Part shown: positions 1-64,000 of the stretch, one piece after another
Position numbering within the stretch: position 1 is the stretch's first letter
How the letters are laid out: every line of letters begins with the position of its first letter
Source: Octopus vulgaris
Lineage: Eukaryota
NCBI GenBank assembly: GCA_951406725.2
Contig: OX597816.1
Location: 106,578,001-106,642,000 of the forward strand
Length of the DNA stretch: 64,000 bases
Reading direction: 5' to 3'
The notes under the pieces: generated by a model
What the model was told of the DNA's origin: nothing
What the model saw: the letters and a program-made list of their open reading frames with translations, nothing else
Database searches by the model: none
Made by a program: the position numbers and the translations under genes

Positions 1-159
1 ATAATCCTTTTATGTGCAGTGAGGGACATTGTTTTTTGGTTTCTATTCATTATTCTTTTGAAAAATTTTCTTTTCATATACTTCAGTGTCTTTTATCTTT
101 ATAAAATTATTTGGTAACAAAGATCAAACTGAGTGGGGCAGAAACGGTCCAGTGCTGGA

Positions 160-325
160 ACTAAATGCTTTGTGCTATTTAGTTACGTCCCTTTACATGT
201 GTGACCAGTTCAAATTTGCGAGAGGCAAGTTTTCTTTTTGATATGATGAGGGTCAATAAAATAAGCACCAATAGAAGCAAAGAATAAGGTGAGGGGTCAG
301 TTCAATTGATTTCACTTCCCTACTA
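160..325 (+). mobile_element. Highly decayed SINE (family B, Nin/Deu-like central domain)
   Basis: Degenerate match (agttcaaattt...gggtcaataaaataagcacca) to better-preserved copies at 31690-32135 and 46825-47035. Confidence 0.5.
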
Positions 326-1769
326 ATTGTGTGAGAAATCATTACTACACTTACATTTTATTAATAGTTGGCAGCTCTTTATAAACACTAACCAGGTCTT
401 CTTCAGAAAGCATTTCAATGAAGAAAGTATCTTAACAGAAGTCAACTCTATTGATAACATATATGTGTGTGTGTGTATATGTACATATACATACATACAC
501 ACATTGAGTGTTCTTTATTCATGATGTCACATACTGACATAAGATTGTATGTTGTACCATGTATACATGTAAACAGTATAATAACTTTTCATGTGATTTT
601 TACCTCACAGCGTAAAGTTTATTCATTGACATGAACTTTTTCGTGTTGCTGTTTGCTGGCACAGACTATCACTAGTTTCCTCAGTTTCTACTATTTCACA
701 CACATACACATGTTTATTTTCCTTCAAAGAAAACCACATTGCAGTAATTGTATCCATTATACAGGTGTAAAATTAGATCAAAATAATATTAGAGGTTAAA
801 GTATACCAAATATTAAAAGAACAGGAGAAAACTTTATTGTGAATTTACAGTTTTCCTAATGACAAATATTGAATTACTATTATTTTTCAATTTTGTTTTT
901 ATTTTTCAATGGAAATGATTTTTTTTCTAGGTAATTTAGTAAATATTTGTGAAGATTAAAGAAAACAAATTACTCATTGGTTAATTTTATTACATATAAA
1001 CAGATACAGTCCCTATCCCCAAGGAGGCAAATTAGACATTTTTTTTTCTCCTCTGGAACCAATGGATTTTATTCTTTTCCCCTTTTTCGTTTTGTTCTTT
1101 GTTAAAAGCTATTTTCATGAGTTTTTAACTTGTGGTTTTGCTATACCTTTGTAATCTAAAGAAAAGATTGTTAATTTTTTTTCGAATGGCTCATGATTAT
1201 TTTCAAAGTGCCATTTTAAAAATTGGAAAATTTTGTAAAAATAAAGAATATTTGAAAAATGTTTTTCTTTTTTTGTTAATACAAAACAGTTAAGATTTCT
1301 TTTTCTGTAATAATTAGAGCCAATGATTAAAAAATAATAATTTATCAACTTATGTATTATATTGTTTTATATCTATTCTTCTAGACATGGCAGGTTAAGA
1401 AGTGTGCTTTGCAATTACATGGCTACAGATTCAGTTCTACTTCATTACATTTTGAATAAGTTTCTTCTTGTGAGTGTGATTCTCAAGATAGAATGTGTGT
1501 GGAAAGCCTGTCTTGACTGTACCTGTTTCTGGATAGTAGACTTAATCTGTTTAACACCACCACCTGGAATTTAGGCAACTTTGTTGCCAGTATTTTAACC
1601 AGGTTCTTGGTTTGAGGATGACTCACTATCTCAACATGCTCTGTTCTCCTGTAACTATCCGTGAATCATGTTTTTGGTTTTTTTGGTGGTTGGGGGGGGG
1701 GGCGTCCCCACACTCAAACCATGTAAGGTTAGAATTAAGTCAATAAACAAATGTTATGCGAGTGATTGC

Positions 1770-1985
1770 ATCCTGATATACAGCAGCTTAAACCCTGCTC
1801 TGCAATACCTCTGAAATATGGCAACTTCCCATCTCAGTTGATACTTTGTAAATCTCACCTTTTGGGATCAAATATTCTCAGATCTTGCCTAATAGTTTCT
1901 TACCAAGTCTGAGTTAACCATCACCGACTTGTAGATCTGTTTTACTTAATACCCACACCATTTTTCTCACCTGCGAAAGTCTTTG
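1770..1985. repeat. Dispersed direct repeat, copy 1 (copy 2 at 3757-3971)
   Basis: Shared block atacctctgaaatatggcaacttcccatctcagttgatact...aaatctcaccttttggg; the minus frame is coding-like but has stops. Confidence 0.85.
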
Positions 1986-2949
1986 CTGTCCTGCTACTTT
2001 TTCCTCTCCATTATTCTGAGGTTTTCTTGTAAATTGTATGTCCAACAAGCTACACACAAACCATTGTTCTGCAATCATCTGCAGTGCCTCTTCCTATTCA
2101 TCATGTCTAGGCTGTATATACTTTTTGCTGTGTGACAGCAGAGGTAACAGTTTTGTGAATACCTGTCTATTGTTTACTGCTGTCTCCTTTTTTACTTTTA
2201 TAGTTTGGGGTAGAGTCTGTTGTCAGCTGGACAGATAGAGACAGACAGTCATATACCATAAATAAGGGATCAATACAATAGCTATTGTAAGGATTAAATT
2301 TATTATGCAATTAATAGTCCAGCATATTGACCCAACCACCATAAAAGTACTATAACCTGTTATGTTGAGTGATTATGCTGCTACACATTTGAATTTCAGT
2401 TTACTTCACATCCTTGTTCCTAACAATGATATATCTATCATCATCATTGTTATCATTTTAATATCCACTTTTCTATGTTTGCACAGGTCAGAGGATATCT
2501 TTGTTGAGGCAGATTTTTCTATATCTCCAGCTGTTTCTAAGCAACATAGTATTTTCTCTAATTTGATGAACAACAGGCCCCGATATGCTTTCATGGAGAA
2601 TTATTAACAAATTACACCATTTGTATGAATGGTAATTTTTTGCTTAGAACCAGTGCCTACATGTCAAGGGACATGCACACACACATACACAGGTGCTTGG
2701 CTTCTTTCAGTTTTCATCTTCTGAATTTCACCTACGAAGCATTGATCAACATGTGGCTATTACAGAAGACACACTGACACCAAGCAACAACGTCAACACA
2801 GTGAAAATAAACTTTCTATCACATTCCAAAGTTAACATTTTAACTCCAGGTTATATATATATATATATTTAAACATCTGTATTCCATGCTGGTATGGGTT
2901 GGACAGTTAGCTAGCTAGAGGATTGCATCGAGTTCTAATGTCTGCTTTA

Positions 2950-3320
2950 GAAGTAAAAGGCAGGTTGTATGAAAACAACCATGCTAAACAGCAGTGAAAC
3001 ATGGGCTGTGACTGCTGAGGACATTTGTAGGCTTGGAGGAAATGAAGTTAGTATCCTTCACTATGTGTAATGTATGCACAATGGCATAAGTGTTTTGGGA
3101 CAAAAGTTGAGCATAAGAGGCATCATGTGATGTGCAAGAAAGATGACTGCACTGATATGGTCATATGTGTATGGATGAGGACAGCTGTGTGAAGAAGTAC
3201 CAATCTCTAACTGTGGAAGACATGGGGACGAGGTGATGTTTGGCCTTATAGAGGCAATGACAAGTGACCGAAACCATTGGCGATACGCTGTGCTTGAGAA
3301 GACCCATCAAACCAAGTGAA
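2950..3320 (+). mobile_element. RTE-clade LINE 3' fragment, decayed
   Basis: gcagtgaaacatgggctgtgactgctga (SETWAVTA) and downstream sequence align to the RTE copy at 34700-35130. Confidence 0.85.
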
Positions 3321-3756
3321 AAATTTAAACTGTCAATACCCAGCCATAGAATTGCCAAAATGTGACTTAAAACATCTTCGTTAATGTCACTCTATCAATC
3401 ACCACACATCTAATTAATGGTCAATTACAAGCGGGATGTGAAATATATTCCATTTCCAATCCTGCATAATCTAGTGATAATTGTAGAAAAGTAATTTATG
3501 ATTTACAGGACCAGCACAAAGTCCAACTGTGCTCTAACTGAATTTTAGATGCATGGAGAGTTGCTGTTTTGCAAAAACTATCTTTTTATGTCAACTGTGG
3601 ATAAAAGACATAAGACTGGTGATGCCTTATTATGACAGCAAAAGAATAGGAAAACATAAAGCAATAAAATCAAGACCATGTTTGTTGGTAAGGGGTTATT
3701 AGATTAGCAGTTTGATCTAAAATCACTAATATTTTCATATTCTGTTCTGTGATGGA

Positions 3757-3971
3757 TTCTGAAATACAGCAGCTTAAACTGTTCTGTGATACCTCTGAAA
3801 TATGGCAACTTCCCATCTCAGTTGATACTATGTAAATCTCACCTTTTGGGGTCAGATATTCTCAGATTTAACCAAATAATATCTTAGCAAATCTTAGAGA
3901 TAACCATCACCAACTTGTAAATCTTTTGTACCAAATACCCTTGCTATTATTCTCGCCCGCAAAAATCTTTG
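3757..3971. repeat. Dispersed direct repeat, copy 2
   Basis: Colinear with 1770-1985. Confidence 0.85.
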
Positions 3972-4689
3972 ATATGCACATCTGTTTATTCCAGTATTAC
4001 AATCCAGAATTTATGTGAGGCACATATAAGAGTTGAAAATTCTGGAAACATTGTTTGTAGAGTTATGTCTCAAAATTGGAAGGTGGAGAAATTTTTTTGA
4101 ATTATTTATTTGAGATAAAAATGTAAAGAATTTCCTACTGGAATTTCTTCAGGTCAAGAAATAATGTAGCACTTTGTTTTCTATTAGCAAAGGAAATGTG
4201 TAATGGAGAATAGATAATACCCAAACCATTTTCCAACATTCTGTTTTGAGATATATGGGACTCTTGTAGTAAAGTTGATTGAATGCTAAATACATCTCAT
4301 TATCCAAACACATCTTGGCATGTGAATCTAATAAAAATAAATTTTTGCCATTCAATCATGTATTGTTAAAGTGAATGCCAGTAAAACTGATCCTTAGGTG
4401 AAAAGAAAAACTAATTACAATGCCAAAGGAAAAAATTTGTATAATAGCTGTCTATATTGTTATAAATTTAGTTATTGAGTCATGATTGCTCTCTCTCTCT
4501 CTCTCTGACGTGAGTAGATACTATTTTTAATGTTTTTTTGTTTTATATAAGGTGTCTTGAAAATGGTGAATAACTGGTAAAATACACTAGGTAAACTGGA
4601 TCAAAGTTTATATAAGCCATATGATGCAGGTCCGCATTACGAAATGGATTGAGCTAATAAAGGAATTGTTATGTAAGTGCTCTGTCTGC

Positions 4690-5070
4690 GAAAAATAGCA
4701 AATAGCCATCAAATCACTCGTTATCGTCTTAAAGAGAGAAAAAATCTACACCTCAGATAATGTGATCTCAGAAAAAGATGAGATAGTCTAGTTTGGAATG
4801 CTTTTGATCGTAGGGCCACTCGAACAAGGCTGAACTGGAGTCGTCAACAATTAAACAGATTTCGATCTAAGGAAGGAGCTTCTAGTCGGTCGTTCGACCA
4901 ACTTGAAATAACCAAATTTCTTTCAGATGACACCCTAATGTTTTAAAAAATAAAACACTATGGATATAATCGTAGTAAGATTATCTGAAAGACAAAAAGT
5001 CGGGCGGCTGGAATGCTTTTTTATCATAATTCTCTTTGATAAAGAGATGACTGGAGTCTAAACAACCGCA
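4690..5070 (+). repeat. Two tandem decayed copies of an old interspersed repeat (atagc..aaatc...ggctggaatgc.tttgatcat...aacaac)
   Basis: Same motif string recurs near 28545-28735, 38005-38180, 40150-40580, 49900-50070 and inverted near 57765-57960. Confidence 0.6.
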
Positions 5071-5292
5071 TGCATTGTTAGTAAGCTTATTGTATAATTT
5101 ACCTCCCTTAGATGCGGGAACTATTTGAGTTATCTCCTTTCCTGTAGATCTATCATGCAACTCTTGGAATGGGATTTATTACCTTTTTATTTGCCAATAA
5201 AGAAACATTTCCTTAGTGCGTTTCTGTAAATGTTTTATATAATTTATATCTTAAAAATTCTCCCGTCTACGTTTATACTTTTACAGATATAT

Positions 5293-5506
5293 ATATTTAA
5301 TGTAGTCGTTGGTTATGACTGGTCAGGAAGTTAATATTCGTTTCACGTCTCTTATTACTCCTGGCAATATTGATGACTCATAAGAGCTGTTAGCTGGAGG
5401 CACATAACCTCCGGCCAACAGGTTTGATGAGTCGCCTGTATTACTAAGAGTAATAACAGACATGGTAACTTTCTGACCGGCCATAACTAGCGACTACGTT
5501 AAATAT
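5293..5506. repeat. ~214-bp imperfect palindrome (hairpin / MITE-like)
   Basis: atatttaatgtagtcgttggttatgactggtcaggaag pairs with ctttctgaccggccataactagcgactacgttaaatat; pairing continues to the apical ggagg-cacataa-cctcc. Confidence 0.9.
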
Positions 5507-5608
5507 TACTCTTCAAAAAAAAAATTTTTCGTGGGCCTTTTTTATTTTTGTGTGTGTTGTGTGGGGGTGGGGGGACTTGTGAACAACGAACCAATTATAT
5601 ATATATAT

Positions 5609-6862
5609 TCCAAAATTTTAGAGGAAAAAATAAAATTAAATCCATGTATTTTAAACACAACTACCACCGCCACAAAAGCAGGAAAAAAAACTGCAACCAC
5701 CACGCTATACTCTCTTTTACTCTTTTACTTGTTTCAGTCATTTGACTGCGGCCATGCTGGAGCACCGCCTTTAGTCGAGCAAATCGACCCCGGGACTTAT
5801 TCTTTGTAAGCCCAGTACTTATTCTATCGGTCTCTTTTGCCGAACCGCTAAGTGACGGGGACGTAAACACACCAGCATCGATTTTCAAGCAATGCTAGGG
5901 GGACAAACACAGACATACAAACATATACACACACACTTATATATATATATATATATATACATATATATGACGGGCTTCTTTCATTGGTCGGCCCGGGGCT
6001 ATAGCAGAAGACACTTGCCCAAGATGCCACGCAGTGGGACTGAACCCGGAACCATGTGGTTGGTTAGCAAGCTACTTACCACACAGCCACTCCTGCGCCT
6101 ATCACTAAAATAATTTTTTTTCCTTTCGTTATTATTAGTCATTTTATTGTACTCCACATGGTGAAACACTTGGAATTCACATTTAAAACAAAAACAAACA
6201 TTTTTAACCCCACCTCTCAAACCTTTCGTATTTATAAAATAATAACATCAAACACTACAAATTGATCGATGTGTGAAAAGTAAAATTAGAATTTTTAAAG
6301 AAGTATCTATAAAACAATAATTCCAGTCATTTAAAGTATAGAAAAGAATATTTTTGATTGAAGAAAAGTATAATAGGACAAAAAACATCTCTTCTTTTCC
6401 ACCCTCTCTATCATAGTAGTTAGTTGCAGCAGCACCTTTTCCAATGTTGAAAACATTTATTTTTGTCTTGTGTGGGACATGAAAAAATGGTTTGTAGAAT
6501 GAAATTTGATACAATTATATCAACGTAAATACCGTAAGTGTTAATGTAGTCTTATTTTTCTCTTACTTTTTATGTCGTACAGAAAAAAGTTCTTATAATA
6601 TGGCAAAGGTATAAAAGAAAAAGAAAACAAAAATATCATTTTAATCGAGAAAGGTAGGATGAAGGAGGGTGGGGCTAAGAATTTTTGTTTTGTATTAAAT
6701 ATGAATTCTAAGTGTTTCAGAATAAGTTGAATACAAGAAAATGACTAAAATTAACGAAAAAAAAAAAAAAAAATCAGGTGATTGCCGATTTAGAGGAGGG
6801 GGTGACATTTAGAATGCATGGATTTAAATTCCGTTTTTTTTTTCCCTTCTAAAAATTTGGAT
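5609..6862. repeat. Long inverted repeat (~220-bp arms, ~400-bp spacer); left arm split by a SINE
   Basis: 5609-5665 plus 6102-6230 is the reverse complement of 6646-6862 (e.g. gaaacacttggaattcacatttaa vs ttaaatatgaattctaagtgtttc). Confidence 0.8.
5710..6100 (-). mobile_element. Young tRNA-derived SINE (family A)
   Basis: Minus-strand head aggcgcaggagtggctgtgtggtaag...gggttcagtccc (A/B-box-like), internal CA/TA microsatellite, (gagtaaaa) tail; near-identical to 62093-62468 and 27295-27685. Confidence 0.92.
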
Positions 6863-7349
6863 TACATGTTTCAGAATATAATAACAAAAGAGAAGGAAAT
6901 TCTTTTAATGGTGATGGATGTCATAAAGATACGAGTGGGGAGGGGGCAACGTTTAGAAATTTAAGGGTTAAAATATTTTAAGGCTTCCCCCTTCATTTTG
7001 AAGTGCGTAGTGAAAAATAAAATGGAAAAATCTCAGCGAAAATGGAGAAAATCCTACGTATGTGGGACAGCTATCTTGAAATTCCACTGTCACCTTTTTT
7101 TAAAATTTTATTTTCCTTTGTAAGATTTGAATTTTCCTGTACCACAAAATATACGAACTTGTCTACATTTATGAATTTCACTAAATTTATCCGGCAATCA
7201 TGAAAACAGGTCATTTATGTTGTAAAGAGTTGTTCCCCTTGAAAATGCTCGCAAAATGTTATTGCAGAGTTAGCTGCGCGGCCCCGGTGCACTCTAATTC
7301 ATCATATCTATTTGATCATTCCGTTATTATATCTGTATTTTTGTCATAG

Positions 7350-7600
7350 TGATTACTAGTTAGGATGTTGGACGTACGATCGTAATATAGTGGGTCCGGT
7401 TCCTACACTGGAAGGTACATTGTGTTCTTGGCAAATCATTTCACATTGCTCCAGTCTACTCTGTTAAAAATGAGTACCAGCAACGGCTGGGGGTTAAATT
7501 CCGTCATGGCGACATGGGTGGGTGACAGTACTTTTGGTCACTTCTAGCTATGGAAACCGAAGAAGAACTCCGGTTCAATGAACTTGTAGGTTCGTGGCAC
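7350..7600 (+). mobile_element. Decayed tRNA-SINE (family C, CORE-like centre)
   Basis: ttgtgttcttggcaa...tttcacattgctccagtctactc matches 9430-9490. Confidence 0.7.
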
Positions 7601-8284
7601 CTAAAACTACGTTTCTAAGACAAATGTCTGATTTTGAGGAAAACATAACTGCCGTTTCTAGTAGGTGAATATACCACCGAGATACTTCTTCGACGACTCG
7701 TTATTAAACAAATTAGTTTACACGCTGTTTAAATTTTATCTCAGCACTATCTACCGACATGTTTCATTCAAATTATTTTATTTAATCAATCAGTCCAGCT
7801 AAACTTTGAAAATACTAACACTGCTTAATTCTACTTGATGGAGAACAGCACAAATTAACGATTACTACGGTATGAGTTATGATTAAATATGCCCTGAATT
7901 ATATTTGTATATATTCAGTTTCATAGTGAATTTAAACCAATGGGAAGGATGCTTTTCAGTAGTATGGGATGAGGATCTAACCCAGACATGGACAACCCTT
8001 TTTTGAGAGGCAGGCCACACAAGACACAGATAACCATCAGACAAGTCAGACTACTTAAAAATTCAGGGCAATTTTCCATTTAGACATACCATTTAGAAAG
8101 TCCCATGGCTGATCAAATTAATTTAGCTGTCTTTATGCTGATGCTTATTCACTTCTCTCTCCCAAGATTTCAAGAGAAAGTCATGGAATTTTTTTTCTCT
8201 AATTTGGCAAGGAAGGAAGAATATTGATACGGGGTCATTCGGAAAAAAAGAGTGCTGTGGCCTGGTTTTGTGGTTTGGCACCAG

Positions 8285-8667
8285 GGATTGGAAGCACTTT
8301 CTAGCACTCTGTCGGTTACGACGATGAGGGTTCCGGTTGATCCGAGTCAACGGAACAGCCTGCTCGTGAAATTAATGTGTAAGTGGCTGAGCACTCCACA
8401 GACACGTGTACCCTCAACGTAGTTCTCGGGGATATTCAGCGTGACACAGAGAGTGACAAGGCCGGCCCTTTGAAATACAGGTACAACAGAAACAGGAAGT
8501 AAGAGTGAGAGAAAGTTGTGGTGAAAGAGTACAGCAGGGATCACCACCATCCCCTCCCGGAGCCTCGTGGAGCTTTAAGTGTTTTCGCTCAATAATCTCA
8601 CAACGCCCGGTCTGGGAATTGAAACCGCGAGTCTGCTGCCCTAACCACTGGGCCATTGCGCCTCCAC
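8285..8667 (-). mobile_element. tRNA-derived SINE with 14-bp target-site duplication
   Basis: TSD tggtttggcaccag at 8271-8284 and 8668-8681; minus head ggaggcgcaatggcccagtggttaggg. Confidence 0.9.
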
Positions 8668-9352
8668 TGGTTTGGCACCAGACAGACGGGTTAAAAGCCT
8701 TTGTCCTGTCAATTTCTGGAGAAATTAATGGGTTTGAAAGAGACATCTGACCCTTTTCCGGTCAGGGAAAGTTTAACAAAAAAATAAATCTACCACCCTT
8801 TAAAATGCGACGAGCTGGGTTTGTTGAGCAGTTGGTGAGAGAGAGTTGGCCTGGTTTGGTCAGTTCTGCCTGAGACAGGGAGTTGGCAACAGGGAGAGGC
8901 TACAACAGGGATGACAGGCGTGGCGAGAAAGACAGGCAGATAGTATTGAGGACATGTCAATTAAAAAGGAACTGAGAGAGAGATTACAGCGTGAAGGCAT
9001 GGCTATTCGTAGTGGGAGTTTGTAAAATTGTTGCAGACTGGAAAAACGTGCAGTATGTTTTGTTTATGTCTTTTGGTGTTGATGTGCGTTGAAAGAAAAG
9101 AACTGAAAAAAGAATTGTTGAAGAGAAAAGGAATTGTGTAAAAAAAAAGAGAAGGAAAAGAAAGAAAGAGAAAGACTTTAATGTTGAACTGTTTTGAACT
9201 CCATATTGCATCAAAACATTAATGTTTTGATTATCTCCGGACTTGTTGTATTGTGCATGCCTTTGTTGTTTTCTTCTTAATTCTGTTGCATGTTATTTTC
9301 TTTAATGTATCTGATATGTTTCATGTTTTATTTCATGTTGTAATAATTGTAT

Positions 9353-9681
9353 GTGAGGGCGCGTGGCTTAGTGGTTAGGGCATTCGGCTCATGATCGTAA
9401 GGTTGTGAGTTCGATTCCCGGCGACGCGTTGTGTCCTTGAGCAAGACACTTTATTTCACGTTGCTCCAGTCCACTCAGCTGGCAAAAATGAGTTGTACTT
9501 GTATTTCAAAGGGTCAGCCTTGTCACTCTCTGTGTCATGCTGATTATCCCCGAGAACTACGTTAAGGGTACACGTGTCTGTGGAATGCTCAGCCATTTGC
9601 ACGTTAATTTCACGAGCAAGCTGTTCCGTTGATCGTATCAGCTGGGACCCTCGTCGTCGTAACCGGCGGAGTCTTTTTTTT
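9353..9681 (+). mobile_element. tRNA-derived SINE (family C) with 12-bp TSD
   Basis: A box tggcttagtgg, B box gttcgattcc, CORE-like gtgtccttgagcaagacact; TSD taataattgtat at 9341-9352 and 9682-9693. Confidence 0.93.
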
Positions 9682-10599
9682 TAATAATTGTATAAACTAT
9701 TGTAAATGTAAGCTACTGCCTTCCGCCGTGTCTATCTCTTCCTGTTGTTGTTGTTATCTCCGGTCGCCGGTTCGAGTTCACTGCCATCCCCCACCACCGT
9801 TTTCTCTGTGGCAGAATCTGTTCGACTGAGCCTGGTCAATCGTTGTCACTCGACTTAGTAAGGTCACGGGTTCAAGTTGAGTGATGGCAGGTTCGTAACA
9901 ATATTAACATAGATGATCTGCTTTTTTACCCCCCATAACTTCCAAGACTTGTGGGAGGTAGGAGGAAGTTATCCTCAAACCAGAGACTTGATTTGAACAG
10001 AATGAACTTCTCAACAGAATTAACTTTTCAAAAAATTACCCAAAGATCAAGTATTGGTGTTAAATTGGGCAACAAGTTTACCACCCAAAAGCTTCAAAAC
10101 ACAAAGAGCCAGAAAAAATTATGCCAGCTATCTCATCTAATTTTCTCACAATACAATACCTGCTAATTCACTGCTCTGAACTAATATATTGTTTTATGTA
10201 CCATGAAAGGATGAAAGACTGAGCTGATCTCAGTAGATTTTGAACTCAGAATGCAAAGAGCCAGAACAAATTCTAGAAGGCATCTCATCTAATGTACTAA
10301 CAATACCTGTCAATCTACTGCCCTGGACTGGTACTTTTTCTCCACTTCAAAAATACAAATCTTAATTTCTCTTTTAAAAAAAAAACCTCCTTGTGGTTTT
10401 TGAATATGCTATAAATAGCAGAAATCACATGAGTCTCAAAAGGAATTTATTTAACATAATTGTACTTAAATCATCAAAATGTATGAGGAAACAAAATTGA
10501 GATGCATGAAATATCTGCTCTTCCTTCTAATGTTTTACATATTATATTCTGATATAATCATAACACCAGTTAAAAGTTATTTATCGTTTTCGATTTCAA

Positions 10600-11225
10600 C
10601 TTTTGCTGGTTTCAATCATTAGATTGTGATCATATTGAGATACTGCCTTGAAGAATTTTAGTCAAAGGAATCAACCCCAGTACTTGGAAGCCTGGTACTA
10701 ATTCTATCCATCATTTTGCCAAACCTAAGTTATTGGAATGGAGAAGGACAAACACAAACACTAAGACACACATATACATATATATATAGGAAAACCATCA
10801 TGTATGTATGTGTGCTTGTGTCTTTCTGTTTGTCCCCCACCATTGCTTGACAACCAATGTTGGAGTGTTTATGTCCTAGTAACTTAGAAAAAGAGATAAA
10901 CAGAATAATTACCAGGCTTAAAAAAAAAATAGGTACTGGGTTCAATTCATTCAACTAAAAATTCTTCAAAGCGGTGCATAAGCATGGATGTAGTCTAATG
11001 ACTGAAACAAGTAAAAGATATACATATATCTTTTATATATATATATATATATGTATGTATGTGTGTGTATACACACATGACAGGCTTCTTTCAGTTTCCA
11101 TCTACCAAATCCACTCAATAGGCTTTGGTTGGTCCAAGGCTATACTAGATGTCCAAGGTGCCAGTGGGACTGAACCCAGAACCATGTAGTTGAGAAGCAA
11201 ACTTCTTACCACACAGCCATGCCTG
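10600..11225. mobile_element. Minus-strand family A SINE with an oppositely oriented SINE 3' half (10800-11020) nested in its microsatellite
   Basis: 10600-10770 and 11075-11225 match the minus copy at 5710-6100; 10800-11020 matches its reverse complement. Confidence 0.8.
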
Positions 11226-11704
11226 TTATTTTTAGAAAATTTCATTAACAAATGTCCATTTTTCACAAACTGATGGGAAAACAAAGACAGCAGAGTACAC
11301 TTCTGTAGTTAGGCCCAAAATTTCTTGAGTGAATACTATTGGGTGAATAAAAGCTAGAAAGGAGAATTGAACATAACATATAAGAAAAATTAGACAAACT
11401 GGAGATCAAAAATATAATTAGCATTTAGTGATTAGCAGAAAACCACTCAAAAGGTGGTCTTTTTCTCATGCATGCACACACACACACATTATTCTTATAC
11501 AAGAATGTTGCCAATGGCTTTGAAGTTTTGGCTAGCTAAGCCATTGTCAGATCTAACACACAGTAATAAGGAAAACGGGCTGTCTTTGTTATTGTAGATG
11601 TCAATGTTTTTAACAACCAGATGCCCTACCTATAATCAACCATTTTATTTAAGTTCTACTCAGTAAGTGACTGCTAACATACATTATTGATTCCAGAAGG
11701 AAGA

Positions 11705-12095
11705 AAGAAATTACATCAACCCCAGTGCTTGACTGGTACTTATTTTATTGACCCCAAAAGAATGAAAGGCAAAGTCAACCACAGCAGAATTTGAACTCAG
11801 AACGTAAAGACACTAAATGCCACTAAGTATTTTGCCTGGCAAGCTAACAATTCTGCCATTTGTCACCTTAATAACACTAAAGGTTTCAAATTTTAGCACA
11901 AGGCCTGAAATTATGGGGGAAGGGATTAGTCACTTATATCAACCCCAGTGATTAACTGGTACTTATTTTATTGAACTCGAAAAGATGAAAGGCTAAGTTG
12001 ACCATGGCAGAATTTGAACTCAGAATGTAAGGGCAGACAAAATACTGCTAGGCATTTTCCCCAGCATACTAATGATTCTGCCAGTTTACTGCCTT
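11705..12095 (-). mobile_element. Two tandem family B SINEs (Nin/Deu-like domain)
   Basis: Two units of ctggtacttattttattgac...gaaaggc.aagt..acc...cagaatttgaactcagaa; reverse complement of 31690-32135. Confidence 0.85.
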
Positions 12096-12119
12096 AATAA
12101 TAATAATAATAATAATGTT

Positions 12120-12656
12120 AATAACTGCTCTGATGCAGTACCAGGTACTGACTCTCATAACTTCTGATCTTAACTGATTGGAAGTGTTATCATGCACATG
12201 TTTTGTCTTGGTATAAAAGATGGACTACAGCAAATATTCTGTTCAATACCACAGATTTACATGTCAGTTGTTTGACCTTAACCAGTTGAGCACATCTCTT
12301 CGTGACTGACTATATGTGCATCTCTGATCATGAGCAGAAGTAGTGGAGGAACATCATAGCCATGTGTTAAGAGGAATTCTTTGGGATTTGAATAATTCAC
12401 CTCTGGAAACATGGGTATTTTGTTCATTCTTTAACAACCCTTTTCATGGACCTTTTGAGCAGGATGGGCTACTCAATCTGAAGAAAATTCAAGGTCATAC
12501 ACTGTTTATCTTGCTATGAGATTACCATGTCACACACATATGGTTGTGATACATGTGCCAGGTGTACTCTTCTCAGGCAGGTAGTCATGATGAGTAAATA
12601 GGGCTTTGCATATTTCACCAGTGTCACTTTGAAGGCATGTGCTGCTCTCTTACTAA
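12120..12656. repeat. Unclassified probable repeat flanked on both sides by (TAA)n
   Basis: Higher-GC ~540-bp block bounded by AAT tracts at 12096-12116 and 12657-12676; no intact ORF. Confidence 0.45.
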
Positions 12657-13434
12657 ATAATAATAATAATAATAATTTCTAACTGTTTCTAACATAAACA
12701 TAAGAACACACATTTCTATTTTTAGAGGCAGTGATGGTGACAGTAGTAGTGGCTGTGGTTAATAGTAGTGAACTGGTGGAAGCAGTTGTAATAACAGTTG
12801 GTAGTTATTTTATTAATCACAGCTAGATGAATGATATAATTGATGTCAGCAAGATTGAAATGCAAAGGGATGTAACTCAGTGCTGCTGGGCATTTTGTCG
12901 CATGTAGTACTAATTCTGCCGTCCACCACCTTAAACAACAATAACAATGATACTTTCTTTTATTAGGGTCCCAAAGTTTGAGGATGGAGGAAAAGGCAAA
13001 TATAGCGAAGAAAACAAAACAATAATAGATTTGCTAAGCAACCAATACATTTTAACATTACTGAAGGCCCTGTATAAAGGAAAAAAAATACTACTTCTAA
13101 GCTGAGATTTTATATATATATATAATGGAAGAAATTAATCACAAAAGACAAAAACATATACAACAAACAAAACAAACAGAAAATTCCCCTCATCAGCTGT
13201 CTTCTAGGGATAGTTGTGGTTTCAACATTAGAAAAGGACTGATTATTATTGCATTTATAACATGTAAATATAGAAACAGAGATGTATATTATGATGGGGG
13301 AAAAGAATCCAAACATTTTAAGTAGTATTAATGCTGTTAAGCACTGTTGCAGGGAGTAATACCTTTAGTTGATGTAGAAATCATGTGATTGCATGCACAT
13401 ACATACACACACACACACACGTGTGTGCATGTGT

Positions 13435-13470
<36 letters not shown>

Positions 13471-13671
13471 GAAATTTACAGAAAAACAAAAGACAAAGAC
13501 AGGTGTATAAACAAGGAGGTGTATTAGTTTGATGCTCAGGAAGGTGAGAAAGTCTTATATATTTCAAGCCCATGCTCTTCAACAGAAAGGAACACAAGGA
13601 AATAGACAGAGAGAGAAAAAAAACTTGTGGATTTAGTGATCAATCATGGTGACTGGTTGGAAAAAAATGCA

Positions 13672-14047
13672 GACATGGCTGTGTTGAAAAGTTGGCTTCC
13701 TAACCACATAGTCCTATTGCATAGCACCTTGGGTAAGTGTCTGCTACTATAGCCCTGAGACTGACCAAAGTCTTGTAAATGGATTTTGGTAGATGGAAAC
13801 TGAAAGAAGCCTGTCATATCTATGCGTGTGTGCATTGTAATGAATGCATGTTATTGTCATGAAACAGTGTCATTCCTTTCCACTATTCTATGGAAACATG
13901 TTTGGCCATGGAGAAATATTACCTTGCTTGGAAACATGAAGGTTGTCAACAGGAAGGGGCATCCAGCTATAAAAAAAATCTACCTCAGATAAACTCCATA
14001 CAAACATGGAAATGTGCACACTAAAATAATGATGATTACGATGATGA
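13672..14047 (+). mobile_element. SINE with family A head and RTE-like 3' tail
   Basis: Head atggctgtgttg..cacatag; tail aggaaggggcatccagctat and (GAT)n, shared with the RTE 3' end near 35638. Confidence 0.75.
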
Positions 14048-17000
14048 TATTGGCTTTTTCTAAAGGAAGGTGTTGTGCTTGTAGTTTTTCAAAGGCCCTT
14101 CATGACAGAGAAAATTCACCATTCTGCTTAAATTGTAGAAAGTTGTTAACTGCAGTAGACACATACAAGAAGGAAGCACCTGGCATTTTTGGAAGAAAGG
14201 ACAGATTGTAGTTATTAATGCAAGTATGATGGTGGGGTTGGATATAATGTGCGAATAAAAAAACACATAACAAAACCATATGTGCATGTGTGTGTGTGTT
14301 ATAAAAAAAAGCAAATAATAAATAATGGTTTCTAATTTTGGCACAAGGCCAGCAACTTCAAGGTATGGGGTAAATAAATGTAAATGGCTTTAGTATTTGA
14401 CTAGTCTTTTCTTTTATCGACCTCCAAAGGATGAAAAGCAAAGTCAACCAAGGCAGAATTTGAACTTGGAAATGCTGCAAATCATTTTGCCAGCTGACTA
14501 CTTTTCAAATAATAAATAGTAAAATTTATGCCTTTTTTTAGTGTGGCAGGGGTTTTAATTTCAGAAACAAAGAATTGTGAGATAGATTGAATAATGGTAA
14601 CTGCTTACCAAAAATACTATTAAAAAAAAAAAAGAAAGAAAGAAAAGAAAAATCCAGAGTTTTTACATTTGTTTTAATGCAATATTTTTAATAAAAAGAT
14701 GTGTATTATCAGTCAATTCAGTTATCTATGAAAGACAATTACAATAAATGAATTATTTGTATAAGTTATAGACAACACAAGCAAATTTTTTTAACCAATT
14801 TGTTTTGTAATGTTTCAGTAAAAATTAGAAACAGAAAACAGAACCTCCCCCCACCCACCCACTTCCTCCACAAAAAAAAAAAAATCTGTATTTGTATAGA
14901 TTTTTAAAACTTCATATAATGTTTATTATGTTCTCTGTTCCTGTATTTCATGTCTGCAATTGAATTTTCTCTTTCTCCCCCCCACTTTTTTTTCATATTT
15001 TTTTGTTTGTTTTTTTTTTCGGTATTTTGTTCTTGATGGTCTTTTCAACTGAAAATATCAGAGAAATTTCTGAAGTTAAAAAAAAAAAAAATTATTTTTT
15101 ATTTTGTTTGATTTTGTATTATGGTTGTTTCATTAATACTGTTTACTTCGTATCTAAAATAAAGTTTGTATTTAAAAGTTCCAAAATTCTGAAATTCCTG
15201 TTGGCTTTGTTGTATTATGAAGAACTGAGATCACAGACACACAGATGTAATAAATGACTTTTTTTATTATTGCTACTGCTGCTGCTATTGGTAACGATAC
15301 ATTGATGTTGCCTGAAATGTATTATTTGATTAACCATTAATGTCCTGTCTGTTTCTCCCTCTTTCTCTCCATATATATATATATATATACACACACATTA
15401 TATATACATGTGTGTGTGCACACATAAACACGTATAAATCAGTTAGATTTGTTCGTTATTTAACATACACATTCCACAAAGTCATTATGTTAATGATTTC
15501 ATTTAACAAGTCAACAAAGCAAGTTTTTGTAAGAGAGAGAGAGTGGGATTTTAATCAACTGATTTGACACAAATATATTACTGGTATCTATTGACTCCAC
15601 AGAATATAGTTTAATGCCTAAATCAGTTAAAGAAAATGTAGTGCTTTCCCATGATATCCACATTGCCCTGACCCCACCCAAAACAAGTAGAGAGAGGTAA
15701 AGACAAAGAGGGGTACACTCCACTTAATAGGCTTCTACATAGTTTCCACCACCTCAATTTCACTCACAAGGCATGGGTCAACTGCTAATGGAGAAAACAT
15801 TTGCTGAATATGCCATGCAGGATGAAACCCAGAACCACAGGATTCTGAAATGAACTTTGTAACTACATGAACAAATGCATGAGTCTAGCCTGCTGGGATT
15901 TGAACTCATAATGTAGAGTTTGGAAATTTATATTGTTTGCTTTACTATTTTTTTGCCAATGTATTGCTTTCAATTTTAGTGATTACATAATTAGTTTTAA
16001 ACTTTGGCACAAGGCCAGCAATTTCAGGGAAGGGGTAAGTTGATTACATCAACCCCAGTACTCAACTGTGACTTTATCAATCCCCCAAAGGACAAAAGGT
16101 AAAACCAACCTCTGTGGAATTTAAACTCAGCATGCTAACAATTCTGCCAGCTTGCCACCTTATTGATTACATTATTGATGTTAAATAACAAAAACTGTCA
16201 ATGGAGCAAAGAATGAACTGCTATGGAGATGCAGTTTATCGGTTTACCTGATTGAATCTATTTTACTTCATTTATGCAACAAATTTCTTTGAGTATTAGC
16301 AATGAATGCTACAATATCCTACTTTCAATCCCATAACAATAGCGAAACTTGTGTCTAAACATTAAAGGGGAAACAATACTAATGACATAAAACAAAAAAA
16401 AAAAACTTTTTAAAATTGTCTTTGTAAATAGCTATTTTTATATTATCAATTAATACATTTGTGTGTATGTGTGTGTGAGTGTGCATGCATGTGTGTGCAT
16501 GTGCACACATGTCTGTGTGTTTGAAGTTCAATAAAATTATGAAAAGTTTCTTTGGAAAATTGGGGAATTCAGAACCCCATAATGTGTATATGGTACTTTT
16601 TTTTACTTCTTGTTATTCTCTAAAATTTCATTAACAATAGCCACATTCGCTCCTTATTTTTTACATATGGTTCTGAAGTCATGCATATACCACATGCTTT
16701 CACACCTAAATTGATGAAAGCATTATTTCTGCATATAACGATTGACACATTTTCTAGTGTTTTAGTGGAAACTAATCAAATCTTGACATTCATATTTCAA
16801 TGCATTCACAAATATTTTTTCTGACATAATGTCATGTAGCTTTCCTATTTCAAATTTTTGGATAATTGTTAAGCTCAAGCTTTTAAAGTATCACCTGGAA
16901 AATATCTGACAGAATATCACCTGAAGAAATGGATGTAATGTAATAATACAAATTCGTATCATGTTGCCTTGTATTTGGAATAAACATGTTATTCATGTGT

Positions 17001-17143
17001 AGTGATGTCCTGATATATACATTTGTTTTATTACAATATTACTATATATATATATACACACATAAACACACACACACACACATTACTATGTATAAATGTA
17101 TATATATAACAATGCATATATATGTAAGAGTATACATACATAA

Positions 17144-17200
<57 letters not shown>

Positions 17201-17209
17201 TATATACAA

Positions 17210-17920
17210 AGAAGCCTCAGTTACAAAAAACATGAAGTCAAACCCAAACACCTTTCATTACGCAAAAGAAACAGCCTCAGTATGCTGCAAGATAGAACCC
17301 CTCTTCCAAAAGGATGGCTCCCTCACAGACAGTCCAACTAGGATCAGTGAGGTACTGAATGACCAGTTCAAAAGTGTGTTTACCACCTCATTGGAACACA
17401 GACAAGTGAACAAATCAATGGACTCCTTTGCTGCCTCACCTATAACCAGCAAGGCAGTTACAATGGAATACATCGATATTAGTGAAGAAGATATACAACT
17501 AGCCATAGATGAGGTGGACACAAACTCAACTGCTGGTCCTGATGGCTTCCCAGCAATCCTCCTCAAATTGTGTAAGCATGCCCTGGCAAAGCCCCTCCAG
17601 ATTCTCTTCCAGAGCTTTCTTGCAAGTGGCAGACTGCCAAGCAAGCTGAAGGAGGGAATAATATGCCCAATCCATAAAGGGGGAAGCAGAGTAGATGCCA
17701 AAAACTATTGGCCTATCTCTCTGACTTCACACATCAGCAAAGTCATGGAACGGATAGTCAGAGGGAAACTAATCACATTCCTTGAAGAAAATAACTTGCT
17801 GAGTGATACCCAACATGGCTCCGACCAGGTAGCAGCTGCCTGACCCAGGTCTTACATTATGACTGGGTGTTGAGGCAGTTACTTAACAACTCAAATATGG
17901 ACGTAATATAACTTGATTTT
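17210..17920 (+). pseudogene. CR1/Jockey-group LINE reverse transcriptase fragment
   Basis: [48 protein letters not shown] then frameshifted SCLTQ; both ends lie in (TA)n. Confidence 0.92.
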
Positions 17921-18242
17921 ATATATATATATATACTATATATATATTTATATATATTATGTATATTATATTATATATATATATATACCCCACCCTCAGC
18001 GTAACCCACACCCCACTCTTGCTTTCCCCACTCTCACCTCCCCCACCTCCCAACACCATCACACCACACTACTACACCATACACCACTATACCGTACAAC
18101 ATATCACAACACACCACTACACACACATCAAGATTACCAGCCCTCTTACAGAAGCACATACAAACTCTCTTATACACATGCATGCAAACAGATATATATA
18201 TATGTGTATATATATGTGTATGTATATATATGTGTGTGTGTG

Positions 18243-18284
<42 letters not shown>

Positions 18285-18285
<1 letters not shown>

Positions 18286-18917
18286 TAGCAGTATCGCCAG
18301 GCGTTGCTCGGGTTTGTAAGGGAAATAACTATATAAGCATTTTTAGAGAGTTATAGCCAAAAAATAGCAAAATGCATTAAAAATGGAAAAAATATGATGG
18401 CAAATTTTTTTAAATCGTTGAATCATCGTAGACATTTTTAGAGAGTTACTTCCCTTATATAATAGCGAAAAAATGCATTAAAATGGAAAAAAAACGATGG
18501 TAAATTTTTTTTTAAATCGTAGACTCATGTAGACGCTTTCTTAGCCATTTCTGTTTTGGTGTCTTCAAGCCATGAAGTTGTTGTTCTAAAAGAACGCTGG
18601 TCTCCTTGACAACGCATTACGACGTTGATTTCCTTACACTCCCTTCCCCACAGGTGCAGGTGTGAGCGTGGACGCCAACTCCGCCGCCATCGACACACGA
18701 AAAATTATGCATTAAAATGGAATAAAAAATGATGTTAAATTATTTTTAAAATCGTAGACTCATCGTTGACGCGCGCTAATAGTCAGACGGGCTCGATATG
18801 AATCACGACTATAAGCTACCCGAATTTGGTTAAACTGCACCGCAAAATGTGGGAGTAGTTAGGAATCTAAATCGAAGGGGACAGACACTCACACAACTAC
18901 AGTTTTATATATATAGA
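18285..18917 (-). mobile_element. Non-autonomous Helitron
   Basis: Minus 5' end A|TCTATATATATAAAACTG; 3' end cccgagcaacgcctggcgatactgCTAG|T (GC-rich subterminal segment plus CTAG); AT insertion site; internal sub-repeats gcattaaaatggaaaaaa; CpG retained. Confidence 0.88.
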
Positions 18918-18924
18918 TATACAT

Positions 18925-19525
18925 AGCGCAGTAGTGGTGAGATGTGACAGCAAAGAAAAGCATACATTCACTCTCTGCATGCAATTAGACTCGGAAAGTT
19001 CGTGAGGAACCCATTGACCCAATTTGCTGACTTTTCCAATAGCACACAGGTCTCAATGAATGGTTGAATGACCAAATCCAAGCTTCTCTGCTAGTTCCTC
19101 AACAGTTACGATGAGATTTTGTTCCACCAGGGTTTTCAGGATGTCCTTGTCGAGTTCTACAGATCTTTCAGGATGAGGCTCATCTTCTAGGCTGTAGTTT
19201 ATGGCTCGGAATTTCTGGAACCACCATTGACACTGCCTTACGCTTATTGTCCAATCCCCATATACTGCATTAATATTTCTTGTACTTTCCGTTGCGTTGT
19301 TGTCTTTATTGAACTCATAAAGTAAAATATGCCAAATATGCTCCTTTGTTACTTCCAATATAGCTTTGAAAAAATAGCTGTTAAAATCGAAATGCACTCT
19401 TCAAAACTTGCACTATGAATAAGGACAAGATAAAATTACTACCTGCTTTTATAGCAAGTTAATATAAGTAGTTTATCCCATTCCCCTCTGACATTTAGTT
19501 CAAGCTGTTGAAAAAACCGCATTAT
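18925..19525 (-). mobile_element. Mariner transposon 5' part (HTH to WVPHEL), decayed
   Basis: HIWHILLYEF...INAVYGD..ISVRQCQWWFQKFR...EELAEKLG, followed by GQWVPHELSE near 19000. Confidence 0.92.
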
Positions 19526-19784
19526 TATATATATATACATACATACATACATACATATACACACACACTCTCTCTCTCACACACATGCACACATTTATAT
19601 TCTGTTATTGTTTTATACGTTTCAGCCTTGAGGTTGTGGCCATGCTGGATCATGTGTGTGTGTGTGTGTGTGTGTGTCTATCTGTCTGTCTCTCTGTATG
19701 TATATATGTATATGTATGTGTGTGAACAATAATATTTTCAACAGCTGTGTTGCAGATGTATCTGATTGTTCTCAAGCTTCAATA

Positions 19785-19987
19785 CTGTGTGTGTGTGTAT
19801 GTGTGTGTGTGTGTATGTATGTATGTATATGTATGTATGTATGTATATGTATGTATGTATGTGTGTATGTATGTATGTATGTATGTATGTATGTGTGTGT
19901 ATGTATGTATGTATGTATGTATGTATGTATGTATGTATGTATGTATGTATGTATGTATGTATGTATGTATGTATGTATGTATGTATG
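19785..19987. repeat. (TG)n/(TATG)n microsatellite
   Basis: Directly visible. Confidence 0.98.
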
Positions 19988-21699
19988 AGTGTATGTTTAC
20001 TTTATTACTCTCTGGCTATTTACTCTCTTCCAAGAACATTTTCACTCACTCTTATGTGTTAGCTTCCCATACATTTTACTCATGTATCTATCAGCGTCAT
20101 AGTCGTCATCGCATTCTATTGTCTACCTGTCAACACACTGAATTAGTTTCACTTTATTCGTAGCCCACTGTGTGTGTGCGTTTGCGTGTGGTGTAAACCA
20201 GACTAAGAAAAGCATTTGACACACACACCAGAATGTGAGTTTTCTGTAAATTTTGCTTAATTGGAGTTTAAATTTTAAAAACTGGACCTGGCATGACGCG
20301 ATGCATTCTACTCTTAAAACTGCTAGGTAAATTGTAATTGAAGAAATCCTACATTGTAGATTTGTATAACTCCCAAAGGGAGGCAGATAAAATCTGCCTT
20401 TTATAATAAGAGATATACACACAAAGAGATACATTCTCGTAATATATATATATAATCTATTTAATGGAATTGTGCCATTGTAGATTCTGCAGATAGGAAA
20501 TACAACAAAGAAAATTGCTAAAAAGTGGATATTGTTGTCACAGGGTTCTTTTATAGAAAATTATGTAGCTGTTATAATGTTTTTCTATAGGCAACAGTAG
20601 ATTCTTCAGTTAATGATTTCTACTATAAGGACCCAAAATTTTGAGATTAACACTTTATTATTCCCTTAATTCAAACCCACTTCTTCGCTGATGAGTAAGT
20701 ATTTTATAAAGCATGACCGAATCGTGAAGGATTAAGTTAAAAGTTCAACCTGTGTGAAATTCAGTTTACTATAAAGGGACGTAACTCTACCATCTTGCCA
20801 ATTCACCACCCAGAATGAATAAATGACAAGTTATTATTTTTAAACTATTATTAATACTACTTTCAATTATTAAATGAAATGGCGAACTCATTATTTGTAT
20901 TATTATCAATTATAACTGATATGATTCACTCTCACTTCCATATGTCTTGTTTTTCAATTTTATAATTATTTATTTATCTCTTTTGTATTCCTTTAACCTT
21001 ATAATTAACACTAGTAGACGGGATGGGTAGAATAAATTAACAGGAATTTCATTTCTTTCTTTTTGTATATGTTTGTATGTGTGCATGTGTGTCTGTGTGT
21101 GCTTGTGTGTGATGTGTGTGTATCAATGCCTACGAATGGGCATGTATGTGTGTGTGAACGCATGTATGAATGAATGTATGTGTGTGTATTTTAAAAGTTC
21201 TTTTAAATATTAAACAAATGAAAAATGTTTGTTTATAGAAATTAAAATCCCAAAATATTTACAGTAATGTATTTTAGTGAAGTTAGAATACACTGAAAAG
21301 AAAAGTTGTACTCAGAATAAAATTATTGGAAGCTATATTGTATATGATCTTTTTTTAAAAATTGTTTTCCAAAATGATAAAAAAATAAAAAAAAAACAGG
21401 ACATACACATACTCGAAATACATACACATGCAACATGCAAATAATCAGACATACATATATACACAGACAGATACACATACACACATACATCAACATGCAG
21501 AATATATACACATGAAAACATTGATGGATATTTATATATTTTTTTGTTCAAAAATGGATAGAGACACAAGTGTGTATATATATCTGCACAAGTGTGAAAA
21601 TGCAAAAAAATGACTATATATATATGTGTTTGAAACTACCAATAGTTTTCATCAGACAAATCATCTAAAAATAAAGTATCATATGCATAAACCCAACTT

Positions 21700-21860
21700 T
21701 ATATATATATATATGCATGTATATACATACATATATATATTATATATATAAACACACATTAATATATATATATATACATGTATGTATAAATGTATATATG
21801 TATATGTGTAAAGTGTAAATATATATAAGTAAATGTATATATATATACATATGTGAGCAC

Positions 21861-21915
<55 letters not shown>

Positions 21916-23625
21916 GTATATGAGTAGAATGTAAATATATATACATATTTATATATATGTATGTATATATATATGTGTGTGTCTGTGTGTGTGTATATGT
22001 AGATATGTATGTATATATATATATATATATCCACACATACCAGTTTATATAACTATATACTATATATATATGTGCATATACACACACACATTTATACATG
22101 TAAATATACATTTATATGTATGTGACAGATGGATATACATATAAACACATATAATATATTTAGATATATTAATACACACACACATATATATGTATGTGTG
22201 AGTGTTTGTGTACATATGTATATATATATGTATGTTAAATATGCCTTTTTAAAATCTCAATTAGGCATTGAGTATAATATAATTAAGGAAAATACTCAAT
22301 ACATTATAGATGCAGAGTCAATATTTCTTGTAATAATAACATGATACCAAACAATATTACAAATATTTCTGCATATTCTTGTACCTGGTTAAAAAGATAC
22401 ACAGAGAAACACACACGCACACACAAACATATATTGAAACACACACACACACACACACCAACATATATACAGTTTTAGGAATGTATGTCTATGCATGCAT
22501 GTAATATATGAATGCATTAGACAAAATAAATCTATGTATGTATGTGTGCATCTGCATGTATGTAAAATTCAAATATTTACCTGTATAATTTTTATGACAG
22601 CTTTCGCAAAATTATGTTATTGAAAAATTGGCTTGCTTCATTTTTTTTTCTCATGAGAGTCATTCAAACAATGGACACAATGTGTGTCTATGTGAGAGAG
22701 AGAGAATATATTTACATAGATATATTATTATACAGTAACACTATTAGATATCTATTAAAATTATTTAGGTCTACATGTGTGTGTGTAATATTGTGTCTGG
22801 GGAGAGTCATTCTCTTTTAGTGCCTTATTACTTGACACACTCACTGGTTCAATTTGCAATTATTTACTTATTTATTTTTTCGAAAATCTACACTTTGTCT
22901 TACAACCACTTCAATAGTCGACTATTGAGCAGGATGCAAGATACAACAAAAGTTTTAGAGAAAATAAATAAGTAAATGAGAAGAAATAGAACCGGTGAGC
23001 ATGTGAAGTAGTAAGGCACTAAAAGAGAATGACTCTCTCCAGACACACCAAAATATTTTTTAACACATGAATTCACATACAGACTTTTGCAACCAAACAC
23101 AAAAACAATATATATTAATATATATATATATATATATATATAACATGTATATAATATATATTTAAAATATACATACTACATATATATATATATAAAATAT
23201 AATACATATATATATACATATAAAATATATATACATAAAATATGTAATATATATACATAAAACATATATAATATACATATATATGATATATATATACATA
23301 AAATATATATATATAATATATATAAAATATATACATGAAATATACATTTAAAATATATATACAAATATACATATAAAAGGATATATATATTATTATATAT
23401 ATATTGTGTTGTTATATATATATATGTGTGTATGTATATATATATATAAATATATATATATGAAATGTATATATATATATGAAATATATATATATATATG
23501 AAATATATATATATAACATATATATAAATATATAAAATGTATATTATATATGAAATATATATAACATATATAAAATGTATATTATATATGAAATATATAT
23601 ATAATATATATAATATATATATGTA
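21700..23625. repeat. Extended TA/CA-rich microsatellite and low-complexity zone
   Basis: Directly visible; source of many spurious Y/I/M-rich ORFs. Confidence 0.95.
22788..23055. mobile_element. Fully palindromic MITE-like element (~265 bp)
   Basis: gtgtctggggagagtcattctcttttagtgccttatta pairs with tagtaaggcactaaaagagaatgactctctccagacac; axis caatagtcgactattg near 22920. Confidence 0.92.
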
Positions 23626-23626
23626 A

Positions 23627-23695
23627 ACAAGTAGAAGGATAAATTTTATTCAACACATAGATATGCGTTGAATAAAATTTATCCTTCAATTTGTT
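23627..23695. repeat. ~70-nt near-perfect hairpin
   Basis: gaaggataaattttattcaac pairs perfectly with gttgaataaaatttatccttc. Confidence 0.9.
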
Positions 23696-23765
23696 CTTCA
23701 ATACATTTCAACACTTCGAAAACAAACTTGTTTGTGTACATATGGCGTAATATATATATATATAT

Positions 23766-23878
23766 ATATCTTACTCAAATGAAATGCATGATGACTCATT
23801 TTTACTGGCACCAACTAATTTTCCTCATTAAAACTCGGAAATGACAGAGTCACCATGCATTTCATTTGAATGAAATAT
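23766..23878. mobile_element. Small TIR element (MITE, ~110 bp)
   Basis: tcaaatgaaatgcatgatgactc ... gagtcaccatgcatttcatttga. Confidence 0.75.
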
Positions 23879-24267
23879 TTAGACTCTACATCTCTATTGA
23901 GTTGTCAGACAGAATGACATTGATTTTAAGGCTCCTTAGAAACACTCACATCTTGCTATGTGTGTATGTATATGTGTAGTGTGTGTGTGTTTGTATGGAT
24001 AAATAGGTATAGATATAGACATATATATATATAGATATTGGGATACAATTCTGTTCCTTGGTGTTTCAATCTTTCCTATCCTTGCATATTTCTGCTAGAA
24101 ATCTGGCTGACACTTCTTTCTATCAAAGTTAATCAGCTACAAATCTAAGAAACCCTATGTGTTAAATATTTTAGTTGTAATTCTGTTTCATTTCTTGTTT
24201 GGAGCACTTATATATATATACATATACATTCACACAAATATGTTATGTATTTATATACAATCATATG

Positions 24268-24307
<40 letters not shown>

Positions 24308-24313
24308 CATGTA

Positions 24314-25169
24314 TACACGAGATCTGATCAATAAAAATCTGGACTGTTGCCATAGTAATGGAGCTAAAACATGCTCAGTGAAGCTGCTTGGCATGCGCTC
24401 TAAGTTTCAATGTTCTTGCTCACGTCAGCTGTTTACAGTAGTACTTGGAAGGAAGGTGTGTAACGTGTGATTGTCGCATTGACCATGATAAAGTTGTCAT
24501 AGCAATACCTCCTCAGAGGCCTGCACCAGGCTTCAGAAAGTGTATGGAGAGGAGTGTATGAGCTACACACAAGTGTACAAGTTGTTCAGATGCTTCCAAG
24601 ATGGCCAAAAAAATTTCAATATTGCCGAACATTCTGGGAGACCAGCAACCAGCAGAACTGAGAAAAACATCACAGATGTGCATGCAGCTGTGAGGGAAAA
24701 ATCATTGAATCACCATCCGTGAGTTATCAGGGAATGTGCAGATTAGCTACAGTTCAGTCCATCATTACTGAAGATTAGGGTATAAGATGCATGTCTGCCA
24801 AATTTGAGCCAAAACTGCTTTCAGCTGACCAAAAAGACACTTGGGTTTCAGTTGCACAAGATCTCCTTAATTGTGTCGAGAATGATGAAAACTTTTTGAA
24901 AACTTTGTGTAGGCTTCTGAACAGGTATCGCCAAGCCTTTGGCAAAATTTGATGCAGATTCTCTGCTCACCTGTCTCTGTTATGGTCAATGCAACGATCA
25001 CATGCTACACACATTCCTTGCAAGCATTGCTGTAAACAGCAGATGTAAGCTAGAACGTTAACACTTAGTGTGCATGCACAGCATAGTTAAAGGTCAATCA
25101 GTGCCATGCGGCTTCACTCTCCATGCTCTAGCTTTGTTACTATAGCAACAGTCCAGATGCTTATTGATT
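24314..25169 (+). mobile_element. Internally deleted mariner transposon with TIRs
   Basis: TIR atcaataaaaatctggactgttgccatagtaa pairs with ttactatagcaacagtccagatgcttattgat; decayed transposase VYGEECMSYTQVYKLFRCFQDG..HSGRP and SAKFEPKLLS. Confidence 0.9.
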
Positions 25170-25403
25170 TCAGTCCCTGGACTCCATACTAGGACACCAT
25201 CTTCAAAGGTTTTTGTGAATCATAAAAAGCCCAGTACATGTTTTTCGTTCTGCTCTTTATGTCAAATTTTGTTTCTTGTTGATTGCTAAGTTACTGGTAA
25301 TAAAGGGATATAACTCAGACAACACCGGGTTTTAGACCGCTGTATAATATGCACACCCACACCCACACATGCATACACATATACACATACCTATATACAT
25401 AAA

Positions 25404-25437
<34 letters not shown>

Positions 25438-25804
25438 CATATGCATGTATATAGAAGCCTTCAACTAAATTTGCCTCTTACGGTATTAGTCAACTCGAGG
25501 CTGTAGCAAACCATGCAGCTGGATTGAACCCACAACTACTTGGTTGTGAAGCACAGCTATTCCTATATATATATAACGCATGTATATATCTATAAGTGTA
25601 TGTTTGTGTGTGTGAATATATATATATACACACATACATGTACGCACATGTGCACACACACACACACCCACACACACACATACACACACACACAGACTCT
25701 CTCTTACACAGTCATAAGCACATGCATACACACATATTAAACATATATGAATCTATATATGAATACATATATGTATGTACTTTTCACTTGACTGGAATAA
25801 TAAT

Positions 25805-25837
<33 letters not shown>

Positions 25838-25883
25838 CTATGTAGGTATTATATATATTTCATATGACTGTAATCAGTAATGA

Positions 25884-26083
25884 TTAAGACATTTGCATGT
25901 GATATTTCTGGCATTGGTTATTCCAATTTGGTTGATGTCCATTGCTTGGATGGTGACGGCATTCTCCATTATTCACAGTTTGCGGATTCACAGGTGACAA
26001 TGAAATTTCTGACAGCAAGCCAGGTATTAAAGACTCCTTATTGTTCTGGACTTTTAAAGGTGCCATCTGCTTCTGGTTGTAGC
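25884..26083 (-). CDS. Putative terminal coding exon of the p75NTR/NGFR-like gene
   Basis: Strong acceptor tttttcttattttttctttattacag|GC; phase 1 matches the upstream exon (T|GC = Cys); open for 65 codons (YNQKQMAPLKV...YHMQMS) to TAA; unique complex sequence among repeats. Confidence 0.7.
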
Positions 26084-26139
26084 CTGTAATAAAGAAAAAA
26101 TAAGAAAAATAATTAAAATATATGCATATATATACACAG

Positions 26140-27501
26140 GTGGATATGTGGTTGTATAGGTTTAAAAATTTCCTTCTTGACCACATGGTTTCAGGTTCAG
26201 CCCCAGTGTGGTACCTTGGGCATTTGTCTTCTACTGTAGCCCTAGACTGACAACAGCCATGATAATCATTTTGAATAAATGGAAACAAAAAGAAGCCCTG
26301 TGTATGTGTGTGTGTGTTTTCTGTCTTCTGTCTTATAATTGTAAATGAGTTAGGCAGGCCAGTTTATGGGGTTATAAACCAGCCTACCCCACTATAATAT
26401 CAACTGCTCTACATCTTTGAGTGTGCTTCTCCTCCAGATTTATGTATTTCTATAACCAATATATATTTATCTTTTATTTTTTGGGTGTTTCAGTCATTTA
26501 ACTGCAGCTATGGTGGGGGACTGCCTTAAAGAACTTTTAGTTGAATGAATCAACCCCAGTACTTATTTTTGTTAAGTATGAAATTCTATCAGTCTCTTTT
26601 GCCAAACCACTAAGTTACTGGAACATAAACCAACACCAATTGTCAAGTAGTAGTGAAGGACAGACACAAAGACACAGACACACGCATACATGACAGCTTC
26701 TTTCAGTTTCTGTCTACCAAATTAATTCACAAGGTTTTGGTCAGCCTGAGGCTATAGTAGAAGACACTTGACCAAGGTACCATGCAGTGGGACTGAACCC
26801 AGAACCATGTGGTTTGAAAACAAGCTTCTTACCACACAGCCACACCTGTGCCCATGACAGGCTTTTTTCAGTTTCCTTCTACCAAAACCACTCACAAGGT
26901 TTTGGTTGGCTCACATCTATACAGCAGAAGACGCTTATCTAAGGTGCCACAAACAGGTATTGAATCTGAAATCTTGCAGCTGGGAAGCAAACTTCTTACC
27001 ACACAGGATTTTGCAGGGTATGAATGGAAAACCCAAGAACGACTCTAGGCGGAACAAATTCCAGCTATGTCACTCCTGGTGAACCACTAAAGGACCATCA
27101 TTATAGCTCCATTCACATCTAATATGTTTTACAGGGGAATAGATATGCTCCAGTGCTGATGCTTTATTTTATCAATCCAGGTAGGGAGAAAGGCTAAGTT
27201 AAACTTACTGGACTTTGAATTCTGGCCCTTTTGGAAATAGCAGTAAACCCTGCCCTCTTGAAAAGGGAGGGCACCATTAAATAATGTAGCTTTTTTCTTT
27301 TACTTTTATTTGTTTCAGTCATTTGACTGCAGCCATGCTAGAGCACCGCTTTTAGTCAGGCAAATCGACCCCAGGACTTATTCTTTGTAAGCCTAGTACT
27401 TATTCTATCGGTCTCTCTTGCTGAACCGCTAAGTGATGGGAACGTAAACACACCAGCATCGGTTGTCAAGCGATGTTGGAGGGACAAACACAGACACACA
27501 A

Positions 27502-27538
<37 letters not shown>

Positions 27539-28225
27539 ACAGCCTTCTTTCAGTTTCCATCTACCAAATCCACTCACAAGGCTTTGGTCAGCCCGAGGCT
27601 ATAGTAGAAGACACTTGCCCAAGGTGCCATGCAGTGGGACTGAACCCAGAACCATGTGGTTGGTAAGCAAGCTACTTATCACACATACAACTAGCTGTAA
27701 ATATTCATTTCTGAAGAGGATAGGCTGGTTACGGATGGAATATAGCTCAACATAGCTTTGCTTAGTCAAGGATGACCAAGGGTTAAACAACAGCAACAGA
27801 GATTACCTGAAGATTGTGGTTGTGATTATTGTTACTGTTTAGCTCCAAATCAACCTTCATTGAACAGACCTAGAATCAAAGATATACACTCAGCTCCTGA
27901 TTATCCCATCTTCTTAATTCAGATCTTGTAGTTTGAGTCAAATGACTGAGTTATAGGACAATAATGACAGCACTGCTTCCAAAGCAGAGTAAACACAAAT
28001 GAAAACACAGGACAACTCACATACATACACACACACACGTCTGCGTGTGTGTGTGTGTGTGTGTGTGACAGGCTTCTACACAGTTTCTGTCTACCAAATT
28101 TTACTGATAAGGCATTAGTCAATCTTAGGGTATAAATAAAAGACTCTCACACCCAAGGTGTCACACAGCAGGACTGATACAAAACTACTCAGTTTCAAAG
28201 TGAACTCATTAACCACACAGCCATG
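26140..28225. mobile_element. Intronic cluster of family A SINEs (26140-26300 +; 26485-26850, 26855-27005, 27295-27685, 28065-28225 -)
   Basis: Repeated matches to the 5710-6100 element (cagtttc..tctaccaaat..actcacaagg, gggactgaacccagaaccatgtgg). Confidence 0.88.
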
Positions 28226-29248
28226 CATCATGCATGCATCCCCCCCACACACACACACACAGATATATTAACATTTTTGGTACCTGTTCTATATATCTAA
28301 ATCTATCTACCTACTTATCTATCTATCTATCCACCTATAAACTATAATATACAATTTATTTCTTCTTGAAAAAAATAATTCTTAACTTATTGTATATAAT
28401 TCTCAGGTGCACTTACAATACATTAAAAGTTACTATCTTTTATCAAAATATTTCTGCACGATTCTAATTACACATATTTAAAGTATTCTTCTGTCTTGAA
28501 CTATAAAGAAAAAAATTTAAAAAACATGGAGCTTCAACACTGACCTGCTACAAACAGTAACCAAACTTCCCTCAAATCCAACTTTATTATGTTAAAAAAT
28601 ATATTGGGTAAAATAGACCTGAATATACACTGTCTGCAAAAAGATGGGGCAGTAACAACTTGATTGCTTTCAATCATATAGGTCTGCTCAAATCAGGGCT
28701 GGCCTAAGACCAAACCACACCAACGACAGAAACAACATGGAGTTTAACTAAATATTTTAACATACCTTCTATTTTTGGATAATTAAAAAAATATTTAAGT
28801 AAGACTTAAAATGTGAATTAAAGATGAAGGAAACTCTTCAAAAGTCATTCAAAGAATGACTATATAAGAAATAAGCTATAGGGAATGGAATGATAATACG
28901 TAAATCAAAATAAACAGTATATAATAAGCTGTTGAAAGTCAAACAGAAATCCTAATATAATTTCCAAGCCAGAAGACAAATGTCTATTGATTGTGTTTGA
29001 TATTTTAACCTTTTAAACAGACTTCATCTCGTTACTTTAGCAACTTCAGATCTTTACATAGTTTTAATGTTACTTCACACATCAACATATAGAAACTAAT
29101 AAATGCAAAATGATCAGTCACGAGGGAGGGCAGAATTAAATGATTCATTGCTGCTCAAACATAATGCAGCACATGTTAAAAATGTACGCAATGCTAGACT
29201 TCAAAAAATATAAAAATGATCAAGTAAAATGTTGTTTGATCTACTCAC

Positions 29249-29488
29249 ATGTTTTAATGCCTGAGTCATCATAGACAATACCACTATCTCTTCCAGAAGC
29301 TTTAGAATATTCCACATCTTCATGCATAGCATTGTCTCTAGCACCAAGCCTTTTGTTACGCTGACGTTGGCAGTGTTTATAAATTGCAAAGCCACACAGG
29401 CCACATACAACTGCGCCAAGCAGGGCACAATAAATTGGAATTACATCAATGCGCGTTTCTTCATAACGGCTTGCATAACCTTTGCCAG
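29249..29488 (-). CDS. Internal exon of a p75NTR/NGFR (TNFRSF16)-like receptor: stalk end, transmembrane helix, juxtamembrane region
   Basis: Acceptor cttattttgcag|CT, donor ACAT|gtgagt, 240 nt, phase 1-1; IDVIPIYCALLGAVVCGLCGFAIYK...RDSGI resembles vertebrate p75 NLIPVYCSILAAVVVGLVAYIAFK...SDSGI. Confidence 0.9.
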
Positions 29489-30000
29489 CTGCAAAATAAG
29501 AAACCATATTTGAAAAATATTTTTCAAACAACCATTATATATATACCTCTGGATTCAGTCAATAAAAAAATCAAAGAAAGAAAGAAAGCAGGTTTATATA
29601 CAAGAAATTATAGGGTATGCAATAGATAATAAATAGAAGAGCTACATAGTGATAGAAATTAGCCCTTTATGCATGGTCACAGTTCAGATAGATCATTAGA
29701 GTGCAGACCTACAGGCAGAAGTGGAAGGTTACTACCAACACAGTGCTGCATCTCTAGTAAAGCCATGAGACTGCCATTGACTAAGCTTATTTTGATGTGA
29801 AGCTGCTGTTCCCTTTGAATGAGTTACAGTAGTATTTCTGAAACAGTTACCAAAAAAAAAAAAAAAATTATATATCTCTCTTAATATGAAAAAATGCTTA
29901 TGGACATGTTATAAAATAATCCATAAGGGCTAAAACACAACATTTACTGCAAACAAAACTGTGGAATGAAAAGTATCAAATGGATAAGCTTTTGATTTAA

Positions 30001-30230
30001 ATCTTTAGCTTTCAAACTGGCATATCCAGCTCAGATATTCTACCTATTTTATGTTTAAACTGCTAGATCCAATCTTTCACACCTACTCTACAATGTCACT
30101 CTAAAAATAAACAATTATGTCATTGGAATCTTGAAGTTATGAGATAATGTATAATTAATTGTAAAAAAAATAAGTATAATAAATAAATAAATAAGCTTTA
30201 CATTTGAAAGGGAATCTGAATGCCAAATGA
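30001..30230. mobile_element. TTAA-flanked MITE (piggyBac-like), decayed
   Basis: ttaa|atctttagctttca ... tgaatgccaaatga|ttaa (degenerate TIRs, TTAA on both sides). Confidence 0.65.
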
Positions 30231-30896
30231 TTAAGTATTTAAAAATATGGATCTTGGAGAAATATTGATTTGCAAAAATGTGTTGCTATTTCTAGCAGGT
30301 TGGCTGACTGTATAGAGGCTCCATTGTTGGCTGATATAAGACAGTGTACAACAGAGGGCAGCAGGTTAACTGGCAATCACGAGTAAGATTTACAGTTCAG
30401 ACATTTGTAGAGACCTCATTTTGTCTGTTATGTTAGTGTGTCGCCAATGAAAGATTATTAATCTGTCAGCTACTTTAGCTCTTTAAACAATAATCAAACT
30501 ATCTTCTCTCTCTCTTCTCTCTGCAGCAATGTGTTTAGTTGAATGAGAAATCTTTTTGGTGATGTCCATTTCTACTATTTTGAAAATGTTTATTACCTTA
30601 TTTTCTCTTTACTAATAGCTGTTAACAGCTTGTACACATTTGACCTTATAAACAAGAAAATACACATGGACACTTTCTACAACATAAATTATTTTACTTG
30701 ACTTTGTGAAACAAGAAAATATGAATGTACATTCTCACAATACATTGTGCACACCTAATTTTATAACAATATTGAATATTAATGTATTTTTTAGAGTTGT
30801 ATTTACAAATCATGTGTTATATTATTATCAATGAATTATTGCACCAACAAGACAGGAAGAGGTCTATACAAGTAAAGGGAAAATTATGTAAAATAT

Positions 30897-31050
30897 AGGC
30901 ACAGGTGGGGCTGTGTGGTAGGAAGTTTGCTTCACATACACATGGTTCAGAGTTCAGTTCCACTGCACAGCACCCTGGGTATGTGTCTTCCCCTATAGCT
31001 TCATTCCAAACAAAGCCTTGTGAGGGGATTTAGTAGACAAACTGAAAGAT
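30897..31050 (+). mobile_element. Family A SINE 5' half
   Basis: aggcacaggtggggctgtgtggtaggaag...gagttcagttccactgc. Confidence 0.85.
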
Positions 31051-31054
31051 GAGG

Positions 31055-31089
<35 letters not shown>

Positions 31090-31114
31090 AGTGTGTATGT
31101 AAAGTAAATATAAC

Positions 31115-31305
31115 AAATAATCCAGCATCCTTGTCCGGTACCGGATAAATCCCCAAATCAATTCAGTTCGTGCCAGTTACGAGGTCAAACATCCCTGAAA
31201 ATTCCATCCAAATCCATCCAGCAGTTCTTGAGATATCTTGTCCATGGACAAACAAACAAACATGACTGAAAACAATACCCCCGCCTTCGCTAAAACAGAG
31301 ATAAT
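31115..31305 (+). mobile_element. Helitron/Helentron-like non-autonomous fragment
   Basis: aaattccatccaaatccatccagcagttcttgagatatc, (acaa)n tract and terminal aaaacaatacccccgccttcgc, a layout I recall from this class. Confidence 0.55.
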
Positions 31306-31689
31306 GAATCATATAGAACAATACAGCCACAAAATATACAAAAAAGAAGAATCACAGCATGAACATTTCCAGACATAAGACTTTGAAGTGATGTGCTCAG
31401 TTTGAAAGAGAACAGAAGTAATAAGTAACATGGTGTCTGGAATTTGTAGTGTTAAGATACTTTACTGCAAATTAGTGTCTAGATTCTGTAGAGAACTCTA
31501 AGATAAATCAAGACAGTTGATGTTGGGAACTGTAGAATAAAAGTTATGTAGTAATTTAGACAAACAATATATATACTTAACACACATACACGCACATATA
31601 AAGCAGAAGAAATGAATATTTATTACAAAACCAATATTAGACAATCCTCACAAATAATTTAATTGAAATTATTATTATTGTTATTGGTG

Positions 31690-32140
31690 GTGAGCAAGCA
31701 GAATTGTTAGCATGCCAGGCAAAATGCTCAGCAGCATTTCATCCGTCTTTATGTTCTGAGTTCAAATTTTACCAAGGTCAACTTTGCTTTTTATCCTTTC
31801 AGGGTCGATAAAATAAGTACCAGTTGAGTACTGGGGTTGATGTAATCAACTAGTCCCCTCCCCACAAAATTGCAGGCCTCGTGCCTATAGTAGAAAGGAT
31901 TATTATTGTTATTATTAAGGCAACTAGCTAGCAGAATCATTAGCCAGCCAAGCAAAATGCTTAGGTGTATTTTGTCCATCTTTACAATCTGAGTTCAAAC
32001 TCAGCCAAGGTTGGCTTTGCCTTTTATCCTTTCAGGCTCAAAAAAATAATTACCAGTTGAGCACTGGGGTCAATGTATTTGACTTACCCTTCCCCTGAAT
32101 TTGCCGCCTTTGTACCAAAATTTGAAACCATTATTATTAT
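31690..32140 (+). mobile_element. Two tandem family B SINEs
   Basis: ttctgagttcaaa...tttgc.ttt.atcctttcaggg..gataaaataagtaccagttgag twice, each ending in (ATT)n. Confidence 0.88.
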
Positions 32141-32149
32141 TAGTGACAC

Positions 32150-32420
32150 TTGTTTATTGATCATGCTTCAAAAATCCTGCGAAGGACTCCTGCAGTTCCA
32201 AGCAGTGATGATTCTTGTAGTTGTTCTAGCTTTACATTCATTCCAATCTTTTTGAGCCATGTTGGTAGTTGGGTACTGACATTTCCAAGTGCACTAATCA
32301 ATATTGGTATCTCATCCACTTTCTTCATTGACCACAATCTGCATATCCACATAATCTCTGTTCTATATTTTCAAACAGTTCCAGCTCCTTTTCATTCTCT
32401 GTTCATTTGTTGTCTGTATC
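32150..32420 (-). pseudogene. 3' fragment of an RLE-type (R4/Dong-like) non-LTR retrotransposon
   Basis: RLWSMKKVDEIPILISALGNVS...WLKKIG...LQESSLLGTAGVLRRIFEA* matches the IPVVIGALG...LQKxxLLGTARILR C-terminus of RLE elements. Confidence 0.8.
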
Positions 32421-32659
32421 CTCTGACTGACATGCCATTTGCATCCACTGGAATGCTCCAATAGTAACACATCGTAACCATCATGTTTGCTTGTTTACTC
32501 CACTCTCATCTCACAGCATGGCTAACAGTTTAAAAACAGTAATTAAAAAAAAATAACTTTAATATTTCCTTAAGAAAAGAATCAAATGTTAAGTGCACCA
32601 AATTGGAATATATTCCTTTATTTTATGCCACTCAGTCAAGGAGAGTTTGTCTTGTCTTA

Positions 32660-32850
32660 TTTGGCGACCAGTGCTGGTTCCACATAAAAAGCACCCAGTC
32701 CACATTGTATAGCGGTTGGCATTAGGAAGGGCATCGAGCTGTAGAAACCATGCCAAAACAAACAATAGAGCTTGGTACAGCCCTCCAGTTTGCCAGCTCT
32801 TGTCAAACCATCCAACCCATGTCAGCATGGAAAACAGATGTAAAACAATG
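32660..32850 (+). mobile_element. RTE-type 3' tail fragment
   Basis: cacataaaaagcacc...ggttggcattaggaagggcatcgagctgtagaaac. Confidence 0.75.
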
Positions 32851-33246
32851 ACACCACTGAAATCTACACTGCTGCCATCTATGTCAACAGAAAAATGTGT
32901 CCAGAAAAGGTTGCAATGGTAAACAGTTGGGAAACTCAACTCAGGATTACATATTTATGTATATATATAATTTAATATATATATTGTATAAAATTATATG
33001 TATAATACAACAGTTATGAAGTATAACACATTGTACACCATAAGTAAAAGATATAGATAGGTTTTGTTTGTTTCAATTAGACATAAGTTATTGAAATTTG
33101 TCTGAAAAATATAATTTACTGACAGAAATTATATATATGTATATCAAATGTATGTATGTGTGTGTATATAAATATATATGTATAGAAATGTGTGTGTATA
33201 TATATGAATATGTATATATATATATATATACGTGTGCATATATGAT

Positions 33247-33277
<31 letters not shown>

Positions 33278-33606
33278 GTACATATGTATAGGTATATGTG
33301 TGTGTGTATATATGATATACATATATACATACACACAAGCATACACACACGTCTGTTTATATATTTTAGATTAGTTCGATTTTTTCACGCGACAAAACAT
33401 CTCATCTCATTGTAATTTCAAAAGTGAACACCTTTCACTATAATTATATTTTAGAATATCTTGGCTTTGGAAATTTTTCACATGTGTATATATATATAAA
33501 AAAAAAACATGTGTATGTTTGTGTGTGTATGTATGTATATGTTTATATTTTATACATATGTATATCCATGCATATGTGTGTGTGTATAGACATGTGTGTT
33601 AGTGTA

Positions 33607-33654
<48 letters not shown>

Positions 33655-33756
33655 CACATGAGTATAGATAGGTATATGTAAGTTTATATATTACAGATAC
33701 ACAGATGGATAGATATTTACACATAGAAATATATCTATCTTTATATATATATACTG

Positions 33757-33884
33757 TTGTGTCTGGGGAGAATCATTTTCTTTTTGTGCCTTATAATCTA
33801 ACACACACACCGGTAAAATTTCCGCTTATTTCTTATTTTTATTTTCCTAAAATTTTCATTGTGTCTTGCAACCTTTTCAATAGT
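33757..33884 (+). mobile_element. Half copy of the palindromic MITE at 22788-23055
   Basis: gtgtctggggagaatcattttctttttgtgccttat ... gtcttgcaaccttttcaatagt, ending at the palindrome axis. Confidence 0.85.
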
Positions 33885-33889
33885 TTTGA

Positions 33890-35715
33890 CTACCTAGCCA
33901 ACGATAAACCTCAATGCTTGGCTTTTGTGGATTTGGAGAAAGCCTTTGACAGGGTCCCCCGATCCCTTATCTGGTGGGCGATGCAGAAACTAGGGATTGA
34001 AAAATGGTTAATAAGGGCTGTACAGGCTCTATACAGAGATGCCATTAGTAAGGTTAGGGTTAGCAATGAGTATAGTGAAGAATTCCAGGTAGAGTTAGGG
34101 GTCCACCAAGGATAAGCCCTCAGTCCCCTCTCATTCATCATAGTCCTCCAGGCAATAACAGAAGAATTCAAGACAGGTTGCCCCTGGGAGCTCCTCTATG
34201 TTGATGACCTGGCCCTCATAGCAGAATCACTACCAGAGCTAGAAAAGAAATTTCAGGTGTGGAAGCAAGGTTTAGAATCGAAGGGCCTTAGAGTCAATGT
34301 TGCAAAAACTAAAGTCTTAGTAAGTAGGAAGGTGAACACATCACACCCCTCTGCAGGTAGATGACTCTGCTCGATCTGTAGAAAAGATGTAGGTAGAAAC
34401 TCCATAAGTGTACCCAGTGTAAGCTATGGATACATAAGAGGTGCAGCAACATCAAAGGAAGATCAACCAGGAAGATAGCTTTCATGTGCTGCAGATGCAC
34501 AGGGGCAATAAACACCACAGATGCTCAAAAAACAGATTCCATTACATGCCAGGGGGAGAAACTAGAAGTAGTTGATACCTTCCGCTACCTAGGCAACCAA
34601 GTCTGTAGTGGGGGTAGTTTCTCAGAGAGTGTTACCACTAGAACGGGCAAGGTTCAGAAAGCTTCTACCCCTACTGGTGACAAAGGGCCTCTCACTCAGA
34701 GTGAAAAGTAGATTGTACAATGCATGTGTGTGAACTGACATGCTTCACAGCAGTGAAACATGGGCCGTGACTGCTGACGGCATATGTAGGCTCAAAAGAA
34801 ATGAAACTAGCATGATCCACTGCATGTGTAATGTCAGTGTGCACACACAACAGAGTGTAAGCACCTTGAGAGAAATGTTGGACATAAGCATGAGATGTAG
34901 TGTACAAGAGAGATGTCTGTACTGGTATGGTCATGTACTACAGATGGATGAGGAGAGTTGTGTGAAGAAGTGCCACTCCAAAACAGTGGAAGGAACCCTT
35001 GGTAGGGGAGACCCAGGAAGACATGGGATGAGGTGGTGAAGCATGACCTTCAAACGTTGGGCCTTACAGAGGCAATGATGAAAGACCAAGACCTCTGGAG
35101 ATTTGCTGTGATTGAGAAGACCTGGCAAATAAAGTTAGATCACAGTTGTAGCTTACACCAGTGTTGCATAACCAGCCCACTCAAAAAGTACCTTGGATTG
35201 TAGGGCGACATGCCATGTTTGAGGAGACCCATTGATCAAGTACATCAACATCAAAATCGAATCAAGCCACAATCAAATGGAAAATGTAGTTGTGACTGAT
35301 GCCAGCATCACCTGTCTGGGTCCCCAACCAGTGACACATAAAAAGCACCATCCTAACGTGGGCAATGCCAGCCTCCTTGCCCTGACTGGCTCTTGTGCCA
35401 ATGGCACGTAAAAAAGCACCATCCAAACATGGCTGATGCCAGTGCTGCCTTGACTGGCTCCCATGCTGGTGGAACATAAAAGCACCATCTAAACATGGTC
35501 GATGCCAGCCCCCTGTGACTCCCGTACCAGTGGAACATATAAAGCACCATCCAAATGTGGTCAATGCTAGCCCCCTCTGGCCCCTATGCAGGTGGCACAT
35601 AAAAAGCATTCACTACACTCTCAGAGTGGTTGGTATTAGGAAGGGCATCCAGCTGTAGAAACACTGCCAGATGAGATTGGAACCTGGTGCAGCCTCCTGG
35701 CTTCCCAGACACCCA
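33890..35715 (+). mobile_element. 5'-truncated RTE LINE: RT with PHD insertion, C-terminus and 3' UTR with ~65-bp tandem repeats
   Basis: AFVDLEKAFDRVPR, GVHQG, ELLYVDDL, GLRVNVAKTK, FRYLG, SETWAVT, LYWYGHVL; stops and frameshifts; aaaagcaccatc units at 35340-35610. Confidence 0.95.
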
Positions 35716-36077
35716 GTCTTTAAAATTGCATTTTCAAACCTTCTTTTATATATATTTCCACTTGTGCGGTACTTTACAACTTTACTTTGTTATATATGTG
35801 TGTGTATATATATATATATAGATCAGGACAATGTGTGTGTGTGTGTGTATACATATATATATATAAACGAAGGCAAACACACTGTCTTAGAGATAATGTG
35901 AATGAATACTTTGATTTCATGATTCACTCAGTGCCAAATATCTAATCGTTATGTGAATTCACATAAAATACTGTTATAAATGATGTTTATGATCTCACTG
36001 ATGAGATTTCTAAACTGTTACAGAAAGAGCAAAAAACTGAGATTAGGCATAATTAATGATTTAATTTAGAAATAATA

Positions 36078-36720
36078 AGCATGGCTGTGTGGTAAGAAAC
36101 TTGCTTCCCAACCACATGGTTCCAGGTTCACTACTACAGTGGCACCTCAGGCAAGTGTTTTCTACTATAGCTTCGGACTGACAAAAGACCAAAGCCTTGT
36201 GAATGGATTTGGTAGGTAGAGACTCAAAGAAGCCCATCACACACACACGCACACATACACACACACACATATATATATATTTGCGTGTGTGTCTATGTTT
36301 GTCTTCCACCACTGCTTGACAACTAGTGCTGGTGTGTTTACATCCCCCATAACATAGGAGTTCAGCAAAAGAGACTGATAAAATAAGTACCAGGCTTAAA
36401 AAATAAAAAGTACTGTGGTTGATTCATTTGACTAAAATTCCTGAAGGCAGTGCCCCAGCATGGCCACAACCTAATAACTGAAACAAGTAAAAGAATAAGA
36501 AAATTGAAATATCTCTTCTTTGTTTTGTTTTTAAATATATTTTTTTTAATATTGGCATACATGCATACCTGGGTGGTTTAGAAGCATGCTTCCAAACCAT
36601 GTGGTCTAGGGTTCAGTTCCACTGCATGGCATCTTGGGTAAGTGTCTTCCACTATAGCCCCAGGCCAACCAAAGCCTTGAGTGGATTTGCTAGACAAAAA
36701 CTGAAAGAAGCTTGTTGTGC
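36078..36720 (+). mobile_element. Full-length family A SINE plus a following SINE head
   Basis: gcatggctgtgtggtaagaaacttgc ... actgaaacaagtaaaaga at ~36495; second head at 36570-36715. Confidence 0.88.
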
Positions 36721-38729
36721 ATGTGTATGAGTGTATAATTGTCAAAACTCTGGATTTTTGTGGATTTCCAGTCAATGAGGAAGCATCTATCTTGTTGCTC
36801 AATTTGCTTGAAATTGCAATCAAATGTCTCTAAAAGCACTTCTTAACAGTTTACAAGATTTACTCCTGTATTTCTGTTCAGTCAAGGCTGATCTGGGACT
36901 AAAGGTTATGCTAAACTTTTCATAAGTAGAAATAAGCTTTTTTATGTTAACATTTTGATGATATGTAAAGAAAGATTAAGGTAGCACAAGCTGGCATTTC
37001 ATCAGTCTTTATTTTCTGAGTTAAATTCCATCTGAGTCAACTTTGCCTTTCATCCTTTCAGGATTGATAAAATAAGTACCAGTGAAACACTGGAATCAAT
37101 AAAATAAGTACAAGTTGGGCATTGATGTAATTGTCTTATCGTTCCCTGAAATTGCTGGCCTTGTGCCAAAATTTGAAACCAATATGTAAAGAAAGATTTG
37201 AATTCCTAATCAGTGAGTCAAATTGTTGATTGCTTTCAATGAAACAGAAATTATTTATTTTTCTATTTATTTATTTGTTTGTTTAGCAATTTTAGTTACG
37301 TAAATTAGGTGCCAATGACATTGACGTGGAATGTTGTCTGCAGCATTGAATGGATTACGATTTTACATAGAAAGGGAGTTATCTTTTACCTCCTATACAG
37401 AATATTATGAAATCTGAAGCTAAGCACTTGCCTTATGAGTCCTAGTGGACATGGAGAAGAGGACTTCACTAGGAAATATTTACTTTAATTTACCAACAGA
37501 ATAGAGCAAAATATTACACTACTAAATGTTATCTTCCATCATTTATAGCATCTCCTTTCCAATGAAATTCATATATGGAGATTGGTTTGATCTTTTTGAC
37601 CTTCAAACATTCTGATGATCAAATGATTGACTTTTGTAGCAATCAATCGCATAAAACCTTATACATTACATATAACACATAAAAGCCTACCCTCTGTCAT
37701 TGTTACAATACATCACACATCATTTATAACAACCACCAACAACCAGCACTCACACCGCTGTTGACCTTCAACAACAATAATGTGCAACACATCTTCCTCT
37801 ATCACCATAATATCCCCACACTTGATCAATCACCCCCACTCATAACATATCACTTAATATAACAACCTATCATGTTATTCTACCTTAATACATCATTCTT
37901 TACCACCACACAAAACCACACCATCCTACATCAATAAAATACACCACCACTGTATATATTGCCCTCTACTTCCACTGTGACAATGAGCAAATGTTGTTTA
38001 ATCTACTGAAATAGCTGCTAAATATCCTTCAAATTACTTCTTACTGTTTTATGTAAAATAACAGTGGCCCTATATGTAAGAAATAGACAAGATGGTCATG
38101 CCTGGAATTCTTTTGATCATGAATCTACTTGGTCAGAGCTGATCTGGGACTAAACATCAGTAACAACTTCAACAACAACAACTGTGTTACCTGCCACCAG
38201 ATATCACATTTTATTAATCCAACACATGCTTCTTATACCCTGTTAAGTTCCACATATTCTCATCTACAACTACATCAATCTTCTATTACATCCTCCACTG
38301 TAAGAACCTATAATATCAGCTAGAGACCTATCCACCAACAAAACATTAGAAAAGAAACACACAACAAACAGAATAAAGTACCAGTCTCAACACTAATTCA
38401 AAGTTGAAAAAGTACAACAAATGAATTAGCAATGAGGCTTGAACTGACCTACTAATAGCCACCTCAACCATTTTACCAATTATATTGCACAGTATTTACA
38501 TTCTTTTCTCACAGATATTTTGCAAAAGAAGGGAGTGCAAACTTAATGGGGGTTTAATCAGTGGCAAGGTTATCCAGCAATTTTTGTTGTTCTTTATTCA
38601 ATCTCAGTTTGGTGTTTGCAAAAATATAAGGTTTAATATTGTTAACAGACATACATATCAACACCTTTTCTCTCCCTCCCTATGATGATGATGATGATGA
38701 TATTGATGATAGGGATTCAAACTTATGCA

Positions 38730-39300
38730 CCCATCAATGTATAAACAAGGGCCTCTGCAACAAAACAACACACTTTGTATCAACACAAAAGCACAACGAT
38801 ATCATTTATGTCAGAAGATCACTTTCTTTTCCTTTTCTTTTTAAGTAAGGACACATGGTGGATGGAAAAGGTCTGAGGAGAGGAGTTTCATGTCAAATTG
38901 GGAAGCTTTGATGGAACCAAACTCTTTTTAATGAATTAGAGTAATTGAGCAACACCAATATAGTCATGTACAGAGATGACAGATTTATAAGCACCCACCG
39001 CACTAATAAAGATTATACCAACATTATGCAATACAGCTCGAAAGTGATACAAATAGCAAATATAATATTCATAAATGCCTTAGATATCACCCACAACATC
39101 CTTTTGGGATTATATAAGACTTTCAGAAAAACCATTAGCTTCCTCCTGGACCTAGTTATACACTAAAACACCATCAGGCATATCCTAAACGGAACAAGCA
39201 ATTGAATACACTGTTCTGGGACAATGCAACTTTTTTCAAAGCAGTAGGTCATTACATATAACCAGGCATTAATGAGCTGTGAACACAAAGAAGCAATGAA
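38730..39300 (+). pseudogene. Highly decayed Penelope-like RT remnant
   Basis: Frameshifted FHVKLGSFDG, MYRDD, INALDITHNILLGLYKTFRK, YNQAL, in the order of PLE motifs FDVTMGSYDG, LYRDD, NFLDVTL..G.YKPYRK. Confidence 0.65.
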
Positions 39301-40234
39301 TAATTTTTAAGACCAGGAAGGTGAATAGAGTCTAGTTTAATGCACCGTTCAATACAGTGTATTTGTATATGTAGCAAAGTAGTTCCTCTCTTCAATAAGT
39401 AAGCTCTTGTTCAGAACATCAGAAACTACTCAATAAATAAAGTTTTCTATAAATAAAAATAATTTCAAGGTCATTTAGAGCAGTCTTCAAGATACCTGCA
39501 TAACAGACAATTGCTTTATGCTAAAATATGAACAAATATAATAATTTAAAGGGAAAAATCTGTCTTGTACATCAGTTTAATAAAGAGCCCATTTAAGAAC
39601 TGTTTTTGCCAACACAACAGTTCCTTCAAATAATGCTCCATAATAAATAATATACCTTATCTCAAAACACATATGCAAAATGAAGGACAAAGGAAAGAAC
39701 AGCACAATTACATAAATTCTGGACATAACAGCTTCTTCAGGATAGATAAAGAAATACAGCATCTGTTTAGTGAGGAAATTTCCAACCTCCCTAGACAGAA
39801 TATCAAAATTGATATCTATTTGCTTTAATGACAATGCAGCAGAAGCTTGTGTCAATGAACTTGCTCTCTTTAACAAGTGTAGCCAGCTCCTTACTTGCAT
39901 TCAAATCTGAATTTGGTGAAGTCAGTAAAACACTTAACACTTATGGAGAAAATAGTTTAAACCTAAAAACAAAAGCAGTAACTTGACATAAGTTGCATAG
40001 CTCTGAATTTATATTATTAAACATTTATTATTTTTCTCAGCACAAATGCACTTTCACAGGTTATAATGCAATTGCAATTAGCCCATGATGCTAAAAAAAA
40101 TAATAATAAAACAGGTTTTCCAACTCCTGTTCTACATTGTTGATGATCTGCTAGAAGGAGTAACCAAATCCTCTTCAAATCACAACCTAACATCTTATTA
40201 AATAGAAAGTGACATGGTATAATGTTTGGGATAT

Positions 40235-40480
40235 ATGGGACCTAGTGATTAGGGTGTCACACTCATAATCACAAGATTGTGGTTTCAATTCCTGAACTGA
40301 GTGGTGCATTGTGTTCTTGAACAGAACTCTTCATTTCATGTAACTTCAGTCCACTCAGCTGTAAGTAAGTAACCTCTATGACTGGTATCCTATTCAGGGA
40401 GAATGTTGGGATCTCAGAAACTTATACAACAGGGAAACTGGGTAATCAGGGGTATGAGTCCTAGGACTCAAGACAGCACT
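40235..40480 (+). mobile_element. Family C SINE, decayed
   Basis: ctagtgattaggg...ggtttcaattcc...ttgtgttcttgaac...cagtccactcagctg. Confidence 0.75.
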
Positions 40481-41073
40481 TACTATATACACCATGTAAA
40501 GAAAAAAGACAAGATGGGCATGGCTGGAACACCTTTGAACACACGTTTGCTGAAAAGAAGCTGATTTGGAATTAAACAATAAACATTATTACTAATCAAC
40601 CAATGCTGATTCATAGACAGATTATATCCAGCTAATGTTATATATCACATGACCAATAGCTCATATATAAATTTCCATTTCTCTTCTTATATCTACTTGA
40701 AGCTGGAATAGAAATAGAAATTAAGAGTAAGTAGCTTGGATCCACTCAGACAGAGCTGCAGCAAACCATGGTATGGGATTTCTACTCATAATTATATGTA
40801 CACAATCACATTAAACACCATACCTTTGGAAATATTAATTTGAGACTGATCTCGATTTATTAACTGCCTAATTAGATGTTATGTAAATACATCTGAAGAA
40901 AAAGCTTCCTTTTCTTTTCTTTTTTTTTTTTGGCTTCCAATATCATGAAAGATATTGGAAAATGTGAAATACAGACATAATATATACTAATATAAATTCT
41001 TTGTGTATATACGTCACCAAATAAATACAGAATCAAACGTGAGAGAATATAAAGAGAAATAAGAGTATTAGAT

Positions 41074-41121
<48 letters not shown>

Positions 41122-41498
41122 AGCCAACCACAAAGCAGGGTCTGAATGAGGATCAAAGATGGCAACAGAGTTGAAAGAAAGAGAGCAAAATAAAAGAAGA
41201 GATTATTGTTTGCTAAATCAGTATGGATGGATACTAGCATTATCAGCAGTTGTCAATACTGGAGATTTTGTTGAGCCAATGAAGGAGCCTCTACTTGTCA
41301 TTTAACCTGCTAGAAATAACCATGTTGGACAACAATGAACTCATTGGATCATGTGATCCCAGAGGGAAGATTTGCCTTCAAATAAAGAGAGGATGGTCAT
41401 AGCTAAAATGCCTGTGAGAGAAACTTAGTAGATGAAAACTGCATGGAAGTCCATTGGATGCAGTGTAACCATAATTTAAATGGCTCAGTGTGTTACAT

Positions 41499-41735
41499 GT
41501 GGAGGCACATGGCTTAGTGGTTAAGGTGTTGGACTGGTGATCATAAGATTGTAGTTTTGATTCCAGGACTAGGTAATGCATTGTGTTCTTGAGAAAACAC
41601 TTCATTTCACATTGCTCCAGTCCAGTCAGCTGGTAAAAATAAGTAATCCTGCAACGGACCAGCATCCCATACTGGAAGGAATATATATACCCGAGAAATT
41701 GGCCCTATGCTCCTTATGGAGTAATGTGGACTAAC
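41499..41735 (+). mobile_element. Family C SINE, decayed
   Basis: gtggaggcacatggcttagtggttaagg...ttgtgttcttgag...ttgctccagtcc. Confidence 0.8.
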
Positions 41736-42798
41736 TGTTGTGTATGTGTGTGTGTAAAGAAATAAACACCCAGATTTGAAGTAAGTTTGATGAGCACAAA
41801 ACTGTTGGCCTTTGAGTCACTTTTGTGACTTTCTGCCAATTAAAGATAATATAAAAAGGCATATATACTCATGTATACCTTCTATTTCTGAAGTTGCCCT
41901 ATCATAGCTTTATTTTGTGTGTGTGCATGTGTGTGTGTGTGTGTGTGTGTGTGTAATGTTTATATTTACATTTTTTATGCTATTCATCCTTCAATTACAC
42001 ATTCTACCTTTTTGCTCTTCATATTTTTTTAATTTTCAGAAGACACACACACACACAAGAGTGTATAGATATCTAATATGATATATAGATGTTCATGGAG
42101 TACAAAGACCATTTATAACCTGGTATTTTGGTCCATTGCCAAAACATGCTCTAACTTTGCAGAATCCATCTACCCATTTACTTCTCAACTAAGCTCTAGA
42201 AGGAGACTTGCAGCTCATTTGTTTCCAACTTCTCACCGGAACCACACCTGAACTTTCTTGTAGGTCAAGAGATTATGTAGAGGTCCCTTATGACATCATC
42301 AATGTCAGTTAAATTTACAGCAGACATTACAACCAAATATATAGAAATGTCTTTATTTTCTAACTCTCATATCCCCCCCCCCCAAGATTTAATTCCTATT
42401 CACTACTCTTATATTCATCATGAAGAAATTTCTTCAGGTTTCCATTGTAACTTCTGTTGTTTCATTATACAATGCAAAAAGGTACGAGAAATGGAAAATG
42501 ATCAAGTGTTTGGGTGCTGTTGTTTAGCCATAGGGAACCATGAATGAGTATATCTATAGCAAAAGGTGCTCTAGCCATGACTCCAAGAAGTATTTAGAAC
42601 TACATTATCTAATGTAATCTGCTTCCAATTTTCATTGTTATTGTCCCAAGTAAATTTGGAGTCAACTTATGGTCAAAAGCAGGCATTCTAGACATGACAT
42701 CCTGTTTTTTAAGGGGTCAATGAGAGAATATCACCTAATATCTTCTAGTTTTTAATACAGTAATGGGTGATTTGATGGAGATTTAGTTATGTCTACCA

Positions 42799-43061
42799 CC
42801 ATTTTTGTCAACCATTTTTCAACTATGGACCCATTTTATTCCTAATTTACTTAGGTGGACCCACATAAACATTCCATATTTAAAAACTCTTATTATATTT
42901 TTATAATTACATATTATTAGGAATTGCATTAAAAAAATTGTTAAAATATTTTGTATATTGTAGAAATATAACCAATTTATCACATATAAATTTTAACAAG
43001 GAAATCTTATATAGACCACACCTCCACAAGGGTCATATGGAACTTGGTTTGAGAACTGTTG
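42799..43061. mobile_element. hAT (Charlie-like) MITE with 8-bp TSD
   Basis: gtctacca at 42791-42798 and 43062-43069; degenerate termini ccatttttgtcaacc / ggtttgagaactgttg. Confidence 0.7.
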
Positions 43062-44599
43062 GTCTACCAGATCAGGCAATTAAGTGAAAGCTTCCTAAAT
43101 GCTTTTGGTGAGGCATAATCAATGAAACATAAAAGTAGATTTGAATTACACAATAGAAGTTGCTCTATAGTAAAAACTTTACCAATATAATATAATCTAT
43201 GTATGCTGTCTAAAAGCCAGCAGCTGTGGTTTTTATCTGGGAAAAATCCCTTTATAGATGTATAGTGTTAAAAAACACAATATACTTCAGAGCTTGGCAA
43301 AACGAAATCACACCAGAAGTGACCACAATAATAAGCAAGTAATACTGACAAGCTACAACTGCATCAAAATACATATCTGCTGTTCCTGCAGTCACTTCTG
43401 AGTGTGTAAACAAACCAACACCAGTTAGCAATCAGTAAACAAAAGCACAAAGACACACACATAGATATATACATATGTACAATGGGCTTCTTTCAATTTC
43501 CATCAACCGAATCTACTCACATGACTTTGGTCGGTCCAGGGATATAGTAGAGGACACTTGCTCAAGGAGCCATACAGTGGGGCTGAATCTAGAACTATGT
43601 AGTTGGGAAGCAAACTTCTTACCGCACAGCTGCACCTGCACCTATGTATCTATAAATGTGTGTATGTGTTCAAGTCTCCTTGTCTTGACATCATGTGAGA
43701 ATTGTAAATGAGGATCACTGTTATATGAGCAGTGTCATTCATTTCCAACATCCTGGCAGAGCAACAGGTGAAAGTTGGCAACAGGAAGGGCATCCAGCCA
43801 TAGAAAATCTGTCTCAGATAAACTCCATTCAACCCAAGCATGAAAATGTGGACATTAAATGATGATGTTTATTACTACTAGTCATCCAACTTCAATTGGA
43901 AACACTATGAGATTCCAGAACTCCATGGTATTATCAAGTCACTAAAGTGAGTTGATAAATCACTAGTTCTATCAACTGGCAGTAATCTGCTAAGTAGATT
44001 TGTTGACTCTAGACTGACTGTTGGCTGAAGAGGCTCATCCACCCAAACTGTCATGTAGTTTCACCAAATGAAGATCATAAGTCAAATGATGGTCAATACA
44101 CCCAACTTCACTTCTGCCATGCTGCTCTCCATGATTTCACCGTGACCCTGGCTTGGGGATTTTTCATCATTGAGGTTAACTCCTCTATATACACACTATT
44201 GGATGGCCATTGACTCTTACAAGTTCCTCTTCCCTTTAATGAGTTTTGCTTTTTATCCAGCAGGGTATCTAAATCTCCCTCCTCACCAAGCAAGCTTGGT
44301 GGGGTTGCCAACCACGTAACAGATTGTAGAGGGTTACATAGTACCAGTAATACACAATAATTATTTGACATGTTTATCCACCCATTATTGCCAGACAGTA
44401 CACAGTATATCACTAAAATGAACTTTCCTCAAATAAAACATACTAAATCCATGAGAGGATTTCATCACATCTAATTTAATGCTTGTCAGATAATTTTACA
44501 CTTGTCATAACAGTTAGCATTGTTGTGACACAATTAGCGCCTTATGTTGCTGTTCAAATTGTCTAACTCTAGGAGAGTCTTAACTGAGTAGAGCTAATG

Positions 44600-45120
44600 T
44601 CTATCCTTAATATAATATCACAATATATAATAAATGTGAATGTCAATATGTCACACTTTTTCAACTTTACTCCTAGAGGCCATAGTCCAACAGATCATAA
44701 CATTTTGGAATCAGACTGATCCATGAGTAAATTATAAACATTCTGGACCAAATCTGGGTCCACAATCCTGAAATTTTGGATTCCCAAGTTTTCATTACTG
44801 TGATTGCTTTTGGCAATTTTTTTATACGACTTTTTTCAACAAATTTTTTTGTACGATAACAATTTTTATAATCTAATGTCTAACTCCATGAGTAACATTC
44901 TGGGCCGAATCCGGACCTGCAATCCTGAAATTTTGGAGTCCTATGTTTTCATTATTGCGATTGTTTCCAGTGATTTTTTTTACAATTTTTTTGCGATGAA
45001 TATGATCATCATTGGGATATGACTCTGGAGGAAGCAATTGCAACAAATTCTGCAAAACAAGTCAGAGATCTGTTTGCATATCTTCCCACTCAGGGTCAAG
45101 GGCAGCTTTTTAGCTAATCA
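44600..45120. repeat. Probable Helitron-like element with an internal ~165-bp tandem duplication
   Basis: ccatgagtaa..cattctgg.cc.aatc.gg..c..caatcctgaaattttgga at ~44720 and ~44886. Confidence 0.6.
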
Positions 45121-45989
45121 AGAATACTTTTAAGTCGACTAAACCGTCACCCTGTGATAAAAGATTGTCTTAATTATAGGACACTACATTAACATAGTGC
45201 CCACAATGGGATACGAACTACAACACCATTTCACCAAATAACTACTACAATTAATGCTACTACTACAGCTATTACTCGGGCATCTGCAATTCAAGCATCA
45301 ACTCACCGCTAATCTTTTCCACCAATCATATAAATCAAAGCTGTCAATCGGTTCAAAAGAGGAAAATCCTTTATTAAAAGGCAAGGAATAGCATTAAGTG
45401 GTTAACTCTCAACCCAATAAAGAATCATTACCATTGTTATTAATTCGTCTTCATTAGCACAAACACACACACACAAACACGATACGGAAGAAAGCGTGCA
45501 CATTTGCATGCATGCGTGCATAAGCCTGAGTATATGAACACACACACACACACACACACATACATATATATATATTAATACTGATATGCATGCCAGCATG
45601 CGCGAATGGTAGACTCTAACTAATGTGTTGATTATAATAATTTACTAACTATAAGGCTGCCACTCAGAAAGTGTAGGAAATATGGTATCGTCACTAGCCT
45701 TCCCATTGTACTGATTTGTTAGTTTCTGAATCAGCTCTGATAGCTTTCATCAACTGCTGTGATCAAAGAATACATGCAATAACCGCTTAACATAGAGAAA
45801 AGAGTGCCTTTTGTTATAACACCGCTTTAATATCAATGTAGAGTGTTGTTGTTGCTATTGCTGTTGTTGTTGTTATTATTATTATTATTATTGCCTTTTA
45901 TCCATCAAACGGTCGATAATATAAACAGCAGTAATGCACTTGAGCCGATTAAACTGACGTCACCCTCTTCTCTCCTCTTACTCGATTGC

Positions 45990-46442
45990 TCAATCAAAAG
46001 AAATCATCATCAGCATCACCATCATTAACATCATCATAAAATGTATCATCATCATCATCATCATCACCATTATTAATTATTAATACTGAAGCTGGTGGTG
46101 GTGGTGGTGGTGGCGGTGGTGACTGTGGCATGAATGATGGTTAGGTTTTTCTTTGCGCAACCAAACTTTATTATGTCAGCTAGTTTCGATTCTCCATCAG
46201 ATCCGATTCACTTATGTCATTTGATAAATGCATATACCCTTCGAGGAAAGACCTCAATGTTATCATAGTCACCTGTCTGAATTCCATAATCAAGTCGTCA
46301 CCAGCATCACCTCTATTACCATCACCACTACCACTACTGCTACCACCACCACCGCCATCAACACTACCTCTATTACCACCAGTGCCACCACCACCATCAA
46401 CACTACCTCTATTACCACCACCACCATCAACACTACCTCTAT

Positions 46443-46519
<77 letters not shown>

Positions 46520-46580
46520 TCACTACCACCACCCCATCGCCATCAGTACCACCTCTATTACCACCACCACCACCACCATA
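45990..46580. repeat. Compound trinucleotide tracts (CAT, GGT, ACC, ACT) with a higher-order tcaacactacctctattaccacc unit
   Basis: Directly visible. Confidence 0.95.
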
Positions 46581-46824
46581 ATTTTTTTTTTAGTTAATAA
46601 TAAATAAATAAGCCTTTCTAAAGTTCTGAATTGTTATTTCTCCAACAGGTTCTGTGAAGATAATTAAACAAATGATAAGAGTAATTACTAAAAACATTGA
46701 TTGCTTTAACACTAACCGTATTTAATTTGCGGTATAAAAACATTATGTATGTGATGTAAGAGAACCACAACTGATGGAGTATCTAACCATTGATGGCAAG
46801 ATTGATATTATTGTGCGGTCATTT

Positions 46825-47037
46825 AAGGTGGTGGGCTGGCAGAATCTTTATCATACCTGACAAAATGCTTAGTAGCATTTTGTGTGTCTTTATGTTCTGA
46901 GTTCAAATTCTGCTGAGGTTAACTTTCATCTTTTGGGGGCTGATGAAATAAGTACCAGTTGAGCACTATGGTCGATGTAATTGATTTCCCCACGCACCAA
47001 AATTGCTGGCCTCGTGCCAAAATAAGAAAGGATTATT
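46825..47037 (+). mobile_element. Family B SINE
   Basis: aaggtggtgggctggcagaatc...ttctgagttcaaattc...aaataagtaccagttgag. Confidence 0.85.
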
Positions 47038-48813
47038 GTACAGTCCTTTAAGAGACTTTCTGTACATTGGCTCAGTCAATCTAACTGCAAAACAGTAATA
47101 CAGTTGAGCACATATCATAATCGCCAGTAAATTGCACTTACATGTGCCACGATGAACGTAGCATTACATATCAAGTTCCACAATCAGATGAGATACGGAG
47201 AGTTAATATGAGAAGTGCAGGTTGAGTGCATATACTAGGCTTGGCGTCCGGCAACGAGTAAAGGAACACTGCACACATACAGTGAGAGAAGATGATGGAG
47301 ACAGAGAAGGAGGAGAGGGGGAAATGGGAGAAGTCATACAAAGGGGACAGTTGATTTTATTTTAAATATTTTTTCTTGATCATTTTGTAAAAAGCACCAA
47401 AAACTTTGACCAAAGTTAGACGATAATTATTGTATGTATGCCATCATTTTGGATATTACTTATTGTGGCAAGTGTACTTTCAAAGTTACGCCCGCGCGCA
47501 CGCACACACATTTAATGTACACAGTATAAAGATAAGAGCTAATAGTTTCTTGCTGTGAAGACACGTGTCTAGGCAAATTTTTATAATGTGCCTTGTATCT
47601 CCAAGCAATCTTCAGACTACCTAAACACGTGGCTTCATAACAGGAAATTATTAGTAGCTCGTATCTTTTAAACTGTGTACATTAAACGATATTTACCTCT
47701 CACTGGATAGAATACTTTATCTTTCACTAGATAGTTGAGTAAGTCTCATAAACAAAAGGAGCACACGGTATTTAATATCTATATAATTGTAATATGGACA
47801 TTTTACTTCGCGCTTTCAATAAACTCCAACGAAAGTTTGCATAGGATTAGGTTCATAAAACCGTCAGATATAACATGACTATAGCTTGCAGTTGCCTAGG
47901 GCGTGATGACATATGTTATGTTCCATCGTCAGTGATCAACGGCTGTTGTGACATCACAATGCACGAAGGACATGTAATGGGCGTCGCTTATGATTAGTGA
48001 AAGATGGAATCTTTTAGCTAATAATAAGCAGTTGATAACATCTGTGATTATAATAAGCAGCTTCAACTGTATATAAGCAGACAAGTGTTCGTTACTTCTG
48101 CATATCGTAAAAGATCTTATTCGCATCGTTCAGTCTCAGCAATCATTAGTTGTTTTTGAACCATCACAGCAATGTTGCAGAAATATTGTTACTATAACCC
48201 CAAATCCTAACCCTAGCTATGCATTTTTGGTTTTATTTTCTTCATTTCCCCAATGGTGCACAAAAACTGTTTACAAGGCGCCGTTGTTATAAAAGGAAAA
48301 AACACCAACAGAAAACCGAGTTTTGTGGAGTTGCATAATGAAAGTTAAGCCAAGTCAAATTTGTAACTAAAATCTATAGTTCTATTTGGTGATGGCTACG
48401 AGAGAGGGAGGGAGAGAGAGAGAGAGCTAGGGGGAAGCAATTATTGCTTGATCGTTTATATTTCTATGTAATACCATATGATCAATGTATTGATGATGTT
48501 CATTATTTGAGTTATGTAATAGGTACAATAAAGGTTAACTCTAAGCTTTCATCAGACGGAAGTTATCTAGATAAGAGAGAGGTATGTATGTTTTTGTTTT
48601 GATTTTATTCTTTTTTTTTAATGAAATGGTTCTTCCCACTGATTTTTCATCAAATGATACGAAAACTTTCCAGAACATTACGTGATTATGAAGCCAACAA
48701 CAGAATAGTTAGTATTAATGGCTGTTCAACACAGCTAAATGTTGTTGTCTGAGTGTATATTCTAAGAGAATCGATCTAATGAAGGAAATAATGAAATAAA
48801 ACAATTTTTAATA

Positions 48814-48846
<33 letters not shown>

Positions 48847-50379
48847 TTATAACAACTTTCATTCAGAAAAGAGAGATTTTCTTTCAAGTTTTGTGTGAAT
48901 AGCAAGTTGACACGTCAAAGCTATAGTGTGACTGCCATAACAGCTACCACCAGCGCCGACTGGCGGTTTTTGATAGAGGCTCCCTGGTAGCCGCCATAAA
49001 TCGGTCCCTTTTATCTTTGTTTGATGTCGGTTGAAAGGATAGGGCCAACGTCGATTAAAACAAACAAGATAATCTTCAGTACAAGCAGACCTATTCATAA
49101 TGTATTCCACAGAAGTTGATCAAAAGAACAGCTTCACATATCGGAATTAATTCGCTCTATTATTTTGGTGCTATCTTTGAATTTTCGGTTGGGTTAGGGA
49201 GAAAATATTTTCACTAAACAACACTTTGATTATAAAATGTATGCAGTTGTTTTTCTTCTATTTTTATTTTCCATTTTCTGTTTAATTCTATGTTTCTCAT
49301 ACAATTTCTCTATGTGTGATCGCATATGAATCAAAAAAGCCAATATGTACGTTTTTGCCATACGAACTACTCACAAGCGCATCTATTACCTTTCATATGC
49401 ATACAAATTTACAAGTATGCCTATATTCTGCTGTCAGATAAAATATCCGTCGATAAAAATAAAATATAAAAATTGATTAATAACTATAACAAAGTAAAAC
49501 AAGCAAAAAATAGAAGGGAAAACGACCACCACTGATTTAATTCCAACTTTTAATCTGCAGATCAGAAGATAGATTAAAACTAGTAGGGGTGCATGATTAA
49601 AGCTAAGCGTATCTGGATGGTTCAAAGTAACTGTTAGAAATTCCGAAATAAAAATAAAAAGTCGATTGCGTATAAAAGAAACGAGCTGCTAGTTATAACC
49701 TCTTGTTAGTTTATAATATAATCAGTCTTGCATTATTATTTGGACGGCTGGAGTAACGAGCGCTTTGGAACAGACGTAAGTTTTGAGAGAGCCGAACCTG
49801 CAAATATAGTTTCGATTTTCACTCAGAACCATTTCACAAGACTCATGACCATAATACTCTTCTACTCATATCCTACACAAATGTTTTTTTGACTGAGCTA
49901 GAAATGCCAGCAAAAATCTCTCACATATCAGCCTCTATTCTCTTAAAATGCAAAGCACATACTAGTAAAGTCCCATATACCATATGTCAGAAACAAAAGG
50001 CGGAATGGTCATGATTGGAATGCCTTCAACCAAAATTCTGCTTGATCTTCTCTGGGGTTAAAAATAACAATAGCAATACACTTTGACGTTTTATAACTTT
50101 CAGGTAAAGTACAGTTAAAGTAAGTTCTGCGAAAAGTGACTATACTATCTGGTTTCGATTCTTGTTTGAAATAATTTCATTTCAATCATTCTGACAGACA
50201 TATGTAAATGGTGCAAAACATCACAACTATGTTCATCCAGCTCAAGCACATTCCAGTTTCAATTTACAATAAGTTATGTTTGGTTGGTATTCATTTATTT
50301 ATATTCTGCCAAATCTTCTAAACAATAGCGTATTTACTCTTACTACGTTGTAATCATAACAATACAGTTACACTCATCT

Positions 50380-51385
50380 CTCACCATCATGATATTTAAA
50401 CCTTTCTCTCTTTCCCTCCACTACCATAACATTACACCTTTCGCTCCTTCCCCATTGTCATCGTGATAATACACCCCACTTTCCTTCATAGCCATCAGCA
50501 CGACATCACACTTGCCTCGCTCTTTCTTCCCTACTGTCATCATGACATTACGCCCTTCTTCTCCCTTACTGTCACCATGACATTATACTCCACTTGACTT
50601 TATCGTCACCATGATATTACAGCTTCCGCACCTCCTTCACTATTATTATAACGTAACATCTTCCTCTTCTCCACCATCATTAAGACATCGTCGCTATGAC
50701 ATTAGACTTTCCTCTTCTCCACCGTCATTATATTACACCTTCTTCTCCTACACTGTCATTATGATATTTTACCTTCCTCTCCTCCAACGTCATTATATTA
50801 GACCTTCCTCTCCAAGTGTCATTATGATATTAGACCTTCTCCACTGTCATTATGTTAGACCTTCCCCCTCCACCGTCATTATGATATTAGGTCTTCCCTC
50901 CCCCCACCGTCATTATATTAGACCTTCCCTTGCTCCGCTGTCATTACGATATTTGACCATCCTCTCCTCCACTGTCATTATGATATTAGACCTTCCTTTC
51001 CTCCATCTTATAATATTAGACCTTTCTCTCCTCCACCGTCATTATATTTTACCTTCCTCTCCTCCACCGTCATTATATTTGACCTTCTTCTCCTCCACTG
51101 TCATTATGATGTTAGACCTTCCCCTCCTCCACCTTCATTATGATGTTGGACCTTTCTCTCCTCTACCGTCATAATGACGGTCATGATATTTTACCTTCCC
51201 CTGCAGCATTGTCATTATATTAAACCTTCTCCTCCACCATCATTATTATTATTATCATGATATCAAATTTTCTCCCTCCTCCATCGTCATTATATTTGCC
51301 CTTTCCCCTACTCCCCAATCATTATGATATTAGACCTTTCTCTCCTCCACCGTCATTATGACATAATACCTTCCTCCCACCCCTC
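50380..51385. repeat. Degenerate ~30-33-bp minisatellite
   Basis: Unit ctccaccgtcattat(g)atattagaccttcctctc repeated about 30 times. Confidence 0.92.
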
Positions 51386-51811
51386 TCTTTTACTATTCTT
51401 GACAATACACGCTCATCATCATAATTCATTGTACAAAGATTTTTGTATACTTTCCCAATGTGGTTTACATACAGTTTCAGAATGTGCAGGTTCATCTTTT
51501 ATCTTTTACTTAGACTGCAACCATGATGAGACCACTGCCTTAAATTTTTAGTCGAATGTTATTGTTTTTTTTTTCTTTTTGTAAGAGTGTAAGTACCTTG
51601 AGAGTTTAAGTAGTGAACATACCGGTTTTGTTTCCTATTAGCTTAGTATGAATTTATAGGGGTATAAAAATCAGATTTATTTTATAAACAAAGTCTATTA
51701 TAAAATAATAAAATTATTAGGTAGAAAAGGAATAAAATAGCTTAATCACTCAAACCATGATAAAGTATATATACCTTATTAACAACAGTAGAGAAGATTT
51801 ATAGAAAATTA

Positions 51812-52160
51812 AGAGCACCATCCAAGCATGATCATTGCCAGATCACTGGCTTCCATGCCAGTGGCACGTAAAAGGCACCATTCGAGCATGATCGTTACCA
51901 GCGCCGTCTTACTGACACGTGTAAAAACATTCGAGCGAGGTCGTTGCCAGTACTGCCTGACTGGCTCCCATGCCGGTGGTACGTAAAAGCACCCACTACA
52001 CTCTCAGAGTGGTTAGCATTAGGAAGGGCATCCAGCTGTAGGAACTCTGCCAGATCAAGATTGGAGCCTGGTGCAACCATCTGGTTCGCCAGCCTTCAGT
52101 GAAATCGTCCAACCCATGCTAGCGTGGAAAGTGGACGTTAAACGATAATGATGATGATGT
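51812..52160 (+). mobile_element. RTE-type 3' end (tandem units, tail, (GAT)n)
   Basis: cactacactctcagagtggttagcattaggaagggcatccagctgtag as at 35611-35660. Confidence 0.85.
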
Positions 52161-52306
52161 ATAATAATTTAAGCATTTAAAACTAAAAATTATTTATTTA
52201 CTTATTTAGCTTGTATCAATAAAGACTGACACCTGGTACTAGCTAAAGGAATATTGATGTTATAGGACATGCTAATTATATACTAATTATAAACTATGAG
52301 GTATAT

Positions 52307-52833
52307 TCATCATCATCATCATTATCATCATCGTTTAATGTCCATGCTAGCATGGGTTGGACGATTTGACTGAGGACTGGCAAACCAGATGACTGCACCA
52401 GGCTCCAATCTGATCTGGCAGAGTTTCTACAGCTAACGTCAACCACTCTGTGAGTGTAGTGGATGCTTTTATGTGCCACCGGCATGAGAGGCAGTACTGG
52501 CAACGACCATGCTCAAATGGTGTTTATTACGTGCCACCTGCACAGGAGCCAGTCCAGCGGCACTGGCAACGACCTCGCTCGAATACTTTTTCATGTGCTA
52601 CCAGCACAAGTGCCAGTAAGGCGATGCTGGTAATGATCATGCTTGAATGGTGCTTTTTTCGTGCCACCGACACGGAAACCAGTTAGCTTCTCTGGCAACG
52701 ATCCCGCTTGGATGGTGCTCTTAGCGCTCCACTAGCACAGATGCCAGTCATCGAATTTGATTTCGATTTCACTTGCCTCAACAGGTCTTCGCAAGTAGAG
52801 TTTAGTGTCCAATGAAGGAAAGGTATGCGTAAG
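52307..52833 (-). mobile_element. RTE-type 3' end, inverted relative to 51812-52160
   Basis: tgcaccaggctccaatctgatctggcagagtttctacagct is the reverse complement of 52034-52075. Confidence 0.85.
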
Positions 52834-52835
52834 AA

Positions 52836-55504
52836 TCATTTCCAATTAAGGTTTGTGATCTGTAATCTTTTGGATCTTTTACTGCAAACACTATTCACCA
52901 TGCAGGGATAATTTAAATTATCTTTTCTGCAGGGTCTATGTATCATTTGTTTCTTCACCAAGGAATAAAGATGTGATATTAATGGGTTTTTGGGATTAGG
53001 AAGTTCAGCTGTAACAATTTTATCAATTCCTTGCCATGTGTTGTGATGATTTTGTATTATGAATAAGAAATTGCAATGAGGTAATCCTCTTTTTTGAAAT
53101 TTCACTGTGCTCACAAGAGCAATAAGTTTCTCAAGGAAATAGTTACTAATGCTTTAATTTAAATACACTTGCAGTGATATCTGGTTGGTCATCCACCGTC
53201 TGGCCCATAAAAAAGCTCGTTAACTATTTCATGTCATTTTGGGTTGCATATAAAAGTCAAAAATAAAGTACGTTTGCCAAGTTTTCTAACTATAGTCATT
53301 GCATCCTGGTAGTGTTTTGCCATATATCGCGGACGTCCTGTAAATGAACTTGGCAATATATATATCTACAACCTGTATGATCAATATCACCTGCAAGTAT
53401 AGCATCTTGTAAGCCATTATATAAATCAGCTCTTAAGGTTGCTTGATTGTTACAAACATATTGTAGATAGGTAGATTGTACTTTGGCAAATTGATCTACA
53501 CAGTATTACTGAAACAAACGCTGACCTAATTGCAATATATATTTATAAATCCTGTCCTTTTCCTGATGTGATAACAATAAAATTGAACTATTGAAATTTG
53601 ACAGTTGCCATTTCCATTCTTTAATCCAAGGTGCCACCCATCTAGGCCAGAAGGAAAAAAACATGGGTACATCACTGGGTCATATGATCAATGCGAGTCA
53701 CTTAATATTTGTAAAGATTTTTGGTTTTTCTCTGCTCTGAATTTTGTTACGACCATTCGTTCTGAACAATTTGTTTCCTCATCAAGATTATTTGGTATAA
53801 GAATAGCAAGCTCATTAGAACTTGGTGGATTATATCTCCTTCAGTGTTCCCCATAAGGTTTGCTCCTGCATCAATTTGCTCCTGCATGAATAGAAAAGAT
53901 TGTAAGTATTTCCAGCAGCTATCATAGCAGAATGAATTTTTCGAAATATGTTTACATTGAAGGCTTGGTTTGCATTGTTAAGAGGCATTTTTTCCATTCA
54001 TTTTCTTATTTGTTCTTCATGATCATAGAAATATGTTTGTAAGCTAGACAGGACTGTTCTTATTTGGTTTCTAAGAGCTCCAATAAATCTATAAAGAATT
54101 CCAGGTATTCTGTAAATTGTAATTCTTCTCAGAATTGAAGTGTCATCTACTTTCATAGAACACATTGCCATTGCACTGTTGAACCTTCGAATATTACATT
54201 TGAAATATTTTGCTTCAGGAGTATTAGAAAGAAAGAAATCAGCCAGTTCGTTTGGTAACTCGGTGATATTTTCAATTTTTATTATTCCTGATTTACAGCA
54301 TATACCAAAACTGGGATTGTTCATTGTTCCTCTTGTACACTTTCCAATAAACATCAAAGCATTGCAGTGGCGGCAATGCACTTCCACGAGGCTGCAACGC
54401 CAGTGGGATCCTGTAGAAGTCCATCTATATCATATTGTTGAGCTTTATTAAGAGTCAGCCTATTATTGATTTGCTGATGTCATCTGTGTTGTGCTGCATT
54501 TGTTCGAAAATCTGCTTACGTTGTTCTTGTGGCAGCTGTTGCCTTGCATTTCAATGCTGAACAGCATTTTGTTCTAAGATCTGTTCATGTTGTTCTTGTG
54601 ACAGATGTTGCTTTGCATTTTGATGTTGAACAGCATTTTGTTCTAAAATCTGCCCATGTTGTTCTTGTGACAGTTGTCGTCTTGCACTTTTGTGCTGAGC
54701 AGCATCTTGTTCTAAAATTTGCTTTCTTCGCTCCTATGATTGCGCTAAACGGAGCTGACGCTGTCTTCCCATGCTCCTTTTACATTGCTCTTCCTTCTGT
54801 TCTTGAGTTTGCCTCAATCTTCCTAATTGCTGACTTAAACATTTTGTAGTTCTTCTATAATTGGACCATTCCTCTTCCACGGACAAATCTTAATTAAATA
54901 TTTATTAATTAAATAGAATAGTATGAAAATTAAAAAAAAACATAATAGTGAGACAGGCTATTGTATTATGACAATATTGGCATCTTATTTACACAGCGTG
55001 AGGTTCAAAACAGTGAAAGAAGAAGGAAAAAAAATTCAGTTTCATTTTGACGACAAACGCTATTTCATACATGCAAACATTCATATATTTCCCTTTTACA
55101 CGCACACACACACACATCAACGTTCAGTATTCTATTACACTTCCATAGTACACATGCACACACAAACAATCACATACATTCCTTTTACATACGCATATGT
55201 TCTCTCCCCCTCTCTCTCTCTCTCTTTGTGTCTTTCTGTCTCTCTTTTTCCCCCTCCCCTTCTCAACTCTACTCCTCTACTTCCTTCTCTATCTCTAACT
55301 CTACTATTGTTTTTTTCTCTCTTTATCACCCCTTCCTTCATTATTGATATGTTGTGACAGACTGATACTCTTCCTCAGTATCTCTTTCTTTCTTTAATTC
55401 TTTCTTTCTTTCACTCTCTCTCTATTTCATTCACCTCTTTTCCTCTATCTAATTACTGATGGCTTCGGACAGATGGACAGATGCAGCTCTTGTTATAGTA
55501 TAGA
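52836..55504 (-). mobile_element. Decayed autonomous Helitron, 5' half (23-aa repeats, Zn finger, HUH Rep); helicase missing
   Basis: 5' end TCTATACTATAACAAGAG at 55504; CRHCNALMF...CCKSG; LPSSFTGRPRYMAKHYQDAMTIVRKLGK; LFLTFICNPK; KFQKRGLPHCNFL; MIHRPC; many stops and frameshifts. Confidence 0.93.
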
Positions 55505-55994
55505 AGATTATCATCATTATTATTATTTGCCATTTTACAGGGATATCTGGATAATTGGAGAGGATTACCGTTATTTTGTGCCATTTGAGAACAATGAATA
55601 TTCTCCCAGTTTCTGATAATGGCATTTCTTTAAATACATAAAATAATATCCACAATAAAATTGTAAAGACAGTATTTAAAAAAGGTATTTACAAGCAAAA
55701 TTGTAACAAAATCAAAAGAAGAATAAAATGCTTATGTATCATTTAAAAGCGAAATGGACTTCTGAAATAAATAGTTTTCGAGGATGAGAATTCAGTAGTT
55801 CACTCAATTGAACTATCTGCTCATTGAATTGATGTGTAATTGGCTGAATTCTACACAGGCGGAATCAGCGTGACACAATGTAACAAGGCTGGACAGTTAA
55901 ATTACTGTACTGTAATCCATGTTATGCAATGGGGTCAAAAACTAACCTCAAACTGCAAACCAAACTTCTTAATATATTCTTTCTTCCATTATTT

Positions 55995-56345
55995 TCTGTG
56001 TTTCAATCATTTGACTGCGGCCATGATGGAGCACCGCCTTGAAGGATTTTAGTCAAACAAATCGACCCCCAGGACTTTTTTTGTTTTAAAGCCTAGTACT
56101 TATTCTGTCGATACTTTTGCTGAACTGCTGTTATGGGGACTTAAACATATCAGCACTGGTTGTCAGGTGGTTATGGGGGATACAAACACAGACACAAAGG
56201 CATGCACATATAGACGTAGACCAAATTCACTCAAACAGTTTTGGTTGGCCCATCGCTGTAGTACAAGACACTTGCCAAAGGTACTATGAAGTGGAACTGA
56301 GCCCCAAACCATGTGGTCAAGAAGCAAGCTTCTTACCACAAAGCC
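55995..56345 (-). mobile_element. Family A SINE
   Basis: tgtttcaatcatttgactgcggccatgatggagcaccgcc ... cttcttaccaca. Confidence 0.85.
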
Positions 56346-58029
56346 AAGCTTGGCATGCAGATACTTGCAACTGAGGATGAGCCAAATAGCTCGAAATTTA
56401 GTCAGTCCTGTTATCTGTTAGAGGGTGGTAGGGGTTCGCTCCCCCTGTATGTAAAGGATGCAGAGTGTCGTTCCAATTACCAGCTGGTGGAGAATCTGCC
56501 TGGGGTTAAACTAGCAGTAACATTCAAGTGACTTAGATGTAGTGGGGTGGAGGGTGCAAAAATGTAATATGAAGGTTAAAAAATTGGAACAGAATGTATT
56601 AGGTTAACGCTCAGAAAATGGGGGAGGGGGAAGAAAGAAATAGCCTTACATTTTGGGTATACACTCGTCTTCTGAAAGAAAGGGAGGACAAGGAGAGAAA
56701 AAAACGCAGAAGGAAAATAGAGAAAAGGATTCCCAACTATATGGATCCAGGTTCAGTTCCACTGCATGGCACCTTGGGCAACTGTCTTCTACTATAGCTT
56801 TGGGCTGACCAAAGCCTTCTAAGTGGATTTGGTAAATGGATACCAAAAGAAGCCCATTATGTACACACACGCACACGCACACACAGTGCTATAAGCAGAA
56901 GACACTTGCCCAAGGTGCCACATAGTGGGACTGATCCCACAACTGCGAGGTTAGGAAACAAACTTTTTACCACACAACTATGCTGTATATGAAATATACA
57001 TACATCTATATGTGTATTAGGATATGTGTGTGTGTGTGTTCACAAATACACACACAAGTGCATGCGCAAACACACATATGTAACTTCACATGCATGCACA
57101 TGAACTGAACAATACTAGTTCATGTATTTATATATAATTATTGTTGTTTCTATTGCTGTTACCATTCATTGTGCTATGCATATTGTGAAGCAGAAAGTAA
57201 CAACAGCAAGTGCATTCTACTGTGATAACTGCACACTGCCAATATATTGTGCATATTTTCTGCACATAAATGAATAATAGCAGTTTTTTTTTGTAATTTC
57301 TGATGCTTTTTATGTTAGTTTTTTGTTGTTTTTTTTTGCTTTCTTTTCATAATTTGTAATTTTTTAACCAAAATTGTGCGCTTTATGTATATTCTCTTTT
57401 TGATTAGATATATTTTTCAGTTTTTATTACCAGCCCACCTGCCTAGTGGCAAGTTATCAAAGAGGAATTATGCTAGGAATGAGAGAAAGAGAAAGAGAGA
57501 GACAATGAATAGAAAGAGAGAGGAGGAGAGAGGGAGATAGAGAATGAAAAGAGGAACATGTGAATGCTAGTATTTTTTAAATACTCCCAGGGTTTCTCAA
57601 CATTTCATTCTTTCACTTTTATCTTTAATAAGGCTTTTTGGAAACTTTTATCATCTCTGTTGCAGTGCTGATTTGAAAGTCTGTATTTGTCTTGTAGTTG
57701 TTATTGTTGCTGTGGTTGTTGTTGATATTGTTGTTGTTGTTGTTGTTGTCATCATCGTTGTTGTTCAGCTCCTCGTCAGGCCTGATCAATAAAACCTATG
57801 ATCAAAGGCTTTCCAGTCATGACCGTCTCATTACTTTCAGACACTGTGCATCCATATTGTTTCAATAATATGGAATTAATGGGAATTTTTTTTTTTTTTT
57901 TGATAGTTGAGTGATAATTTAAAGGAGGGATTTAGTTGCTATTTCTAGCTAACTGCATAGAAGCAAACTCCATTGTAGACTTAACTTGAACTATTTAGAT
58001 TTTGGTTGCAATGTTTTAGGTGAATGCTA

Positions 58030-58040
58030 GAAAGGAGAGA

Positions 58041-58106
<66 letters not shown>
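58030..58106. repeat. (GA)n microsatellite
   Basis: Directly visible. Confidence 0.98.
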
Positions 58107-58109
<3 letters not shown>

Positions 58110-59639
58110 AGGGAGACAAGAGGAAAACAGGCAAAATAAGAATGCCTAATTTTTTTTCAGAATCTTTATATTAGTTATTCATTCTTGACTGTTCACTCAG
58201 GTTTTACAAACTTTTACATTCCCTGCTGTGGTGCTGATTTGAAGTTTGAGAATTATGTTGTTTACTTTCTTTGAGAACCCAAGTTCTGTCATGCTATGCA
58301 TGTATACTTGTATGTATGTTTGTCTCTTAATTCTTTGAAATCTTTCTATAAGAAAGAAAGGGCTGTTTTCTATCAAAGAAACAAAGACTCCTATCAATGG
58401 AATTTAAATAATAACATTGAAGAACTAGGTGTTGGAATTTTAGAAAAGTCTTACATATTTTCACTGTTCCACTCATAGACTGAATATACAGAATACTAGT
58501 TAAACAGTATTCTACTTTGCCAGACAGCACCAATTTCTCTGACTATTATTATGACAATTGGTACTATAACCAATTGCATCAATGGTTTATTGGTATAAAA
58601 TGTGAATTTATAATCTGCATAAAGAAACTGTTGGTAGACAATAAATGTTCTTTATCTCTGTAACTAGATTGAAATATTCAAATATGATGGGCAGTTGACA
58701 TCTACAAGGGTACCTAATTTCCCTTTCTCTCTCTCTCTCTGATGTCAGATTACTCTTAGTGCTAAAGCTAACGTAACCCAATGTAAACTATTGTATGGTT
58801 GGGTCATCGGCAAGTAAGCCTGCTTGGTGAGGTAAGTGGTTTTCATTGGACATCCTGCAGGATAAAAATCAAAATCTGTCAAAGGACAGATGAACTCAAT
58901 AGAGTGAATGACCAACCATGAGTGAGAGACCTAGTCTTTGTTTAGACATCTCTCAAGAAGTAGGAAATTCTGAAAGAACACCCATCTCATTGCGAAGTTA
59001 GAGATCTCGCTCTTGCTTGTTTCTGGAATACTTGACATTATAGGTGAGAGTCTTAGTGGTGTTGTGCAAGCTGTTATTGACTTTAAATTTCTGCACAGGC
59101 ATTGCTAACAGCTGTTGTCTTTAACATCTGGGATAAGATAATTTGTCAGTGATGGTCATACTCGTCTGTGTGTTGAGAGTCACCATGTACCATATTTTCT
59201 GGCATTCAAGTCAACATAGTATGTTGTGTTAACATGTAGTGTAAACATTCAAACATCATTTCTAACATTCAAACATCATTTCTATTTTTCTAAATCCTGC
59301 TATACTTCACATGGAATTTTTGGTCCTCCAAAGTCGTCTTGATATACAAGTCAGCCTACATGTTTTATGTGTGCATGTATATACATATGTGTATACACAT
59401 GCTTGACTGCTTGAAATTCAAGTTGTCATGCATGACAGCTGAATGGAAAAATTGATATTTGGTTATATCCCTTTATATTTTGAGAGAGGCCTCAAAAAAC
59501 ATTCTCTAACGGGGATTGTGTCAATCTTTACTTCTTCCACAGCACAAAGACACTATTACTAAGGCATAGCAAGAAACCATCATTACCACCATCACTATAA
59601 ATATGAACAAAATATACGTTGAACCCTCAAGACTGTTAT

Positions 59640-59995
59640 ACATGTTAGATCAATTGCTGGGGTTCTCCTGGCAAATACTCTCCCTCAACATAGCAACAAA
59701 AACCAAAAAAAACTGCATCACAAAGAGTGATCTTCCTCTTTGGCATCAGTATATACTTCAAAATACTTCTGACTACTAACTGTATACAAAGTCCTGATAT
59801 ATCCCACTAATGAATACTGATCCCATATCTGAAACAGTGCTGCTGCTACACACCTGACATCTCAAAGAAAGCCCACCCAGCTGATTAGCATAAAGTCATT
59901 CACCAACACACTAAGTACTCACTTCCCAATGACCTTCAATGAAACTCTAGAATTGCTGAACTAGTGTACCTCAACTTACTGCACCACACTTGCTC
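59640..59995 (+). pseudogene. Very decayed CR1-like LINE RT C-terminal remnant
   Basis: LYKVLIYPLM..Y.SHI*NSAAATHL resembles the LYK..IRP.MEY.S..W motif of CR1-group RTs. Confidence 0.5.
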
Positions 59996-60176
59996 ATAAC
60001 ACCACATATATACATACAAGATGCACACAGGCATGACACACACACTCATACCATACACACACTTTCATGTATTCACTTAACTACACATATATATGTACTC
60101 TTAACTATACTCACTCCCTCAATCACCTACATATATATCCATACAATAAATACATCCTTGATGGCATGCCCACATG

Positions 60177-60387
60177 TACCATATTTTCTGGCATTCAAGT
60201 CAATGTAGTACGTTGTGTAAACATGTAGTGTAAACATTCAATCATAGTTTCTATCTTTCTAAATCCTGCTACACTTCATATGGAATTTTTGGTCCTCCAA
60301 AGTCGTCTTGGTATACATGTCGACCTACTGTTTTTGGCTGTAAACTTTGGTCAGCAAAATTCAATTTGTACACCAGAAAATACAGTA
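60177..60387. mobile_element. Tc1/mariner (pogo/Tc2-like) MITE; truncated sister copy at 59188-59365
   Basis: Termini taccatattttctgg / ccagaaaatacagta with TA ends. Confidence 0.75.
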
Positions 60388-62092
60388 TGTACATTTCCCT
60401 CTACTTTAAAATGGCAGGGTCGCTCATTGTTACCCTTTCAAATTCCAAATATTCTCTAACACCACCTCTTTCTCCCATCATTCCACCAATATGACAAGAG
60501 ATAGCAATATATGACTATTGGTAATAGGATAAAAATAACCCTTTCTACACACCATGTGTAGGAATGAAAGGGATGCACAAATGGAGACAACACAGGGAAA
60601 AGGGGATTTTCTTTAGTCCTGTTACAGACAAGACAACCTATCTGTTGCTAGTGAACAAATGAACATTACATGGCTCTGGTTTATAAGTTCATCCAGGTTT
60701 TAGTTTGAAGTTCAAGTACAGTAATATGCTTGACTGCTTGAAATTCAAGTTGCTTTGCATGAAGGTATGGCAAGTAGTTTTCATCTCCCATACATAAGAC
60801 ACAGGTAAGGTAAAGCCAATATTTCTGGTTTTTCACCTGTGCAAAGATCACAGCATTAACTGTGACTGTTGAATTCTTTTACTTTTGTGACAGTACCTTG
60901 TTTTATTTTGGAGTTGTATTGTTTAAAAGAACACATAACATAACACTTTTACCTTGATTTTCGTCTTATTTTCATTTTATTACACACACACACACCTGAA
61001 TAAATGGGATCCACAGAGGATCACAAGCACATCACAATTATTGGCTGGACAGAATCACAGTTATCATAGTACAGAATGCACCGATAAAGGGAAGTTCACT
61101 GTTATTTGATAATCTGCATCACCAATAGTATCCAAAACTATTCAAAAATGAATGGAACCTAAAACATGGTGTAAAAACATAATAAAAGCAGACAAATGGA
61201 TTATCTGGTATTACTACAATTGTTTTATCAAGAGTCTTCATTGTGATGTAAACATGATACATTCAGGTATGTTGCTTGCATAACGATTATGTGAACAATA
61301 ATCAATACAATTATGTAACACATTATATAACTCCCAAGTCTCAGGCTCACCAAATAAGCAAGTGAGCAGAAACATTGATTAATCAACAGATCATCAAGTA
61401 AAATTTCTAATCAGAATCTACCAATCACAAGAGTGAATAGCAGAATGAGATTGTAAATTAAAGAATAATTAAAAGCACTGCTATCCTAAAGATGTCATTA
61501 AACTTCACAGTCTAGCTCATAAAGGCTGGTTCTGGCAAAACAGGCTTGTATGCCAGCAGGTACAAGGTACCAAGCATGACATTTGACCTTATCAATACAT
61601 ATTTTAAGACAGATGTCAAATTTGTTTTTAAAAAAGCTATTCCCCATGTTGTATTTGCACATTAAGGAGCAACATGGTTAATAAATTCCAGCGCTGCTTA
61701 TTCATTCACTTAATTCATCTAAAATTGATCCAATTAATTATTGCACAACTAACAGAATATTAGTTCTAATTGAGGGAGATCCAGCTAATTATAATTCAGA
61801 GAAAATAATTTAAGGAAAACTGCAGAGAATAGCAAAAGTCACTGCAAAATTTCAGACGAGAAAAAAAAGAAGTGGATGAAGGAAAGAGGAAAATGTTGAA
61901 AATAATTTATAGAGACGGCGATAATCACAATGTTACAATCATAGTGCAAGCCTTTATGAGCGAAGTTACTAAGTTTAATGATATCTTTGACTACATCTGA
62001 CTTTTAACTATTCTTTAAATTACAATATTATTCTGCTATGGTGACTGACAAACTAGAGTCTTATACACTTTACATTTCTTAACAATTGATAA

Positions 62093-62468
62093 CTCTCTTT
62101 TACTATCTTTTACTTGTTTCAGTCATTTGACTGTGGCCATGCTGGAGCACCACCTTTAATCGAGCAACTCGACCCCGGGACTTATTCTTTGTAAGCCCAG
62201 TACTTATTCTATCGGTCTCTTTTGCCGAACCGCTAAGTGACGGGGACGTAAACACACCAGCATCGGTTGTCAAGCAATGCTAGGGGGACAAACACAGACA
62301 CACAAACACACACACACACACACATATATATACATATTTACGACAGGCTTCTTTCAGTTTCTGTCTACCAAATCCACTCACAAGGCATTGGTCGGCTCGG
62401 GGCTATAGCAGTAGATACTTGCCAAAGATGCCACGCAGTGGGACTGAACCCGGAACCATGCGGTTGGT
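62093..62468 (-). mobile_element. Young family A SINE, head truncated at the RTE junction
   Basis: Near-identical to 5710-6065. Confidence 0.92.
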
Positions 62469-62474
62469 TCAGAT

Positions 62475-64000
62475 AAGTCTAAGAAATTTCACTTAATGAT
62501 CTCTTGATTACCAAGAAATTTGATGAGAGGGAAGAGGAACTACAGTCCTCGGACATAGAAGGTAGCTGGAAATTCTTACGGGACAGTTTACTGAGTGCCA
62601 CTGACCAAGCTTATGGATGGTGCAAAGTCCCTTCCAGACCTAGAGTAACATGGTGGTGGAATGATACGGTAGACAATGCCATCAGAGCAAAGAAACAGGT
62701 CTGGAAAGCCTGGAAGGGTGGGGGCAGCAGGGAACAATACCAAATAGCCAAAAAGGAGGCTGGGTGACAGATATACGTAGCCAAGGGTGAAGCAGAAAAG
62801 AAGAAGTTTGCCTATGTCCAGCAACACGAGGACCAAAGAACTGAAGTATTCCAGATTGCAAGACAGTGAGCGAGAGAAAATTGTGATGTCACAGGAGAGA
62901 AATGTGTCCACATGGATGATGGTGCCCTTGCTTTTAATGATTTGCAAAAGATGAGGCTTGGAGAAGCCATTATGAAAGACTATTGAACGTGGAGAATGAG
63001 TGGGAGGAGGAGAGCCTGCCAAATGTTGATCCAGTAGAGGGACTGGCTATCGAAATAGACAGCATCCTGGTAGATAAAGCAATTAAGGATGTGAAGCCAA
63101 GAAAAGCCACCGTCCCATCAGGAATCTCTGCTGAGATACTTAAAACATCCGGTGGTGTGGACTTTGGCCTAGTCACCTGTATTGTAAACCAGGTAGTTCA
63201 TAATGGAGTCATACCCAATGACTGGCATAGCAGCACCATAGCCAACTGCTACAAAGGTAAAGGTAATGCTTTAGATAGAAATATTTACAGAGGCATCAAA
63301 TTGCAGGATCAGGTGATGAAGGTCACGGAGAGGGTCATAACCCAACTAATTAGGGAGAAAGTCTGCTTAGATGAGATGCAGTTCGGTTTTGTGCCAGGTA
63401 GAAGCAAGACTGATGTTATATTTCTGGTACGGCAACTGCAGGAGAAATACCTAGCCAAAGATAAACCCCTATATTTGGATTTTGTGGACTTGGAGAAAGC
63501 CTTTAACAATTCCCCTGTTCCCTTATCTGGTGGGCGATGCAAAAACTGGGGATTGACGAATTGTTAATAAGGGCTGTACATGCCCTATACAGTAATGCTA
63601 TCAAGAGGATTAGGATTGGAAATGAGTATAGTGAAGAATTCTGGGTAGAAGTAGGGGGTCCACCAAAGATCAGGCCTCCATTATTGCCTGGAGGACTATT
63701 CATCATAGTCCTCCAGGCAATAACAGAGGACTTTAAGACACATTGCCCCTTGGAACTGTAGTTGTCGCTGATGCCAGTGCCACCTGACTGGCTCTCCGTG
63801 CCAGTGACATGTAAAAAGCTCCAGCTGAACATGGTCGATGCTAGCCCCCTCGCCCCGACCAGCTCCTTTGCCGGTGCCACGTAAAAAGCACCATCTGAAC
63901 GTGGCCGATGCCAGCCCCCTCTGGCCCCTGTGCTGGTGGCACATAAAAAAAACTGACTACATTCTCGGAGTGGTTGGCGTTAAGAAGGGCATCCAGCTGT
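62475..64000 (+). mobile_element. RTE LINE with internal deletion; runs off the window
   Basis: TWWWND, CYKGKGNALDRNIYRGIKL, QFGFVPGRS, FVDLEKAF; jumps at ~63755 to the 3' UTR repeats. Confidence 0.95.

Follow-up and report, generated by a model that had tools for sequence, protein, structure and literature searches.

The window considered here is a 64-kb stretch of the Octopus vulgaris genome (G000:C3:106578001-106642000), AT-rich animal DNA with many microsatellites. It holds exons 3 and 4 of a p75-like receptor gene, the only coding exons of that gene within its limits; the whole gene, which lies on the minus strand, has four coding exons, spans ~146 kb, and contains introns of up to 49 and 93 kb. 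Exon 1 (C3:106749842-106749810, minus strand) supplies 11 codons of hydrophobic character, which may belong to the cleavable signal peptide of a type I membrane protein, and ends at the donor GTAAGT, an assignment that rests on position, strand, and donor, with the reversed control pattern matching once too. Exon 2 (C3:106657060-106656562, minus strand; 499 nt) encodes all four cysteine-rich domains (CRDs). Exon 3 (window positions 29249..29488, minus strand; 240 nt), a phase 1-1 exon bounded by the acceptor ttttgcag and the donor GTGAGT, encodes a very short stalk, the transmembrane helix, and the juxtamembrane region (residues 178-258). It is followed by the last intron (26084..29248, minus strand; 3,165 nt), the position at which other molluscs would have their helix 1-2 death-domain exon, and by the terminal exon 4 (25884..26083, minus strand), with the acceptor ttattacag before 26083 and the stop codon TAA at 25884. 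The 66 codons of this last exon are predicted to encode a disordered segment and are probably a decayed second death-domain exon, for the stretch that begins with helices 3-4. Exons 3 and 4 meet within a cysteine codon (T+GC), and no N occurs in the window or in 20 flanking stretches. The translation of exon 3 is identical to P0001 (NCBI: TNFRSF16-like, Octopus vulgaris), a model that may be derived from the same assembly and is thus given no weight as independent support.

The receptor and its transcripts

The product is a TNFRSF16-like protein of 323 residues, comprising four CRDs, a p75-type membrane helix, and a tail of 109 residues counted from the lysine that follows the helix. Pfam recognizes PF00020 (TNFR_c6) four times, and the best solved structures are p75 ectodomains (E 6e-21), the top three PDB matches all being TNFRSF16. 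The helix (V193-Y214; 29379..29444, minus strand) scores 30 bits against PF18422 (TNFR_16_TM), for which the cut-off is 25.6, and includes the conserved cysteine of the “PIYC” motif, C198 (29429-29427, minus strand); I194, P195, Y197, and C198 are invariant across 23 aligned sequences. Beyond it lies a juxtamembrane motif common to molluscan p75-like receptors, HEDVEYSKASG.DSG (H233-G247; 29280..29324, minus strand), in which D245, S246, and G247 are invariant and H233, V236, E237, Y238, S239, A241, and S242 are found in at least 90% of the same 23 sequences. The last exon encodes 66 residues, 30 of them N, Q, P, or S (N10, Q8, P6, S6). Since this exon is identical at 66/66 positions among three Octopus species and at 46/60 (77%) between Octopus and Argonauta, the tail is not junk; the corresponding Octopus-Argonauta identities for the CRD and membrane exons are 140/164 and 69/80. 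In its main lines, the initial annotation of a p75NTR-like receptor with a retained juxtamembrane region and a ~110-residue tail rich in N, Q, P, and S is thus upheld, as is the in-frame join that it proposed between the transmembrane exon and the exon at 26083-25884.

Evidence for that join (29249->26083) comes from contigs of sequencing runs, in which exon 3 is connected directly to the 26083 exon in all four runs examined (X1, X5, X10, and X18, from four studies) from among 20 listed. In each, the contigs cover exactly 29248-29490 with zero depth on the flanking intron bases; the loose end on the downstream side corresponds to window positions 26053-26082. The contigs extend 225-271 letters past the junction, of which the first 30 were compared; this length fits the 199 remaining coding bases and some 3' UTR. 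None of the listed runs is recorded as RNA, and the argument relies on the joins between exons, not on the run label: as GT-AG joins across introns of 3 and 49 kb that trace to one genomic locus, the contigs would represent spliced transcripts. The same join and the same end appear in the gene models of O. bimaculoides (XP_052822182), O. sinensis (XP_029634100), and Argonauta hians (GAB1600657).

Upstream of exon 3, the CRD exon is joined in three of the four runs. In the remaining one (X18), exon 3 is joined to an alternative upstream exon within the 49-kb intron (47697..47875, minus strand; single copy, donor GTAAAT at 47696), bypassing the CRD exon; its 5' limit, 47875, is an estimate from 152 loose letters. 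The 30 letters of X18 differ from the window by two mismatches and agree exactly, by eye, if a 24-nt near-duplication is skipped. CpG observed/expected near the alternative exon is 0.81-0.92 versus a median of 0.26. Stops interrupt the reading frame of this exon, and none of its ATGs continues in frame into the helix; the first productive ATG of this form is M232, giving 92 residues and preceded by many short upstream frames. Possible readings are an alternative first exon, an internal poison exon, and noise.

Loss of the death domain in octopods

Direct splicing of the membrane exon to a short last exon leaves the protein with no death domain. Pfam gives no Death match in the octopod proteins P0001, P0002, and P0007, compared with E 6e-18 in P0003 and 1e-15 in P0004. 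The initial annotation had noted no death-domain exon in the last intron or further downstream, and the same result is obtained on a larger scale: a death-domain profile built from 13 molluscan and annelid relatives and run against all six frames of 264 kb (the window and 100 kb on each side; 1,764 chunks, stops read through) found nothing better than E 0.81, while, as a control for sensitivity, E is about 1e-9 for 40-residue pieces taken from a death domain left out of the profile. In the last intron, neither the profile nor inspection of the sequence revealed any trace of a helix 1-2 exon; two weak open phase-1 cassette candidates identified there by sequence bear no resemblance to a death domain. 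Genome-wide, none of 44 Death matches with E up to 1 lies on C3 (52 candidates scored, a lower bound). Structure prediction leads to the same picture. With a 23-row alignment, AlphaFold2 assigns residues 232-323 a pLDDT below 50, although 21 of the 23 rows carry a death domain, whereas the death domain of a limpet control is folded with pLDDT about 90. A search of the ESM Atlas with residues 190-323 gave a best score of 0.78, below the chance bar, with structure rows at TM <0.45. The octopus receptor is a real, expressed, lineage-fixed case of death-domain loss.

One weak profile match, at L004:7461, opposite in strand to the CRD exon and ~22 kb upstream of it, has no sensible frame and is attributed to chance. 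The same site is also the second-best decoy in the ranking of candidate terminal exons given below.

A search for relatives returned 31 matches; with two octopod rows, six fragments (P0024-P0029), and nine other TNFRs set aside, 14 non-octopod proteins spanning ectodomain and helix remain, and 12 of these carry PF00531. The two exceptions, from Dreissena and Mya, are both labelled partial, and another Mya model (P0043) has the domain. It is absent in three Octopus species and in Argonauta, so that the comparison with molluscan TNFRSF16-like proteins envisaged at the outset sets the octopods apart. A tree was built from 26 rows truncated ahead of the death domain, with CD40- and OPG/DcR3-like rows as the only outgroups; in it, Octopus and Argonauta group together (100/100) inside a 20-row p75-like clade (91/88, unstarred) that includes gastropod, bivalve, tubeworm, and coelacanth rows and whose internal branching, that of the octopods included, is not resolved. 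Since Octopus and Argonauta are nested among gastropod, bivalve, and annelid rows that bear the domain, its loss is read as derived, and would have taken place before the split between Octopus and Argonauta and after their split from other molluscs. No named protein of squid, cuttlefish, or Nautilus was returned by the protein searches, which lose relatives, and this is not evidence of absence.

When the genome was searched with P0001 and with P0003, which bears a death domain, the gene in the window was the sole p75-type locus found; the other results were an unrelated TNFR exon on C7 and two matches at the level of chance. These searches are insensitive, as one with PF18422 missed the membrane exon of the gene even though that exon passes the cut-off, and one with limpet P0074 missed its juxtamembrane motif; from the sequence matches obtained, the locus is likely to be single copy. 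Several candidates for additional family members were set aside: the C7 match, as far as seen, combines a short cysteine-rich part with a long unrelated stalk exon; a C12 match to P0074 belongs to a COR-plus-death protein; P0007 (476 residues) is a model that differs by its N-terminal extension; and P0010 is an unrelated cluster member. The proposal that the protein is a “paralog or isoform” is therefore not sustained: no second p75-type locus was found, all four runs assemble the short form, and the models of three Octopus species and Argonauta are short as well. Being the only such locus found, the octopus gene is most likely the p75 orthologue, neither a paralogue nor a minor isoform, and its protein is filed here as a p75 orthologue by descent that is neither a canonical p75NTR nor a death receptor.

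Origin of the last exon

How a receptor gene can dispense with a domain of this kind while keeping an open reading frame is suggested by the organization of the homologous genes. In molluscs, the death domain appears to be split between a phase 1-1 “exon A” encoding helices 1-2 and a terminal “exon B” encoding helices 3-6, as the helices of death domains are numbered, with exon B apparently starting within the Gly codon of an LG[YF] motif; the intron positions in these relatives were taken from breaks in gene models and not from their DNA. In the Lottia model P0044, GFSTKK follows immediately on the membrane exon, without ~42 residues that are present in Patella P0049, and the Batillaria model P0028 diverges after LAREL. 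In the AlphaFold2 model of a limpet protein, the inferred intron point falls between the helix at 77-84 and that at 89-102. The octopus last exon begins GC TAC AAC, the remainder of a Gly codon followed by Y-N.

When the first 40 residues are anchored at the start of exon B, Octopus scores 20.5 versus 2.3±1.9 for shuffled sequences and Argonauta 20.2 versus 3.2±2.3 (11 of 22 exon-B templates in each case); this score is reached by none of 150 shuffles in either species and, with YN held fixed, by one of 150 in each. Among 5,767 AG-followed open frames in the 264 kb, compared with 20 templates, the true exon ranks first (11.0, next 9.6), and in a smaller test with seven templates none of 1,200 decoys matches its exon-B score. 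With 18 templates, exon B gives z 5.3 for Octopus and 5.1 for Argonauta, compared with 1.2 and 1.6 when the tail is read as a whole domain. Methods that are not anchored return no significant relationship: hhalign of the tails against exons A and B is not significant, with a probability of 1.4% for exon B, local scores have z 1.2-1.4, and the death-domain profile score of the tail is about 0 bits. The best local match begins at exon B in 7 of 18 templates for Octopus and 8 of 18 for Argonauta. In the exon-B alignment, the helix 4 tryptophan is replaced by isoleucine and similarity fades after ~37 residues. We regard it as probable from these comparisons that the octopus last exon derives from exon B of the molluscan death domain. 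The match of the last exon to the start of the second death-domain exon is new here and suggests that exon A was lost.

An opposite assignment, in which the last exon is the former first death-domain exon, or a fused exon for the whole domain, decayed in place and truncated, seems unlikely. It draws on exon A of mussel and pearl oyster, which also starts YNQ like the octopus tail and wins in 3 of 18 templates, and on a MAFFT alignment that places GLLSEI with helix 2 and the Argonauta NQWQK with the helix 4 tryptophan, a diagonal that 3 of 18 templates give for Argonauta. However, the exon-A-anchored score of the true exon is equalled by 90 of 1,500 decoys, the whole-domain reading reaches only z 0.5-1.6, and an extra codon would be needed at the acceptor, where exon B fits unchanged.

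A receptor probably without death-domain output

The interpretation favored here, with moderate confidence, is that this octopod orthologue lost exon A, that its exon B decayed to a disordered tail, and that it serves as a ligand-binding co-receptor acting by way of C198 and the juxtamembrane motif. Dropping a phase 1-1 exon would have kept the reading frame; the half of the death domain left behind could not fold, and exon B would then have been free to drift and shorten into a disordered tail. In mouse p75, the death domain is reported to recruit RIP2 and part of RhoGDI, which also binds the juxtamembrane K303, and mutants without the death domain or the membrane cysteine to be signalling-deficient and slow to internalize (10.64898/2026.02.10.705215). 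By extension from vertebrate p75, RIP2/NF-kB signalling, part of RhoGDI binding, and the JNK/caspase outputs would be gone in octopods, while surface residence would be longer and the functions of the dimer and the juxtamembrane region would remain. The octopod receptor would then bind ligand, dimerize via C198, and act through its juxtamembrane motif and tail without death-domain output, a role that by analogy is most plausibly that of a co-receptor. Neurotrophin, Trk, and p75 are described as co-occurring in Lottia and in annelids (PMC2772990, PMC4812194). One profile search of the octopus genome with the neurotrophin family PF00243, itself insensitive, gave no match above the cut-off.

The receptor could instead be a decoy or scavenger, its ectodomain binding a neurotrophin or TNF-family ligand and its tail having no signalling role. 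Four intact CRDs, a tail disordered by AlphaFold2 prediction, and a report of six TNF-family ligands in Octopus vulgaris (10.1101/2024.07.27.603686) would accord with such a role, but it is doubtful in view of the membrane cysteine and juxtamembrane motif, which are conserved across molluscs and retained in octopus, and of the 77% identity of the tail to that of Argonauta. It is also weaker than the co-receptor role because no full-length, death-domain-bearing p75 was found for a decoy to antagonize. That such a form was missed, as a rare splice variant, an exon >100 kb away, or an unassembled locus, is very improbable: rare variants are dropped from contigs that were compared for 30 letters past the junction, the introns of the gene reach 49 and 93 kb, and the genome searches are insensitive, but all four runs and the Octopus and Argonauta models concur, exon 4 has its own stop, and no death domain emerged from the 264 kb or, among the 44 genome-wide matches, from C3.

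A bolder version of the co-receptor reading, for which we see only a slim chance, would make the only p75 of octopods “death-proof,” with a frame-preserving exon loss, the leftover half domain turned into a signalling tail that is disordered yet conserved, and a CpG-rich promoter inside the gene yielding a second, ligand-independent form. If so, the largest invertebrate nervous systems would use neurotrophin-type signalling without p75-driven cell death, and the ectodomain-less second form would be at most a membrane stub or a 92-residue free intracellular fragment from M232.

The closest known systems are the p75NTR-like receptors of molluscs and annelids, the “PITA” descendants, such as those of Mytilus (VDI48839), Patella (XP_050418854), Haliotis (XP_071103435), and Lamellibrachia (KAI0227706). 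The octopus protein shares with them four CRDs, a PIYC-type helix, and 32-39% overall identity and, with the molluscan members but not the tubeworm, the HEDVEYSKAS..DSG motif; it differs in having no death domain, the shortest stalk in the alignment, and additional cysteines within the helix and immediately past it (C206, C209, C217). The main octopus form is also the mirror image of two truncated p75 proteins in keeping its CRDs and lacking the death domain. NRADD/NRH2, a truncated p75 relative, has no cysteine-rich ectodomain and keeps the death domain, a pattern unlike that of the four-CRD form without a death domain seen in three of the four octopus runs. The other, s-p75NTR, is a truncated form of p75 that keeps the death domain; it is described as without the exon 3 CRDs (PMC2772990). 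Like both, a transcript using the alternative exon at 47697 would give a CRD-less form.

With vertebrate p75NTR/NGFR, the octopus receptor shares its best ectodomain structure matches and the PF18422 membrane cysteine family; it is without the RIP2- and RhoGDI-binding death domain (10.64898/2026.02.10.705215), and its CRDs occupy one exon versus the two described for chicken, mouse, and human (PMC2772990). Drosophila Wengen, a protostome TNFR proposed as a p75/PITA descendant, is likewise described as without a death domain (PMC2772990, PMC4812194, 10.1101/2021.12.26.474206); the octopus protein would differ from it in keeping four CRDs and a recognizable p75 helix, and would represent an independent loss in another phylum. 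Across animals from cnidarians to humans, the death domain of p75 is described as retained (10.1101/2021.12.26.474206, PMC2772990, PMC4812194), and it is described as strongly constrained in chordates, with omega 0.063 (PMC13663574). The literature searched, mostly outside subscription papers, contained no report of its loss in octopods; the main text of the PITA preprint (10.1101/2021.12.26.474206) does not mention octopus or cephalopods, which its lophotrochozoan tables S5-S7 may list. The death-domain-less architecture itself is already visible in database models, and the fly provides a precedent.

The octopod receptor, whose ectodomain, membrane cysteine, and juxtamembrane motif are all intact, is a natural counterpart of the engineered mouse p75 delta-DD knock-in, which similarly retains ectodomain, helix, and juxtamembrane region without the death domain. 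The mouse form is a laboratory allele and signalling-deficient (10.64898/2026.02.10.705215), whereas that of octopods is fixed across four species, with a conserved replacement tail of 66 residues. Still one loss in a known family, it offers a traceable example of domain loss by way of a symmetric exon, and it isolates what p75 does without its death domain, in animals that are studied for their large brains and for the regeneration of their nerves.

An alternative upstream exon and remnants of mobile elements

In one of the four sequencing runs whose contigs cover the membrane exon of the receptor gene, that exon is joined by splicing to an alternative exon on the minus strand (window 47697-47875, the latter end being an estimate), so that the ligand-binding exon is skipped in this transcript form. 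Compared with the run that shows the alternative exon, the window has a 24-nt near-duplication there. The surrounding stretch (47001-50000) is CpG-rich, and an internal promoter may be located here.

Remnants of transposable elements are found elsewhere in the window. Two decayed, LINE-like reverse-transcriptase fragments on the plus strand (33672-34112 and 62941-63564) match Pfam RVT_1 under the cut-off (E ~3e-5); a similar-looking frame at 17100-17840 has no Pfam match. Mariner/Mos1 transposase HTH fragments (PF17906) lie at 19056-19400 (minus strand, E 4e-20) and 24492-24719 (plus strand, E 8e-7), and within the 49-kb intron of the receptor gene (52839-53153, minus strand) sits a Helitron-like fragment whose match to PF14214 is weak and falls below the cut-off (E 0.0097).

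Extra cysteines at the membrane helix

The octopus receptor has extra cysteines, C206, C209, and C217, within and just past the membrane helix (29373-29405, minus strand). In the alignment, C206 and C217 are common to Octopus and Argonauta, and the bivalve and gastropod rows have none of the three. These may be sites of palmitoylation or of additional disulphides.

Related loci, ligand, and limpet model

Among the matches listed in a genome-wide Death search, near-identical Death-domain exons cluster on contigs C29 (27.9-29.4 Mb, ~9), C31 (2.1-10.1 Mb, ~5), and C14 (75.5-75.6 Mb, ~3), which points to a gene family with death domains that has expanded locally. On the plus strand of C7 (2365635-2367017; L023:2136-3518) lies a further gene of the TNFR family; its cysteine-rich part is short, and one exon, which resembles a stalk, is very long.

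An insensitive search of the whole G000 assembly for neurotrophins (PF00243) yielded nothing above the cut-off; such an absence, if true, would alter how the octopus p75-like receptor is read. In the limpet model P0044 (Lottia gigantea LOTGIDRAFT_239725), the first death-domain exon is skipped. If this is a real splice form, the skip would be identical to one that octopods appear to have fixed.
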